Position numbers and translations under genes: made by a program | Shown here: positions 1-64,000 of the stretch, one piece after another | How positions within the stretch are numbered: the stretch's first letter is position 1 | Layout: the number at the start of each line of letters is the position of its first letter | The notes under the pieces: generated by a model | What the model saw: the letters and a program-made list of their open reading frames with translations, nothing else | What the model was told of the DNA's origin: nothing | Database searches by the model: none | From: Macrostomum lignano | Taxonomy: Eukaryota | Assembly: GCA_002269645.1 (NCBI GenBank) | Contig: NIVC01002603.1 | Span: 1-64,000, forward strand | Reading direction: 5' to 3' | Length of the DNA stretch: 64,000 bases

Positions 1-3000
1 TCCAGCAATATTAATTTTTTCTCTCAAAGTTAAAAACTCGAGCAACAGTTTTGCGTTTGAAACTTTCTGATTTAAAGCATTGAAATATCAATTGTACGTT
101 CACTGCCTGCTAAAGCGGCCCGCAAGTTTATGCATTGAATTTCAAGGTTCAACAAAATCACAGGGCTGCCTATTGAAAATTAGAACACAAATCTTTGCGC
201 AATTGTCTATACAGTCAGCCAGTGAGCCAGGGTCCGATTGTACACAGGCAGCCATTTAGAACGCCCCATCCCCCCACTGGAGAGAAGAGAGATGGAAAAG
301 TTGTGGCGCAAATCACTTGAAATTCATGCAAATTTTCAGCTCCAAGCAAAAAAGGGGACAATTAAGATTATCAAAGGTCAAGACGTCGCCGTTTTCTGCT
401 TTTAGGATCTTAGAAAATTAAAATTTCAGAATTAAAATAGCCTATAGCCGACCATCGGATAATTTCCAATCTTCCCATATAAGTTTTCAACGCTGGAGTT
501 GGCACTATTCAAGGAGGAGTTTGTCGAAATGACAGACAGACACACAGACAGAACAGACAAACAACGCGTCAACTTAGTAAATATACGAGTGGAACTCCTC
601 CTCCGGAGGAGAAAGGGGAAGAACTCCCATTCATCGGAATTCCATTCCTCTGAAAATCCATCAGCTGAAACTCCATGACTTGAATCCACATCTTCCAAAT
701 CATCTCCAAAACCTCTGTAAAGCCTTTTTGCTCCTCCTCTTGCCCTCTTATCTTTCTACAGTGTAGTCTCTTATCTTTTCTCTCTAATCTGCTTTTCATC
801 TCTAGTCTCTCATCTCTGCTCTCTCTTCTTTGCTATCTTATATCTAGTCTCTCCTTTCTCTCCTCTCATCTCTACTCCCTTATGTATCTCTTCTCTCGTC
901 TTTCGTCTGTACCCTCATCTTGTCTCGTGTCTCCTCTCTTCTCTCTTATCTCTCTCTCTTCTCTCCTCTCTCATATGTCATCTCTACTCACTTATCTATC
1001 GTCTCTCTTTACCCTCTCTCTTCTCTCTGCTCTCATTTCTCATATCTCATATACGCTCTCACACTCTACTTTCTTGTCTCCATCTTTCTTTCCTCCTTTC
1101 CACTATCCCTGTCTCTTCTCTTCTCTCTTTTCTCCTCTCCTTTCTCCTTTCATCTTCTCCCCTCTCTTCTCTAATCTCTAATCTCTTCTCTCTTATGTTC
1201 TCACGCATATCTTCTCATCGTATCTCTCATCTCTCCTCTCCTCACTACTTTCCTCTCATTAACTCTCTCATCTCTGATCTTTCATCTCTCTCCTCTCTCC
1301 TCTCTCTTTTCTCCTTTCGCTTCTCTCTCCTCCCCCTCCTCTCATCTCTACTACCTTATTTATTTCTTCTCCCTGGTTTTTTCGTCTCTACTCTCTCCTG
1401 TCTCCTTTCTCCCCTCTTTCTCCTCTCTTCTCTCTCCTGTCTTCCCTCCTCTTCTCATCCCATCCCCTCATCTCACTCTTTCTTTCTCCTCTACTCTCCC
1501 CTCTCTTGTATCCCTTTGCTATCTCATATCTCCCTTCTCATTCCTCCTCTCTCCTCTCTCTTCTCTCTCCTTCGTTCCCGCCTTACTCCCCTCTTCTCTC
1601 CTATCTGTCATGTCTAATCTCTCCACTCATTTCTACTCTGTTTTCTATCATGTCATCTCTCTTCTCTTTTCATTCTTCTCTTACTCTCTCTCTGACTGAT
1701 TGAAGATGCCAAATCCATCAAGATCCTCTCCGCGAAGCAGTCTGTGCAACTGAAAACCATCGAAATCCTCTCTGTAAAAACTGAAAACCATCGAAATCCT
1801 CTCAGCGAAACAGAAATCCTGTCCGTGAAACTGATAACCATCGAAATTCTCTCTTAAAACTGGACTCAATCGAAATTTTCTCCGTCAAAAAAATAAAATA
1901 TCATGATTCACTGGTTAGGGTATTGTTAGGGTTAGGGTTAGGGTTAGAGCTACACACAGCTGCGTGTCCAAATAAAAAAAATTGAAACAATTGAATCAAT
2001 TGATTGCGCAACAGATTTCTCAGTCAGTCAGTATCAGTCTCAGTTAAAGTTAACAAAAAGATTGCGCAATTTAAATCAACCCTCCAGTACACAGAGACCG
2101 ACCCCTTTTCAATACGCAGTGGCAATTAGAAATTGAACCCCCAACTGTTGGGGGCATTGAACTAAAAATGAGTACAATCTTTGCAGAAAGCTAAAAGTAT
2201 GGAAATAGTTTTTTTATCTGTGCTTTTAGTCTTTATATTTAAAGCAAACAATTTATATCCTTGAACTCAGCGTTGCAAGATCTTTTCAGCAGTATAAGTC
2301 TCTTCTCTTAAAGTTTAGAACTCGAAGAGCCGTAAGCATTTGAAAGTTCCCGTTTTAAAGCATTGAAATATCGAGTGTACGTTCACTGCCTGCCAAAGAG
2401 GCTCGCAAGTTTATTCATTAATTACACACGCCGGCTATTACACAGGGCAGCCTATTGAAAGGCACAGATAATAAAAAAAATTGATGCGCAACCGATTTCA
2501 CAGTCAGTCAGTATCAGTCTCAGTTAAAGTTAACAAAAACATTGCGCAATCTAAATCAACCCTCCAATACACAGCAGCAGTGAGAAGTTAAACCCTCCCC
2601 CAACTTTATCTATTACGTCTCGCAAAACTGAGTACAATTTTTGCAGAAAGTTAAAAGTATGGAAATACTTTTTCAAATGCTGTGCTTTTCTCTTTTCATA
2701 TTTAAAGCAAACAACTTATATCCTCGAACTCTGCGTTGCAAGATCTTTCCAGCAATATAAGTTTCTCCTCTCAAAGTTTAAAACTCGAGGAACAGTTAGC
2801 GTTTGAAATTTACCGATTTCCCGACTTCTTGCTAGAGATGCTCGCAAGTTTATTCATTGAAATTCACTGCCCAGCTAATACACAGGGCCGATAATAAAAC
2901 CAATTGAATCTCGGCACAGTTCTATCTGTTTAAAACAGCTATGTACACTCAGCCCAAGCCCAACCCCCCCGTTCCGGGGGAATCATTAAATTTAACCCAA

Positions 3001-3349
3001 CCCCCCGACACGCGGGGGTTTTATTTGCATTGAACCCAGAACACGCGCACCCACCACCCCTCAATACACAGCGGCCCGCGGCGGAGGTTGGGTGGCTATT
3101 TTTACAAACTGGCTGCAAGCCCAGGCAGAGTGGCAAAGAAGGTTATTGGGGGTCAAAAAGGCAGTTTCTGCTTTTTTGAGGATCTTAGAAATTAAAATTT
3201 CAGAATTAAAATAGCCTATAGCCGACCTCGGATAATTTCCAATCTTCCCATATAAGTTTCAACGCTGAGTTGGCACTATTCAAGGAGGAGTTGTCGAAAT
3301 GACAGACAGACACACAGACAGACAGACAACAACACGTCAACTTTAGTAT

Positions 3350-5554
3350 ATACGAGTGGAACTCCTCCTTCGGAGAGAAAGGGGAAGAACTCCCATCACC
3401 GGAATTCTATTCCCTGAAATATCCATCAACTGAAATTCCATGTCTTTAACCCTATCTTCCAAATCGTCTCCAAATTCTTTACAAAATCTTTCAAAGACCA
3501 TAGCTCAAAGACTCTCAAGTCTCTCATATCTCCTCTCTCCTCTCTTTCATCTCATCTCTAACCCTGTTCCCTTATTTATCTCTTCTCCCTCGTCTTTCGT
3601 CTGTACCTTCTCCTGTCTTCTGTCTCCTCTCTTCACTCTTATCTCTCCCTCTTCTCTCCTCTCTCATATGTCATCTCTACTCACTTATCTATCGTCTCTC
3701 TTAACCCTCTCTCTCTCTTCTCTTTTCTCTTCTCTCTGCTCTCATTTCTCATATTTCATATACGCTCTGACACTACTTTCTTGTCTCCCATCTTTCTTCC
3801 TCCTTTTCACTATCCCCTGTCTCTTCTCTTCTCTCTTTTCTATTCTCTCCATTCTCTCTTTTCTCATTTCCTTGCTCCTTTCATCTCTCTCCTCTCTCCT
3901 CACTCTCTTCTCCTTTCGCTTCTCTCTCCTCTCTCTCCTCTCATCTTTACTACCTTATTTATATCTTCTCCCTAGTCTTTCGTCTGTACTCTCTCCTGTC
4001 TCCTCTCTCCCCTCCTCTCTCATCCCTCATCTCCTCATCTCCTCATCTCACTCTTTCTTTCTCCTCTACTCTCCCCTCTCTTCTATTGCCTCTGTACGCT
4101 CTTATCCCTCATCTATTCTCTCTCCTATCATCTCCAATCTGTCATGTCTAATCTCTCCACTCAATTTTACTCTGTTTTCTATCATCTCTTCTCTCTTCTC
4201 TTTTCAGTCTTCTCTTTACTCTCTTCTCTGACTGATTGAAGATGCCAAATCCATCAAAATCCTCTCCGCGAAGCAAAAATCCTGTCTGTGCAACTAAAAA
4301 CCATCGAAATCCTCTCAGTGAAACTGGACTCCTTCGAAATCCTCTCCTTGAAACCTGAATCCATCAAAATTGTTTCCATAAAACAGAAATCAATCATAAA
4401 TTATCTCAGCGAAACAGAAAGCCTCTCCGTGAAGCTGAACATGATCGAAATCCTCTCCGTGAAACTGAACACCATGGAAATCCTTTCGTGAAACTGAACA
4501 TCATCGAAATCCTCTCCACGAAACAGAAATCTTCTCCGTCAGAATTTAAACATTGAAATCGTCTCCGCTAAACTTGACTTAATCGAATTTTTTCCGTCAA
4601 ACAACTTAACTCGCCAGATTCATTAGGGTTAGGGTTAGGGTTAGGGTTAGAACTACGCACAGCTTCGTGTTAAAAGGCACAGATAAAAATATTGAACTAA
4701 TTGAATCAATTCATTGCGCAACCGATTTCACAGTCAGTCAGTATCAGCCTCAGGTAAAGTTAACAAAAGATTGCGCAATCTAAATCAACCCTCCAATCCA
4801 CAGCTGTAGTGAGAAGTTGAACCCTCCCCCAACTTTATCTATTACGTCTTGCAAAACTGAGTACAATATTTGCAAAAAGTTAAAAGTATGGAAATAGTTT
4901 TCCAAATGCTGTGCTTTTTCTTTTCATAGTTAAAGCAAACAACTTATATCCCCGAACTCAGCGTTGCAAGATCTTGCCAGCAATATAAGTTTCTCCTCTC
5001 AAAGTTTAAAACTCGAGGAACAGTTAGCGTTTGAAACTGTCTGATTTATAGCATTGAAGTATCGAGTGTACGTTCACTGCCTGCTTGCAAGTTGATGCAT
5101 TGAATTTCAATGTCCAACAAATACACAGGACTGCCCATTGATAGGCAGGAAAACTTATCAGTAGCCATATCATTGCGCAATTATCTATAAAGTCAGCCAG
5201 TGAGCCAGGGTCCAATTGTACACACGCCGCCAATGAGAACGCGCCCATTCCCCCACAGGAGAGAAAATGCACTGGCGACATAGGAAAAAGTTGTGGCGTA
5301 ATCACTCAAAATTTATGCAATTTTCAGCTCCGAGCAGAAAGAGGGGACAATTAAGATTATCAAAGGTCAAGACCGCCGTTTTCTGCTTTTTTAGGGATCT
5401 TAAAAATTGAAAATGAAAGATTAAAATAGCCTAAAGCCATCCTCGGAAAATTTGCAGTTTTCCCATATAAGTTTCAACGCTGAGTTGCAAGTATTCTAGG
5501 AGGAGTTATCGAACTGACATACAGACAGACAAACAACGCGTCAACTTTAGTATA
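3350..5554 (+). repeat. Long unit, near-identical to 10467-12672 (offset ~7.1 kb)
   Basis: The same ORF-track translations recur at 3440/10557, 4288/11401 and 5024/12138. Confidence 0.9.
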
Positions 5555-8500
5555 TACGAGGCCAACTCCTCCTTCGGAGAAGAAAGGGGAAGAACTCCAA
5601 TCAGCGGAATTCCATTCCCTGAACTCCATCAGCGGAATCCCATTTTTACAACACCTCTCCGCGCAACAGAAATCGTCTCCGTGAAACTGAACACAATCGA
5701 AATCCTCTCCGTGAAACTGAACACCATCGAAATATTCTACGCGAAATAGAAATCCTCTCCGTGAAACTGGACTAAATCGAAATTTCTACGTCAAACAGCC
5801 CAGCTCTAGAATTCATTGGTTAAGGTTAGGGTTAGGGTTAGAGCTACACACAGCTGCGTGTTGAAAGACGCCGTAAAAACATTGAACCAATTAAATTGCG
5901 CAACTTATTTCTCAGGCAGTCAGTATCAGCCTCAGTTAAAGTTAACAAAAAGATTGCGCAATCTAAATCAACCCTCAAATACACAGCAACCGACTCCCCT
6001 TCCAATACGCAGTGCAGCTAGAAATTGAACCCCCCCTCACCAACTATTGGGGGGTCGGTCGAACCCCCATTGAACTCCAAAATGAGAACAATCTTTGCAG
6101 AAAGCTAAAAGTATGAAAATCTTTTCTTGAATGCTGTGAATTTAATTTTCATATTTAAAGCAAAAAACTTATATCCCCGAACTTATCGCAGCAAGATCTT
6201 TCCAGCAATATAAGTTTCTCCTCTCTAAGTTCAAAACTCGAGCAACAGTTAGTGTTTGAAACTTTCTGATTTTAAGCATTGAAATATCGAGTGTACGTTC
6301 ACTGCCTGCTAAAGATGCTCGCAAGTTTATGCATTTAAATGCACTGAATTTCACTGTGCAAAAAATACACAGGGCTTCCTGTTAAAAAACAGAACACAAA
6401 TATTTGCGCAATTGTCTATAAAGTGAGCCAGTGAGCCAGGGTCCAATTGTACACACGCCGCCAATAAGAACGCGCCATTCCCCACAGGAGAGAAAATGCA
6501 CTGGCGACATAGGAAAAAGTTGTGGCGTAATCACTCAAAATTTATGCCAATTTTCAGCTCCGAGCAGAAAGAGGGGACAATTAAGATTATCAAAGGTCAA
6601 GACCGCCGTTTTCTGCTTTTTTAGGGATCTTAAAAATTGAAAATGAAAGATTAAAATAGCCTAAAGCCATCCTCGGAAAATTTTCAGTTTTCCAATATAA
6701 GTTTCAACGCTGAGTTGCAAGTATTCTAGGAGGAGTTATCGAACTGACATACATACAGACAAACAACGCACCACTTTTAGTATTAACGATAGACGAGGCC
6801 AACTCCTCCTTCGGAGAAGAAAGGGGAAGAACTCCAATCAGCGGAATTCCATTCCCTGAACTCCATCAGCGGAATCCCATTTTCAACACCTCTCCGCGCA
6901 ACAGAAATCGTCTCCGTGAAACTGAACACAATCGAAATCCTCTCCGTGAAACTGAACACCATCGAAATATTCTACGCGAAATAGAAATCCTCTCCGTGAA
7001 ACTGGACTAAATCGAAATTTCTACGTCAAACAGCCCAGCTCTTAGAATTCATTGGTTAAGGTTAGGGTTAGGGTTAGAGCTACACACAGCTGCGTGTTGA
7101 AAGACGCCGTAAAAACATTGAACCAATTAAATTGCGCAACTTATTTCTCAGGCAGTCAGTATCAGCCTCAGTTAAAGTTAACAAAAAGATTGCGCAATCT
7201 AAATCAACCCTCAAATACACAGCAACCGACTCCCCTTCCAATACGCAGTGCAGCTAGAAATTGAACCCCCCCCTCACCAACTATTGGGGGTCGGTCGAAC
7301 CCCCATTGAACTCCAAAATGAGAACAATCTTTGCAGAAAGCTAAAAGTATGAAAATCTTTTCTTGAATGCTGTGAATTTAATTTTCATATTTAAAGCAAA
7401 AAACTTATATCCCCGAACTTATCGCAGCAAGATCTTTCCAGCAATATAAGTTTCTCCTCTCTAAGTTCAAAACTCGAGCAACAGTTAGTGTTTGAAACTT
7501 TCTGATTTTAAGCATTGAAATATCGAGTGTACGTTCACTGCCTGCTAAAGATGCTCGCAAGTTTATGCATTTAAATGCACTGAATTTCACTGTGCAAAAA
7601 ATACACAGGGCTTCCTGTTAAAAAACAGAACACAAATATTTGCGCAATTGTCTATAAAGTGAGCCAGTGAGCCAGGGTCCAATTGTACACACGCCGCCAA
7701 TAAGAACGCGCCCATTCCCCCACAGGAGAGAAAATGCACTGGCGACATAGGAAAAAGTTGTGGCGTAATCACTCAAAATTTATGCCAATTTTCAGCTCCG
7801 AGCAGAAAGAGGGGACAATTAAGATTATCAAAGGTCAAGACCGCCGTTTTCTGCTTTTTTAGGGATCTTAAAAATTGAAAATGAAAGATTAAAATAGCCT
7901 AAAGCCATCCTCGGAAAATTTTCAGTTTTCCAATATAAGTTTCAACGCTGAGTTGCAAGTATTCTAGGAGGAGTTATCGAACTGACATACATACAGACAA
8001 ACAACGCACCACTTTTAGTATTAACGATAGACGAGGCCAACTCCTCCTTCGGAGAAGAAAGGGGAAGAACTCCAATCAGCGGAATTCCATTCCCTGAACT
8101 CCATCAGCGGAATCCCATTTTTACAACACCTCTCCGCGCAACAGAAATCGTCTCCGTGAAACTGAACACAATCGAAATCCTCTCCGTGAAACTGAACACC
8201 ATCGAAATATTCTACGCGAAATAGAAATCCTCTCCGTGAAACTGGACTAAATCGAAATTTCTACGTCAAACAGCCCAGCTCTTAGAATTCATTGGTTAAG
8301 GTTAGGGTTAGGGTTAGAGCTACACACAGCTGCGTGTTGAAAGACGCCGTAAAAACATTGAACCAATTAAATTGCGCAACTTATTTCTCAGGCAGTCAGT
8401 ATCAGCCTCAGTTAAAGTTAACAAAAAGATTGCGCAATCTAAATCAACCCTCAAATACACAGCAACCGACTCCCCTTCCAATACGCAGTGCAGCTAGAAA

Positions 8501-10466
8501 TTGAACCCCCCCTCACCAACTATTGGGGGGTCGGTCGAACCCCCATTGAACTCCAAAATGAGAACAATCTTTGCAGAAAGCTAAAAGTATGAAAATCTTT
8601 TCTTGAATGCTGTGAATTTAATTTTCATATTTAAAGCAAAAAACTTATATCCCCGAACTTATCGCAGCAAGATCTTTCCAGCAATATAAGTTTCTCCTCT
8701 CTAAGTTCAAAACTCGAGCAACAGTTAGTGTTTGAAACTTTCTGATTTTAAGCATTGAAATATCGAGTGTACGTTCACTGCCTGCTAAAGATGCTCGCAA
8801 GTTTATGCATTTAAATGCACTGAATTTCACTGTGCAAAAAATACACAGGGCTTCCTGTTAAAAAACAGAACACAAATATTTGCGCAATTGTCTATAAAGT
8901 GAGCCAGTGAGCCAGGGTCCAATTGTACACACGCCGCCAATAAGAACGCGCCCATTCCCCCACAGGAGAGAAAATGCACTGGCGACATAGGAAAAAGTTG
9001 TGGCGTAATCACTCAAAATTTATGCCAATTTTCAGCTCCGAGCAGAAAGAGGGGACAATTAAGATTATCAAAGGTCAAGACCGCCGTTTTCTGCTTTTTT
9101 AGGGATCTTAAAAATTGAAAATGAAAGATTAAAATAGCCTAAAGCCATCCTCGGAAAATTTTCAGTTTTCCAATATAAGTTTCAACGCTGAGTTGCAAGT
9201 ATTCTAGGAGGAGTTATCGAACTGACATACATACAGACAAACAACGCACCACTTTTAGTATTAACGAGGCCAACTCCTCCTTCGGAGAAGAAAGGGGAAG
9301 AACTCCAATCAGCGGAATTCCATTCCCTGAACTCCATCAGCGGAATCCCATTTTCCAACACCTCTCCGCGCAACAGAAATCGTCTCCGTGAAACTGAACA
9401 CCATCGAAATATTCTCCGCGAAATAGAAATCCTCTCCGTGAAACTGGACTAAATCGAAATTTCTACGTCAAACAGCCCAGCTCTCAGAATTCATTGGTTA
9501 AGGTTAGGGTTAGGGTTAGAGCTACACACAGCTGCGTGTTGAAAGACGCCGTAAAAACATTGAACCAATTAAATTGCGCAACTTATTTCTCAGGCAGTCA
9601 GTATCAGCCTCAGTTAAAGTTAACAAAAAGATTGCGCAATCTAAATCAACCCTCAAATACACAGCAACCGACTCCCCTTCCAATACGCAGTGCAGCTAGA
9701 AATTGAACCCCCCCCCACCAACTATTGGGGGGTCGGTCGAACCCCCATTGAACTCCAAAATGAGCACAATCTTTGCAGAAAGCTAAAAGTATGAAAATCT
9801 TTTCTTGAATGCTGTGAATTTAATTTTCATATTTAAAGCAAAAAACTTATATCCCCGAACTCATTGCAGCAAGATCTTTCCAGCAATATAAGTCTCTCCT
9901 CTCTAAGTTCAAAACTCGAGCAACAGTTAGTGTTTGAAACTTTCTGATTTTAAGCATTGAAATATCGAGTGTACGTTCACTGCCTGCTAAAGATGCTCGC
10001 AAGTTTATGCATTAAAATGCACTGAATTTCACTGTGCAAAAAATACACAGGGCTTCCTGTTAAAAAACAGAACACAAATAGTTGCGCAATTGTCTATAAA
10101 GTCAGTCAGTGAGCCAGGGTTCAAGTGTACACACGCAGCCACTGAGAACGCGACCATCCCCCCACTTGAGAGAAAATACACTGCCAAGATAGAAAAATTT
10201 TATGGCGCAATCACTAAAATTTATGCAAATTTTCAGCTCCAAGCAGAAAGAGGGACAATTAAGATTATCAAAGGTCAAGACCGCCATTTTCTGCTTTTTT
10301 AGGGATCTTAAAAATTGAAAATGAAAGATTAAAATAGCCTAAAGCCATCCTCGGAAAATTTGCAGTTTTCCCATATAAGTTTCAACGCTGACTTGCAAGT
10401 ATTCTAGGAGGAGTTATCCAACAAACACACACACACACAGACAAACAACGCACCAACTTTAGTATT
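5555..10466 (+). repeat. Four tandem ~1.2 kb short units
   Basis: Identical 70-aa ORF at 5816, 7052, 8292 and 9494 (spacing 1236, 1240, 1202). Confidence 0.95.
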
Positions 10467-12676
10467 AACGAGTGGAACTCCTCCTTCGGAGGAGAAAGGG
10501 GAAGAACTCCCATCACCGGAATTCTATTCCCTGAAATATCCATCAACTGAAATTCCATGTCTTTAACCCTATCTTCCAAATCGTCTCCAAATTCTTTACA
10601 AAATCTTTCAAAGACCATAGCTCAAAGACTCTCAAGTCTCTCATATCTCCTCTCTCCTCTCTCTCATCTCATCTCTACCCCTGCTCCCTTATTTATCTCT
10701 TCTCCCTCGTCTTTCGTCTGTACCTTCTCCTGTCTTCTGTCTCCTCTCTTCACTCTTATCTCTCCCTCTTCTCTCCTCTCTCATATGTCATCTCTACTCA
10801 CTTATCTATCGTCTCTCTTAACCCTCTCTCTCTCTCTTCTCTTTTCTCTTCTCTCTGCTCTCATTTCTCATATTTCATATACGCTCTGACACTACTTTCT
10901 TGTCTCCCATCTTTCTTCCTCCTTTTCACTATCCCCTGTCTCTTCTCTTCTCTCTTTTCTATTCTCTCCATTCTCTCTTTTCTCCTTTCCTTGCTCCTTT
11001 CATCTCTCTCCTCTCTCCTCACTCTCTTCTCCTTTCGCTTCTCTCTCCTCTCTCTCCTCTCATCTTTACTACCTTATTTATATCTTCTCCCTAGTCTTTC
11101 GTCTGTACTCTCTCCTGTCTCCTCTCTCCCCTGCTCTCTCATCCCTCATCTCCTCATCTCACTCTTTCTTTCTCCTCTACTCTCCCCTCTCTTCTATTGC
11201 CTCTGTACGCTCTTATCCCTCATCTATTCTCTCTCCTATCATCTCCAATCTGTCATGTCTAATCTCTCCACTCAATTATACTCTGTTTTCTATCATCTCT
11301 TCTCTCTTCTCTTTTCAGTCTTCTCTTTACACTCTCTTCTCTGACTGATTGAAGATGCCAAATCCATCAAGATCCTCTCCGCGAAGCAAAAATCCTGTCT
11401 GTGCAACTAAAAACCATCGAAATCCTCTCAGTGAAACTGGACTCCTTCGAAATCCTCTCCTTGAAACTTAAATCCATCAAAATTGTTTCCATAAAACAGA
11501 AATCAATCATAAATTATCTCCGCGAAACAGAAAGCCTCTCCGTGAAGCTGAACATGATCGAAATCCTCTCCGTGAAACTGAACACTATGGAAATCCTTTC
11601 GTGAAGCTGAACATGATCGAAATCCTCTCCACGAAACAGAAATCTTCTCCGTCAGAATTTAAACATTGAAATCGTCTCCGCTAAACTTGACTTAATCGAT
11701 TTTTTTCCGTCAAACAACTCAACTCGCCAGATTCATTAGGGTTAGGGTTAGGGTTAGGGTTAGAACTACGCACAGCTTCGTGTTAAAAGGCACAGATAAA
11801 AATATTGAACTAATTGAATCAATTCATTGCGCAACCGATTTCACAGTCAGTCAGTATCAGCCTCAGGTAAAGTTAACAAAAGATTGCGCAATCTAAATCA
11901 ACCCTCCAATCCACAGCTGTAGTGAGAAGTTGAACCCTCCCCCCAACTTTATCTATTACGTCTTGCAAAACTGAGTACAATATTTGCAAAAAGTTAAAAG
12001 TATGGAAATAGTTTTCCAAATGCTGTGCTTTTTCTTTTCATAGTTAAAGCAAACAACTTATATCCCCGAACTCAGCGTTGCAAGATCTTTCCAGCAATAT
12101 AAGTTTCTCCTCTCAAAGTTTAAAACTCGAGGAACAGTTAGCGTTTGAAACTGTCTGATTTATAGCATTGAAGTATCGAGTGTACGTTCACTGCCTGCTT
12201 GCAAGTTGATGCATTGAATTTCAATGTCCAACAAATACACAGGACTGCCCATTGATAGGCAGGAAAACTTATCAGTAGCCATATCATTGCGCAATTATCT
12301 ATAAAGTCAGCCAGTGAGCCAGGGTCCAATTGTACACACGCCGCCAATGAGAACGCGCCCATTCCCCCACAGGAGAGAAAATGCACTGGCGACATAGGAA
12401 AAAGTTGTGGCGTAATCACTCAAAATTTATGCCAATTTTCAGCTCCGAGCAGAAAGAGGGGACAATTAAGATTATCAAAGGTCAAGACCGCCGTTTTCTG
12501 CTTTTTTAGGGATCTTAAAAATTGAAAATGAAAGATTAAAATAGCCTAAAGCCATCCTCGGAAAATTTGCAGTTTTCCCATATAAGTTTCAACGCTGAGT
12601 TGCAAGTATTCTAGGAGGAGTTATCGAACTGACATACAGACAGACAAACAACGCGTCAACTTTAGTATATATAGAG

Positions 12677-12707
<31 letters not shown>

Positions 12708-12905
12708 AGAGGATGTACATGTAGAATTCTTGGCTTTGTTCCCCCTCCCATGATTTAACACAGTCGAGTTGAGCTTCCTCCTACTTCAGGTGTCCATGCA
12801 TTGAACAATCTGATTGGAGAGTTGAGCTGAGACCAATAAGGCCATGGTAATCCTATAACTGAGAGAGTTTTGCTGGCTCACCAAAAAGTTTCAGGAGCAG
12901 TCAGC

Positions 12906-14580
12906 ATGGCGACAAATCTTTGCTGTCTGCAGTCCTCCTAGGCTATGCTGTGCTTGATCTGGACCAACACCTGGTGCCCCAGTGTTGACTCGGCAATGGG
13001 TAAGCTGAGCTCACATCCTGATCGTGACTATTCTAAATATGTGCCAATACAGTTTTTTTTCACGGGTTTTGTTACTACAGTCACAGGCGTCAGGCGTCGG
13101 TAAACAATAACGGTACTGCTTTCCAACTGGTGTCTTCGCTTTTAATTATACCGTGTTAATCATTCGGCCACCAACCTAACTCTAGTAAAAATGATTTGAT
13201 GACAGACCCGAAAATTTTTAGAGCCTCTAGTATTTCTTTATTGAATTAAGATGTTTTTCTGCAACTCAGTTTTATTTCCGCCTTCACAGAGTGACCAAAA
13301 TGTAAAGGAGGCCGTAGTCTAGTACATGTAGTCGGGCTCGGCGTTATGATGCGCCAGCGGCCTAGGCTCGATTCCAAAGTGCAGTCACATTAATTTGGGA
13401 CTGAATTTGAATCTCGGCTTGACTCTGCTCGTGCAATTACCGCCCTTGAGGGCCAACCCCCAAGGCACAGTGAAGTGTTTATGCCTAACGATAATATAAA
13501 GTTAGGGCCGCTGTACACTCCTGTGGGAGTGTGTGCCTGTGCGTATGACTGCATACGTATCCGCGCGCTTGGGTGCCTGCGGCGGAATGGGGCCGGCAGC
13601 AATGCCTCTCGCCGGTTGTGTGACACTGTCTCATAAGTGAGCCAGGGTGCATTTGCATGCCCCGACTTGCTCATGAACAATGACGATATAGTGACCATTC
13701 GAATCCCATATTGAAATAGATTCATGCGGAATTCGAACTTTTTCATAGAAACTCGCAACGGGCAGTGGCGTACACAGGGGGGGCAGCGCCCCCCCCCCCT
13801 AAACACCTTCACAAATACTGAACGAAAGAAGCCCGACGAAGGACAGAAGCTCAAATTTTGACACCTTTTTGACTTGGCTTCCACCAGCCTAGCAGACAGG
13901 GGGTTGGGGACCCACCTAAGTGAGAGGGTGTCCACCAATCTATCAAATTCCATCTGCAGTGATTCGTCAGTTCCTACTCGAATCGAATTCGCTGAAGTCT
14001 GTCGCCGAGTTTGCTAAGGTGGCGAGATCGGTTGCCAGCAGCAAGATTCACTGCGCCGCTTTGTGCAGCAGCCGTAGCGACTGTCTGACATTCAGCTACT
14101 CGCCGAGCAGTTCCGAGTGTCGGATGTCGAACTAGGAACCCGGAGTTCTTAACACTGATGGCCATCCGGCCTACAGCTCCGGCCTGAAAGAACAGGCAGG
14201 TGAGGTGACAGAAGTCACTCGAACAGGCCCAGCCTTTAAAACAAATCTCATTTTTTAACGTTTTAACGGTTTAATCTGACTTGAATAAACGTTTGTATTA
14301 GGAAAAAGCTTTTTGAGATTCTTTGAAAAACGCTGTCTAACTACAAAATTAAGAACAACATCATTCACAAGTTCCGTTCGATTGAAATGCTGCAAATAAT
14401 TTTAATTTATTGATTACTTTACGCAAACAGCCTTCGGGTCTCCGTGCAAGCGTACCATCGTGACAATGACTGACGGTCGCCACTTCTGCCCCATGCAGCA
14501 GCGGGTGAGCGACGCCGACTTTCAGCAGCCATGGATTGTCTACGAGTCTGGCTTCGGCGACGATGTCAACTACTGGATTG
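12906..14580 (+). pseudogene. PAN/Apple + fibrinogen-domain gene copy A, truncated and stop-interrupted
   Basis: Candidate leader exon 12906/12945-12999 (TAG at 12939). PAN exon 13960-14199 (SKIHCAALCSSRSDCLTFSYSPSSSECRM) has an in-frame TAG at 14133. FReD exon 14431-14580 (QQRVSDADFQQPWIVYESGFGDDVNYWIG). All junctions are phase 1. No terminal FReD exon found. Confidence 0.75.
13310..13652 (+). mobile_element. tRNA-derived SINE family 1, copy
   Basis: GGCCGTAG head, B-box GGCTCGATTCC, body matches 23159-23526. Confidence 0.8.
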
Positions 14581-16149
14581 GTGAGCTCGGCTCTCTGACT
14601 CTTCAAAATGGTGTATTGCAGCATGTGATCGAACGGTCTAGGGCAGGGGTCGGCAGAAGCCTCTCTATCCGGCCCTGATCGGGTCCTTTGAAACTTACAA
14701 TGGCAATCCGGCCCGCTCAAGGTTTGTGTCTCTTCTCAGCTCTTTTCTCAGTTCTCTCCGTTTTCCTCCCCTCCCCTATTTTCTCTCCTCTCTCCTTTCT
14801 GTCTTTTCTAAAATTTTATTTAGCGTATAATAACAATAGGAATACCAAGCCATTTTTCCGCCCGTCGAACTACCAGTACCAAGAGGGGGGGGGGAATTTC
14901 CATTGAAAATTGCAAAAGCAAAAAAAGTTTTTTTGCTGCGCCGGAACGGAGCAACGCAGGCACACGAAATTCAAGAACACGGCCTAACTTTTTGTTGCGC
15001 ACCTTCTCAAACAAGAATCAAGTCGCCAGCCCTTCGGACCGTCGAGATATTCGACGATTCTGCCAGAAGGTCGGATTTTTCCGATAAGTGCTAGTGTATT
15101 CAGTACACCCCTGTGCGCCAATCAGCACTGCGCCTCAGTGCAGCCTTGCCAAGTCTCCAAATTTCATCAGCACGTCAACCACATGTGTCTGCATCAGTTC
15201 TGACTTCTTTAGTCACTAGCCTTCACCCAGGTGGAGCTTCTGAACCCTCAACAGGTGGCACCAGGTGACTATGGACACCCTGATGCGGGTTTCTCTAGTT
15301 TCGCCGATCAAGCCTCGACAGTGGGCAAGAATCAACTGCGAGACATTCTCAGCTAGTCTCTCAAGCATTCCGTCATCATCCCGATGCCGTCGGCTCCTTC
15401 AATAGATTACATTGGGAAAAGCAGACATTGGTACCCTTTTCAACTACTCGTAGATTTAACTTTTGGTTCAGATCTACGGAGAATAACAGGCAATAAAACA
15501 ACTACTTAATGTCGTTTGCGACAAAAGCGTTTACCTTATTTTTTTCACAAGCGAAGCTTGATTGCATGAGATCGTGACAAAACGAGTCAATGGGCAAATC
15601 TTTGAAAGGCAAGCAAACGAACTCCAGAGAGTTCTTGCTCGAGCAAATGTTAATCACGGACTACTTAAGTAGCATAATTAGTAAACTCTATAGAGAACTC
15701 TATAGCGCCGGGGTCTCTACCACAGACAAACTTCAAGAATACGAGAAAACCAGATTTCTCAAGAGTACACTAAATGCACTGCAGCGATACGACAAATATA
15801 TATGTTGCTTACCAGCGTACAGTTCATTTCTAAGAAAATCTAGTGTATCTTCCTCCTGTCTTAGAAACTTCCGTTGTCCACGCTTGTCGAGACTTAAGAC
15901 TGCTTCAAACTCGAACAATCAAGCAATTACAATCTCAAGGTTTGTCATATGAGCTATTTGTTCAAGGAAGAAAGTACAGCAAGTATCCAAAATCGAAATT
16001 AAAATCATTTGTTTTTGCTACACTGCAGCGGCATTCTGTATCAGTAGTAGACATTGGACATCACATGTGTCATGAGCCGCTTTATTTGTCTCCCAGTGTA
16101 TTTAACAATAGTTGATCAGTCAATTAGTATCATAGTTCAATTTTCCGAA

Positions 16150-17756
16150 TCAGGCGATCAGAAGCAGCAGACGCGTCGCCTTCAGCGACTTCCAAACGCT
16201 GGAGCGTTTCCAGCTCATCCACCTGTGCTCCCCGTGACCAACCACCGGTACAGCAGAGTACACTCCGTTCGGATTGAACAGGGTGCAGCCTCTGAACCAC
16301 CAGCCGCTTCTTCCGTGATATTTATTCGAACAGGAGGCTGTAAGCATATCGTTATCCCGATCCGTAGTTGAGAACATACCTCCGTTGCTAAGGCTTAGTT
16401 TACTTTCCGGAGCGTTCGACTTCGCCGAATCAACGGGCCCGACAGTCAAGGTGTAGTTCGTGCTGCCGTTTTGGACGAGAAAGTTCGAGTACTCCTGATA
16501 CTGCAGCTCGTCGTCCTCCCAGGTCACAACTTGGACGAGAAGATTGACTCCGTTGGCGACAGCCGAGCTGAGCTGGTGAATCGCTTCTAGGCCTACCGAT
16601 TGGCAAAAGTCACAATTCCGTCACAATATCAATACTCTAAGAGTTGAAGCTTAAAATGGACGACTCACCAATCCAGTAGTTGACATCGTCGCCAAAACCG
16701 GTCTCGTACGCACTCCACGACTGCTCGAAGCTGGTGTCGCTCACCCGCTGCTGGATGGGGCAGAATTGTCGACCGTCGGTCATGGTCACTATATTACGCT
16801 TGCACTGAGATCCGGTGTCTGTGGAGGCGTTATGCATGTCCATTGAAAGGTTGGATTTTCTCTTTTTTGATATTTTTATCACTCTCCAGGACGTTTGCGC
16901 TTGTGAGGCTTACTGTTGGCCCAGGCTCGATTCCCAGTGCAGTCACATTAATTTGGGACTGAATTGGAGTCTCGGCTTGGCTCTGCTTGTGAAATTAACG
17001 CCCTTGAGGGCCACCAACCCCCCCCCCCCCCAGACACAGTGAAGTGTGCCTGCTCAGGGGAGTCGGCGAAATGGGCCGGCAGCAATGCCTCTTGCCGGTT
17101 GTGCGACAATGTCGCTTAAAGTGCGCCAGGGTGCACACAGCACAGTCAGCTGCCTCTAAAAATGCACAGAGTGTATTTACCACCTGAAGCTGGAGAGTCA
17201 GGACAGATATGCTCATTTTGTGTGCGCTTGTGCGCTTGTGACTCATCGTATAATTAACACTAATGCTGTTATCTCTGAATGCAGGTGGATTAATGTTGGA
17301 CAAATACCTAGTCCTAAAACTGATTAATCGTTCTCTTCCTGGTTAATTGGCTGCTCACTTGCTTCGCTTGCGCGCCTCCTATGACCGAGGCTGTACTCAG
17401 GTAGACCGAAGCTGGCGAGGCCTCCGTTCTGGTTTGACATCCGGCACTCGGAGCTGTCCGGTGAGAAGCTGAATGTCCGACAGTAGCTGCGGCTGCTGCA
17501 CAGAGCAGCGCAGTGAATCTTGCTGCTGGCAACCGATCTGGTCACCTGGGCGAACTCGGCGAAAAGATTTGGTGAACTCGATTCGAATTTGAACTCTAAA
17601 GCCTCTAAAATTTGAGTTCAGTGAGTGTGCGATGAGAATGGCGTTTCGGGTTGGTCGCAAAAAAAATTTAAAAGGTAATTGCTCACGTCCATCAGCATTG
17701 ACCGCCAACATTAACGTCAGGATTACAAATGGTAAAATTTGCTTTAATTCAGTCAT
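16150..17756 (-). CDS. Secreted PAN/Apple + fibrinogen C-terminal (FReD) protein, copy B, ~302 aa, 4 exons
   Basis: Exons 17756-17687 (signal peptide MTELKQILPFVILTLMLAVNADG), 17604-17359 (PAN), 16818-16669 and 16592-16150. All introns are phase-1 GT-AG; total 909 nt. Motifs FSTTDRDND, GWWFRGC, NPNG. Confidence 0.9.
16918..17165 (+). mobile_element. SINE family 1, internally deleted copy in an intron of gene B
   Basis: GGCTCGATTCCCAGTGCAGTCACATTAATTTGGG; lacks the CCTAACGATAATATAAAGTTAGG segment. Confidence 0.8.
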
Positions 17757-18064
17757 GGCTTGCCGGGAGCTACACTTAGCCAGCAGCGGACGGCTTCCGA
17801 ATCCGAAAGCCTATTTATACACGGTATGAATTACAAAATGATGACAATAGTGGATGCCATCCGTTGCTGCAGCGCCTGAATTCTCTCATCATTCGTCTTT
17901 CATAGTCTCCCCCGTCGCTCTGATGAAGCTCTGCATTCAAAGCCTCCGATTATTTGTCTACGGCTTTTCAAGCATCAAAGAAACGCCGCTTATAGGCCAG
18001 TTGCTGCTTGTTAGCATTGAACTTCGGTGCCTTTCATCGACGGTTCGGGGGTTCCGGGCGTCCG

Positions 18065-18360
18065 GATACAGCGGGGAGGTGTTGGCGCCCATTCCGCCAA
18101 CCCCTGGAGACCACGGGCAGCTGGTGCTGCGGTGTCGCGCGGGGAGATCCGGTGGAGCCGGCGTCCGCAGCGCGGTCCCCCTCCGGAGAGTCCAGCAGGT
18201 GGATGGTCGCTCGCCCGGTAGCCGTTAAGTAGTGGACGAGCTGGCAGAGATTCTCGGGCCTGAAAACGTCAGAGGTCCACGTTAATGTATCGCCAACGGA
18301 GCCAACGGCGTAGTGCTTCGAAAAGTGAATCGAATACTTTCTGATGATGAACACTGCATG
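18065..18360 (+). pseudogene. Decayed coding-like segment X, homologous to 26700-27000 (minus strand)
   Basis: TPGDHGQLVLR...GGAGVRSAVPLRR(V/I)Q(Q/K)VDGRSPGS...V(V/A)DEL(A/T)(E/K)IL is shared; this copy has an in-frame TAA at 18226-18228. Confidence 0.45.
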
Positions 18361-19079
18361 TTGAATTTTCTGTTGTAGAGTTCAGCCGACAGAAGACAGG
18401 TAAGTTGTTTTAGAAGCTATTCATTAGCACGAGCCTGTGACTTTCCTCTGGGTGCCGCTTCAATAAGGGAAATCTCTATCGTTGTTCGTAGATAAAAAGT
18501 GCCGACTTGAGACAATGCAGTCCTAGACTCAATCAGCGAAGTCTATCATCATCATTGTTAGCAGATAAAAAGTGCCGACTAAGTCCTTTGTCCCAAGATT
18601 GAAGCGATGCAATCAGAGCGGCGCTTTCGCTGTCAGATCCCTCGATAGAACCGGCGATGGGTGTAGAAGTTGACGAGCCCAGGAGTTACATGTGCACTGA
18701 ACTACCCTGGACCCCTGTTCCAAATCACATTACCAGGTAAAACACTAATTTGGTACCCTGAATCGCTCGTGGTGGCTGCATTACTTCATAGAAGTAGCTT
18801 GCAGATTGCGCTGCTTGCCCGCAAGTTTTTGTCTGTCAATGAGTTTTGGTTCAATAAGAATATGCAAACAAAAGCCCTGACTACTTGTAGTAGCCAGTGT
18901 TGCATTCCGCTTTAATGCCTACTCAAAGCATAAAGTATGCTTAACGTCTTGTTTTACGTAGGCGTGAATCAGGCGTTTGAGTCAAAGGGACGATTGGCTC
19001 GATTCACTCTCCTGGTATCTGTCTCGATTCTTCGTTTCTTTATTTATTCGCTTTATATATTCGTTTATAGATATCTCAT

Positions 19080-20280
19080 GCGATCTCTATCCTCTCCCTC
19101 TCTCTGTCCACTCCCTCCCTCTACCCTCTCCCTCTCTCTATCCTCTCCCTCTCTCTGTCCACTCCCTCCCTCTACCCTCTCTCCCTCTCTATCCTCTCCC
19201 TCTCTCTGTCCACTCCCTCCCTCTACCCTCTCCCTCTCTCTATCCTCTCTCCCTCTCTATCCTCTCCCTCTCTCTGTCCACTCCCTCCCTCTACCCTCTC
19301 CCTCTCTCTATCGTCTCCCTCTCTCTATCCTCTCTCCCTCTCTATCCTCTCCCTCTCTCTGTCCACTCCCTCCCTCTACCCTCTCCCTCTCTCTATCGTC
19401 TCCCTCCCTCTACCCTCTCCCTCCCTCTACCCTCTCCCTCTCTCTATCGTCTCCCTCTCTATCCTCTCTCCCTCTCTATCCTCTCCCTCTCTATCCTCTC
19501 CCTCTCTCTGTCCACTCCCTATCTATCCTCTCTCCCTCTCTATCCTCTCCCTCTCTATCCTCTCCCTCTCTCTATCCTCTCTCCCTCTCTATCCTCTCCC
19601 TCTCTCTGTCCACTCCCTCCCTCTACCCTCTCCCTCTCTCTATCGTCTCCCTCCCTCTACCCTCTCCCTCTCTCTATCGTCTCCCTCTCTCTATCCTCTC
19701 TCCCTCTCTATCCTCTCCCTCTCTCTGTCCACTCCCTCCCTCTACCCTCTCCCTCTCTCTATCGTCTCCCTCTCTATCCTCTCTCCCTCTCTATCCTCTC
19801 CCTCTCTATCCTCTCCCTCTCTCTGTCCACTCCCTATCTATCCTCTCTCCCTCTCTATCCTCTCCCTCTCTATCCTCTCCCTCTCTCTATCCTCTCTCCC
19901 TCTCTATCCTCTCACTCTCTCTGTCCACTCCCTCCCTCTACCCTCTCCCTCTCTCTATCGTCTCCCTCCCTCTACCCTCTCCCTCTCTCTATCGTCTCCC
20001 TCTCTATCCTCTCTCCCTCTCTATCCTCTCCCTCTCTCTGTCCACTCCCTCCCTCTACCCTCTCCCTCTCTCTATCGTCTCCCTCTCTATCCTCTCTCCC
20101 TCTCTATCCTCTCCCTCTCTATCCTCTCCCTCTCTCTGTCCACTCCCTATCTATCCTCTCTCCCTCTCTATCCTCTCCCTCTCTATCCTCTCCCTCTCTA
20201 TCCTCTCCCTCTCTCTATCCTCTCTCCCCCTCTCTATCCTCTCCCTCTCTCTATCGTCCCCCTCTCTATCTCTGCCTCCC
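19080..20280. repeat. CT-rich compound minisatellite
   Basis: Blocks of CTCTCTATCCTCTCCC / GTCCACTCCCTCCCTCTACC. Confidence 0.95.
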
Positions 20281-20734
20281 TCGACCTTCTCCTATATTAA
20301 GCAGTATATTCTCACAGGTTTCTATCACAGGTGCATACAAAGAAGGGTAGCTCCAGGCTATTAAGACAGGCGGACGAATGAAAGACACTTATATACTTGA
20401 GGAAGCATGGACCTGGAAATTGTTTAAACTAAATTTGGGATTAAATATTTTTTTTCGAAAATTCAATTGTCTCCATTTACACTCATCTTTAAATAAGTAA
20501 CATGATTCCAGATTTTGCAATATTTGAGCCTTAAATTCTTAAGGATAAGCCATCTTCCCAAGCTCCACAAAAAGCCGTTTGCTTTGGAGGGATTTTTTTC
20601 CTTTTTAAGCCATTTCAGAAATCCATTTTTGGTAATGTGCCAAATTTCTAATCGGGTGAAATTCTCACATTCGCCAGATAGAGAATCTCTGGGTGAGATG
20701 AGCTGGTGAGGTAGTCAGTGAGACAACAGCTGTC

Positions 20735-21270
20735 CTGTCTCAGAGCCTGAGCTCTGATGTCTCAGTGCCTGAGCTCTCTTGTCTCAGTGCCTGAGCTCTG
20801 CTGTCTCAGTGCATGAGCTCTCCTGTCTCAGTGCCTGAGCTCTCCTGTCTCAGTGCATGAGCTCTCCTGTCTCAGTGCCTGAGCTCTCCTGTCTCAGTGC
20901 CTGAGCTCTCCTGTCTCAGTGCATGAGCTCTCCTGTCTCAGTGCCTGAGCTCTCCTGTCTCAGTGCCTGAGCTCTCCTGTCTCAGTGCCTGAGCTCTCCT
21001 GTCTCAGTGCATGAGCTCTCCTGTCTCAGTGCCTGAGCTCTCCTGTCTCAGTGCCTGAGCTCTCCTGTCTCAGTGCCTGAGCTCTCCTGTCTCAGTGCCT
21101 GAGCTCTGCTATCTCAGTGCCTGAGCTCTCCTGTCTCAGTGCCTGAGCTCTCCTGTCTCAGTGCCTGAGCTCTCCTGTCTCAGTGCCTGAGCTCTGCTAT
21201 CTCAGTGCCTGAGCTCTCCTGTCTCAGTGCCTGAGCTCTCCTGTCTCAGTGCTTGAACTCTGCTGTCTGA
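20735..21270. repeat. 22-bp minisatellite (GTCTCAGTGCCTGAGCTCTCCT)n
   Basis: ~24 near-perfect copies, read directly. Confidence 0.95.
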
Positions 21271-21540
21271 GTGCTTTTATATTTTCTCTCTCTAGAATTG
21301 CTACTCCTCATTTACTCTGTGTCGTTGATAACCGACAAGCCCGAAAGTTTTTATGCTTTTTTGAATTGTGTGTGGATTAATTAACGACTGAGGCTGTTTA
21401 TGGCTAATAAACTGAAAAAATTTCCAACCTCGCTAATTTACGAGCGAGTCAGTGAAAACTTTATTTAGATTTATCGAGACTCAAGTACTTCCACTACAGT
21501 TGAATCTTAATTGTGAGCAGGGCAACCCCTGCAGTTCCGC

Positions 21541-21879
21541 TTAGTTCGCATGCAGCTCCATGGGCTTGCCGTAGCAGGAGATCGGATGGAACAGACAGGC
21601 CGCGTCCCCGCCAGGCAGCTTGGCCGCGCTGACTTCGGCGTCCAGCTGGCGGGACAGTTCAAGCCGGCTTGGCTGCGTGTACAAACGGTTGTGCTGCCTC
21701 TTTAGCGGCTCCTGCAGTTGTGGCTTCGGCGGCGGCACTTTTAGCTTGTCACCGGAAGTGACTCTGCGGAGAGCTTCCGCAGCCAGGTGCATCTTGCGTT
21801 CAGCATCGCCGAGTCGCAGTGCAACTGACTTCATCCGGGTCAGAAGTTTTGCGGCACCGTCAACCTGAGGATTGCTCGG
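21541..21879 (-). CDS. Orphan exon-like ORF of unknown function
   Basis: Acceptor CTTTAG followed by 112 GC-rich sense codons and a stop (PSNPQVDGAAKLLTRMKSVALRLGDAERKMHL...); no family recognised. Confidence 0.3.
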   Translation of the reverse strand, partial: PSNPQVDGAAKLLTRMKSVALRLGDAERKMHLAAEALRRVTSGDKLKVPPPKPQLQEPLKRQHNRLYTQPSRLELSRQLDAEVSAAKLPGGDAACLFHPISCYGKPMELHAN

Positions 21880-22589
21880 CTAAAGCGGATGATTTGGACG
21901 AGTGACAAGCAGCAGAACCCCACTGCAGTTAAGGAAGCATGGCTTTTTAAAAGTTCTTTAACCGTGTCATTTGTAAGTAAAGGCCCGCTGTGAAATAAAT
22001 CAGATGCTCTACTGGCTTGGGAAGTCTTCAATTATGAGTATTTCGTAACTACATGGGGGAACTAAAGACAAGCTCACTGCGGACTATTCAACATCCATAT
22101 TCTACGAAAACGATTTAGATTTAGATGTAGATCCCTATGTCTGACACTGTTGACTGGGGTGTGGAAGGTCTAAGGTTCTAAAAAATAGTCGTCAGGTTGA
22201 AATCGATGAAACTTACGTTGCTAGGACTAGCATCAGATTCCGTGATGGGTTGAATGGCCGAACCAAGGTGAGCCAGGTTGAGTAGAATAGCCAGAGCTGC
22301 AAGATGCTGGCTGAGTTTCATGGCTTGGTCAGTTGTGCTCTTAAACTGCTCTTCCCATGAGAAGCAAATGCGTCAATTTACCTCCTTAAATACTCTGGTC
22401 TCAGAGGAACAACAGGATTTTCAATTTCTTACACCCTACTGCCAGTAGTAGACTGTAGTGAAACACTGATTGTATTTAACTATCAGTTTTTTAAGGATAT
22501 TTCTAACACGAACTGCCACAACATGTCTTAGATACTGTAAGGTACGTGGATGCGTAAAGGTACACATGTACCTGGATACCTACCAGTAA

Positions 22590-22740
22590 AGGTACCTAGA
22601 TACCTAAAGATACCTAAAGATACCTGGATACCTAAAGATACCTAAAGATACCTGGATACCTAAAGATACCTAAAGATACCTGGATACCTAAAGATATCTG
22701 GATACATAGAGATACCTGGATGTGGGTACCTAAAGATACC
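22590..22740. repeat. Short GATACCTAAA/GATACCTG tandem repeat
   Basis: Read directly. Confidence 0.85.
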
Positions 22741-23158
22741 CGAATTACAGGAAGATACCCAAGTGCTTTAAAATGTACCTGGACGTCCATTTAAGGCGTT
22801 ACAGATCGCTAACTCGGCATACAAAACAAATTTGTCCTCATTTTCCCCAACCCTATTTTGATTGCTTTCGACTTTGAATGAATAAAGTTGGTCTCCATGC
22901 ACTAAAAAGATTTGCATAAAAAACTTTATTTTTGCAAGTAGTTTAACAATGACTGCAAACAATGCTTGTCTTTCAAACTTCAGGACAGAGCTAAAAACAT
23001 TTTGCGACCGGAATGAAATCTCTGGGTAGACAGAAAAAGCTGTTTTTATGGGAAATTTCAACCTAAAAAGTCTGTGTCATAAACATCGGCGCTGAGACTT
23101 AATTTTTTAAACAGATCCTCAAAACAATTTTGTTGCATCAATTTTAAACATACCGACT

Positions 23159-23526
23159 AAGGGGGGCCGTAGCCCAGCGGTAGCGCAGCTGCTCTGGTGT
23201 GACAGCGACCCAGGCTCGATTCCAAGTGCAGCCACATTAATTTGGGGCTGAATTGGAATTTCGGCTTGGCTCGCCTGTGCAATTAACGGCCTTGAGAGCC
23301 AACCCCCCAAGGCGCAGTGAAGTGTACATGCCTAACGATAATATAAAGTTAGGGCCGCTGTACACTCCTGTGTGAGTGTGTGCCTGCGTACGTATCCGCG
23401 CACTTGTATGCCTGCTCAGGGGAGTCGGCGGAATGGGCAGTAATGCCTCTCGCCGGTTGTGTGCCTGTGTCGCTTAAAGTGCGCCAGGGTGCACACAACC
23501 CCCCTGCCTCTAATAAAACTAATAAA
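23159..23526 (+). mobile_element. tRNA-derived SINE family 1, full-length copy with target-site duplication
   Basis: A-box TAGCCCAGCGG, B-box GGCTCGATTCC, A-rich tail; 13-bp TSD AAACATACCGACT at 23146-23158 and 23527-23539. Confidence 0.9.
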
Positions 23527-23552
23527 AAACATACCGACTTCTCTGCATCCTT

Positions 23553-23600
23553 ACTAACTAACTGACTAACTAACTAACTAACTAACTGACTAACTAACTA

Positions 23601-23667
<67 letters not shown>

Positions 23668-23688
23668 ATAACTAACTAACTAACTAAG
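23553..23688. repeat. (CTAA)n microsatellite
   Basis: Read directly. Confidence 0.95.
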
Positions 23689-23928
23689 TGAATAACTGGA
23701 CAGTGCAATAAAAATGACTGGCAAGCAAGTATTTTTCGACCGCCTGGGATGCTAGAATTTGTGAGGCTTTATTTAAGCAGGATATATATTGCCTGTATTG
23801 TACTGTTGAATTCAATTTTAGACTCAATTTTGTTGTTGTTGTATTTCATAGAGTTTTCCGTATTCAGTTGTTTGTACTTCAAAGTTAAGCCAGCTGTATC
23901 CGTGCACATCAGCCGAGCGTCCACCTGC

Positions 23929-26900
23929 TCAGGGTCCCTCTGTAGGCAGTTGAACCAACAGCCTGACAGCCTTCAGAGAATTCTTGTTGCCATGCACACT
24001 GTACCAGTGCACGGCCTTGGGAAAGTTGTCAACCTGGCCCGAGGTCATCCAGCCGTTCGGGTTAACGTTAGAGCAGCCGCGAAACCACCAGCCGGCGGCG
24101 CCGTGATAGATGAGGCTGCAGGATCCGCCGAAATTGTCATTGTCCCTGTCCATTGTTGAGAACTTTTCGCCTCTGCAGAGTCCCAGAGAATCTCCGGTGA
24201 CGTTCGAATTGGCGCTGAGAAATCCGGCATAGTCCATTGTGTACTGCGTGCGGGCGTTCACGACGAATCCCGAATACTCGGCCGAGAACATGGCGTCGGA
24301 CCAGTCAAAGAGTTCGGCTCTTAGAGTGCTGTTGGACAGAGATGTTATCAGGCTGAGCAGTTCGAGACCTGACAACCAGTGCGGAAACACGAGCTCTGAC
24401 TGAGTAGTGTCACAAGAGCAATGTGATCAAAATTAATTTGACATGGACATTGTGACAAGGATATTGTGACCATTATAGTAATAAATAATAATAATACGAG
24501 AAATAATTGATTAGACCTGCCCTTATGAGCAGATGTGCAACCGACAGCTCAGCCGCAGCTATACAGCTGCGTACGGCTGTTCAGTCCAAGGACTGGGAGG
24601 TCGCCACACACCCTCAATTACCCCAGCTAATGCTGGCACCCATTTTACAGCTGGGTGAGCTGAAGCAATGCAGAGTTAAAAGTCTTGCTCAAGGCGTTAG
24701 TGTCTTAGTCAAGGATCCACAAATTGTTCCCGTGGGATCGGGAATCGAACCCCCGACCTTCAAGTCGGGTATTGTGGTGACCAAAGTGACCATAGTAATA
24801 AAACAACAGTAATATGTGCATCAGAAACAGCGAGAACTACCTCAAGAAAACCAATGGAATCCGACCAACAAAATCCTTACCAATCCAGAAGTTGTCCTCA
24901 TCTCCAAAGCCGCTCACATAGTCCGGCCAGGGTCGGCTGAAATTTACCGAGTCGGTCAGGCGCTGCTGAAAGACGCAGAACAGCTTCGAACCTCGGCACA
25001 CTTTGCGACAGGCAGACAGTCGGGCATCTGTTCGAAAAAAGTTTATTGTTGCTGCAGAGCGATAGGGTGGAGGCCTAACGCTCTACCAAGCTACTCTACC
25101 GAGCTACTCTGCCAAGCTAGTCTACCGAGCTTCTCTACCAAGCTACTCTACCGAGCTACTCTACCAAGCTACTCTACCGAGCTACTCTACCGAGCTACTC
25201 TACCGAGCTACTCTACCGAGCTTCTCTACCAAGCTACTCTACCGAGTTACTCTACCAAGCTACTCTACCGAGCTACTCTATCGAGCTACTCTACCGAGCT
25301 TCTCTACTAAGCTACTCTACCGAGCTACTCTACCAAGCTACTCTACCGAGCTACTCTACCGAGCTACTCTACCGAGCTACTCTACCGAGCTACTCTACCG
25401 AGCTACTCTACCGAGCTACTCTACCGAGCTACTCTACCGAGCTTCTCTACCAAGCTACTCTACCGAGTTACTCTACCAAGCTACTCTACCGAGCTACTCT
25501 ATCGAGCTACTCTACCGAGCTACTCTACCGAGCTACTCTACCGAGCTACTCTACCGAGCTTCTCTACCGAGTTACTCTACCAAGCTACTCTACCGAGCTA
25601 CTCTACCGAGTTACTCTACCGAGCTACTCTACCGAGCTACTCTACCGAGTTACTCTACCGAGTTACTCTACCGAGTTACTCTACCGAGTTACTCTACCAA
25701 GCTACTCTACCGAGTTACTCTACCGAGTTACTCTACCGAGTTACTCTACCGAGTTACTCTACCGAGTTACTCTACCAAGCTACTCTACCGAGTTACTCTA
25801 CCAAGCTACTCTACCAAGCTACTCTACCGAGTTACTCTACCAAGCTACTCTACCAAGCTACTCTACCGAGTTACTCTACCGAGTTACTCTACCGAGATAC
25901 TCTACCGAGTTACTCTACCAAGTTACTCTACCAAGCTACTCTACCAAGCTACTCTACCGAGTTACTCTACCGAGATACTCTACCGAGTTACTCTACCAAG
26001 CTACTCTACCAAGCTACTCTACCAAGCTACTCTGTTCACTGGCATCCAATATATTTGTACTGTTTATCCCTACTTTGACCCAAATTCTATCCAGTTCGTG
26101 CGCTATCCCCGCTTGTGAAGGCGTAAACAAGTTATTGTGAGGTTTTGAGAATTTGCGATAAATTTATTGGTTTCTAAAGTGCCCCATCTATCATGTGTCT
26201 GAGTACAGACCTGCAAACTCAAAGCTATTGGAAGTTGACGCCTTGGTGAGCAAACTTAACCATTGTAACATTATTTCTGCAGCTTTCCAGCTGACTTAAA
26301 TTGCACCTTTTTAAAGTAAATTTAGCCATTCTTACACACTACATCCGCAGTGCTCATGGTTACGACACAGGGGGGGGCTCTAGCACTGGGGTTGATGTTG
26401 ACTCACTGTCAGTGAGAGACACAGTTTCACTCACTGATGATACAGCTGCAGTTTTTTTGCAGTACCTAAGGGTATCGTTGCATTTTCACTTTACTCACTT
26501 TGTTATATTCACTGGGGGCTTCGGACTCATGGGGAAGTTTGATTTCATTGTTTTTAAATATTAAACCGACAAGAACGGTTGAAAATGGTTGATTAAGGCT
26601 GCTGTTTTGGGTAAATTGAGGCATTGCGGCAGCCAAAATCAACAGAGTGCCCGTCATTACAAGTAATTTTGCAAAGCAGGCTTCTTTGACAATACATCCA
26701 GGGGGGATCAGCAGTGGGGAGGCCTCTTCTGCCTCTCCGGTGTTGAGAATGCGGAGCACTTCATCTGTGACTGCCCCGCCTCTACTCAGGACAGGCTCAC
26801 CTACCAAGGCCCAAAACTGAGAATCTTTGTCAGTTCGTCCGCTACCCAAGGGCTACCGGGCGAGCGACCATCCACCTTCTGGATTCTCCGGAGGGGGACC

Positions 26901-28655
26901 GCACTGCGGACACCGGCACCACCGGAACTCCCTGCGCAGCACCAGCTGCCCGTGGTCGCCAGGGGTTAGCGGGAATGGGCGCACAACGCCTCCCGGCTGT
27001 ACGAGTATCAAGAAACGAGCCACAAAGTGTCCATGAACCCAGAGGGTGTCCAATCCGGAATGTCTCACCGGCTTTGTGATGCGTCATGCCTTGCGCTCGA
27101 CTCGACAGGCTGCAAACGCCAGCTTGCGAATCGAAACGCAGGTAGCCGCAGGCGTCTCGCATGGCGCACAGAATCGAGCAGGTCGTCTGGCTGTCCGCTG
27201 GCAGTTCGATGGAGAGATTTTCACCAGCAGCCAAGACGCTGGCCGATGGAGCGGGCGGACAGCTGGCCTCGAACGGCTCGAAGCGTTGCGAGGCTGATGG
27301 GATGTTTAATGACGCTGATGTTTAATATTTACTATACAGAATCTTTTAATGGTCTCTCCCGCAGGAGTTGCCTCATTCCAACCTTTGCTCAACATAAAGT
27401 ATGCTAAAACGGCCTTTTTGAGGCTCCAACATTAAGTTTTCTAAAACGGTCCTTTTAAGGGCCTAACACAAGGTATACTTAAACGGCCCTTTAAAGGGCG
27501 TGGTATTATATGCAAAAATATTTTACTTCTTTAATTCTGCTTTTTCTAGTCTAACTATACTTTTTTGCGATTGAATTCGTCCAAACTGCAAAACCTTTCG
27601 TCCACAAATGCTTTCTTAATGGGAGCTAAATTTAGATCATACCATAGACAACTGTGTTCACGCAAAACGGTTCATCCAGTTTGTAAAACATTTCGTCCCC
27701 TAGACTAGAGACCGAGTGTACTGTTCCTACCATAGTTAACACCCAATTGACAGTTCGCTTTTGCTACCACTACAGCTACAGCTACATTTTGAAGAGAGAG
27801 GTCGAAGCTGCACTGCACGTGATTACACAGGAGAAGTGCCAGCAATGGACCAATCACACTGTGGGTTACTACGGCCGCTGTTTGGCCTACGAAGACATTT
27901 TGAACTAACATTCTAACAAGAGACACTGTTTTTGCTTTGTTCAATATCTCGTGATATCAAATAAAGTCGCTCCGTTTAGCTGTTAGCTGTTTGGACGTAG
28001 GGTTTAGACGAAATGTTTTACAGACTGGATGAACCGTTTTGCGTGAACACAGTTGTCTATGGTATAATCTAAATTTAGCTCCCATTAAGAAAGCATTTGT
28101 GGACGAAAGGTTTTGCAGTTTGGACGAATTCAATCGCAGAAAAGTATAATTGTTAAAGTATAATGCCCTACGCTATTTTTCCGATATGGTTTTTCTGTTT
28201 TATGTTCCAGTTAAAGTGAGGTTTTCTATGGCCAAACCTACGAGTATTTTGGCAGACAGAAAGGAGACAACGTGAAAGAACTGAAATTTGACATTGTTTA
28301 GCAATTTGACGATCATTATTCACATTTTTAATGCAGAACAATCCATTACTACAAACAATGCATTGTCTGTAGGATCGTCAAACAGAAAAACAATGCAAAG
28401 AATCAGCGGTCCCAGTGCGTGACAACGATTGTCTATGGCTCGCGCCGCTGATTATTTATCCATTGTCACTCACAATTTCACAACACTTTCCCTACAATAG
28501 TCTAGGAGGCTTTGAATTGAGAAAAAATGAGCAAGTCGCAGAAGCCTCAGCTCACCTGAGCCTGGGGCACAGCCGGGAGTCTCAATAGCCGCGACGGTGC
28601 CAGCATGCAGCAGAGCAGTCAGTAAAATCCAGCAAGGCCATCCGGCAGCAGACAT
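23929..28655 (-). CDS. Secreted PAN/Apple + FReD protein, copy C (probable; PAN-exon donor uncertain)
   Basis: Exon 28655-28556 (MSAAGWPCWILLTALLHAGTVAA). PAN exon starts at 27293 (SQTTCSILCAMRDACGYLRFDSQAGVCSL), with a weak phase-1 donor candidate GTACAG near 27001. FReD exons 25027-24881 (QQRLTDSVNFSRPWPDYVSGFGDEDNFWIG) and 24368-23929 (FSTMDRDND, GWWFRGC). Confidence 0.7.
24480..24775 (-). mobile_element. CORE-type SINE family 2, copy with rearranged/truncated head
   Basis: Matches 53345-53588; retains GGTTCGATTCC and CTGTAAAATGGG. Confidence 0.7.
25080..26030. repeat. 13-bp minisatellite (CTACTCTACCGAG)n in an intron of gene C
   Basis: Read directly. Confidence 0.95.
27556..28148. mobile_element. 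MITE-like element with ~142-bp terminal inverted repeats
   Basis: Arms 27556-27697 and 28007-28148 are near-perfect reverse complements with a ~310-bp non-coding core; both ends TATA, compatible with a TA target site. Confidence 0.75.
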
Positions 28656-29289
28656 GCTGAATTTGTTGGGGAATTGCCACTGGAAGTTTTGCTTCAGAGG
28701 TCCGGAGGTGAGCAGCTCTCCTCACCGTTTCCATGCAACATATTTATGGCAGTTCTGAGGAAAGGAAGTGTCATCCATGCATTTAATTGGCTGGCTGCAG
28801 ACTTTGGAGTGAGCTGCACTTTTTAGAAGATGGCGATTCGTCTGTGTTGGATCTTACATTAACCCTGCGCCATTAGTCACAGCTCACCCTGGTTGTTGAA
28901 ACCGGTTGAACAATGGTAGGCTTTTTAACCCTATTGCGAAAAACCGGCCTACGCAAAAATTCAAAGACCTTAAAATTTTTTAAATAAGTTTACATCGAAT
29001 TGAAAAGTACTTTTATGTTAGTGCTTGATTGTAATTAGATGCATTCAAATATATATTCAGCTTCCAAATTTCAGCAATGTATTTCTCATTTTTTTATTTG
29101 TGGCAAAAAAATTGTGTCAATAACCGGTTAAATAGCATATTAGATCGACATTGAAGCTGAGTTCGGGCCATACGTCTCAAAATGCTATTTAAAAGCATCA
29201 TAAGATTTATGCGTTTATCTTCGTAAAGACGTACAGGCAGGAATAATGCACGCATGTCGCCTCATTTCCCAGCTCTGCACAGTCAGTCA

Positions 29290-29900
29290 TCTGACACCCC
29301 AACCCCAATTAGTCATTCACCTGATACCCCAACCCCAATTAGTCATTCACCTGATACCCAAACCCTAATTAGTCATTCACCTGATACCCAAACCCTAATT
29401 AGTCATTCACCTGATACGCAAACCCTAATTAGTCATTTACCTGATACCCAAACCCCAATTAGTCATTTACCTGATACCCCAACCCCAATTAGTCATTTAC
29501 CTGATACCCAAACCCCAATTAGTCATTTACCTGATACCCAAACCCTAATTAGTCATTTACCTGATACGCAAACCCTAATTAGTCATTTACCTGACACCCA
29601 AACCCCAATTAGTCATTTACCTGATACGCAAACCCTAATTAGTCATTTACCTGACACCCAAACCCCAATTAGTCATTTACCTGATACCCCAACCCCAATT
29701 AGTTATTTACCTGATACCCCAACCCCAATTAGTCATTCACCTGACATCGCATTCCTAATTACTCAGTCACCTGACACCCAAACCCCAATTAGTCATTTAC
29801 CTGATACCCCAACCCCAATTAGTCATTTACCTGATACCCAAACCCTAATTAGTCATTTACCTGATACGCAAACCCTAATTACTCAGTCACCTGACGCTCA
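29290..29900. repeat. 30-bp minisatellite (ATTAGTCATTTACCTGATACCCAAACCCCA)n
   Basis: Read directly. Confidence 0.95.
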
Positions 29901-30623
29901 ACTCTCATAGTTAAGTCAGGCGTCGCTCTGATCACAAGCCTCGTCCAAGCCTCCTGGAGGCGCTGGTACACCCTGGTGTAGCCGCCGCTCACGTCAGCCA
30001 CGTCGATCAGGGCCAGGGCGGCGCGTAGCTCGGCACAGACGACCTAATCGTCGGCTGCTCCAGCATTAGCTTCGGCTGTTGGCGCGGCTGTTCAGGCGGA
30101 ATCTCGCCATAGAGTCGGGCATCGACTGACGACCATCGTCGCTGACGCACTGCACCATCGACTCGGAGACGCTGCGCATCTCCAGTGAGTCAATCGCCCA
30201 TCGACGGTTCCGAACGGCGACCTTCGATTGTTCTGGGGGGGGGGGGGTGAAGGATATGACTGCTTTTGACAAAGAAGCAGACCCAATGTTCATATTTTGA
30301 TATGTCTGCCTTTCTTATAGCTCTATTGCTATTCATACACCTTATGTTTAGAAACTTAGGATTCTATGTTGACTTTATATCCTACTTTTACATGTCCTGT
30401 GCCGAAAAAGTCTTTAAAAATGGCACAATTCGACTTATTGGTTTTATGATTCTGCTTCACATTTTGTTACTCGGTCATTAACTCATTCACAGTAATTACA
30501 CAGTCAGCGTCGTGTATGCCTTCCAGGCACCGCAGGCAGAAGATGTGCAGGAATGTCGAACTTGCCGAAGCAGACACTGCACGTCAGAGCCGCGTAGGGG
30601 TCAGTGTTGAGTAGCCTGGCCAT
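29900..30623 (-). pseudogene. Decayed RING-HC paralog, divergent from the 30985 gene
   Basis: MARLLNTDPYAALTCSVCF, then a frameshifting deletion that removes Cys3, then LHIFCLRCLE in another frame. Downstream VRNRRWAIDSLEMRSVSESM resembles LNRRKQWAENQLQVRTLAANL of the intact gene. Confidence 0.7.
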
Positions 30624-30984
30624 GTCAGCTGCTTTCGGGGTAACTGTGTAAAACAAAAACTGAGCTCTGCGCGACTCTGGGTAAACTCGAGCAAGCGAGT
30701 ACGTTTTTGTCTGAATGCGTTTATTGTTGTTATCTTAGCTGTGTGCGCGGTTGGCAGTCAGTGGCCCAGATAATTACTCGCAGATAAGGCACAGATTCGG
30801 TAGAAGACGACAACAGCGACAAGCTTGAAGTGGCTTTGTACTTGGAGTATAGTGTACGCACGCCAGAGCTTGCGTTTTGCGTACGAAAATTGCAAAATGA
30901 AATAAAAGCAAGCGGACATTCAAGCCTAATGTGGCGCTTTCGCAAAGTATTTTCCCAAGCGACTCTCTTTAAACAGTAATTCGA

Positions 30985-31743
30985 ATGGCCAGAGCGAGTG
31001 ACGAGTTTGACAGCTCGCTCACCGAATGCGGAATCTGCTGTGAGGAGATGAAAGACCCCAGGGCGTTGCCCTGCCTGCACTCATACTGCCTGGGCTGTCT
31101 GCAGGAGGTCTATCGCAGATCTGGCACACTCTGCTGTCCGGAGTGCCGCAAGGTGACCAACCAACAACCTGACCAGCTGACCAAGGACTTTCGAGTTGAG
31201 CAGCTGAGAGCCCTGTTTAATGCTGGACGAGTCCAGATAGCCCAAGAGGGAGCCAAACTGGCTAAAAGGATTCTACTTGAAGTGGACAGCAAAGCCGATC
31301 TGGAGCGGACGATCAGCGTTTGCGATTTGGAGCTGCAAATATGCCGATTTAAGCAGGAGAAGACGATCGCATCGCTAGGCAGCGCAATGGAGCTCCTCAC
31401 TGACCAGGTGGGGAACTGGGCCAACAAGCAGGTGTCCTACCTGAATAGGAGAAAACAATGGGCAGAGAACCAGCTCCAGGTTAGAACCCTGGCCGCTAAC
31501 TTGCTGGCCGCAGAGAGACTGGGCAATCTGGACAGCGCCTGTGAGAGCTGCAAGCGGCTGCGGTCGATCCCATGCCATGAGGCACCGCCAACATTGGATC
31601 AGCTGGCGTTTCTCCAGCCTGATGATCGTCTGATGAGGCTCTATGCTCAAGTGAAAAGCCTAATTGAGCCATGTGGTCTGCAGGACAAAGTAAAGCTGCT
31701 CAGCCTCTTTCTAGAGGAGGAGTTCAAGGCTAGCAAGGATTAG
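30985..31743 (+). CDS. Intronless TRIM-type RING-HC (C3HC4) + helical/coiled-coil protein, 252 aa, no B-box; probable E3 ligase
   Basis: CGICCEEMKDPRALPCLHSYCLGCL...CPECR. Confidence 0.9.
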   Translation: MARASDEFDSSLTECGICCEEMKDPRALPCLHSYCLGCLQEVYRRSGTLCCPECRKVTNQQPDQLTKDFRVEQLRALFNAGRVQIAQEGAKLAKRILLEVDSKADLERTISVCDLELQICRFKQEKTIASLGSAMELLTDQVGNWANKQVSYLNRRKQWAENQLQVRTLAANLLAAERLGNLDSACESCKRLRSIPCHEAPPTLDQLAFLQPDDRLMRLYAQVKSLIEPCGLQDKVKLLSLFLEEEFKASKD

Positions 31744-31769
31744 GGATAATGGTGGGGACTCAGGGAGAT

Positions 31770-31890
31770 TCTCAGGAAGACTGAGGGAGCAGAGAGACAG
31801 GTTCAGGGAGACTGAGGCAGCAGAGAGACAGGTTCAGGGAGACTGGGGCAGCAGAGAGACAGGTTCAGGGAGACTGGGGAGCAGAGAGGC
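31770..31890. repeat. ~31-bp tandem repeat, 3-4 copies
   Basis: GAGACTG(A/G)GGCAGCAGAGAGACAGGTTCAGG. Confidence 0.8.
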
Positions 31891-32454
31891 CCAGGTTTAA
31901 GAATAATTATATGGATGAGAGAGCTGCAAAACTTATCGAGAAAGCAAGCAGGACAAATTTCTATTTGTGCTCTTTTGGTACGCTTTAATCAGTAAAACAA
32001 ATATTTATCCAATTTTTCAGTTTACTAGTAGTAGCAAAGCAACGTTTTTATGGCTTTGATAGTTTTTAGTTTAGAAAAATTGACATATTTATTCCCTCTG
32101 ATGCTAAACTATTCAAAGCAATAACCTCGCCTCGTGCCTTATTAATGTTAGTAATAAATACGAGCGATTGCTTTAAGTACGAAAATGTAGTGTCTTTTTT
32201 ATTTTTTTGTGCAGAAATCTTATTTTGGATAGCTGGCCTGTGTATCGGGTGAACTGCTCAAGTAATGAGCGAGCCTAGCTTGAGAAAACAAACAGACAAA
32301 AATAGCCGAGTGGATCGAAGTCAGACCTGGATCCGTGGCGCATGAATATTTGTTTTTGTGTTCTAAACAAAACTTAGGGATGTTGCTCGCATCAGTGAGT
32401 CATATTATACTAGGTGAGGCCATATTGTAACAGGCGAGGCCATGCTATTGAAGT

Positions 32455-32755
32455 CCCAATTAGTCAGTCACCTGAAACATTGAACTTATAAATTGATCAG
32501 TCACCTGACACATCAAATACCCAATTAGTCAGTCACCTGACACATCAAATTCCCAATTAGTCAGTCACCTGACACATCAAATACCCAATTAGTCAGTCAC
32601 CTGACACATCAAATACCCAATTAGTCAGCCACCTGACACATCAAATACCCAATTAGTCAGTCACCTGACACATCAAATACCCAATTAGTCAGTCACCTGA
32701 CACATCAAATACCCAATTAGTCAGTCACCTGACACATCAAATACCCAATTAGTCA
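32455..32755. repeat. 32-bp minisatellite related to the 30-bp one at 29.3 kb
   Basis: CCAATTAGTCAGTCACCTGACACATCAAATAC. Confidence 0.95.
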
Positions 32756-32807
32756 ATGACAGTTTTGCTCTACTTGCAGCGGCCCTTCTCCAGCAGCGGC
32801 TTTGGAG

Positions 32808-35800
32808 TCACTGCGAGCTGGTACTGTCGGAGCCGCGGTTCCGCCGGCACCCCAGCTGAGCCCTGAACGCTGGCACCCGGATGCAGTAGATCAGCCAGTT
32901 CAGCGAGCTGTTGATGAAGAACAGGTAATTGAAGTTGTTAGCCAGCGAGAACAGAAGCTGCTGGAAGGTCGGATCGGCGCGCCGCTCCTCGTCGCGGGTG
33001 TACAGCGTGAAGTGCCAGGTGTAGGCCACCACCCGCGGCACCGAGGCGGCGAGGTGTACGAAGGCGAGGATCACCAAGGTGACGCTGCTTCGAAGCTCGC
33101 CGCTGCTTGGCCCGCTGTCGCTGCCGGTGAGGCGGGCTTTGTCGAAGTGAATCTTGCGGATCCGAGTGCACAGGTAGATGTTGGCCGAGGCGAGACAGAC
33201 CCCGGCCAGCAGGCCATTCATCACCACGTTGGTGTACACCTGGACGGCCATGTTGACTGCCGGACTGACCGTCAGGGCCACGTAGCAATAGCGAGACCCG
33301 AAGTACTCGTAGGCGTCGTACACCAGCACGCCGTGGACAGCGATGACGGCGAAGGCTAGGACGAATGCGGCTACGGTGACTGAGTACCTGAGGTTGGGCG
33401 ATGGGGCTTGCCGATATTGCTAGGGAATGATTAACAAAGGGGAACTGTTGCTCCTCAGTGGAAGGTTTGAAGAAGATTAAATGGCGCACTTTAAGCGACA
33501 TTTATCACAAAACCACCGAGAGGGATTGCTGCCCATTCCGCCGACTCCCCTGGGCGGGCACACAAGAGTACAGGCACACAATCCCACAGGAGTGTACAGC
33601 GGCCCTAACTTTATATTATCGTTAGGCATGTACACTTCACTGTGCCTTGGAGGTTGGCCTTCGAAGACGTTAATTGCACGAGCAGAGCCAAGCCGAGATT
33701 TCAATTTAGCTTCAAATGAATGTGACTGCACTGGGAATCGAGCCTGGGCCGCTGGCACATCAGAGCGCCGTGCCAGAAACACTGGGCTACGGCCTTCGTT
33801 TGAAGTGAACAGTGGCGCTTCACTATGCTATAAGCTTTAAAAGAAGAAATTACGATTAATCAAGTCTGCACCTGGTCCTCGTCATGTGCACCCGGTGGTG
33901 CATAGGCCAGCTCAACGCGTAGACTCGGTCGGCGGCCAGCAGGCACAGAAAGTTGGACGACAGACTGTTGCTGAGGATCCAGAAGAAGGACCACAGCTGG
34001 CAAACCCAGCCCAGCTGCACCTGCGGCATCTGGAGGCCCAGGCCGGAGCTCAGAAACTCGCGAGAGAGCAGCCTGAGGGTTGAGGGAATGCAATCGAGTT
34101 GGTGAATGAATGAATGAATGAATGAATGAATGACTGAATGAATGAATGAATGAATGAATGAATGAATGAATGAATGAATGAATGAATGAATGAATGAATG
34201 AATGAATGAATGAATGAATGAATGAATGAATGAATAAATGAATGAATAAATGAATGAGTGAATGACTGACTGAATGAATGAATAAATGAATGAATAAATG
34301 AATGAGTGAATGAATGAATGACTGACTGAATGAATGAATGAATGAATGAATGAATGAATGAATGAGTGAATGACTGACTGAATGAATAAATGAATGAATG
34401 ACTGACTGAATGAATGAATGAATGAGTGAATGACTGACTGAATGAATGAATAAATAAATGAATGAATGAATGAATGAATGAATGAATGAGTGAATGACTG
34501 ACTGAATGAATGAATGAATGAATGAATGAACGAATGAATGAATGAATGAATGAATGAATGAATGAATGAATGAATGAATAAATGAATGAATAAATGAATG
34601 AGTGAATGAATGACTGACTGAATGAATGAATGAATGAATGAATGAATGAATGAATGAATGAGTGAATGACTGAATGAATGAATGAATGAATGAATGAATG
34701 AATGAATGAATGAATGAATGAATGAGTGAGTGAATGACTGACTGACTGAATGAATGAATGAATGACTGACTGAATGAATGAATGAATGACTGACTGAATG
34801 AATGAATGAATGATTGAATGAATGAATGAATAAATAAATGAATGAATGAATGAGTGAATGAGTGAATGAATGACTGACTGAATGAATGAATGAATGAATG
34901 AATGAATGAATGAATGAATGAATGAATGATTGAATGAATGAATAAATAAATGAATGAATGAATGAATGAATGAATAAATGAATGAATGAATGAATGAATG
35001 AATGAATGAATGAATGAATGAATGAATGAATGAATGAATGAATGACTGACTGAATGAATAAATGAATGAATGACTGACTGAATGAATGAATGAATGAGTG
35101 AATGACTGACTGAATGAATGAATAAATAAATGAATGAATGAATGAATGAATGAATGAATGAGTGGATGACTGACTGAATGAATGAATGAATGAATGAATG
35201 AACGAATGAATGAATGAATGAACGAATGAATGAATGAATGAATGAATGAATGAATGAATGAATGAATGAATGAGTGAATGACTGACTGAATGAATGAATA
35301 AATAAATGATTGAATGAATGAATGAATGAATGAATGAATGAATGAATGACTGACTGAATGAATGAATGAATGAATGAATGAATGAATGAATGAATGAATG
35401 AATGAATGAATGAATGAACAAATGAATGAATGAACGAATGAATTAACGAATGAATGAATGAATGAATGAATGAATGAATGAATGATTGAATGAATGAATA
35501 AATAAATAAATGAATGAATGAAGGAAGAAAGGAATGAATGAATGAATGAATGAATGAAGAAATGAAGAAATTAATAAAAGCATGAGCGAACAGAAAGCTT
35601 GATATATCCCGAAATATTTTACAAAAGTACAGCGAGAGCTTGTTTTACTTAGAAAATGATTGCTATTAAATGTAATTACTTTCGCAGTAATTATTTCTTT
35701 CTGACAAAAAATCGATATAATGATCTGATGATCTGAAATAAAAATGAGAAGCCCTTTGGTTGGCAGATAGATTAGGTTCACACAGGGACTGATTTCAATT

Positions 35801-38495
35801 TAATAGAGCCCCAACTGGGATAATTTGCAAAGGATTCTAGCGGCTCAGATTGTCCCGAGTGGACTGTCACAGACACATCTTGTGTCCGGATTCTGTCACA
35901 ATTTCGTCTCACAGATCCCCGAGTTTTTTCGTTGCTTCCCTTAGAATTACATCAATGCTGTCAGTTCCAGTTTCTAAGGCTGCATGCACTGGACGCTTGG
36001 TTCATGGAAGCCGTGCAAACGCTAGGATTCTTAGAAATATTTTACTCTCTCAGTTAAACTCTTTAAAGAGTGCGTTTTAAGTCTCCTCCAAGACTCCTGC
36101 TCTCATCGTCCTGCACCCATGTTTGGGACGTTGTGCACCATGCTGTCAACGTCCTGCACCATGCTGTCAACGTCCTGCATCATGCTGTCAACGTCCTGCA
36201 CCATGCTGTCAACGTCCTGCACCATACTGTCAACGTCCTGCACCATGCTGTCAACGTCCTGCACCATGCTGTCAACGTCCTGAAACATGCTGTCAACGTC
36301 CTGCACCATGCTGTCAACGTCCTGCACCATACTGTCAACGTCCTGCACCATGCTGTCAACGTCCTGCACCATGCTGTCAACGTCCTGCACCATGCTGTCA
36401 ACGTCCTGAAACATGCTGTCAACGTCCTGCACCATATTGTCAACCTCCTGTACCATTCTCTGAATGACCTGCACCATACACTCAACGTTCAACTTGTACC
36501 AGAAGCTCTACTTGTACCAGAAGCTCTACTTGTACCAGAAGCTATATTTGTACCAGAAGCTCTACTTGTACCAGAAGCTCTACTTGTACCAGAAGCTCTA
36601 CTTGTACCAGAAGCTCTATTCGTAAGAGAAGCTCTACTTGTACTAGAAGCTCTACTTGTACATTAATTTGGGACTGAATTGGAATCTCGGCTTGGCTCTG
36701 CTCGTGCAATTAACGGCCTTGAGAGCCAACCCCCCAAGGCGCAGTGAAGTGTACATGCCCAACGATAATATAAAGTTAGAGCCGCTGTACACTCCTGTGT
36801 GAGTGTGTGCCTGCGTACGTATCCGCGCGCTTGTATGCCTGCTCAGGGGAGTCGGCGGAATGGGCAGTAATGCCTCTCGCCGGTTGTGAGCCTATGTCGC
36901 TTAAAGTGCGCCAGGGTGCACACAACCCCTGCTTCTAATAAAAATAATAATCTATTTGTACCAGAAGCTCTACTTGTACCAGCAGCTCTATTCGTACCAG
37001 AAGCTTTATAAAATGCGAAATTCTACGCCTAACGCCAGTTCCTCACGTGCAGACGGCGGTGATCATGTCAGCCGCAGCCAAGCAGCACAGCACGAGATCC
37101 TTGCCCTTCACTCGACGCCAGGACCTGATGGCGCAGTACAGCACCACGGCCGCGCCAACGATGGCCAGAAGAGAGAGCGATGGTGCCGCGTACAAGCGAA
37201 GATAGTTGAGCACTTTGTTGGATGCGGTCAGAGCGGACAGGAGAGTTGGACTTCTGGCGTTCCTGCCGCTACTCGCTGTAGTAGCATTTACTGTAAAGGT
37301 TATAAGAGTCAGCCTTTGCTGCAGTGACTTCCATGCCTATATGACTGCCCAGTCTTCACACAACCGATGACCCAGTCAGTTTTGACAACACGAAAATCCA
37401 CTTTCAAAAACACATCCCTGATAGTCCAGTTTTAATAACACACCCATGACAATCCAGTTTTGACAACACATCCATGACAATCCAGTCTTGACAACACATC
37501 CATGACAATCCAGTTTTGAAAACGCATCCATGACAATCCAGTTTTGACAACACATCCATGACAATCCAGTTTTGACAACACATCCATGACAATCTCAGTT
37601 TTAACAACGCATCCATGAAAATCCAGTTTTGACAACACATCCATGACAATCTCAGTTTTGACAACACATCCATGACAATCCAGTCTTGACAACACATCCC
37701 TGACAATCCAGTCTTGACAACACATCCATGACAATCCAGTCTTGACAACACATCCATGACAATCCAGTTTTGAAAACGCATCCATGACAATCCAGTTTTG
37801 ACAACACATCCATGACAATCCAGTTTTGAAAACGCATCCATGACAATCCAGTTTTGACAACACATCCATGAAAATCCAGTTTTGACAACACATCCATGAC
37901 AATCCAGTTTTGACAACACATCCATGACAATCTCAGTTTTAACAACGCATCCATGACAATCCAGTTTTGACAACACATCCATGACAATCTCAGTTTTGAC
38001 AACACATCCATGACAATCTCAGTTTTAACAATACATCCCTGACAATCCAGTTTTGACAACACACCCATGACAATCCAGTTTTGACAACACATCCCTGACA
38101 ATCCAGTTTTGACAACACATCCATGACAATCCAGTTTTGACAACACATCCATGACAATCCAGTTTTGACAACACATCCATGACAATCTAGTTTTGACAAC
38201 ACATCCATGACAATCTAGTTTTGACAACACATCCATGACAATCCAGTTTTGACAACACATCCATGACAATCTAGTTTTGACAACACATCCATGACAATCT
38301 AGTTTTGACAACACATCCATGACAAACAAGTTTTGATAACACACTCATGACAATCCAGTTTTGACAACGCACAATCCAGTTTTGACAACACATCCATGAC
38401 AATCCAGTTTTGATAACACATCCTCGAAAATCCTATGTTGACAAAATAGGAATTACAAATTTGAAAAGTAACTTCTCTATAACATACTTACCCAT
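32808..38495 (-). CDS. Rhodopsin-like (class A) GPCR, peptide-receptor-like, ~342 aa, 4 coding exons
   Basis: Exons 38495-38492 (ATGG|gtaagt), 37290-37047 (N-terminal NAT sequon, TM1, TM2 LAAAD), 34072-33872 (TM3, ADRVY) and 33387-32808 (TM4-7, NSSLNWLIY). Phases 1/2/2 are consistent; total 1029 nt. Confidence 0.88.
33483..33794 (-). mobile_element. SINE family 1 copy in GPCR intron 3
   Basis: Reverse complement GGCCGTAGCCCAGTG...GGCTCGATTCCC plus the family body. Confidence 0.85.
34100..35560. repeat. (GAAT)n microsatellite in a GPCR intron
   Basis: Read directly. Confidence 0.98.
36130..36440. repeat. 21-bp minisatellite (CACCATGCTGTCAACGTCCTG)n
   Basis: Read directly. Confidence 0.95.
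36490..37005. repeat. 18-bp minisatellite (CTTGTACCAGAAGCTCTA)n split by a SINE
   Basis: Repeat at 36490-36660 resumes at ~36955. Confidence 0.9.
36661..36950 (+). mobile_element. SINE family 1, 5'-truncated copy
   Basis: Starts at CATTAATTTGGG and ends in an AATAATAAT tail. Confidence 0.85.
37380..38420. repeat. ~28-bp minisatellite filling GPCR intron 1
   Basis: GACAACACATCCATGACAATCCAGTTTT. Confidence 0.95.
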
Positions 38496-38839
38496 CTCTA
38501 CCAAGTTATTGAAGTTTTTTCAATTATTGAACGATTCTTTAAAATTCAGGAATAAATAAGGCTATCAAATTTAAATTTTTTGTGTTTAAATGGGAAAACG
38601 CTGCCCACCCCCCCCCCTGTCTCATCGTGTGTTTTAACTGGCCAATAGAGGGCGGGCCACTGCTCAAGAGGTGAAAGCAGACCAGCAGCTGGAGTTCTGA
38701 GATTTTAATCTGATTTTATGTTGGGATAGAAATCTACTAGTATCCAAAAAACACTTGATGCATTGTACTTATAAGGTTCTGCTTTTGAGCTCATTGCAGC
38801 CGTCTAAATGAGAGAAAACAATTAGAAATATGGGTTTAT

Positions 38840-39010
38840 GGACACCAAATGGATTCATGGACACCCAAATGTTCATGGACACCCAATGGGTTCATGGACA
38901 CTCAATATGTTCATGGACACCCAATGGATTCATGGACACTCAATATGTTCATGGACACCCAATGGGTTCATGGACACCCAATGGGTTCATGGACACTCAA
39001 TATGTTCATG
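38840..39010. repeat. 19-bp minisatellite (CATGGACACCCAATGGGTT and variants)
   Basis: Read directly. Confidence 0.9.
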
Positions 39011-39706
39011 ACTGTCGTATTGATTTTCAGAAGTGCTCAAGGGCCCATGCAAAACAACAAAAACCTAAATAACATGAGTTCCCCCTGCTAGCTCGCATCC
39101 CTAGCTTCTGTTTGAAAGCGCGGCATGAAATCGAACTTTCATGTGAGAAATTTTCAAATCCGTAACACCCAAAGGACGGTCACGTTTTTAGTAGAAGCTG
39201 CTGAGATATTTGAGAACGAAATAAATATAAAAATGGGGAAGCTTAACCGAATATAAGTGCTGCTCAACCGGTACAACAAGCTCTCTATGGCCAAAACTCT
39301 ATTGAAACTGGCCATCAACTGGCCAGAAATTTCAGAAGTTTTACAGAAAACTCAAGTGCAGTCTACGGTAGTAGGTGAAGCCAGGCAAAAGGACATGGTA
39401 TCACACAGTACTTTGCCCTCCAGTTAACCCCTGATAGACGTACTTACAAATAATTTTGTCTCCAACCTGCTGCTAGCACAAAAACGACCTCATGCCAGAA
39501 AGAACTTCTTTTAAAATAGAATAGGCGAGGCAGAAAATTATGAGCATGCGCATGCATCTGCTGTCTGAGCAGGAATTACAAGACTAGAGGTGCATGTAAT
39601 CTGAGTTTTGGGATGGGCCGCTCAGTCTTGTAACTTTGATGTCGTGGGTTTTTCATTGATTATGAAAATCAAACAAAGTTTGACAAATTTAGCAAACATG
39701 GCCTTA

Positions 39707-39735
39707 TAGATAGATAGATAGATAGATGGATAGAC

Positions 39736-39786
<51 letters not shown>

Positions 39787-40116
39787 CAGACAGATAGATC
39801 GATAGATTAGATAGATAGATAGATAGATCGATAGATAGATAGATAGATAGATAGATCGATAGATAGATAGATAGATAGATGATGGATAGATAGATAGATA
39901 GATGATAGAGAGATACATAGATAGACAGATAGATAAATAGATAGATAGATGGATAGACAGATAGATAGATAGATCGATAGATAGATAGATAGATAGATGA
40001 TAGATAGATAGATAGATAGATGATAGATAGTTCGAAAGATAGATAGATAGATGATAGATAGATAGATGATAGATAGATAGATGATAGATAGATAGATGAT
40101 AGATAGATAGATAGAT

Positions 40117-40209
<93 letters not shown>

Positions 40210-40261
40210 GTAGATAGATAGATAGATAGATGATAGATAGATAGATGATAGATAGATAGAT

Positions 40262-40318
<57 letters not shown>

Positions 40319-40427
40319 GTAGATAGATAGATAGATAGATGATAGATAGATAGATGATAGATAGATAGATGATAGATAGATAGATGATAGATAGATAGAT
40401 GATAGATAGATAGATAGATAGATAGAT

Positions 40428-40476
<49 letters not shown>

Positions 40477-40545
40477 GTAGATAGATAGATAGATAGATGA
40501 TAGATAGATAGATGATAGATAGATAGATGATAGATAGATAGATAG
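39707..40545. repeat. (GATA)n microsatellite
   Basis: Read directly. Confidence 0.98.
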
Positions 40546-41109
40546 ACTCTTCCCGCCAAAAGACCCTTGCTACACTCGTGCATTGTGCTCATGCTGGGGC
40601 AGTGAACTCGAATCTGCATGTATGACCATGTTTCTGCATGGTTGACACTTCATTCGATAGCGGGTATGACACTACTGTACAAAACGTAACGAACTCAAGT
40701 CAATAAGAAATCCAATTTCAACAGTTAGCAATTTAGAAATCAACAATGTGAAAAATCAGATCAATTATATTCAAACCTTTTAATTTGTCTATATAAATAT
40801 ATATTGGCAATTATTTAATCTAGTGTTTGACATTTGAGTCACGGGGAAGGCAATTGTTAGTGCATTGTTTAACCATAATTACGCAAAAGCAGTGACATGG
40901 TTAATCAGTGTGGCTAATTTCTGCTTCATTAAAAACACTTCCGGTTATTAGAGGTCATCACCACACAGAAAATGCTTGTGACAACAATATTTTGGAGTAG
41001 ACAGCCAATTAATAATGGATTGTTGCCCTCGAACAACGGGCTTTTGGGGAATTCTTGAATATAAAAATAATGCTGAACAAAATGTGGGTTTGATGAGTCA
41101 TTCCGTTAT

Positions 41110-41875
41110 GTCAGGGGCGATTTTTATGGCTTGGTCAAAGGTGATTCTTATGGCTGGGTCAGAGGCGATTCTTATGGCTGGGTCAGGGGGCGATTCTTAT
41201 GGCTTGGTCAGGGGGGCGATTCTTATGGCTTGGTCAGAGGCGATTCTTATGGCTTGGTCAGAGGCGATTTTTATGGCTTGGTCAGAGGCGATTCTTATGG
41301 CTTGGTCAGGGGGGCGATTCTTATGGCTTGGTCAGGGGGGCGATTCTTATGGCTTGGTCAGAGGCGATTCTTATGGCTTGGTCAGGGGGGCGATTCTTAT
41401 GGCTTGGTCAGGGGGGCGATTCTTATGGCTTGGTCAGAGGCGATTCTTATGGCTTGGTCAGGGGGGCGATTCTTATTGCTTGGTCAGGGGGGCGATTCTT
41501 ATGGCTTGGTCAGGGGGCGATTCTTATGGCTTGGTCAGAGGCGATTCTTATGGCTTGGTCAGGGGGGCGATTCTTATGGCTTGGTCAGGGGGGCGATTCT
41601 TATGGCTTGGTCAGAGGCGATTCTTATGGCTTGGTCAGAGGCAATTTTTATGGCTTGGTCAGGGGGCGATTCTTATGGCTTGGTCAGGGGGGCGATTCTT
41701 ATGGCTTGGTCAGGGGGGGGGCGATTCTTATGGCTTGGTCAGGGGGGCGATTCTTATGGCTTGGTCAGAGGCGATTCTTATGGCTGGGTCAGGGGGCGAT
41801 TCTTATGGCTGGGTCAGGGGGGCGATTCTTATTGCTGGGTCAGTGGGCGATTCTTATGGCTGGGTCAGGGGCGAT
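41110..41875. repeat. 23-24-bp minisatellite
   Basis: GGCGATTCTTATGGCTTGGTCAG(A/GG). Confidence 0.95.
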
Positions 41876-42096
41876 TACAGCAATTTATGATAGTTTTTAA
41901 TGTCAGCGCATGTTATTTGGGTTCATTAGACAGGTGTTCAAACAGGTGTTAAATATGCAGGCAATTAAGACTCTAAAGCAAGAACATAACAACAATGCAG
42001 ACTCTAAGCCGTTTAAAATCAGTTTAAAAAAATTGCTAATAAATATTTTGAAACTAAAAATCAAACAAAGCAGACAAAAAACCCAGTCTAGAGAGG

Positions 42097-43376
42097 CTAT
42101 GAAGATGAAGTGTCAGTCGAATGAAATGTGATGCCGCCAGACCGCACCTGTTCCTGCCAGTCCGACCGGTTGGCCAAGTCCTCACCCGAATAGCTTAGCA
42201 ACGGAGAAACCTCAACCTCGGTTGATGAGGCATCGGTTTTCGAATTCTGCCGCAAGAAAGCCTGGAAAGTGTCGCTGGCACTGATCCAGGTGGAGTGCAG
42301 GGCCAGCAGGTCGCGGCGGCAGGTGTTCGGACACTCGCTGCTGGCGCTGGGTCCGTTCTTTAGAGGCGAGAACTCCGACTCTCTGTGGGGGGGAACTTGT
42401 GATTGCGTTTCCTATCGCTTTGATTTCAAGTCTCCCTCTCTTTTATTGCAACTCTCACTCCTCATTATTGCAACTCTCACTCCCCATGATTGCAACTCTC
42501 ACTCTACGATTGCAACTCTCACTCCCCACGATTGCAACTCTCACTCCTTATGATTGCAACTCTCACTACTCATTATTGCAACTCTCACTCCCCACGATTG
42601 CAACTCTCACTCGACGATTGCAACTCTCACTCCTTATGATTGCAACTCTCACTACTCATTATTGCAACTCTCACTCTCCACGATTGCAACTCTTACTCTA
42701 CGACTGCAACTCTCACTCCTTATGATTGCAACTCCCACTCGTCACGATTGCAACTCTTACTCCCCACGATTGCAACTCTCACTCCTCTATCTCCGTTAAC
42801 CAGCAGAAACTCACCTGGGCACCTCCCAGACGACAAACTTAGGCCCAGCAAAGGGAAATACATCGAACACGAACTTCTCCAATTTGATAGCATTCTCAGC
42901 TGGCGGACTGTCAATCAGACAGCCAGTGTCCGGATCGCAGTAGGGCACCCGTTTCACTGCGGCGTGATACCGCATCCGGGTCTCGTACTCCGGCTGGCAG
43001 GCCTTGGCCAGTCCGTCAGCGGTGAGGAAGTGCTGACAGATGTTGCCAGCCCGCAGCAGCAGCCGGTCCGGGAAGGCCGGATCAGCTCGCGATGCAGCCG
43101 AGGCGCTGATCTCCGAATACTCCACTACACGATAGGCGCCATCGCTGCCAAGGGTGACGACGCCAACCCGCTCCAGCGGGCTGGTCTTCTCCACTATTTT
43201 AGCGCCCATCTCCGCCAGCTTGTCCAGACAGAAGCCGATGAAATCGGGGTCGGCCACCCGCGTGAGGATGTTGTCTACGCCGAATATCTGCAGGCAGGTC
43301 AGGCCGCGCTGCCGCACGTGCTCCAGGCAGCCGCGCTCGCTGCGGGGGCGAGATTGGGGATCTGCAACAGGCATGC

Positions 43377-43425
<49 letters not shown>

Positions 43426-43730
43426 GGCAGGCAGACAGACAGGCAGGCAGACAGACACAGGCAGACAGGCAGGCAGGCAGACAGACAGACAGACAGGCAG
43501 ACAGACACGCAGACAGACACAGGCAGACAGGCAGGCAGGCAGGCAGACAGACAGACAGACAGACAAACAAACACAGGCAGACAGGCAGGCAGGCAGGCAG
43601 ACGGACAGACAGACAGACAGACTGACAGACAGATAGACAGACAGACAGACAGACAGACAGGCAGACAGACACACACACACAAAAACACACAGACAGACAG
43701 ACAGACAGACAGGCAGGCAGACAGGCAGGC

Positions 43731-43767
<37 letters not shown>

Positions 43768-43929
43768 GGCAGACAGACACAGGCAGACAGGCAGGCAGGC
43801 AGACAGACAGACAGGCAGGCAGACAGACACAGGCAGACAGGCAGGCAGGCAGATAGACAGACAGACAGACACGCAGACAGACACAGGCAGACAGGCAGGC
43901 AGGCAGGCAGACGGACAGACAGACAGACT

Positions 43930-43965
<36 letters not shown>

Positions 43966-44028
43966 GGCAGACAGACACACACACACAAAAACACACAGAC
44001 AGACAGACAGGCAGGCAGACAGGCAGGC

Positions 44029-44077
<49 letters not shown>

Positions 44078-44598
44078 GGCAGACAGACACAGGCAGACAG
44101 GCAGGCAGGCAGACAGACAGACAGACAGACAGACAAACAAACACAGGCAGACAGGCAGGCAGGCAGGCAGACGGACAGACAGACAGACTGACAGACAGAC
44201 AGACAGACAGACACACACACACACACACAAAAACACACAGACAGACAGACAGACAGACAGGCAGGCAGACAGGCAGGCAGACAGACAGACAGACAGACAG
44301 ACAGACACAGGCAGACAGGCAGGCAGGCAGACAGACAGACAGACAGACAAACAAACACAGGCAGACAGGCAGGCAGGCAGACAGACAGAGAGACAGACAG
44401 GCAGACAGACACACACACACACACACAAAAACACATAGACAGACAGACAGACAGACAGACAGGCAGGCAGACAGGCAGACAGGCAGACAGACAGGCAGAC
44501 AGACAGACAGGCAGACAGACAGGCAGACAGACAGACAGGCAGGCAGACAGACAGACAGACAGGCAGGCAGGCAGACAGACAGACACAGGCAGACAGGC

Positions 44599-44643
<45 letters not shown>

Positions 44644-47283
44644 GGCAGGCAGGCAGACAGACAGACAGACAGACAGACAGACAGGCAGGCAGACAGACAA
44701 ACACAGACAGGCAGGCAGACAGACAGCCCAGGCCCTCACCGAAACGCCCTGTAGAGGCCGCCGTTGCCGTCCGGGCTGCTCTGGATGCGGTGCCTGTCAG
44801 CCAGTAGCACCCTGCCGTCCAGCCCAACGCAGGGAAAGGTGAACTGCTTGAAGAACACGACATTCTCCCGTCGGAGACCGAAATAATTCTGCTGTTCAAA
44901 GAATTTTACGGTGCCGGCCTGAGTAGCCTCGGAGGTCATGATGTACCACACGATGCCGCCACCGGCTCGCCCTGGAAACCGCTGTTCGGCCATCGCCTGC
45001 ACCCGGACGGCCTTCTCCGCGTGCAGTTGGAACAGCGACTTGCCAGATGGCAGGCCAACTCTGCAAGCCGGTGAGCGAGTTGTGTTTTATGGCGACTAAT
45101 AATAAACTAATAATTTTACTAGCAGTAGAGAAGATAGAAAACGTCCATTTAAAAAATGCATGAAATAAACTAAACTATTGAACATCAGAGTACACAATCT
45201 TCTTTTTGTATATCACACCTGCCCTCCCACCTGTCTGTCACTCTTACCATACCTGTCCTCCCACCCATCTGTCACTCTTACCATACCTGTCCCCCCCCCA
45301 TCTGTCACTCTTACCATACCTGTCCTCCCCACCCCCATCTGTCACTCTTACCATACCTGTCCTCCCACCTGTCAGACAACAGGCTACCTGTCCTCCAACC
45401 ATCCTTCCCAGCATACCCCAGTCAGTGACTCACTCGTACAGTCCCTTAGGATAGCGCACGCCCAGCCGAGTCGCCTGCCCGCCAGCCAGCAGGATGACGC
45501 CAACGCGACCGTCGGCGACCGCCTCCAAGCCGATGTCGCGAAGCCTGGCCACCTCCTCCGGCGCGGTGTAGGAGCGGCCGCCGCAGGCGTCCGGTGGGAT
45601 CGGGCTGTGAATGCAAGAATTTGGGGTGGCAGATAGATCCTGAGACTCTCGGGGACGGCAGATAGATCATGACAGATTCTCTGAGACGGCAGATAGATCA
45701 TGACAGATTCTCGGAGACGGTAGACAGATCATGACAGATTCTCAGGGACGGTAGATAGATCATGACAGATTCTCAGGGACGGCAGATAGATCATGACAGA
45801 TTATCAGGGACGGCAGATAGATCATGACAGATTATCAGGGATGGCAGATAGATCATGACAGATTCTTAAGGATGGCAGACAGATCATGACAGATTCTAAG
45901 GGATGGCAAATAGATCATGACAGATTCTAAGGGATGGCAAATAGATCATGATAGATTCTAAAGGATGGCAGATAGATCATGACAGATTCTCAGGGACGGC
46001 AGATAGATCATGACAGATTCTAAAGGATGGCAGATAGATCATGACAGATTCTCAGGGACGGCAGATAGATCATGACAGATTCTAAAGGACGGCAGATAGA
46101 TCATGACAGATTATCAGGGACGGCAGATAGATCATGACAGATTATCAGGGACGGCAGATAGATCATGACAGATTATCAGGGATGGCAGATAGATCATGAC
46201 AGATTCTTAAGGATGGCAGACAGATCATGACAGATTCTAAAGGATGGCAGATGGATCATGACAGATTCTAAGGGATGGCAAATAGATCATGACAGATTCT
46301 TAAGGATGGCAGACAGATCATGACAGATTCTAAGGGATGGCAAATAGATCATGACAGATTCTAAGGGATGGCAAATAGATCATGATAGATTCTAAAGGAC
46401 GGCAGATAGATCATGACAGATTATCAGGGACGGCAGATAGATCATGACAGATTATCAGGGATGGCAGATAGATCATGACAGATTCTTAAGGATGGCAGAC
46501 AGATCATGACAGATTCTAAAGGATGGCAGATGGATCATGACAGATTCTAAGGGATGGCAAATAGATCATGACAGATTCTTAAGGATGGCAGACAGATCAT
46601 GACAGATTCTAAGGGATGGCAAATAGATCATGACAGATTCTAAGGGATGGCAAATAGATCATGATAGATTCTAAAGGACGGCAGATAGATCATGACAGAT
46701 TATCAGGGACGGCAGATAGATCATGACAGATTCCCAGGAATGGCAGCTAGGTTGGATCTGCTTCAGGGATTCCCGATGAAAATGGTACCAAGGCCAAGAG
46801 GCGTCCACTTGCGTCGCCCTTAAGTCGTTTCAGAGTCGTTGCAGGTAATACAGGTAAACTAGGTGGGAAGTGAGTCAAGTGACTCCAGACGACTCTAAAA
46901 CGACGAGATGTCACGGTACAAGTCGCCAAACAGTAGTAAAAAAGTCGCCTAAGAATCAACTTAAAGATGTTTTATTTTCTGCGACTGTGAAAGGACTCTG
47001 AGAAGGCAGGTACATTCTTAAATCTGCTTCAGGGATGACAACAAAAAATGACCAACCGAAAATCGTCAGCTTCCAGTTCAGTGTTGGAATTTTTCGCCTC
47101 AGATCGCTGAGCCAAGGCATCCTTGACAATGGCAGGCAGTGCTGGCCAATCCACCCGTTCAATATGCTTGAGCAGTTTAGCCTGCTCAGATTCTGTCAGA
47201 GAATCATAGAAGTTCAGCAAGTGCAATTGTCCAGCTGCGCTGAGCTGCTGGCGAGCATTTTCAAGTCGGCTGGCAAGACTCAT
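42097..47283 (-). CDS. UAP1: UDP-N-acetylhexosamine pyrophosphorylase, ~509 aa, 5 exons
   Basis: Exons 47283-47057, 45604-45434, 45060-44740, 43339-42815 and 42382-42097; all introns phase 2; total 1530 nt. Motifs [65 protein letters not shown]. Confidence 0.95.
42445..42785. repeat. ~23-bp minisatellite in UAP1 intron 4
   Basis: GATTGCAACTCTCACTCC core. Confidence 0.9.
43375..44725. repeat. (CAGA/CAGG)n microsatellite in UAP1 intron 3
   Basis: Read directly. Confidence 0.98.
45210..45400. repeat. ~33-36-bp repeat in UAP1 intron 2
   Basis: CTGTCACTCTTACCATACCTGTCC core, about 5 copies. Confidence 0.85.
45625..46745. repeat. 31-bp minisatellite in UAP1 intron 1
   Basis: GGCAGATAGATCATGACAGATTCTCAGGGAC. 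Confidence 0.95.
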
Positions 47284-49259
47284 GATGTTGCAGGATTTGT
47301 ATAGGTGAGGTAGACTTTGTTTCTTTGATTGATAAACTCAAATTTGTTTAGGCTGATCTAGTATCAATAATAACATGAAGAAACAAGATTTTTGTACAAA
47401 ATAATTTTGTAATTCAAAGATTCATTAGCAAAATATATACAAGCAATAGCCTATAATACTACAAGACTTAAGTCTAGAGTTTCATTTTAATTATTTATAT
47501 CATAAGTAAATTTAGAATGTTACTATAGGATCATGTTCACTAATAGAACTTGCTAGACTTACTAATCAAATACCTACTAAAACTTATAATAATATATAAT
47601 ATAGAATTATAGAATTATAGAATATAGAAAACTATATCAATATTATATAGAAAAATAATATAACACAATTATATTAAAAAGCAAATTAACTTGTTTTTTG
47701 ATAAGTTTTTTGTAGCCCTTAATATTCTAGCATTTTATTTGTCTACTAAACTGCATATTCCCAATAACCACTTTTTACCATAGTTTGAATCATCTAGATT
47801 AGATTTTTCTAGTATTCAAGGGAAAATTTTAGCATAGGCCTCTCCCACTCCTTAATCTTACACTCCCCTAATACATTAGAAAATTCCTGTGTACAATAGA
47901 ACTGAAAAATAGTTGTTATAAAGTATCTAGTGTATGGAACAATCTACCAGAAAATTGTGCCACAGAGCCACCATATGACATAGCTGTTGGTATACAAAAA
48001 GACCAAAATTTTGTAATGCACAAAAGATTCTTGTATTGTTGTAACACTTTTGATAATGTTTAGCATATATACCATGCTCAAGAATGCATGCCAGAATCAA
48101 AGATGAACAAAGCTACCAATTCACACCAAGCATGCCAACATTTTTAGTCAACTGTTTCATGTATGCTAAGCATGCCAAAATTTTAATGACCCTTTTTACT
48201 ATGCATGTCAAATATACTATAGGCCTAATGTTTTGACCCCTAAATTTTAGGCTTTAAAAAACACTGATACTTTTTTAAAATAATTATTCAACAATAACAA
48301 CAAATTATACTATGTTTTGATTATTAGAAGGCAATATATTATTATTTAGGTCTAGAGTCCAACCAAGATCTCAATATTGAAATTTCAAGACTTGGCCTTT
48401 TTAGGTCATTTTGAGAAATTCTTAAAATTTTGAGAATGGGCTTAGAATTTGAGAACAGTCAAGCAAGATTGAATTCAATATAGAAAGTGTTAAAATATTA
48501 TGAAGTGCCAAATAAAAGAAACAAATAATGCATTGTCTAATGCATAATTAGCACTTTTTTGTTTTGTTTGTTGGTATATTTACAGCTTTTTAAAAATTAA
48601 AATATATTAATATTTTACTTCTATGAAACAGATTTAAACACAAGTTTTATCTGTATTTTTTCACACAGAAAATAGTGTTTTAGTATTAAAATACAGATAA
48701 CCCCAATATAGGCTAAAATTTATATATAACTTATCATACATAAATTGTGGTGGACCAAGGGTAAGTCGCAAAAATGCCCAGCCTAGAGAATATAGACATA
48801 GTAATAATTAGATGACGAGGCATTTAGCCCTTATAAGACAGTCATAGTTACTCCTGCCGTTTACTCAAAATTGCATTAGGGTTTCTTTTACAAGTCACAT
48901 TTTTGGTCAAAAAGTAAGTTGCATGGCCAGTGTAAATCAGGGGGTTGCGCATGTATGGTTAGAAATATATTCTTGTTTTGAATCTATCATTTCATTTTGA
49001 TCTTATCTTAAACAAAATCTCAATATCAACCACCTGTTAAAAAGTAAAATGTTTTTGCTATACTATAGGCCTACCTATAAATTGCACTACTGGAATACCA
49101 CTACCAGATCCATAGCCATTAGAAAATAGGTTCCATTCTGGTGCCTGGGTGCTGGAACTCTAGCTATTGCTTTTATGGTGTAGGGGGCCACTTTTTCCTA
49201 CTGTGTAATAGATTTGAGAGTGTGGAGGCGTCCTTATATATTCCAATTAATGCATATTT

Positions 49260-50050
49260 GGCATTAAAATGTTTTAGAATATCTAGATGTCGAAGTTAAA
49301 AGATTCATTTGGGAATTGCTACGATGTCAAAGCTTGGTGGAAATCGTTATAGTGCTTGATTCTTAAAGAAGGAATCACTAAAATGTCAAGGCTTAGGGGA
49401 GAAGAATTGCTGAGATTTCAAGGCTTTAGGTTGGGTTAAAGTTAGGTTTAAGTCAGGTGTGGGTTGAGGGTAATATTTTATCGGGTTTCAAGGTTAACAG
49501 AATAACAGGGGATTTTTTAGATTTCAAGGTTTATGGGGGCCATTGCTGACATGTTAAGGCTTACGGGGGGAATAGCTGAGATGTCAAGGCTCACGGGGGT
49601 ATAAATGAGATTTCAAGGCTAAAGTCAGAAGCTACATGTAGTTTATTGAAAACTTTTTATTACATTATTTGATGCCTCCTCAGGGGAGGGATCGCTTATA
49701 AAAAAAGCATAATGTAAAAAATAAAAGAAGCTTCATGTCGAAGTTAAGAGATTCATTTGGGAATCCCTACAATGTCGAGGCTTGCAGGGAATCGCTATAA
49801 TGCTATAGTAGTGCTATAATATAATGACTCTTAGAGAGAATTACTGAAATTTCAATGCTTTAGGGTTAGGGTTAGGCTAGGGTTAGGGTTAGAAGGTTGA
49901 CAGATATTTTTAGATTTCCAAGGCTTATTGGGGGCATTGCTGAGATGTCAAGGGGGGAAGTTGATATGTTAAAGCTTGTGGGGGGGGGGAATTACTGACA
50001 TGTCAAGGCTTACAGGGTTTGACAGGAGATTTTTTAAGATTTCAAGGATA
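49260..50050. repeat. Degenerate repeat region with an internal TTAGGG tract
   Basis: GTCGAAGTTAA(A/G)AGATTCATTTGGGAAT at ~49288 and ~49737, recurring TCAAGG motif, TTAGGG-like tract 49800-49830. Confidence 0.55.
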
Positions 50051-51871
50051 TATGTAGCTTATTAAAAAAACGTGTATTGCATTTCTTTGGCTCCCCAACG
50101 GGGGGCGTAGATTGCTAGTTATATCCTAAAGCCTAGAAAAGGCCTATCTAAATTAAATTTGTTGAATATTTAAATACAATTTTAAAGTAGGTTAGGCTAC
50201 TTATTGCCATTGGTTAGGTTATGGGGTCTATAATACAACTAGAGCACATATCGCTTACATCGTTTAGGACATTTGATCTAACTCAGCTATGCTATAGGCT
50301 CATTCATTCTATTCATGTCAAACTTAATTCTATCAGTAATTTTGGCAGTAGAGTAATTACTCCGCGAGGCCGCGTGGATGGATTACAGGAAATTTTTTGA
50401 TTTTTTAATTTTCGCCAGAAGTCAGCTTATAATTCAATTTATAAAATTGTAATTTGGCCGTATTGGTTATTGAATTTTAAGTTTTCTTATATTACTACAT
50501 GCATAGCATTTTCTATAATCTTACTTAAATCGACACTTGGTCATTATTGAAGAAATGTTAGATCTAGTTTGTTTTACTTAATGAAGAGCGAAAAGTTTTG
50601 CTGATAGCTACAATAACTACAACTGCATGTGCAATGATTATTACTTACATCTCTCCATCCCAGCTCTCTCGAACCCTGCGGCCGATATTGCACCCTGATC
50701 GTCGCTATTTTGGTTGCCGATCGAGGTCCTTTAATTAACTGTCTTAGAATACTTTGGCATTTAATGTGTGCAGCAGCCCGCTGCAGCCGATAAGTGACTG
50801 ATATGGTAAAGCAATGAAAATGTTTTAAAGCTAATTATTTTACAAGTGCATTAGAAAAAAACACAAACTTTAGAACTATTAGAATTATAACACATTTTCA
50901 AAAATTTAAGAAACGTCTACATGTAAATGATAAATGTAGATCTGGCCTATTGAAAATCAGAAATACTGTATAGTACCAGCTATGTAATGTAGTGTACGTG
51001 TTGCTCATAACAGCTGCATTAAAGCAGCATACAAAAGACGTGTGTTTTAGGGTCGTTTGAAAAAAAAACATTAAAACATACAGTAATTTGTCTTGGTTGC
51101 AGATGCCCAGGTGTATCCACAAATATTTACCTGTCAGGGCCCCAATCAGAACATGGATACATGTAAACCATGCAGCATAGTTCGAATACTCGTAAGAAAG
51201 CAAATCGGATAACAAAACATCTAATTTGAACCACGATTTTCGTACATTGTATCTGAAGTCTATATTTGCCCTCTTCGAACAAATTTCGATAGAAACTTAG
51301 AAAGTATAGGTACAGTGTGTACATATTTTCAGTGTGTAGTGCCGCGTACAATTGACTTTTAAAAACTGATTAAAGAGCTTATATACTCATTAAAACATTG
51401 GATAGCAAAACCAGCATCAAAAACATACTGCTGGTCGCTGAATAAAAACAAACTACCTGTGGCTATCTAGCTGTTTTCTTTTTAAAAATTGATCGGTACT
51501 TGAGTCGATTAAAATAATTTCTTAGTCATCGGGGAGAGGATGATGCGAGTGTACAGTGTAGGTGTGAGTACACGCAGTGATGACTTTAAAAACCTTGATA
51601 CAGAATGCAACGTTAGATTTAGTCCTTCAGTGATCCAAGTTGATATCAAATAAGAAGAGTTCACAGAAGCAGCAACAGTAGCAGAGAGTCAACTGAATTT
51701 CGAGACAATCCGTCTTTCTGAGGAATCGAAAAAAATAATTACGATAAAGAAAATTCTGGCTGGGAAATACAATTACAAACTTGCAGAACAAAAATTTTTA
51801 TCAAGCTAAAAACCAGCAAAAAACCGTGATTACTATTGTTGTATATGCACGAGTATTGATCGTGTAGAATA

Positions 51872-54112
51872 TTACCATTTGTCTTGAAAAACTTTCCTCA
51901 TACGAGAGTACTCCTTCAGAGCTTTCGGGCCAAGCTTGTAGACTCGCTTCTTAGACGCTTTTCCACCGGATAGGTAATCGAAGTAGTCCTTTTGGCGTTC
52001 GCGGCCCACACTGAAAGCGTGCAGTTGTGATTGATGGAAAGGTATCAGTTAAGTTCGCAGCCGCAATTCAAGGTGACAGTTTACCCACAGAAATAGCAGA
52101 TATGCTTATTCTGCTAACCCCCTAAGGCACTACTTGCTCGCAAAAACTGTGCAGTGGCCCTAACTTCGTCAAGCATCTACACACACAATACACTCTGTGC
52201 GCCTTTGTAGATCGGCTTTCCTGGTGTCAATGATACAGGACAAGAGGCAGACCAATTTAAACATTAATTGTTATACATTATAATATTTAACAAGTTGGCT
52301 TTAGAAACTTTTATTCTCTATATACTTTGAGCTTAAAATCGGAGAAAAAAAGCACTTTGTTCCTCACCGCATGGCTCGAGCAAATGTGTCAAAGTTGCCG
52401 TTCCTGTTGCCCTTCAGGCTCTGCCAGATCAGTCCCATAAGTTTCGTGTCGCGAGCCACAAAGTTTTCGCTGACCTCGTCAGTTTCCGTCCCGTCCTCGG
52501 TGCAGAAGCTCAAAACTTTGTTAAAGTTTAGCTCACTACCGGCTTGCAAAATTGCCAAAACAACTTCGTGCACCTGGATTTTTCCATTGCTACAAGCGGC
52601 GGCTCCTTTCTTGTGGTAATTTGCTGCAAAAGAGAGTTTTTTTGCTGCGTTGTAAAATATTGATAATTTCCCATAGTCGCGTAAAGTCCTCACTTCTCCC
52701 ATTCCGTGAGAAATCCGTCAATTCTCTTCCGACTTACCAACAGCTCTTTGAATGTAACCGACTTTCTCACTCAGGTCCTCCCGTTCTGTAGAGCTCGAGG
52801 AGCCCCGACTCTTGGCGCTGCCGCTCTTAACTTTCGCCACCTTCGAATGTCGTTTCAAAGACGGCTGCTCCTGCGGCGTCAACTCCAACTGCTGCTGAGG
52901 CTGTGTCTGCATCTCCATTTGAGGCGTCTGTGCTGGCTGCGTTACCTCTGTGCCGGACGTTGCCGACAGGGGGGACAGGATCTCGTCAACAATATCGGGG
53001 TCCACAGTCTCAAGCAGAGGCAGCTGCCGCGGCGGGCAGGCCTTGAACACGGGCAGCGTGGGCACCCCGCCCTGTTCTGGAATTGGATGCCGAGGCTCCT
53101 GCGTCACCTGCAGAGTGCCCGGGTACTCCAGCGTCTGCGCCATGTTGGTCATGCCGCTGCTGACCGGCTGCGACACGATTGACGATGACGGCGGCGGCGA
53201 ATCAATGTCCATGGACTTCGGCGAGGACCGTCCCGGAGGTGGCAGCCACGACTTTAAAGCTTCTTCGCCAGACTAAAGAGCAATAATTGTGTCGGTTGTC
53301 TTGTTTATTTCACAGAATTCTAATTTTCATGGCTCATTCATTTTAATTAGTTAATTAAGGCGCATCTGAAGGCTGCGGACGGCTGTTCAGTCCAAGGACT
53401 GGGGGGTCGCCACACACCCTCAATTACCCCAGCTAATGCTGGCACCCATTTTACAGTTGGGTGAACTGAAGTAATGCAGGTTTAAGTGTCTTGCTCAATG
53501 ACACAAATAATTGTTCTGAGTGGGCGAGAATCGAACCCCCGACCTTCAAATCGTGAGTCCGACGCTCTAACCACTTGGCTACAACCCCCTAACTAACCGC
53601 TTGTCACACTGTCTGCTCGTCAGCACCACCAGTTGGTTTTTAAAATCAAAACTTGCTTTTCAGGTTCTTAGCAGGTTGGCGTCTTCCAGTATTACTGAAG
53701 CATTACATTGTTACTTATCTTATCTTCGGTTTCGATACGTTGGTACCCATGAGAGAGTAAAGCTACGCAAACAGAATTGACTTGAGTGATTTTTTGTGTC
53801 TGTACGAGTGATATACCCAAACGCTCGTGTCAAACCATGCATGTGAGTACATGTAAGCTCGCAATAAGTACATAAGCACACACTTCCAGGACTTCACTGT
53901 ACCTTGGAATCGTTGATAAAGCACTGCTGGATGTTCATCGCGGCTGCAACTTCTGGCTCGGAAGCGTCGTTAAATAGTTCGTGAACTAGACTATCGAAGC
54001 TGGCAGACTTCTCCAGCAGGGCTCGTGGATGCGACTGCGACAAGTGAAATTTCAGCCCATCGTCGGATCGTCTAGTTAGCTGCAGTAGCAAATCATCCGA
54101 CGACAGATCCAT
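51872..54112 (-). CDS. Divergent ETS-domain (ELF/E74-like) transcription factor, ~402 aa, 4 exons
   Basis: Exons 54112-53903, 53272-52738, 52692-52368 and 52010-51872 (1209 nt). GKIQVHEVVLAILQ...FVARDTKLMGLIWQSLKGNRNGNFDTFARAMR...KKRVYKL aligns by eye to the ETS pattern F-x3-D-S-K-x5-W-x3-K-x5-N-Y-E-T-M-x-R-A-L-R. Confidence 0.75.
53345..53588 (-). mobile_element. CORE-type tRNA-derived SINE family 2 in ETS intron 1
   Basis: A-box TAGCCAAGTGG, B-box GGTTCGATTCT, central TGTGTCATTGAGCAAGACACTTAAACC...CAGTTCACCCAACTGTAAAATGGG resembling the CORE domain. Confidence 0.8.
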
Positions 54113-54924
54113 GGCTGAGCTTTCCAAAAAATTTCCTTCTTGTTACCTTTATTTGTATTCTAAACTGTTATTTTACTTGGTTTTCTGCTCACATGACTAC
54201 TGCTTTTGCAGCTCGAGCTCTACAAGGAACTAAAACCTAAAAGCACTAGCGAGGGCTTAGACAAGAACTTTTCTTGTATAAATAGAGCTAGCACATTAGT
54301 TGGGGTCGGCTTTCTAGGCGTTTGGCATCTCTACCCCAGTTTACTGCGGGGGTGGATCATAGAGTGTACAGTCTAAACTGAATGTACAGACTAACTGAAT
54401 GTACATTATAAACTGAATGTACAGTGAAGAACGGGTGGGCCGTGGTTTTTCTCACGGGCTTGCCGCCGGATTGGCCATTGAAATTCCGTGGAGAAAGCTT
54501 TGAAACCCTCCCTTACCCCTTGCAGATAAGCTGTGCTTGCATTATCTCTTGTAGAGAGACAATTTCACTCACAACTAACTATTCGTAAAAGACGGGTTTA
54601 ATTGACGAGGCTTAGCATTTTAATTCATGCTGAACTTATTACAGAATATATGCAGTGTTTACAAATTCTAGCTGGAGTTTCAAGTCCTCATTGCATATTC
54701 ACAGACCAACGACGACGCTAAAAATAAAGTGGACTGCTAAACTTACATGTGACGCGAGTAGCAAAAATAGAACGCGATTTGAGTTACGAAACCGTAAAAC
54801 TATAAAATAAATTCATGCAGCATATCTTCTGGGCTGGGCTGTGACTGTGAACTGCCTTTATGTTCCAGAAAATGTTAAATTCTTTGTTTCAATAATAATA
54901 GCGTACGATCGGATACACTAATTC

Positions 54925-55450
<526 letters not shown>

Positions 55451-55494
55451 TCTGTCCTCATCTAGAGCCTTTTCTTTGTTTTTGTGCCCCTGTT

Positions 55495-55666
55495 TTTTGT
55501 CTGACATTTGTCCTACTTAGGGCTCATACATACCTGTGTTACCGCCCGTCTCTATTTCACGTAATCAATCAAGAATCCATAACAATCCAATGGAGTCCAA
55601 TAGTCGCTAATGACCAGCTACTATCTGAAAGCAAGGACTCAAATCTCCTGTTGCCAGATATTCAAT
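55495..55666 (+). repeat. ~170-bp dispersed repeat, inverted partner of 59231-59402
   Basis: About 8 mismatches against the reverse complement of the partner. Confidence 0.92.
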
Positions 55667-57118
55667 TAATTATTTTCGATATCGAATTTTACCTGAAGAT
55701 TAAATTGCGTGCAAAAAGCTTTCATTTTAAATTTTAGCTCCTATTTCGGGCTGCTTATCACGGCAGTAATAAAACAGGTAAGAGTATATTATTAATCACA
55801 ATGTGAAAGGGTGAGAGATACAGTCATACAGGATAGCTAATATAACAGAAACATTTAATAAAACGAAATATATTTCAAGTAGAGGATATTTAACATACAG
55901 CTCTGAAGTCTGTCAACAATTCTGGAATATTGTGGCGTGCAAGGTTACAAAATCTTCTTTTTGAGGCGTATTATAGGCAATTTCGAGTAAGTTCCAGTGG
56001 ACCATTTCAAAGCATGCACAGACGCAGGCAACTTGCTTTGACAACAAGAGAACAGCTGCTTGTCATACTTATAAGTTGATATATTGCTTGGTCAAAGTAG
56101 ATGAGGTAAGTCGTTAGAATTTGTTAATAAATAAATAACTTAGGCTAAAATACTGCTTTAGAAGATAGATGTAAAGTCATCCATTGTTAGTGACAACTTT
56201 TGATTTCATAACACTGGATCTTCCATTAATTTTAAACTGGTAATCTCAAACGCAGCGTTTTAAACAAATTAAAGCCATTAAAAAAATGAAGCTAAAACAA
56301 GCAAGTTTCACAGCTAGCTTTAGTTAAACAAAAACTTATTAAGGTGAGAACTTAGATGCTTAGGTGCAAAATATAGATGAAATTACAGTTTAATACTTAG
56401 ATAAAACGAAAAGCAGATCCGTTTAAAATAGAATGACAAAAGAATTAGATTTCTAGCTAAAAAGTGTTTTACACGGTCATATTGTATTGCAGACAATCTT
56501 CGAACAAAAATTGAAAGTGAAAAGGGATGTAGAAGCATCTCTGCTGTGAAAGAAACGAAAAATTGTAAAACATATATTACTACTGTCCAGATTAGCCTTG
56601 GACAGTAGCTACATGCGCATTTAAATTGTAGTGTTATAATTTTTGCTTCGTTTCCTATTTTAATCGACCTACAAGTCCCTCTATCGACCTGGATTTTACG
56701 ATTCAAATCTTTCGTCTACTTGTTTCAGTAGTCTAAATTGAATCTCTCACAATGTGAAATCTGCCGCCAAGGGGAGTAGAATCGCCAGAAATATTTGTAC
56801 ACTGGGAACTGTGATGCAGGAGCCTGGGAACAAGTGGAAATTCCGTTCGTCCCGATAGTAAAACAGCATAGGGAGCCTAAGTACACTGTGGGACTGATCT
56901 GTGCCGCACGGAATTTCCACGCATTTTCCGGCAGCACATTAGTCTATATATATCCCCGCTTGCTATATAGATTTTCTTACTAAAATATTAAACTTAAGTT
57001 CGACAACATTTTGACAAAATAATTAACAAAAAACTCTACCAGAATAAAATTTCCTGTTCTAGATTCGTTCGATTCGATTAGTTTAAAACTAAAGAATTTT
57101 GGCTGATCGATCCAATGT

Positions 57119-59454
57119 TCACGATGTCGAATGATGCATTCTGCGCTGCCCGTGCCCTGGGAACGGCAGCAGAGCCTCGGTTGCTGCGTCAGCCTCGTCA
57201 ACTCCTTCGGATTCTTCAACAACCTGCATCGTCCTTGGCTGCTGATGCCTCGGCTGCAGCTGCTGCTGCTGCTGTTGTTGCAGTTGTCGACGTTCCAACT
57301 GGTTCAACAGGCCAAGCTCTGCGCGTAGATCGGCGCTTTCATCCCGGTGAAGTCCACCCGAGTAGTCAAATATGGGTCGGATTGGCAGGCCAGCGTAGTC
57401 TATGGTGTGCTGTTGCTGCTGCTGCGGGCGGAAGTTATTTGACGGCCGGGGCAACCTTGGCGGTGGATGAGCACCGTTGGTGCTGACGCTGTCTGGCAGG
57501 CGGTGCAGCTCCATCTGCTGCGACTGTTTCGGCTGCTGACTCTCCTGACGCTGCGGTTCAATTTTTAAAGTCTCAGCCGGAGTTTCAGTCATGGTTGCAA
57601 CGTCTGTCAGAGTTGCCGTGCCGTTGCTGGGGTACTGAGTTTCCTGGAAGTTAATAGTAAATATTTTGTTTTCTTCTGTTTATGCATTGGCGTTTTGAAG
57701 CAATGTACATGGGTAGAGAGAAGACGGGGTAGTTCCCAGTTCACTCAGCTATGATTTGTTGGCACAAGACCTACAGGGGTAGAGAGGTAATGGGTGAATG
57801 GGATGGTGCTCAGTTCACTCAGTTATCATTGGTTGACTTAGACCATACTACATTGGGGTAGAGAGGGAATGGGGGTAGCGCTCAGTTCACTCAGTTATCA
57901 TTGGTTGACTTAGACCATACTGCATTGGGGTAGAGAGGGAATGGGGATGGCGCTCAGTTCACTCAGTTATCATTGGTTGACTTAGACCATACTGAATTGG
58001 GGTAGAGAGGGAATGGGGGTGGCGCTCAGTTCACTCAGTTATCATTGGTTGACTTAGACCATACTGCATTGGGGTAGAGAGGGAATGGGGATGGCGCTCA
58101 GTTCACTCAGTTATCATTGGTTGACTTAGACCATACTGCATTGGGGTAGAGAGGGAATGGGGATGGCGCTCAGTTCACTCAGCTATCATTGGTCGGTACT
58201 AGATCCTTACTCGTACTTTGCTTGCTACTACGAGCGTACATGTATATGTTTAGTACACAACACTACACGAAAGTTCCCCTAAAATGGGCAAAGCAAGCAT
58301 AGCTATATAAAAAAATGCTCAAAAAGTGACATACCACATTGTCGCACCTAGATGACAGTCGAGACCTTCTTAGTCGCCTGTCCAATCTTCGACGCCTGAA
58401 GTTTGAGAATTCAGTTTTACTGTGAAGCTTTCTCAATTTTATTGCTATAGAACCATATAATAAGAATAGAAAATACAATGGTACAATAGTTTAGCGAATC
58501 CGACACAGAAACGGAATATTAAATTAGCAACAATCGCTACTGCAAGTAGAGTGCAAAGCTGATTTTACAACATAAAAACTCACTATAGACAACACCCACT
58601 TACACTTTGTAAAGCATCAGACAGACGGACAGCAATACAATAGCTAGGACGGCAAAGACCGCCACGAACACAACACCAAGGGCGGCGGAGGAAATGGGCG
58701 CGGCTACCGCTGCCTGGCTCTGGTAAACTGCGGCGCCTTCTGAAATACATGTAACAACACGATAATTGAAGGCATAAAAAATAAATAATTACTAGGTGCA
58801 AGCTATACTATAAATATTTTTAGTACACTACTAATAGTAAGCGAATATGCGCTTGAACGTAAAACTTGACGCACGACATTGAAATTCTAAATAAGGTTAA
58901 GATCGAATTAAGAGACACAGCAATTTGGTGAGCATTATATACGGCTACAAACCTGGCAAGGTACCAGGCCAACAAGAAAAGGGCACCAATTACGCAACAG
59001 GCTGTGCCTATGGCAACGCTAGTCAGCAGTCTGTCTGTTTGTCGCACTGACCGGCTTGACAAGTACGCTGTCGTATAAAATCAATGATATGGCTGAGTTT
59101 GGAACAATTAAATAGGTCAAGTCTGCTTTAATAACCTTTCTTTCATTTTTGATTAGTGCAAAACTAATAATTTATCATACGTCCATTATTCTTTCTAATG
59201 CTCCTTCTACTGTCTATCTATCTATGATAGATTGAATATCTGGCAACAGGAGATTTGAGTCCTTGCTTTCAGATAGCAGCTGGTCATTAGCGACTATTGG
59301 ACTCCATTGGATTGTTATGGATTCTTGATTGGATACGTGAAATAGAGACGGGCGGTAACATAGGTGTGTATGAGCCCTGGGTAGGATAAATGTCAGACAA
59401 AAGAAGGCTGCTATCTATCTATCCATCTATTTATCTATCTATCTATCCATCTAT

Positions 59455-59522
<68 letters not shown>

Positions 59523-62500
59523 ATATCTATCTATCTATCTATCTATCTATGCAGACAGTCGATGTTATCTAATGTCATCTAATGTTCTCTAATTTTATTT
59601 AAAATCTTCTAATCTCATTCAATGTTTTCTAATGTCATCTAAGGTTCTCTAACATTTTAATGATTTCTAATGTCATCTACTGTTTTCTATTGTCATTTAG
59701 TGTCATCTAAATAAATCAAACGGTTCTGACCATCCCCGTATTACTTAAGAACTCTGCGCAGTCACGAGGAGTGGCAGCGGTTGAGCCGTTAGCGGTGTCA
59801 GGCAAGCATCTGCAAGGCGCGCAGGTTGTGACAGATCTGTGTTAGTTTTCCTGTACTCGGTTAGCAAGCTGTCAAGTTAGAGAGGCAGACAGAGTTATTT
59901 TAAGAGCAAAAATTAGCATTCAGGTGATAAATATTAGTTTTAGAATGGCAGTTTCTTTCTTTCTGCTCAGAGCGGACTGGGCGGGTACCTTGATAATCAA
60001 ACTTTTCGCACAAAGTTCCCGTGTAAAATGCTGGGCAGCTGAAAGTTTGGTAAAAATATTTTTAATGATGTTGAACTCTGAACATGCGTGCTATTCAATA
60101 CCTGCTTAGCTTATACCTGTTTGGTATCCTTGAAATTGATCTTTGGGATCTTTGCCTTGGATTGTTGGGATCTTTGCAATGGATTGTTGGGATCTTTGCC
60201 TTGGATTGTTGGGATCTTTGCCTTGGATTGTTTTTATCTTTGCATTGGATTGTTGGGATCTTTGCCTTGGATTGTTGGGATCTTTGCAATGGATTGTTGG
60301 GATCTTTGCCTTGGATTGTTTTTATCTTTGCCTTGGATTGTTGGGATCTTTGTTTTGGATTGTTGGGATCTTTGTTTTAGATTGTTGGGATCTTTTCAAT
60401 AGATTGTTGGGATTTTTGCCTTGGATTGTTGGGATCTTTTCCTTGGATTGTTGGGATCTTTGCCTTGGATTGTTGGGATCTTTGCCTTGGATTGTTGGGA
60501 TCTTTGCCTTGGATTGTTGGGATCTTTGCCTTGGATTGTTGGGATCTTTGCCTTGGATTGTTGGGATTTTTGCCTTGGATTGTTGGGATCTTTGCCTTGG
60601 ATTGTTGGGATCTTTGTTTTGGATTGTTGGGATCTTTTCCTTGGATTGTTGGGATCTTTGCCTTGGATTGTTGGGATCTTTGTTTTGGATTGTTGGGATC
60701 TTTTCAATAGATTGTTGGGATCTTTGCCTTGGATTGTTGGGATCTTTTCCTTGGATTGTTGGGATCTTTGCCTTGGATTGTTGGGATCTTTGCCTTGGAT
60801 TGTTGGGATCTTTGCCTTGGATTGTTGGGATCTTTGCCTTGGATTGTTGGGATCTTTGCCTTGGATTGTTGGGATCTTTGCCTTGGATTGTCACCTGTAC
60901 TTACATGCACACCTGCTTCTCGGTCAGTTGGTCCACAGTGCAGGTGCCGCCGTGCAGACACTTGGTGGAACTGTCACACACCAGTCTTCGGGTGGGCTCG
61001 CGCTGGACCGCGGGCTCGACTGCGGATGGTGTCGGAATGGCGGTGTGGGAATGGCGGTGTGGGAATGGCGGTGTGGGAATGGTGGTGTGGGAATGGGGGT
61101 TTGGGAATGGCAGTGTGGGAATGGCAGTGTGGGAATGGCATGATGTCGATTTGAGGACACTAGCTACGAAGGTGAGGAACAGCAACCCGGACTCACCCTT
61201 CAACACGATGCTGCTGGCGGCTGAGCCGTTCAGATTGCGGAACACGCAGGTGTAGTTGCCCGCCGAATCGCTGTAGTTTTTCAGCGTCAGGCGGGTCATC
61301 ACGGTGCCGGACCTGCGCGGTTGTGCGGTTCGATACGATGGACTGACAGCTCATGTAAACTTTTCTCGGCCTCCCCATCAAGATTCCAACATCCCGATCA
61401 AAATTCCAAAATCCCCATCAAAATTCCAACATCCCAGTCAAGATTCCAACATCCCAATTAAGATTCCAACATCCCAATCAAGATTTCAACATTCCAATCA
61501 AGATTCAAACATCCCAATCAAGATTCCAACATCCCAATCAAGATTCCAACATCCCAATAAAGATTCCAACATCCCAATTAAGATTTTAACATTCCAATCA
61601 AGATTCAAACATCCCAATCAAAATTCCAACATCCCAATCAAGATTCCAACATCCCAATAAAGATTCCAACATCCCAATTAAGATTTTAACATTCCAATCA
61701 AGATTCAAACATCCCAATCAAAATTCCAACATCCCAATCAAGATTCCAACATTCCAATCAAAATTCCAACATCCTAATTAAAATTCCAACATCCCAATCA
61801 AGATTCCAACATTCCAATCAAAATTCCAACATCCTAATTAAAATTCCAATATCCCAATCAAGATCCCAACATTCCAATAAAAATTCCAACATCCCCATTA
61901 AGATCCTAACATCCCAATCAAGATCCCAACATCTCCATCAAGATCCCAGCACCCTTATTACGATGGCCGTATCCTTAAAGATCTTAACATCCTCATAAAG
62001 CTTCTATCCTTATAAATTTTTGAGCACACGCTTTAGGTATATTAATGTGCTCAAACATCCAAGAAGCCCCGCCCAGTGGACTCACTTAGTCCGAAACTGA
62101 GCCACGCAGTCTTTCGTCTGCTGCACCTCGACTCCGTCCTTCAGCCAGTGCGGCCGCGGCATCGGCTGCCCCCGCGCTGAGCAGAGCAGCCTGCGGCGAC
62201 CGCCGGAGCCTCCGCGAAGACGAGCCTCCTGAGTGACTTCGGGCGCTTCGGCTGGAATGAAAAATCGAGAATTAAGTTGAGAGTCCAATGTTTGTCCAAT
62301 TTTGTGGGATTGGGATTTGTGTGGGATTTGTGTGGGGTTTGTGTTGGATTGGTGTGGAATTGGTGTGGGATTTGTGTGAGATTGGTGTGGGATTTGTGTG
62401 GGGATTTGTGTGGGATTTGTGTGGAATTGGTGTGGGATTTGTGAGTGATTTGTGTGGGATTGGTGTGGAATTGGTGTGGGATTTGTGTGGGATTTGTGTG

Positions 62501-63928
62501 GGATTTGTGTGGGATTTGTGTGGGATTGGTGTGGAATTGGTGTGGGATTTGTGAGTGATTTGTGTGGGATTGGTGTGGAATTGGTGTGGGATTTGTGTGG
62601 GATTTGTGTGGGATTGGTGTGGAATTGGTGTGGGATTTGTGAGTGATTTGTGTGAGATTGGTGTGGGATTTGTATGGGATTGGTGTGGGATTTGTGAGTG
62701 ATTTGTGTGGGATTGGTGTGGGATTTGTATGGGATTGGTGTGGGATTTGTATGGGATTGGTGTGAGATTTGTGTGGGATTTGTGAGTGATTTGTGTGGGA
62801 TTGGTGTGGGATTTGTATGGGATTGGTGTGGGATTTGTATGGGATTGGTGTGGGATTTGTGTGGGATTTGTGAGTGATTTGTGTGGGATTGGTGTGGGAT
62901 TTGATTGGGATTGGTGTGGGATTTGTGTGGGATTTGTGTGGGATTTGTGTGGGATTTAAATTAGTAGTGTTGTGGGTTTTAACAGTGGAGGTGTTGAAAT
63001 GGGAACGAAATGGTTTTCGTGTGGGAACAGTGTGGTAATGGTGTGTACGATGTGGTAATGGTGTGTACGGTGTGGTAATGGTGTGTACGGTGTGGTAATG
63101 GTGTGTACGGTGTGGTAATGGTGTGTACGGTGTGGTAATGGTGTGTACGGTGTGGTAATGGTGTGTACGGTGTGGTAATGGTGTGTACGGTGTGGTATGG
63201 TATGACAACTTTTGTAAGTCTAGATACAGTTTTTTTGCACTAAAATTAGCGGTAAATGTGGTCAATATGACGTTTTTAACGTAAGCGATATAAACATCAG
63301 TAAGCATATTGTTAATTCTGCATTAAACAATAACTCAACACGAGTCCATGGCAATAAATATTTCCCCCAAGCCTCGTAGAAGACGGGACAGTGCTAATGA
63401 GAAACATCTGGGGCCGATTTCATAAAAAAGCTAGCCATAAGCCGTAAGCTGCTGCTCGTTAAGCTGCAACTTTCAGCAGTTGTTAAAAGAAGCGTTTTAT
63501 AAACGATTGCTAAAAAGCCGTGCTAAAACACTATCATGTCCCTGCTGCCTCAACGGCTTTTACCATAGACATCAAGCTGTGGCTTGATAGCTATGCGTTT
63601 ATGAAACCCAGTCATGGAAAAGCAGTCAATCGGCCCCGGGCCGATTTCATAAAATACAGCTAACGGCTTTTTAGCTGCGGCTTTGACTGTCGAATTGCTG
63701 TCGAATTGTCTGATTGTGAGAATCAGTGGCAGTTAAAAGTAGGCAATATCAGTTTCTACATTAGTTAGAGAGCTTAGGCTAAATAACGTAGGAGCTTAGG
63801 AGTACATGCTGACTGCATCAACGATTTGCTTTGATCTTACCGCAGATTTTGTTATCTTCTATCACTACAGAGTCAGGCCGAGAGGCTGGCGGATGGAGCA
63901 GCCACCCTGCCAATGCGGATTGTGTGAC
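57119..63928 (-). CDS. Neuregulin/Vein-like EGFR ligand (Ig + EGF + TM + Q-rich cytoplasmic tail), 5' end outside the window
   Basis: Exons 63928-63841 (tentative), 62251-62086 and 61312-61197 (Ig: LLCSARGQPMPRPHWLKDG...GNYTCVF), 61019-60905 (EGF C1-C4), alternative 60038-59989 or 59809-59745, alternative 59067-58953 or 58739-58604, then 58395-58335 (basic stop-transfer) and 57643-57119. All phases are compatible. Confidence 0.85.
57710..58200. repeat. 72-bp minisatellite in the last intron of the neuregulin-like gene
   Basis: GGGGTAGAGAGGG at 57855, 57927, 57999... Confidence 0.92.
58604..58739 (-). CDS. Alternative stalk+TM exon b
   Basis: TTTCAG|AA...GT|GTAAGT, 136 nt, phase 1-2; GAAVYQSQAAVAAPISSAALGVVFVAVFAVLAIVLLSVCLMLYK. 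Confidence 0.85.
58953..59067 (-). CDS. Alternative stalk+TM exon a
   Basis: GACAG|CG...AG|GTTTGT, 115 nt, phase 1-2; YLSSRSVRQTDRLLTSVAIGTACCVIGALFLLAWYLAR. Confidence 0.75.
59231..59402 (-). repeat. ~170-bp dispersed repeat (inverted partner of 55495-55666), adjacent to (TCTA)n at 59410-59550
   Basis: Direct comparison. Confidence 0.92.
59745..59809 (-). CDS. Alternative EGF C5-C6 exon 2 (long loop)
   Basis: TTGCAG|A...A|GTAATA, 65 nt, phase 2-1; CLPDTANGSTAATPRDCAEFL. Confidence 0.65.
59989..60038 (-). CDS. Alternative EGF C5-C6 exon 1 (canonical)
   Basis: CTTTCAG|C...AAG|GTACCC, 50 nt, phase 2-1; CPAFYTGTLCEKFDYQ. Confidence 0.85.
60130..60890. repeat. 22-bp minisatellite (GGATTGTTGGGATCTTTGCCTT)n
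   Basis: Read directly. Confidence 0.97.
61030..61140. repeat. 14-bp repeat (CGGTGTGGGAATGG)n
   Basis: Read directly. Confidence 0.9.
61375..61950. repeat. 20-bp minisatellite (AAGATTCCAACATCCCAATC)n
   Basis: Read directly. Confidence 0.95.
62305..63200. repeat. GTGGGATT(T/G)-type repeat followed by (GTGTGGTAATGGTGTGTACG)n
   Basis: Read directly; intronic. Confidence 0.93.
63411..63610. mobile_element. Possible small MITE
   Basis: GGGCCGATTTCATAAA ... TTTATGAAACCC imperfect inverted ends; a second left end at ~63637. Confidence 0.4.
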
Positions 63929-64000
63929 CTGCAAACCGAACCCTGATCGCTACTAACTCTCTTAGTTACTAAATATTGAAGCCAGAGTTGATAGAGAATG

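What the first reader, a model, noticed from the sequence alone, without database searches (positions are those of the whole stretch)
58604..59067. Two mutually exclusive stalk+transmembrane exons, giving a predicted 2x2 ligand splice code
Seen: two unrelated exons, both phase 1-in/2-out, each encode a juxtamembrane stalk plus one hydrophobic helix. Exon a is basic, SRSVRQTDR, then VAIGTACCVIGALFLLAWYL; exon b is Ala-rich, AAVAAPISSAA, then LGVVFVAVFAVLAIVLLSVCLMLY. Both splice in frame into the same basic stop-transfer exon (RRRLDRRLRR), and using both frameshifts. Established: the stalk sets ADAM/BACE shedding, and TM sequence determines rhomboid or gamma-secretase cleavage of EGFR ligands; NRG1 varies its stalk but keeps one TM exon. 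Inference: swapping the whole TM could switch the release protease or trafficking. With the two EGF exons this gives four isoforms from one locus, the best candidate for an undescribed system in this window.
Basis: partly seen in the sequence, partly recalled or inferred. Interest (0 to 1): 0.82.

Follow-up and report, generated by a model that had tools for sequence, protein, structure and literature searches.

The report
Flatworm neuregulin with two membrane-anchor exons
A flatworm (Macrostomum lignano) neuregulin gene holds two unrelated, frame-compatible exons that each encode a stalk plus membrane anchor: the unannotated one is the ancient anchor shared with human NRG1, while published mRNAs use only the newer one, so a real but still unproven anchor-swapping splice choice is likely.

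Summary
On the minus strand, exon a (58953-59067, 115 nt) and exon b (58604-58739, 136 nt) each encode a stalk plus one hydrophobic helix. Both enter in phase 1 and leave in phase 2, and both join the same RRRLDRRLRR exon. Using both, or neither, shifts the frame.

The gene is the Macrostomum lignano NRG-type EGFR ligand (Mlig015540, PAA56579.1), already published as the exon-b isoform.

The main new result concerns exon a, which no deposited model of this gene uses. It is not a chance ORF: it is the ancestral neuregulin TM exon.
- It is 46% identical, with the same length and phases, to the only TM exon of paralog Mlig001833 (z=15).
- It resembles NRG TM regions of annelid, polyclad, amphioxus and human.
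- It shares the exact 3' boundary of the Owenia TM exon.
- It is as conserved as the constitutive exons.

Exon b resembles only a sister paralog's TM, and only weakly.

No transcript shows exon a spliced in this gene, so mutual exclusivity and the 2x2 code remain inferences. The protease-switch idea is untested. Alternative TM exons have precedents (Dscam1, N-cadherin). I class this as a new variant of a known kind.

The parts
58953..59067 (-). Exon a: 115-nt stalk plus TM exon of the ancestral neuregulin type. Not used in any deposited model of this gene.
   Evidence: Phases and translation. G+C 54% against 30-35% flanks. 17/37 whole codons identical, same 115-nt length and phases as the sole TM exon of paralog Mlig001833 (L004 19577-19691). 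Same 3' boundary (..[YF]LA|R, split codon) as the Owenia TM exon. Similar to polyclad, amphioxus, nemertean and human NRG TM regions. Intact in all three homeologous copies.
58604..58739 (-). Exon b: 136-nt Ala-rich stalk plus TM exon. This is the one used in the annotated protein and in the published transcriptome sequence.
   Evidence: 100% match to PAA56579.1 and five other deposited models. Printed as 'Macrostomum lignano NRG' (transcriptome SRX1343824) in the supplement of PMC4914847. No similarity to exon a or to NRG TMs of other phyla. Weak similarity to the TM of sister paralog P0007 (z=3; 8/29 anchored identity, p=0.03).
58740..58952 (-). 213-nt AT-rich intron between exon a and exon b
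58335..58395 (-). Shared basic stop-transfer exon ((R/V)RRRLDRRLRRSRLSSRCDNV), joined in frame by either a or b
   Evidence: The homologous exon RRRLDQLKFKK follows the a-type exon in the paralog.
59989..60038 (-). Canonical second half of the EGF domain (CPAFYTGTLCEKFDYQ), phase 2 in and phase 1 out
   Evidence: Used in all deposited models.
59745..59809 (-). Candidate alternative EGF second-half exon (CLPDTANGSTAATPRDCAEFL): C5-x15-C6 with an N-glycosylation sequon, same phases as the canonical one
   Evidence: The homologous exon CLIVSNETAENCVEFQ sits at the same position in the paralog (L004 16856-16905) and is used in deposited model A0A1I8IZT6. Similarity p about 0.01. Identical in the three homeologs.
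60905..61019 (-). First half of the EGF domain (C1-C4). It ends in phase 2 right after C4, as in Owenia.
61197..61312 (-). Second exon of the Ig I-set domain
62086..62251 (-). First exon of the Ig I-set domain. Exon 1 (signal peptide and N-terminal domain) lies beyond the window end.
57119..57643 (-). Last coding exon: Q-rich cytoplasmic tail and stop codon

Best explanation
The locus is the Macrostomum lignano neuregulin-type EGFR ligand gene. The protein has an N-terminal NRG domain, an Ig I-set domain, an EGF domain, a single-pass TM and a cytoplasmic tail.

Between the EGF exons and the basic stop-transfer exon the gene holds two alternative stalk+TM cassette exons.
- Exon a is the ancestral neuregulin TM exon. 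It is orthologous in position, phase and sequence to the single TM exon of annelid, mollusc, polyclad, amphioxus and human NRGs.
- Exon b is an unrelated, lineage-specific TM exon with strong splice sites. It is the default choice in whole-animal mRNA.

Both lengths are 3n+1, so a full-length precursor with the conserved tail forms only when exactly one is included.

Shown: the exon anatomy and frames; the homology and ancestry of a; constraint on a equal to that on the constitutive exons; RNA-level use of b.

Inferred: that a is still spliced in this gene, probably as a minor or tissue-restricted isoform and possibly coupled to the alternative EGF exon as in the paralog's model. Also inferred: that the choice changes stalk cleavage or intramembrane processing. 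The a stalk is short and basic with an RxxR motif and is followed by the conserved NRG helix. The b stalk is Ala/Val/Ser-rich with a helix-destabilising PISSAALG start.
For: Gene identity and family:
- 100% match to PAA56579.1.
- Ig I-set above the Pfam cut-off, six-Cys EGF, weak NRG2_N hit.
- Full-length single-stretch HMMER matches to mollusc 'pro-neuregulin-1, membrane-bound isoform' proteins and to the Owenia NRG.
- The same sequence is printed as 'M. lignano NRG' in PMC4914847.

Frames.

Exon a is ancestral:
- The paralog Mlig001833 locus has exons in the order EGF2, EGF2alt, a-type TM (115 nt), stop-transfer, with no b exon.
- a against the paralog's a: SW 87 against 21+-4 for shuffles, z=15.
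- a against Owenia: z=8, and 13/29 anchored identities against 2.7 expected.
- a against polyclad NRG-2 z=8.1, amphioxus z=6.5, Lineus z=6.3, human NRG1 z=3.4.
- The Owenia TM exon is 103 nt, phase 1 in and phase 2 out, and ends ..YFLA|R exactly like ..WYLA|R here. The mouse Nrg1 TM exon is also 103 bp (PMC4437646).

Constraint: amino-acid identity to the paralog per exon is E1 46%, Ig1 30%, Ig2 45%, EGF1 44% and exon a 46%, with the lowest pN/pS for exon a at 0.56.

Exon b appears to be old:
- P0001 and P0007 are sister paralogs: 49% identity against 41-42% to Mlig001833.
- Their TMs are weakly alike.
- This implies that a and b have long coexisted in this gene.

Splice signals and reading frame of exon a are intact in all three homeologous copies.
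Against: - No mRNA, EST-like model or deposited protein of this gene contains exon a or the alternative EGF exon.
- Exon a has weaker splice signals than b: donor gtttgt and a modest pyrimidine tract.
- The three homeologs are only about 1.4% diverged in introns, so they cannot show current selection on exon a.
- Homology of b to the sister paralog's TM is weak (p 0.01-0.03), and that paralog's locus could not be fetched.
- The paralog model that uses the a-type exon ends by reading through the donor (..WYLAR then TAA). It may be a prediction rather than a cDNA.
- Functional consequences were not tested at all.
Confidence: 0.68

Rival explanations
1. Exon a is a recently retired relic. The gene switched to exon b, and the ancestral TM exon is no longer spliced but has not yet picked up a disabling mutation.
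For: Every deposited model and the published transcriptome sequence use b only. Exon a has the weaker splice sites. The homeolog comparison has no power to show ongoing selection; roughly 0.8 disabling events would be expected across the three copies (my estimate).
Against: Exon a is as conserved against the paralog as the constitutive exons and has the lowest pN/pS. Any neutral period must therefore have been very short relative to the paralog divergence. If b is shared with sister paralog P0007, then a stayed intact beside b for a long time. The frame, AG/GT signals and exon-like G+C are kept in all three copies.
Confidence: 0.2
2. Exon a is used, but not as an exclusive alternative. It is included together with b (or both are skipped) to make truncated products: a membrane-anchored ligand with an unrelated 60-residue tail, or a soluble Ig-EGF ligand. 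The switch would then be tail or no tail, and anchored or soluble, rather than TM a versus TM b.
For: The a+b mRNA stops 13 nt before the last exon junction, and the skip-both mRNA ('..FDYQGVEDWTGD*') stops 35 nt before it. By the 50-55-nt rule, which is established for mammals, neither would be an obvious target of nonsense-mediated decay. The paralog makes a soluble form because its canonical EGF2 exon runs straight into TAG.
Against: The a-type helix followed by Arg-rich residues is conserved as a unit with the stop-transfer exon in the paralog and in other phyla. No such transcripts are deposited. The frame-shifted tail shows no conservation that was tested.
Confidence: 0.1
3. Exon a is a chance open reading frame in an intron that happens to be hydrophobic and flanked by AG and GT.
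For: TM-like, phase-compatible AG..GT segments occur about 10 times per 128 kb of this window, both strands counted.
Against: Exon a is homologous to the TM exons of a paralog, an annelid, a polyclad, amphioxus, a nemertean and human NRG1, with identical exon boundaries.
Confidence: 0.01

Closest known systems
Vertebrate neuregulin-1/2 (pro-NRG, membrane-bound isoforms) and their lophotrochozoan orthologues
   Same: Same domain order: N-terminal domain, Ig, EGF, TM, tail. The intron falls right after EGF Cys4, followed by two alternative second-half EGF exons (the alpha/beta pattern, also seen in the X1/X2 isoforms of Patella, Haliotis, Gigantopelta, Dreissena and Owenia). The TM exon is 3n+1 in length (103 bp in mouse and Owenia). 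Exon a carries the conserved [KD]R..T..GI....[AS][YW][YFC] helix.
   Different: Those genes have one TM exon. Here a second, unrelated TM exon (b) sits between the ancestral TM exon and the stop-transfer exon, and b is the one seen in mRNA. The alternative EGF half here has a non-canonical C5-C6 loop: 15 residues, with no G-x-R-C.
Published 'Macrostomum lignano NRG' (Barberan et al. 2016, PMC4914847) = BOX15_Mlig015540
   Same: It is the same gene; the printed sequence is the canonical EGF2 plus exon b isoform.
   Different: That paper and the genome annotation describe a single isoform. Exon a and the alternative EGF exon are not described there.
Mutually exclusive TM exons of Drosophila Dscam1 (17.1/17.2) and N-cadherin (ME-18a/b)
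   Same: Adjacent alternative exons that each encode the single TM segment of a type I protein (PMC2655722).
   Different: Those pairs are recognisable tandem duplicates of similar length, in adhesion and recognition receptors. Here the two exons are unrelated in sequence (z=0.1), differ in length (115 and 136 nt) and belong to a growth-factor precursor. Use of exon a is unproven.
M. lignano paralog Mlig001833 (PAA72948.1 / A0A1I8IZT6)
   Same: Same exon order. It has an a-type TM exon of identical length and phases and an alternative EGF half-exon, and a deposited model joins the two.
   Different: It has no b exon. Its canonical EGF2 exon ends in a stop codon and so gives a soluble form.

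Membership tests
Neuregulin-type (NRG-type) EGFR ligand | Immunoglobulin I-set domain N-terminal to the EGF domain | tested here: met
   Pfam I-set 35.1 bits against a cut-off of 23.7, residues 188-267 of PAA56579.1.
Neuregulin-type (NRG-type) EGFR ligand | One EGF-like domain with six cysteines in ligand spacing | tested here: inconclusive
   The sequence shows C-x5-C-x5-C-x10-C-x-C-x8-C with a Y-T-G motif. However, Pfam EGF scores 15.5 bits, below its cut-off of 21.5. All six cysteine columns are invariant in the alignment with mollusc and annelid NRGs.
Neuregulin-type (NRG-type) EGFR ligand | Single-pass TM after the EGF domain, followed by a basic stop-transfer and a cytoplasmic tail | tested here: met
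   Kyte-Doolittle 19-residue maxima are 2.25 for exon a and 3.25 for exon b, with uncharged runs of 25 and 43 residues, followed by RRRLDRRLRR.
Neuregulin-type (NRG-type) EGFR ligand | Overall homology to recognised neuregulins, including the N-terminal domain | tested here: met
   phmmer finds single-stretch matches covering residues about 37-426 to proteins that NCBI names pro-neuregulin-1, membrane-bound isoform, from Patella, Haliotis and Dreissena (E 4e-21 to 8e-19), and to the Owenia NRG. The Pfam NRG2_N hit is weak (E 0.0055, below cut-off).
Neuregulin-type (NRG-type) EGFR ligand | Binds and activates an EGFR/ErbB receptor | not testable with these tools
   This needs a biochemical or genetic assay.
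Ancestral neuregulin TM exon (orthology of exon a) | Position between the EGF second-half exons and the basic stop-transfer exon, phase 1 in and phase 2 out, with the 3' boundary inside the Arg codon after ..LA | tested here: met
   Window exon a ends GCC AG|G. The Owenia exon ends GCT CG|G. The paralog exon ends GCC AG|A.
Ancestral neuregulin TM exon (orthology of exon a) | Sequence similarity to NRG TM regions beyond what composition gives | tested here: met
   z = 15 (paralog), 8 (Owenia), 8.1 (polyclad), 6.5 (amphioxus), 6.3 (Lineus), 3.4 (human). Exon b gives about 0 against the NRG TMs of the set.
Mutually exclusive exon pair | Adjacent exons with the same phase class, so that exactly one keeps the reading frame | tested here: met
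   115 and 136 nt, both 3n+1. Using both, or neither, shifts the frame.
Mutually exclusive exon pair | Mature mRNAs exist with each exon, and none (or almost none) with both or neither | not testable with these tools
   Exon b is seen in the transcriptome-derived sequence. Exon a is found in no deposited model of this gene. No read-level RNA data could be reached.
Mutually exclusive exon pair | Sequence homology between the two exons (typical of pairs that arose by tandem duplication; not strictly required) | tested here: not met
   Smith-Waterman score 22 against 21.5+-4.1 for shuffles.

The most novel reading that the evidence does not exclude
One neuregulin gene toggles between the pan-bilaterian, deeply conserved NRG stalk+TM (exon a) and an unrelated, lineage-specific stalk+TM (exon b), in combination with two alternative EGF halves. 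This would route the same ligand and tail to different release or intramembrane-cleavage machineries, for example convertase/ADAM plus gamma-secretase against a rhomboid-like or ADAM17-like route. It would thereby separate forward signalling from back-signalling by the tail. It would be a natural TM-swap experiment on the function of the conserved NRG transmembrane helix.
Probability: 0.25. Interest if true: 0.75.

Novelty: new variant of a known kind. Interest (0 to 1): 0.55.

Why it matters
The neuregulin TM helix is conserved from flatworms to humans, but why it is conserved is not settled. Candidate reasons, from general knowledge, are gamma-secretase cleavage, back-signalling and dimerisation.

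This gene keeps the conserved helix and also offers an unrelated replacement in the same precursor. That makes it a natural isoform-level test in an animal where RNAi and transgenesis work.

The result also corrects the published picture. The only described M. lignano NRG isoform has the non-conserved anchor, and the annotation misses the ancestral TM exon and an alternative EGF half-exon.

Finally, it shows that alternative EGF second-half exons at the post-Cys4 intron, the alpha/beta pattern, occur in annelids, molluscs and flatworms as well as in vertebrates.

Tried and rejected
- **Homeolog comparison.** I compared the three homeologous copies (L001-L003) for selection on exon a. Introns are about 98.6% identical, exon a has 1 difference and exon b has 3, so there is no power.
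- **Junction-peptide search.** A word-index protein search with an EGF2-a-stop-transfer peptide found nothing, not even PAA56579.1. It is uninformative rather than negative.
- **Exact look-ups.** I looked up ten constructed isoforms: the a isoform and the EGF2alt isoform, for the three copies and two older model styles. None is in the collection.
- **Pfam on the TM segments.** Pfam scans of the a and b segments gave only generic TM noise.
- **Sister paralog locus.** The locus of P0007 could not be fetched because it is not on record. Whether it keeps an a-type exon is unknown.
- **Non-longest isoforms.** Look-ups with the shorter Owenia and Patella isoforms failed. The longest Owenia isoform worked.
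- **Repeat origin of exon a.** Exon a is unique in the window. Only a 172-bp microsatellite-flanking repeat lies nearby.
- **Competing RNA structures.** Twelve short inverted repeats were found at noise level. One pairs the EGF2 donor with the 3' end of exon a, but it is not distinguishable from chance.
- **Literature search.** A search for the gene identifiers found no papers.
- **Frame-specific codon signal.** Exon a scores as exon-like through G+C, but its own frame is not the best of the three.

Full report
**What is in the sequence.** The finding lies in a minus-strand gene with eukaryotic exon-intron structure. Reading the minus strand and assembling exons gives this order:
- Ig exon 1 (62086-62251)
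- Ig exon 2 (61197-61312)
- EGF first half (60905-61019)
- canonical EGF second half (59989-60038)
- a candidate alternative EGF second half (59745-59809)
- exon a (58953-59067, 115 nt)
- exon b (58604-58739, 136 nt)
- a basic stop-transfer exon (58335-58395)
- a Q-rich tail exon with the stop codon (57119-57643)

Exons a and b both enter in phase 1 and leave in phase 2. Each encodes a stalk plus a hydrophobic helix, and each joins RRRLDRRLRR in frame. Using both, or neither, shifts the frame. The two peptides are unrelated: Smith-Waterman 22 against 21.5+-4.1 for shuffles.

**Whose gene it is.** The EGF2+b product is 100% identical to Macrostomum lignano PAA56579.1 (BOX15_Mlig015540g1, 561 aa). 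This protein has two near-identical homeologous copies (g2, g3) and three older UniProt/UniParc models. M. lignano is a hidden polyploid with a recent whole-genome duplication (PMC10468722), which explains the copies.
- Pfam gives an Ig I-set domain above its cut-off, a sub-threshold EGF hit and a weak NRG2_N hit.
- A full HMMER search of 1.84 billion representatives gives full-length, single-stretch matches to mollusc proteins named pro-neuregulin-1, membrane-bound isoform, and to the Owenia fusiformis NRG.
- The same protein is printed as 'Macrostomum lignano NRG', from transcriptome SRX1343824, in the supplement of Barberan et al. 2016 (PMC4914847).

So the gene is the known NRG-type EGFR ligand of this flatworm, and exon b is verified at RNA level.

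**Is exon a more than chance?**
- A mechanical scan of the window finds about ten non-repeat AG..GT, 3n+1, open, TM-like segments per 128 kb. That is roughly 0.1 per intron of this size, before any demand on splice-site quality.
- Exon a is an exon-like G+C island: 54% against 30-35% in the flanks.
- Its codon-usage score is in the top 1.2% of intronic windows, although its own frame is not the best of the three.
- It is unique in the window.

These points are suggestive only. The decisive evidence came from relatives.

**Exon a is the ancestral neuregulin TM exon.**
- *Paralog.* A third search found paralogs. The older model of paralog Mlig001833 (A0A1I8IZT6) reads ..CV|CLIVSNETAENCVEFQT|YVDRRVNRAIDRVLTATTIGVAATVIIGIVVLSWYLAR. 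That is a homologue of the candidate alternative EGF exon followed by a homologue of exon a.
- *Paralog locus.* In the paralog locus (L004) the exon order is EGF1, canonical EGF2, EGF2alt, a-type TM exon, stop-transfer (RRRLDQLKFKK), tail. The a-type exon has the same 115-nt length and phases, and there is no b-like exon.
- *Paralog similarity.* Window exon a against the paralog exon scores 87 against 20.9+-4.4 for shuffles, z=15.
- *Other phyla.* Exon a gives z=8 against Owenia (13/29 anchored identities, 2.7 expected), 8.1 against polyclad NRG-2, 6.5 against amphioxus, 6.3 against Lineus and 3.4 against human NRG1. Exon b gives about 0 against the NRG TMs of the set.
- *Exon boundaries.* The Owenia locus (L005) shows one TM exon of 103 nt, phase 1 in and phase 2 out. 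It ends ..YFLA|R with the Arg codon split after its second base, exactly as ..WYLA|R here. The mouse Nrg1 TM exon is also 103 bp (PMC4437646).
- *Alternative EGF halves.* Owenia also has two alternative EGF second-half exons after an intron placed right behind Cys4. Mollusc X1/X2 isoforms differ in the same segment. The alternative EGF half is therefore an old feature too.

**Is exon a still under selection here?**
- The homeologs cannot tell. Intronic columns vary at 1.4%, exon a has one (synonymous) difference and exon b has three.
- The paralog comparison can. Per-exon amino-acid identity to Mlig001833 is 46% (exon 1), 30% (Ig1), 45% (Ig2), 44% (EGF1) and 46% (exon a), and exon a has the lowest pN/pS at 0.56. 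Exon a has therefore been as constrained as the constitutive exons over essentially the whole divergence.
- Over the N-terminus to EGF1, Mlig015540 is closer to paralog P0007 (49%) than either is to Mlig001833 (41-42%). P0007's TM resembles exon b weakly (z=3; 8/29 anchored, p=0.03). If that homology is real, b arose before these two genes split, and exon a has stayed intact beside b ever since. That is hard to explain unless a is used. This step is inferred and rests on weak similarity, because the P0007 locus was not retrievable.

**What remains unproven.**
- No deposited protein or transcript of this gene contains exon a or EGF2alt. This holds for the six cluster members, the ten exact look-ups of constructed isoforms and the published transcriptome sequence.
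- The paralog model that uses the a-type exon ends by reading through the donor (AGG TAA). It may be a prediction rather than a cDNA.
- Exon a has weaker splice signals than b. That fits a regulated minor exon, but equally a decaying one.
- The frame-shifted a+b and skip-both mRNAs stop 13 and 35 nt before the last junction. By the 50-55-nt rule (general knowledge, from mammals) nonsense-mediated decay would not obviously police exclusivity. A tail-less anchored form or a soluble Ig-EGF form is conceivable.

**Mechanism, with its status marked.**
- *Shown:* two alternative anchors that are frame-exclusive for the full-length protein, one ancestral and one novel.
- *Inferred:* default splicing takes the strong exon b. 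Regulated inclusion of a, with skipping of b, gives a precursor with the conserved NRG helix and a short basic stalk that carries RSVR. The paralog has RVNR, so both contain a minimal RxxR motif.
- *Speculative, from my recollection of TGF-alpha and Spitz:* the Ala/Val/Ser-rich b stalk and its PISSAALG helix start resemble ADAM17-type and rhomboid-type substrates. The choice might therefore change the releasing protease or the intramembrane cleavage. None of this was tested.

**Comparison with what is known, and novelty.**
- The gene is a member of the NRG-type ligand family. It is the already published M. lignano NRG.
- Alternative EGF halves and stalk variants are classic for NRG1.
- Alternative TM exons are known in Dscam1 and N-cadherin (PMC2655722). 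There the pairs are recognisable duplicates, and the proteins are not growth-factor precursors.
- A neuregulin with a second, unrelated TM exon next to the conserved one has not, to my knowledge, been described.

I file this as a new variant of a known kind. My confidence that both exons are used alternatively is 0.68, and interest is 0.55.

Noticed in passing
window 59745-59809 (-); L004 16856-16905: The alternative EGF second-half exon is conserved between the two paralogs (CL..N-x-S/T..C-[AV]-E-F). It has a non-canonical C5-C6 loop of 15 and 10 residues, with an N-glycosylation sequon and no G-x-R-C motif. An isoform using it may bind the receptor differently or not at all.
   Followed up: partly
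L004 16201-16257: In paralog Mlig001833 the canonical EGF2 exon has no donor and runs straight into TAG (..CEKIDIY*). The annotated 353-aa protein is therefore a soluble Ig-EGF ligand, and only the alternative EGF exon can connect to the TM exon.
   Followed up: partly
window 58335-58395 (-): Skipping both TM exons gives ..FDYQGVEDWTGD* (stop 35 nt before the last junction). Including both gives a TM-anchored product with an unrelated 60-residue basic tail (stop 13 nt before the junction). Including both EGF halves places a stop at the last codon of EGF2alt.
   Followed up: yes
window 59403-59553; L002 and L003 homologous introns: The (GATA)n microsatellite in the EGF2alt-to-a intron is about 150 nt here. 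It is several hundred nt in copy g3 and about 2.5 kb in copy g2. This is the largest difference between the homeologous copies in this region.
   Followed up: partly
window 59231-59402 and 55495-55666: A 172-bp repeat, 95% identical and inverted, adjoins a tetranucleotide microsatellite in both places ((GATA)n and (CAGA)n). It looks like a microsatellite-associated repeat family.
   Followed up: no
window 57760-58190, 60143-60894, 61370-61960, 62320-63220: Every larger intron of the gene carries a long tandem array of short units (about 20-60 nt). These produce long spurious ORFs on both strands.
   Followed up: no
window about 57470-57490 (-): Two older 495-aa models end ..STNG|CPGRQI(T/A)SARSSSNSTP. 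This corresponds to removal of a 19-nt GT..AG stretch (gtgctcatccaccgccaag) inside the tail exon. It is either a micro-intron artefact of model building or an indel difference between assemblies.
   Followed up: no
window 58957-58971 and 59978-59992: The 3' end of exon a (UGGCCUGGUACCUUG) is 13/15 complementary to the donor region of the canonical EGF2 exon (CAAG|GUACCCGCCCA). It is one of 12 inverted repeats of similar quality in 1.8 kb, so it is probably chance.
   Followed up: partly
window 58953-59067 (-); L004 19577-19691: Both a-type stalks contain a minimal RxxR motif just outside the helix: RSVR here and RVNR in the paralog. The mollusc and annelid stalks instead have ..AKLLHDR / ..AEKDR.
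   Followed up: no

What the first reader, a model, noticed from the sequence alone, without database searches (positions are those of the whole stretch)
59745..60038. Two mutually exclusive EGF C-terminal exons: NRG1 alpha/beta-style splicing in an invertebrate neuregulin-like gene
Seen: the shared EGF exon (61019-60905) ends after Cys4 in phase 2. Two tandem exons follow, each phase 2-in/1-out and each supplying Cys5 and Cys6: CPAFYTGTLC and CLPDTANGSTAATPRDC. Including both shifts the frame, so only one can be used. Established: ErbB ligands have a splice site between EGF Cys4 and Cys5, and vertebrate NRG1 alpha/beta isoforms swap this segment to change receptor potency. Inference: the same switch exists here, by ancestry or by convergence. 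Neither exon appears in the supplied ORF track, and automated models often keep only one.
Basis: partly seen in the sequence, partly recalled or inferred. Interest (0 to 1): 0.8.

Follow-up and report, generated by a model that had tools for sequence, protein, structure and literature searches.

The report
Flatworm neuregulin gene, one unproven extra exon
The region is part of the already described neuregulin-type growth-factor gene of the flatworm Macrostomum lignano. The first small exon is real, while the second "alternative" exon fits in reading frame but has no transcript, protein or conservation support, so it is a cheap lead to test and not a discovery.

Summary
On the minus strand, exon 61019-60905 ends two bases into the codon after EGF Cys4. 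Exon A (60038-59989) and candidate exon B (59809-59745) both enter in phase 2 and leave in phase 1. Each supplies two cysteines, and including both shifts the frame.

The gene is Macrostomum lignano BOX15_Mlig015540g1 (PAA56579.1). It is the Ig-EGF-TM "NRG" ligand already printed in Barberán et al. 2016.

Exon A is used in all six database proteins, in the 2016 transcript-derived sequence, and in A-type form in a 48%-identical paralog. Exon B appears in none of them.

Against B:
- Its Cys5-Cys6 loop is 15 residues, whereas every NRG compared has 8, and it lacks the aromatic-x-Gly motif.
- The Pfam EGF match stops just past Cys5.
- It shows no similarity to exon A.
- The bare pattern arises by chance at 0.15-0.7 per interval.

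For B:
- GC is 57% against 30-44% in the flanks, the best contrast of 43 pattern matches.
- It has a CAG acceptor, an ACTAAC 32 nt upstream and a GTAA donor.

The three genomic copies are about 99% identical in exons and introns alike, so conservation says nothing. My estimate is about 20% for a true A/B switch, about 12% for some other use of B, and most likely an unused pseudo-exon. RNA-seq junction counts would settle it.

The parts
62086..62251 (-). Ig-domain exon 1 (166 nt, phase 1-in/2-out). It encodes ...PEAPEVTQEARLRGGSGGRRRLLCSARGQPMPRPHWLKDGVEVQQTKDCVAQFRT(K).
   Evidence: The concatenated exons reproduce P0001 residues 174-561 exactly. Pfam I-set scores 35.1 bits.
61197..61312 (-). 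Ig-domain exon 2 (116 nt, phase 2-in/1-out), SGTVMTRLTLKNYSDSAGNYTCVFRNLNGSAASSIVLK.
60905..61019 (-). Shared EGF exon encoding Cys1-Cys4 (115 nt, phase 1-in/2-out). The donor is GTAAGT.
60143..60891 (.). 22-bp minisatellite (34 copies) that fills the intron between the EGF exon and exon A.
59989..60038 (-). Exon A (50 nt, phase 2-in/1-out). It encodes a canonical EGF C-loop, (I)CPAFYTGTLCEKFDYQ, with C5-x8-C6 and Y-x-G. The donor is weak (AAG|GTACCC).
   Evidence: It is present in all 6 cluster proteins and in the 2016 published sequence. Pfam EGF scores 21.9 bits over profile positions 1-30 of 32.
59745..59809 (-). Candidate exon B (65 nt, phase 2-in/1-out). It encodes (I)CLPDTANGSTAATPRDCAEFL, with C5-x15-C6 and an N-G-S sequon. 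The acceptor is CGCGCCTTGCAG| and the donor is TTAA|GTAATA. It is unannotated and unsupported by any protein on record.
   Evidence: GC is 0.57 against 0.30-0.44 in the flanks. It ranks first of 43 in GC contrast. It is absent from database proteins. The Pfam EGF match stops at profile position 26.
59841..59846 (-). ACTAAC branch-point-like hexamer. Its branch A lies 32 nt upstream of exon B's acceptor AG. The only AG in between (ACAG, 4 nt downstream of the hexamer) lies too close to the branch A to be used.
   Evidence: Read directly. This is a consensus match only, not a functional test.
58604..58739 (-). Stalk plus transmembrane exon (136 nt, phase 1-in/2-out), GAAVYQSQAAVAAPISSAALGVVFVAVFAVLAIVLLSVCLMLYK. 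It accepts either A or B in frame.
   Evidence: Kyte-Doolittle 19-residue maximum is 3.25.
58335..58395 (-). Juxtamembrane basic exon (61 nt, phase 2-in/0-out), (V)RRRLDRRLRRSRLSSRCDNV.
57119..57643 (-). Last coding exon, the Q-rich cytoplasmic tail, ending at TGA 57121-57119.

Best explanation
Window 57119-62251 (minus strand) is the 3' two-thirds of the Macrostomum lignano neuregulin-type EGFR-ligand gene BOX15_Mlig015540g1.

The gene encodes a type-I membrane pro-ligand. Its parts are an N-terminal NRG2_N-like region (outside the window), an I-set Ig domain, one EGF module, a short stalk, a TM helix and a Q-rich tail.

The EGF module is encoded in two pieces, as in ErbB ligands generally. 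One exon carries Cys1-4. After a phase-2 intron in the codon before Cys5, a 50-nt exon (A) carries the canonical Cys5-x8-Cys6 loop. Exon A then splices to the stalk/TM exon. That is the shown part, and it is the only isoform on record.

Candidate exon B lies 179 nt downstream of A. It is most likely a fortuitous, phase-compatible pseudo-exon that is not used, or used only at noise level. It happens to begin with a Cys codon and holds a second one 15 residues later, but it does not encode an EGF C-loop.

By inference from family knowledge, the protein acts as a membrane-tethered or shed EGFR ligand. M. lignano has 8 EGFR genes according to Barberán et al.
For: Gene identity:
- P0001 (PAA56579.1) matches at 97% identity over 100% of the query. 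My query used a different Ig-exon-2 acceptor.
- The window is identical to L001 (NIVC01002603.1).
- The corrected exon model reproduces P0001 residues 174-561 exactly.
- Pfam gives I-set and EGF matches.
- The same sequence is printed as 'Macrostomum lignano NRG' in the supplement of PMC4914847.

Only isoform A is seen:
- All six members of the 90% cluster carry it. They come from two independent annotations.
- The transcriptome-derived 2016 sequence carries it.
- The 48%-identical paralog has an A-type loop, CPEEYMGFFC.
- Nine hypothetical full-length B-containing products are absent from a 15-billion-protein collection.

B does not look like an EGF C-loop:
- It has 15 rather than 8 residues and no aromatic-x-Gly.
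- The Pfam EGF match falls from 21.9 bits (profile 1-30) to 18.7 bits (profile 1-26).
- Every NRG-type ligand printed has C5-x8-C6.
- B has no nucleotide or protein similarity to A beyond shuffles.

Chance is adequate for the bare pattern: 0.47-0.73 expected, or P = 0.15 by block shuffle. As a control, a second 'meaningful' pseudo-exon, a TM-like one at 59034-58953, was found by eye in the same intron. It is also explained by chance.
Against: B is the most exon-like of all 43 pattern matches in the window. Its GC is 0.57 in an intron of 0.30-0.44, similar to the real exons at 0.42-0.68. It has a CAG acceptor with 59% pyrimidines, an ACTAAC 32 nt upstream and a GTAA donor. None of the other 41 matches reaches B on all three measures.

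B sits exactly where NRG1 has its second EGF exon, and with the same length class. Exon A's own donor (GTACCC) is weak, as is often seen next to regulated exons.

The absence of B from protein databases is weak evidence. They hold one model per locus, and no RNA-seq could be examined.
Confidence: 0.55

Rival explanations
1. This is the first reader's reading: a true mutually exclusive pair. Exon B replaces exon A in a minority or tissue-specific isoform. The resulting membrane pro-ligand has a long, N-glycosylated, non-canonical third EGF loop with altered or lost receptor binding, analogous to NRG1 alpha/beta. Exclusivity is enforced by the frameshift that occurs when both exons are included.
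For: The phases and the in-frame joins are correct. B has exon-like GC and usable splice signals, and it ranks first of 43 pattern matches. It has the same position and the same 2-mod-3 length class as NRG1 E68/E59 (plus my arithmetic). The Cys4/Cys5 split is the ErbB-ligand hallmark.
Against: No transcript or protein contains B. The C5-C6 spacing of 15 has no precedent among the NRG-type ligands. The Pfam EGF match is lost after Cys5. B has no homology to A. No docking/selector complementarity was found. The bare pattern is expected by chance at 0.15-0.7.
Confidence: 0.2
2. B is a real exon but is used differently. One option is a cassette after A: the frame shifts to ...FDYQDACLTPLTAQPLPLLVTAQSS and stops at the exon's last codon. 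That would give a TM-less soluble ligand, or an NMD-targeted 'poison' isoform that tunes expression. The other option is an alternative terminal exon read through to ...CAEFLSNTGMVRTV*, with AATAAA/ATTAAA 85-145 nt downstream. That would resemble the NRG1 '3'-stalk soluble isoforms.
For: The A+B frame stays open through all of B and stops exactly at its last three bases. The read-through of B stops after 10 more codons. Poly(A)-signal hexamers lie at 59661 and 59599. NRG1 beta3 arises by read-through of E59. B has exon-like composition.
Against: No such product is on record. The A+B tail adds an unpaired seventh Cys. Under this reading the exact placement of a Cys codon at the first full codon in the mutually exclusive frame would be a coincidence.
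Confidence: 0.12
3. B is a decayed relic of an ancient tandem duplication of exon A. It was once an alpha/beta-like pair and is now non-functional. It keeps its phase, its splice-site remnants and its two cysteines but has lost the loop length and motif.
For: The position, phase and Cys-first-codon arrangement mimic A. The loop is degenerate.
Against: There is no residual A/B similarity at the DNA or protein level. A relic has no reason to keep exon-like GC. This cannot be told apart from pure chance with the data at hand.
Confidence: 0.08

Closest known systems
Vertebrate NRG1 EGF-alpha (exon E68) / EGF-beta (exon E59) alternative exons
   Same: Both have a shared exon for the N-terminal part of the EGF domain, followed by two tandem small exons that supply the C-terminal loop, followed by stalk/TM exons. 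Both lengths are 2 mod 3 (68 and 59, against 50 and 65 here), so double inclusion shifts the frame. Cys5 is the first full codon; for NRG1 this is my arithmetic from the exon sizes in PMC3176322 and the protein sequence. NRG1 also makes soluble '3' isoforms by read-through.
   Different: NRG1 alpha and beta are clearly homologous, both having C-x3-F-T-G-x-R-C. Both are canonical C5-x8-C6 loops, both are documented in transcripts, and they differ 10-100-fold in potency. Here only A is canonical and documented. B has x15, no motif, no similarity to A and no transcript evidence.
'Macrostomum lignano NRG' of Barberán, Martín-Durán & Cebrià 2016 (PMC4914847); GenBank PAA56579.1 / PAA75429.1 / PAA83473.1
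   Same: It is the same gene, and the printed sequence matches isoform A.
   Different: Nothing differs for isoform A. That paper and the annotations do not mention a second C-loop exon.
ErbB-ligand EGF modules as defined by Stein & Staros 2006 (PMC1618406), including Drosophila Vein
   Same: There is a splice site between Cys4 and Cys5, and the EGF module lies next to the TM segment. Both hold here.
   Different: The Arg before Cys6, conserved in most ligands, is Leu in exon A and Phe in the paralog. In B the residue is Asp, with Arg at position -2. Tomoregulins also lack this Arg. Receptor binding is untested.
M. lignano paralog A0A1I8HAW4 / A0A1I8GRW9 / A0A1I8H3C4 (P0073, P0156, P0157)
   Same: It has the same architecture (N-terminal region, Ig, EGF, TM), is 48% identical, and has an A-type loop, CQCPEEYMGFFC.
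   Different: It has a longer stalk between Cys6 and the TM segment. It is known only from UniRef models, and its genomic locus could not be retrieved. Whether it has a B-like exon is therefore unknown.

Membership tests
NRG-type EGFR ligand (Ig + EGF + TM; Barberán et al. 2016) | An immunoglobulin I-set domain N-terminal to the EGF domain | tested here: met
   PF07679 scores 35.1 bits against a cut-off of 23.7 on P0001 residues 188-267. The domain is encoded by window exons 62251-62086 and 61312-61197.
NRG-type EGFR ligand (Ig + EGF + TM; Barberán et al. 2016) | A single six-cysteine EGF domain | tested here: met
   Isoform A reads C-x5-C-x5-C-x10-C-x-C-x8-C. PF00008 scores 21.9 bits against a cut-off of 21.5 on the fragment, but only 15.5 bits in the full-length scan, so this is borderline.
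NRG-type EGFR ligand (Ig + EGF + TM; Barberán et al. 2016) | A transmembrane segment downstream of the EGF domain | tested here: met
   AALGVVFVAVFAVLAIVLLSVCLMLY is followed by RRRLDRRLRR. The hydropathy maximum is 3.25.
ErbB-ligand EGF module (Stein & Staros 2006) | [quoted passage not shown] | tested here: met
   A phase-2 intron lies in the Ile codon between Cys4 and Cys5. The criterion is quoted.
ErbB-ligand EGF module (Stein & Staros 2006) | The EGF module lies close to the TM domain | tested here: met
   About 25 residues separate Cys6 from the hydrophobic core.
ErbB-ligand EGF module (Stein & Staros 2006) | A conserved Arg immediately before Cys6 | tested here: not met
   Exon A has G-T-L-C, the paralog has G-F-F-C and exon B has P-R-D-C. 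Most comparators have R-C. Tomoregulins are cited as an exception.
ErbB-ligand EGF module (Stein & Staros 2006) | Binds and activates an EGFR/ErbB receptor | not testable with these tools
   This needs a biochemical or RNAi experiment.
NRG1 alpha/beta-type mutually exclusive EGF C-loop exons | Two tandem exons with the same entry and exit phase, with double inclusion out of frame | tested here: met
   The exons are 50 nt and 65 nt, both phase 2-in/1-out. Including A and B together leads to a stop at the end of B.
NRG1 alpha/beta-type mutually exclusive EGF C-loop exons | Both exons encode a canonical C5-x8-C6 loop with aromatic-x-Gly | tested here: not met
   A does. B has x15 and no motif. 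The Pfam EGF alignment ends at profile position 26 of 32 in isoform B. All comparators have x8.
NRG1 alpha/beta-type mutually exclusive EGF C-loop exons | The two exons are recognisably homologous (a tandem duplication) | tested here: not met
   Local alignments of A and B with their flanks do no better than shuffles. For DNA, 34% of shuffles score at least as high. For protein, 53-71% do.
NRG1 alpha/beta-type mutually exclusive EGF C-loop exons | Both splice products are observed | tested here: inconclusive
   A is seen. B was not found in cluster members or in exact look-ups. However, no RNA-seq was accessible. The similarity search with an isoform-B query failed even to recover P0001. The metagenome scan lacked the A junction as well.
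NRG1 alpha/beta-type mutually exclusive EGF C-loop exons | The second exon is conserved in relatives above the intron background | tested here: inconclusive
   B is 100% identical in the three genomic copies. Introns and exons both differ by only about 1%, so there is no contrast. The paralog locus and other species were not retrievable.

The most novel reading that the evidence does not exclude
A free-living flatworm's neuregulin-type gene carries an NRG1 alpha/beta-like pair of mutually exclusive exons for the third EGF loop. The second exon would encode an unprecedented 15-residue, N-glycosylatable Cys5-Cys6 loop. This would be either an ancestral bilaterian switch or a convergent one. It might produce a natural altered-specificity or antagonist ligand isoform in an animal with eight EGFR genes.
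Probability: 0.18. Interest if true: 0.6.

Novelty: already known. Interest (0 to 1): 0.28.

Why it matters
If exon B were used, it would be the first alpha/beta-type EGF-loop switch outside vertebrates. It would occur in a regeneration model where EGFR signalling controls stem-cell differentiation. It would also date the switch, or show it evolved twice, because the intron position and phase already match NRG1.

As things stand, the demonstrable content is a known gene with the known ErbB-ligand split-EGF structure. The practical value is a precise and inexpensive test: the A and B RT-PCR products differ by 15 nt.

There is also a caution for genome scans. Phase-compatible pseudo-exons that look meaningful are common in these introns.

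Tried and rejected
1. Three-copy comparison (g1, g2, g3; L001-L003). Exon B is identical in all three, but so is the whole 450-nt neighbourhood. Exons are no more conserved than introns across the gene, at about 1% divergence. This is uninformative.
2. Protein similarity search with an isoform-B query. It returned nothing at all, not even P0001, so the word index is too sparse for a negative result to count.
3. Exact look-up of nine hypothetical products: B-for-A, A+B truncated, and B read-through, each for the three copies. None is on record, which is weak negative evidence.
4. Paralog route. The exhaustive HMMER search found a 48%-identical paralog. Its locus is not in the accessible assemblies, nor in the window or fetched loci.
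6. Could the GC island be a non-coding RNA? There was no Rfam match. The fold is weaker than shuffles, with z = +1.6.
7. Docking/selector RNA pairing for mutually exclusive splicing. Only 10-nt AT-rich inverted repeats were found.
8. Exon B as part of a repeat family. It is single-copy in the window.
9. Scan of the metagenome/metatranscriptome collection for the EGF>B junction. It was empty, but the EGF>A control was empty too.
10. A second candidate, a TM-like alternative exon at 59034-58953. I considered and rejected it as probable chance: 0.24 expected, a poor acceptor and lower hydropathy.
11. A literature search for the gene ID found nothing.
Full report
**Observation.** I read the minus strand of 59600-61200 and translated the three segments.
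- The exon at 61019-60905 is preceded by CCGCAG and followed by GTAAGT. It encodes EPAVQREPTRRLVCDSSTKCLHGGTCTVDQLTEKQVC (Cys1-4) and ends two bases into the next codon.
- Exon A (60038-59989, 50 nt) completes that codon as Ile. It then reads CPAFYTGTLCEKFDYQ with one base left over.
- Candidate exon B (59809-59745, 65 nt) also completes an Ile and reads CLPDTANGSTAATPRDCAEFL with one base left over.
- The next annotated exon (58739-58604) starts with two bases that complete a codon, so either A or B joins it in frame.
- Joining A and B together shifts the frame and stops at the TAA made by the last three bases of B. Skipping both also shifts the frame.

**What the gene is.** I hand-spliced a model from the surrounding exons: two Ig exons, the EGF exon, A, the TM exon, a basic juxtamembrane exon and a Q-rich last exon.
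- This model retrieved one protein cluster at 97% identity and full coverage. The hit is Macrostomum lignano BOX15_Mlig015540g1, PAA56579.1, 561 aa.
- The window is identical to contig NIVC01002603.1.
- With one acceptor corrected, the exon coordinates reproduce residues 174-561 of that protein exactly. Exon 1 lies beyond the window's end.
- Pfam finds an I-set Ig domain and an EGF domain. It also gives a sub-threshold match of the N-terminal region to NRG2_N.
- Barberán et al. 2016 (PMC4914847) define NRG-type ligands as Ig + EGF + TM and list one for M. lignano. Their supplement prints 'Macrostomum lignano NRG', which is this protein with exon A.
- Stein & Staros 2006 (PMC1618406) characterise ErbB ligands by a splice site between Cys4 and Cys5 and by closeness of the EGF module to the TM segment. 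Vein has that splice site. Both criteria are met here.
- The conserved Arg before Cys6 is not present. It is Leu in exon A and Phe in the paralog.

The gene and its split EGF module are therefore already known.

**Evidence on exon A.** A is used in all six members of the cluster. They come from two independent annotations of two assemblies. It is also used in the transcriptome-derived 2016 sequence. An exhaustive HMMER search of 1.84 billion representatives found, besides giant multi-Ig proteins, one real relative. This is a 48%-identical M. lignano paralog with the same architecture and an A-type loop, CQCPEEYMGFFC. Exon A gives the canonical C-x-C-x5-G-x2-C. With A, the Pfam EGF model aligns through profile position 30 of 32 at 21.9 bits.

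**Evidence against exon B being an alternative EGF loop.**
- None of the database proteins contains B.
- Nine constructed B-containing products (B for A, A+B, and B read-through, for each of the three gene copies) are absent from the 15-billion-sequence collection.
- B's Cys5-Cys6 spacing is 15 residues. Its content is Ser/Thr/Ala/Pro-rich, with an N-G-S sequon and no aromatic-x-Gly.
- The Pfam EGF alignment of isoform B stops at profile position 26, just past Cys5, and drops to 18.7 bits.
- Every NRG-type ligand printed in the Barberán supplement has eight residues between Cys5 and Cys6. These include priapulid, fly, bryozoan, nemertean, annelid, mollusc, five flatworm, amphioxus and human sequences.
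- A and B, with 40-nt flanks, show no similarity beyond shuffles at the DNA or protein level. NRG1 alpha and beta, by contrast, are obvious duplicates.

- It occurs 43 times on the two strands of the window. That gives 0.73 expected in the 2165 nt between the EGF and TM exons.
- After masking tandem repeats the density is 0.41/kb, or 0.47 expected in the 1127 unique bases.
- Shuffling the interval in 60-nt blocks gives at least one hit in 15% of trials.

The bare pattern is therefore unremarkable.

As a control, I found by eye a second 'meaningful' candidate in the same intron. It is an 82-nt segment (59034-58953) with the same phases as the TM exon, and it encodes a TM-like peptide. Such segments occur at 0.25/kb/strand, and it has a poor acceptor. 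This shows how readily phase-compatible pseudo-exons arise here.

**Evidence for exon B being an exon of some kind.**
- B has 57% GC in an intron of 30-44%. This is like the real exons, which range from 42 to 68%.
- Among the 43 pattern matches it has the largest exon-minus-flank GC contrast. None of the other 41 equals it jointly on GC contrast, donor match and polypyrimidine content.
- Its acceptor (CGCGCCTTGCAG) resembles those of the real EGF and Ig2 exons.
- An ACTAAC lies 32 nt upstream.
- Its donor is GTAATA, while exon A's own donor, GTACCC, is weak.

These criteria were applied after the fact. GC-rich islands also make open frames and TGC codons more likely. I take them as raising the chance that B is spliced in some form. 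They do not establish it.

**Conservation.** The gene exists in three genomic copies (g1-g3). B is identical in all three. However, the copies differ by only about 1% everywhere, and exons are no better conserved than introns. For example, there are 3 differences in the 115-nt EGF exon. This says nothing about constraint. The informative comparison would be with the paralog's locus or with other Macrostomum species. Neither could be retrieved.

**Other readings of B.** If B follows A, the frame stays open through B and ends at its last codon. This predicts a TM-less product ending ...FDYQDACLTPLTAQPLPLLVTAQSS, or an NMD substrate. If B's donor is ignored, the frame ends 10 codons later, and AATAAA/ATTAAA hexamers lie at 59661 and 59599. 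NRG1 makes soluble '3' isoforms in this way (PMC3176322). I found no ncRNA or unusual RNA structure in the GC island. I found no docking/selector complementarity.

**Comparison with NRG1.** PMC3176322 states that inclusion of exon E68 or E59 gives the EGF-alpha or EGF-beta variant. It also states that beta is 10-100 times more potent, and that '3'-stalk isoforms are truncated and soluble. These exons are named by length, which is my own knowledge. Both are 2 mod 3. From the protein sequences, each fits one base, then 22 or 19 codons beginning with Cys5, then one base. That is the same phase-2-in/phase-1-out arrangement as exon A here, by my inference. The intron position and phase are thus probably ancestral. 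That supports orthology of the split, not the existence of a second exon in the flatworm.

**Verdict.** The central inference, an alpha/beta-style switch, is untested and weaker than it was presented. My probabilities are:
- B unused: about 0.55, plus 0.08 for B as a decayed relic.
- A true mutually exclusive A/B pair: about 0.2.
- B used as a cassette or terminal exon: about 0.12.

The decisive data are RNA-seq junction counts or an RT-PCR across the EGF and TM exons.

Noticed in passing
window 58953-59067 (-), candidate 59034-58953: A second GC-rich island lies in the A-to-TM intron. An 82-nt AG...GT segment there has the same phases as the real TM exon. It would encode (D/N)RLLTSVAIGTACCVIGALFLLAWYLA(R), a TM-like alternative without the stalk. 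It is probably chance: 0.24 expected, a purine-rich acceptor, and hydropathy of 2.25 against 3.25 for the real TM segment.
   Followed up: partly
L001 10001-10516 (exon 1, outside the window); P0001 residues 129-152: The N-terminal region of this protein and of its paralog gives weak, sub-threshold matches to Pfam NRG2_N (PF25518). The scores are 17.4 and 14.4 bits against a cut-off of 27. The motif YILFLTPTED...FLPV resembles human NRG2 YIFFLEPTEQ...FAPL as printed in the Barberán supplement. This suggests the NRG2-type N-terminal domain is ancient.
   Followed up: partly
window 61372-61948, 61028-61139, 60143-60891, 59411-59550, 57796-58193: Each of the five introns between Ig exon 1 and the last exon, except the short TM-to-juxtamembrane intron, carries its own minisatellite or microsatellite. 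The periods are 20, 14, 22, 4 and 72 bp. The CTAT array is 140 nt in copy g1, about 400 nt in g2 and about 2.4 kb in g3.
   Followed up: partly
L001, L002, L003 (NIVC01002603.1, NIVC01000884.1, NIVC01000418.1): The whole locus exists in three copies that are about 99% identical in unique sequence. The copies share the same order of flanking genes: guanylate cyclase, NRG, a 379-aa gene, and (seen in L001 only) UDPGP. This is consistent with the known partial genome duplication of the DV1 line. Coding and intronic divergence are alike.
   Followed up: partly
window 16153-16620 (-): An open frame here contains a fibrinogen C-terminal globular domain (PF00147, 76 bits). Similar frames nearby, at about 14.4-16.9 kb, suggest a small cluster of fibrinogen-related genes.
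   Followed up: no
window 45433-47337 (-): These are exons of a UDP-sugar pyrophosphorylase (UDPGP/UAP1-like) gene. The region matches the PF01704 gene called at the end of L001.
   Followed up: no
window ~5000-12600: A unit of about 1.24 kb is repeated in tandem. The same open frames recur at 5810, 7046, 8286 and about 9400, and again at 6172, 7408 and 8648. The array is flanked by Ser/Leu-rich low-complexity frames at 700-1700, 3400-4200 and 10500-11300.
   Followed up: no
The word-indexed protein search recovered P0001 only when the query included the Q-rich tail. A 221-aa query sharing about 190 residues with P0001 returned no hits. Negative results from that tool are therefore unreliable for this gene.
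   Followed up: yes
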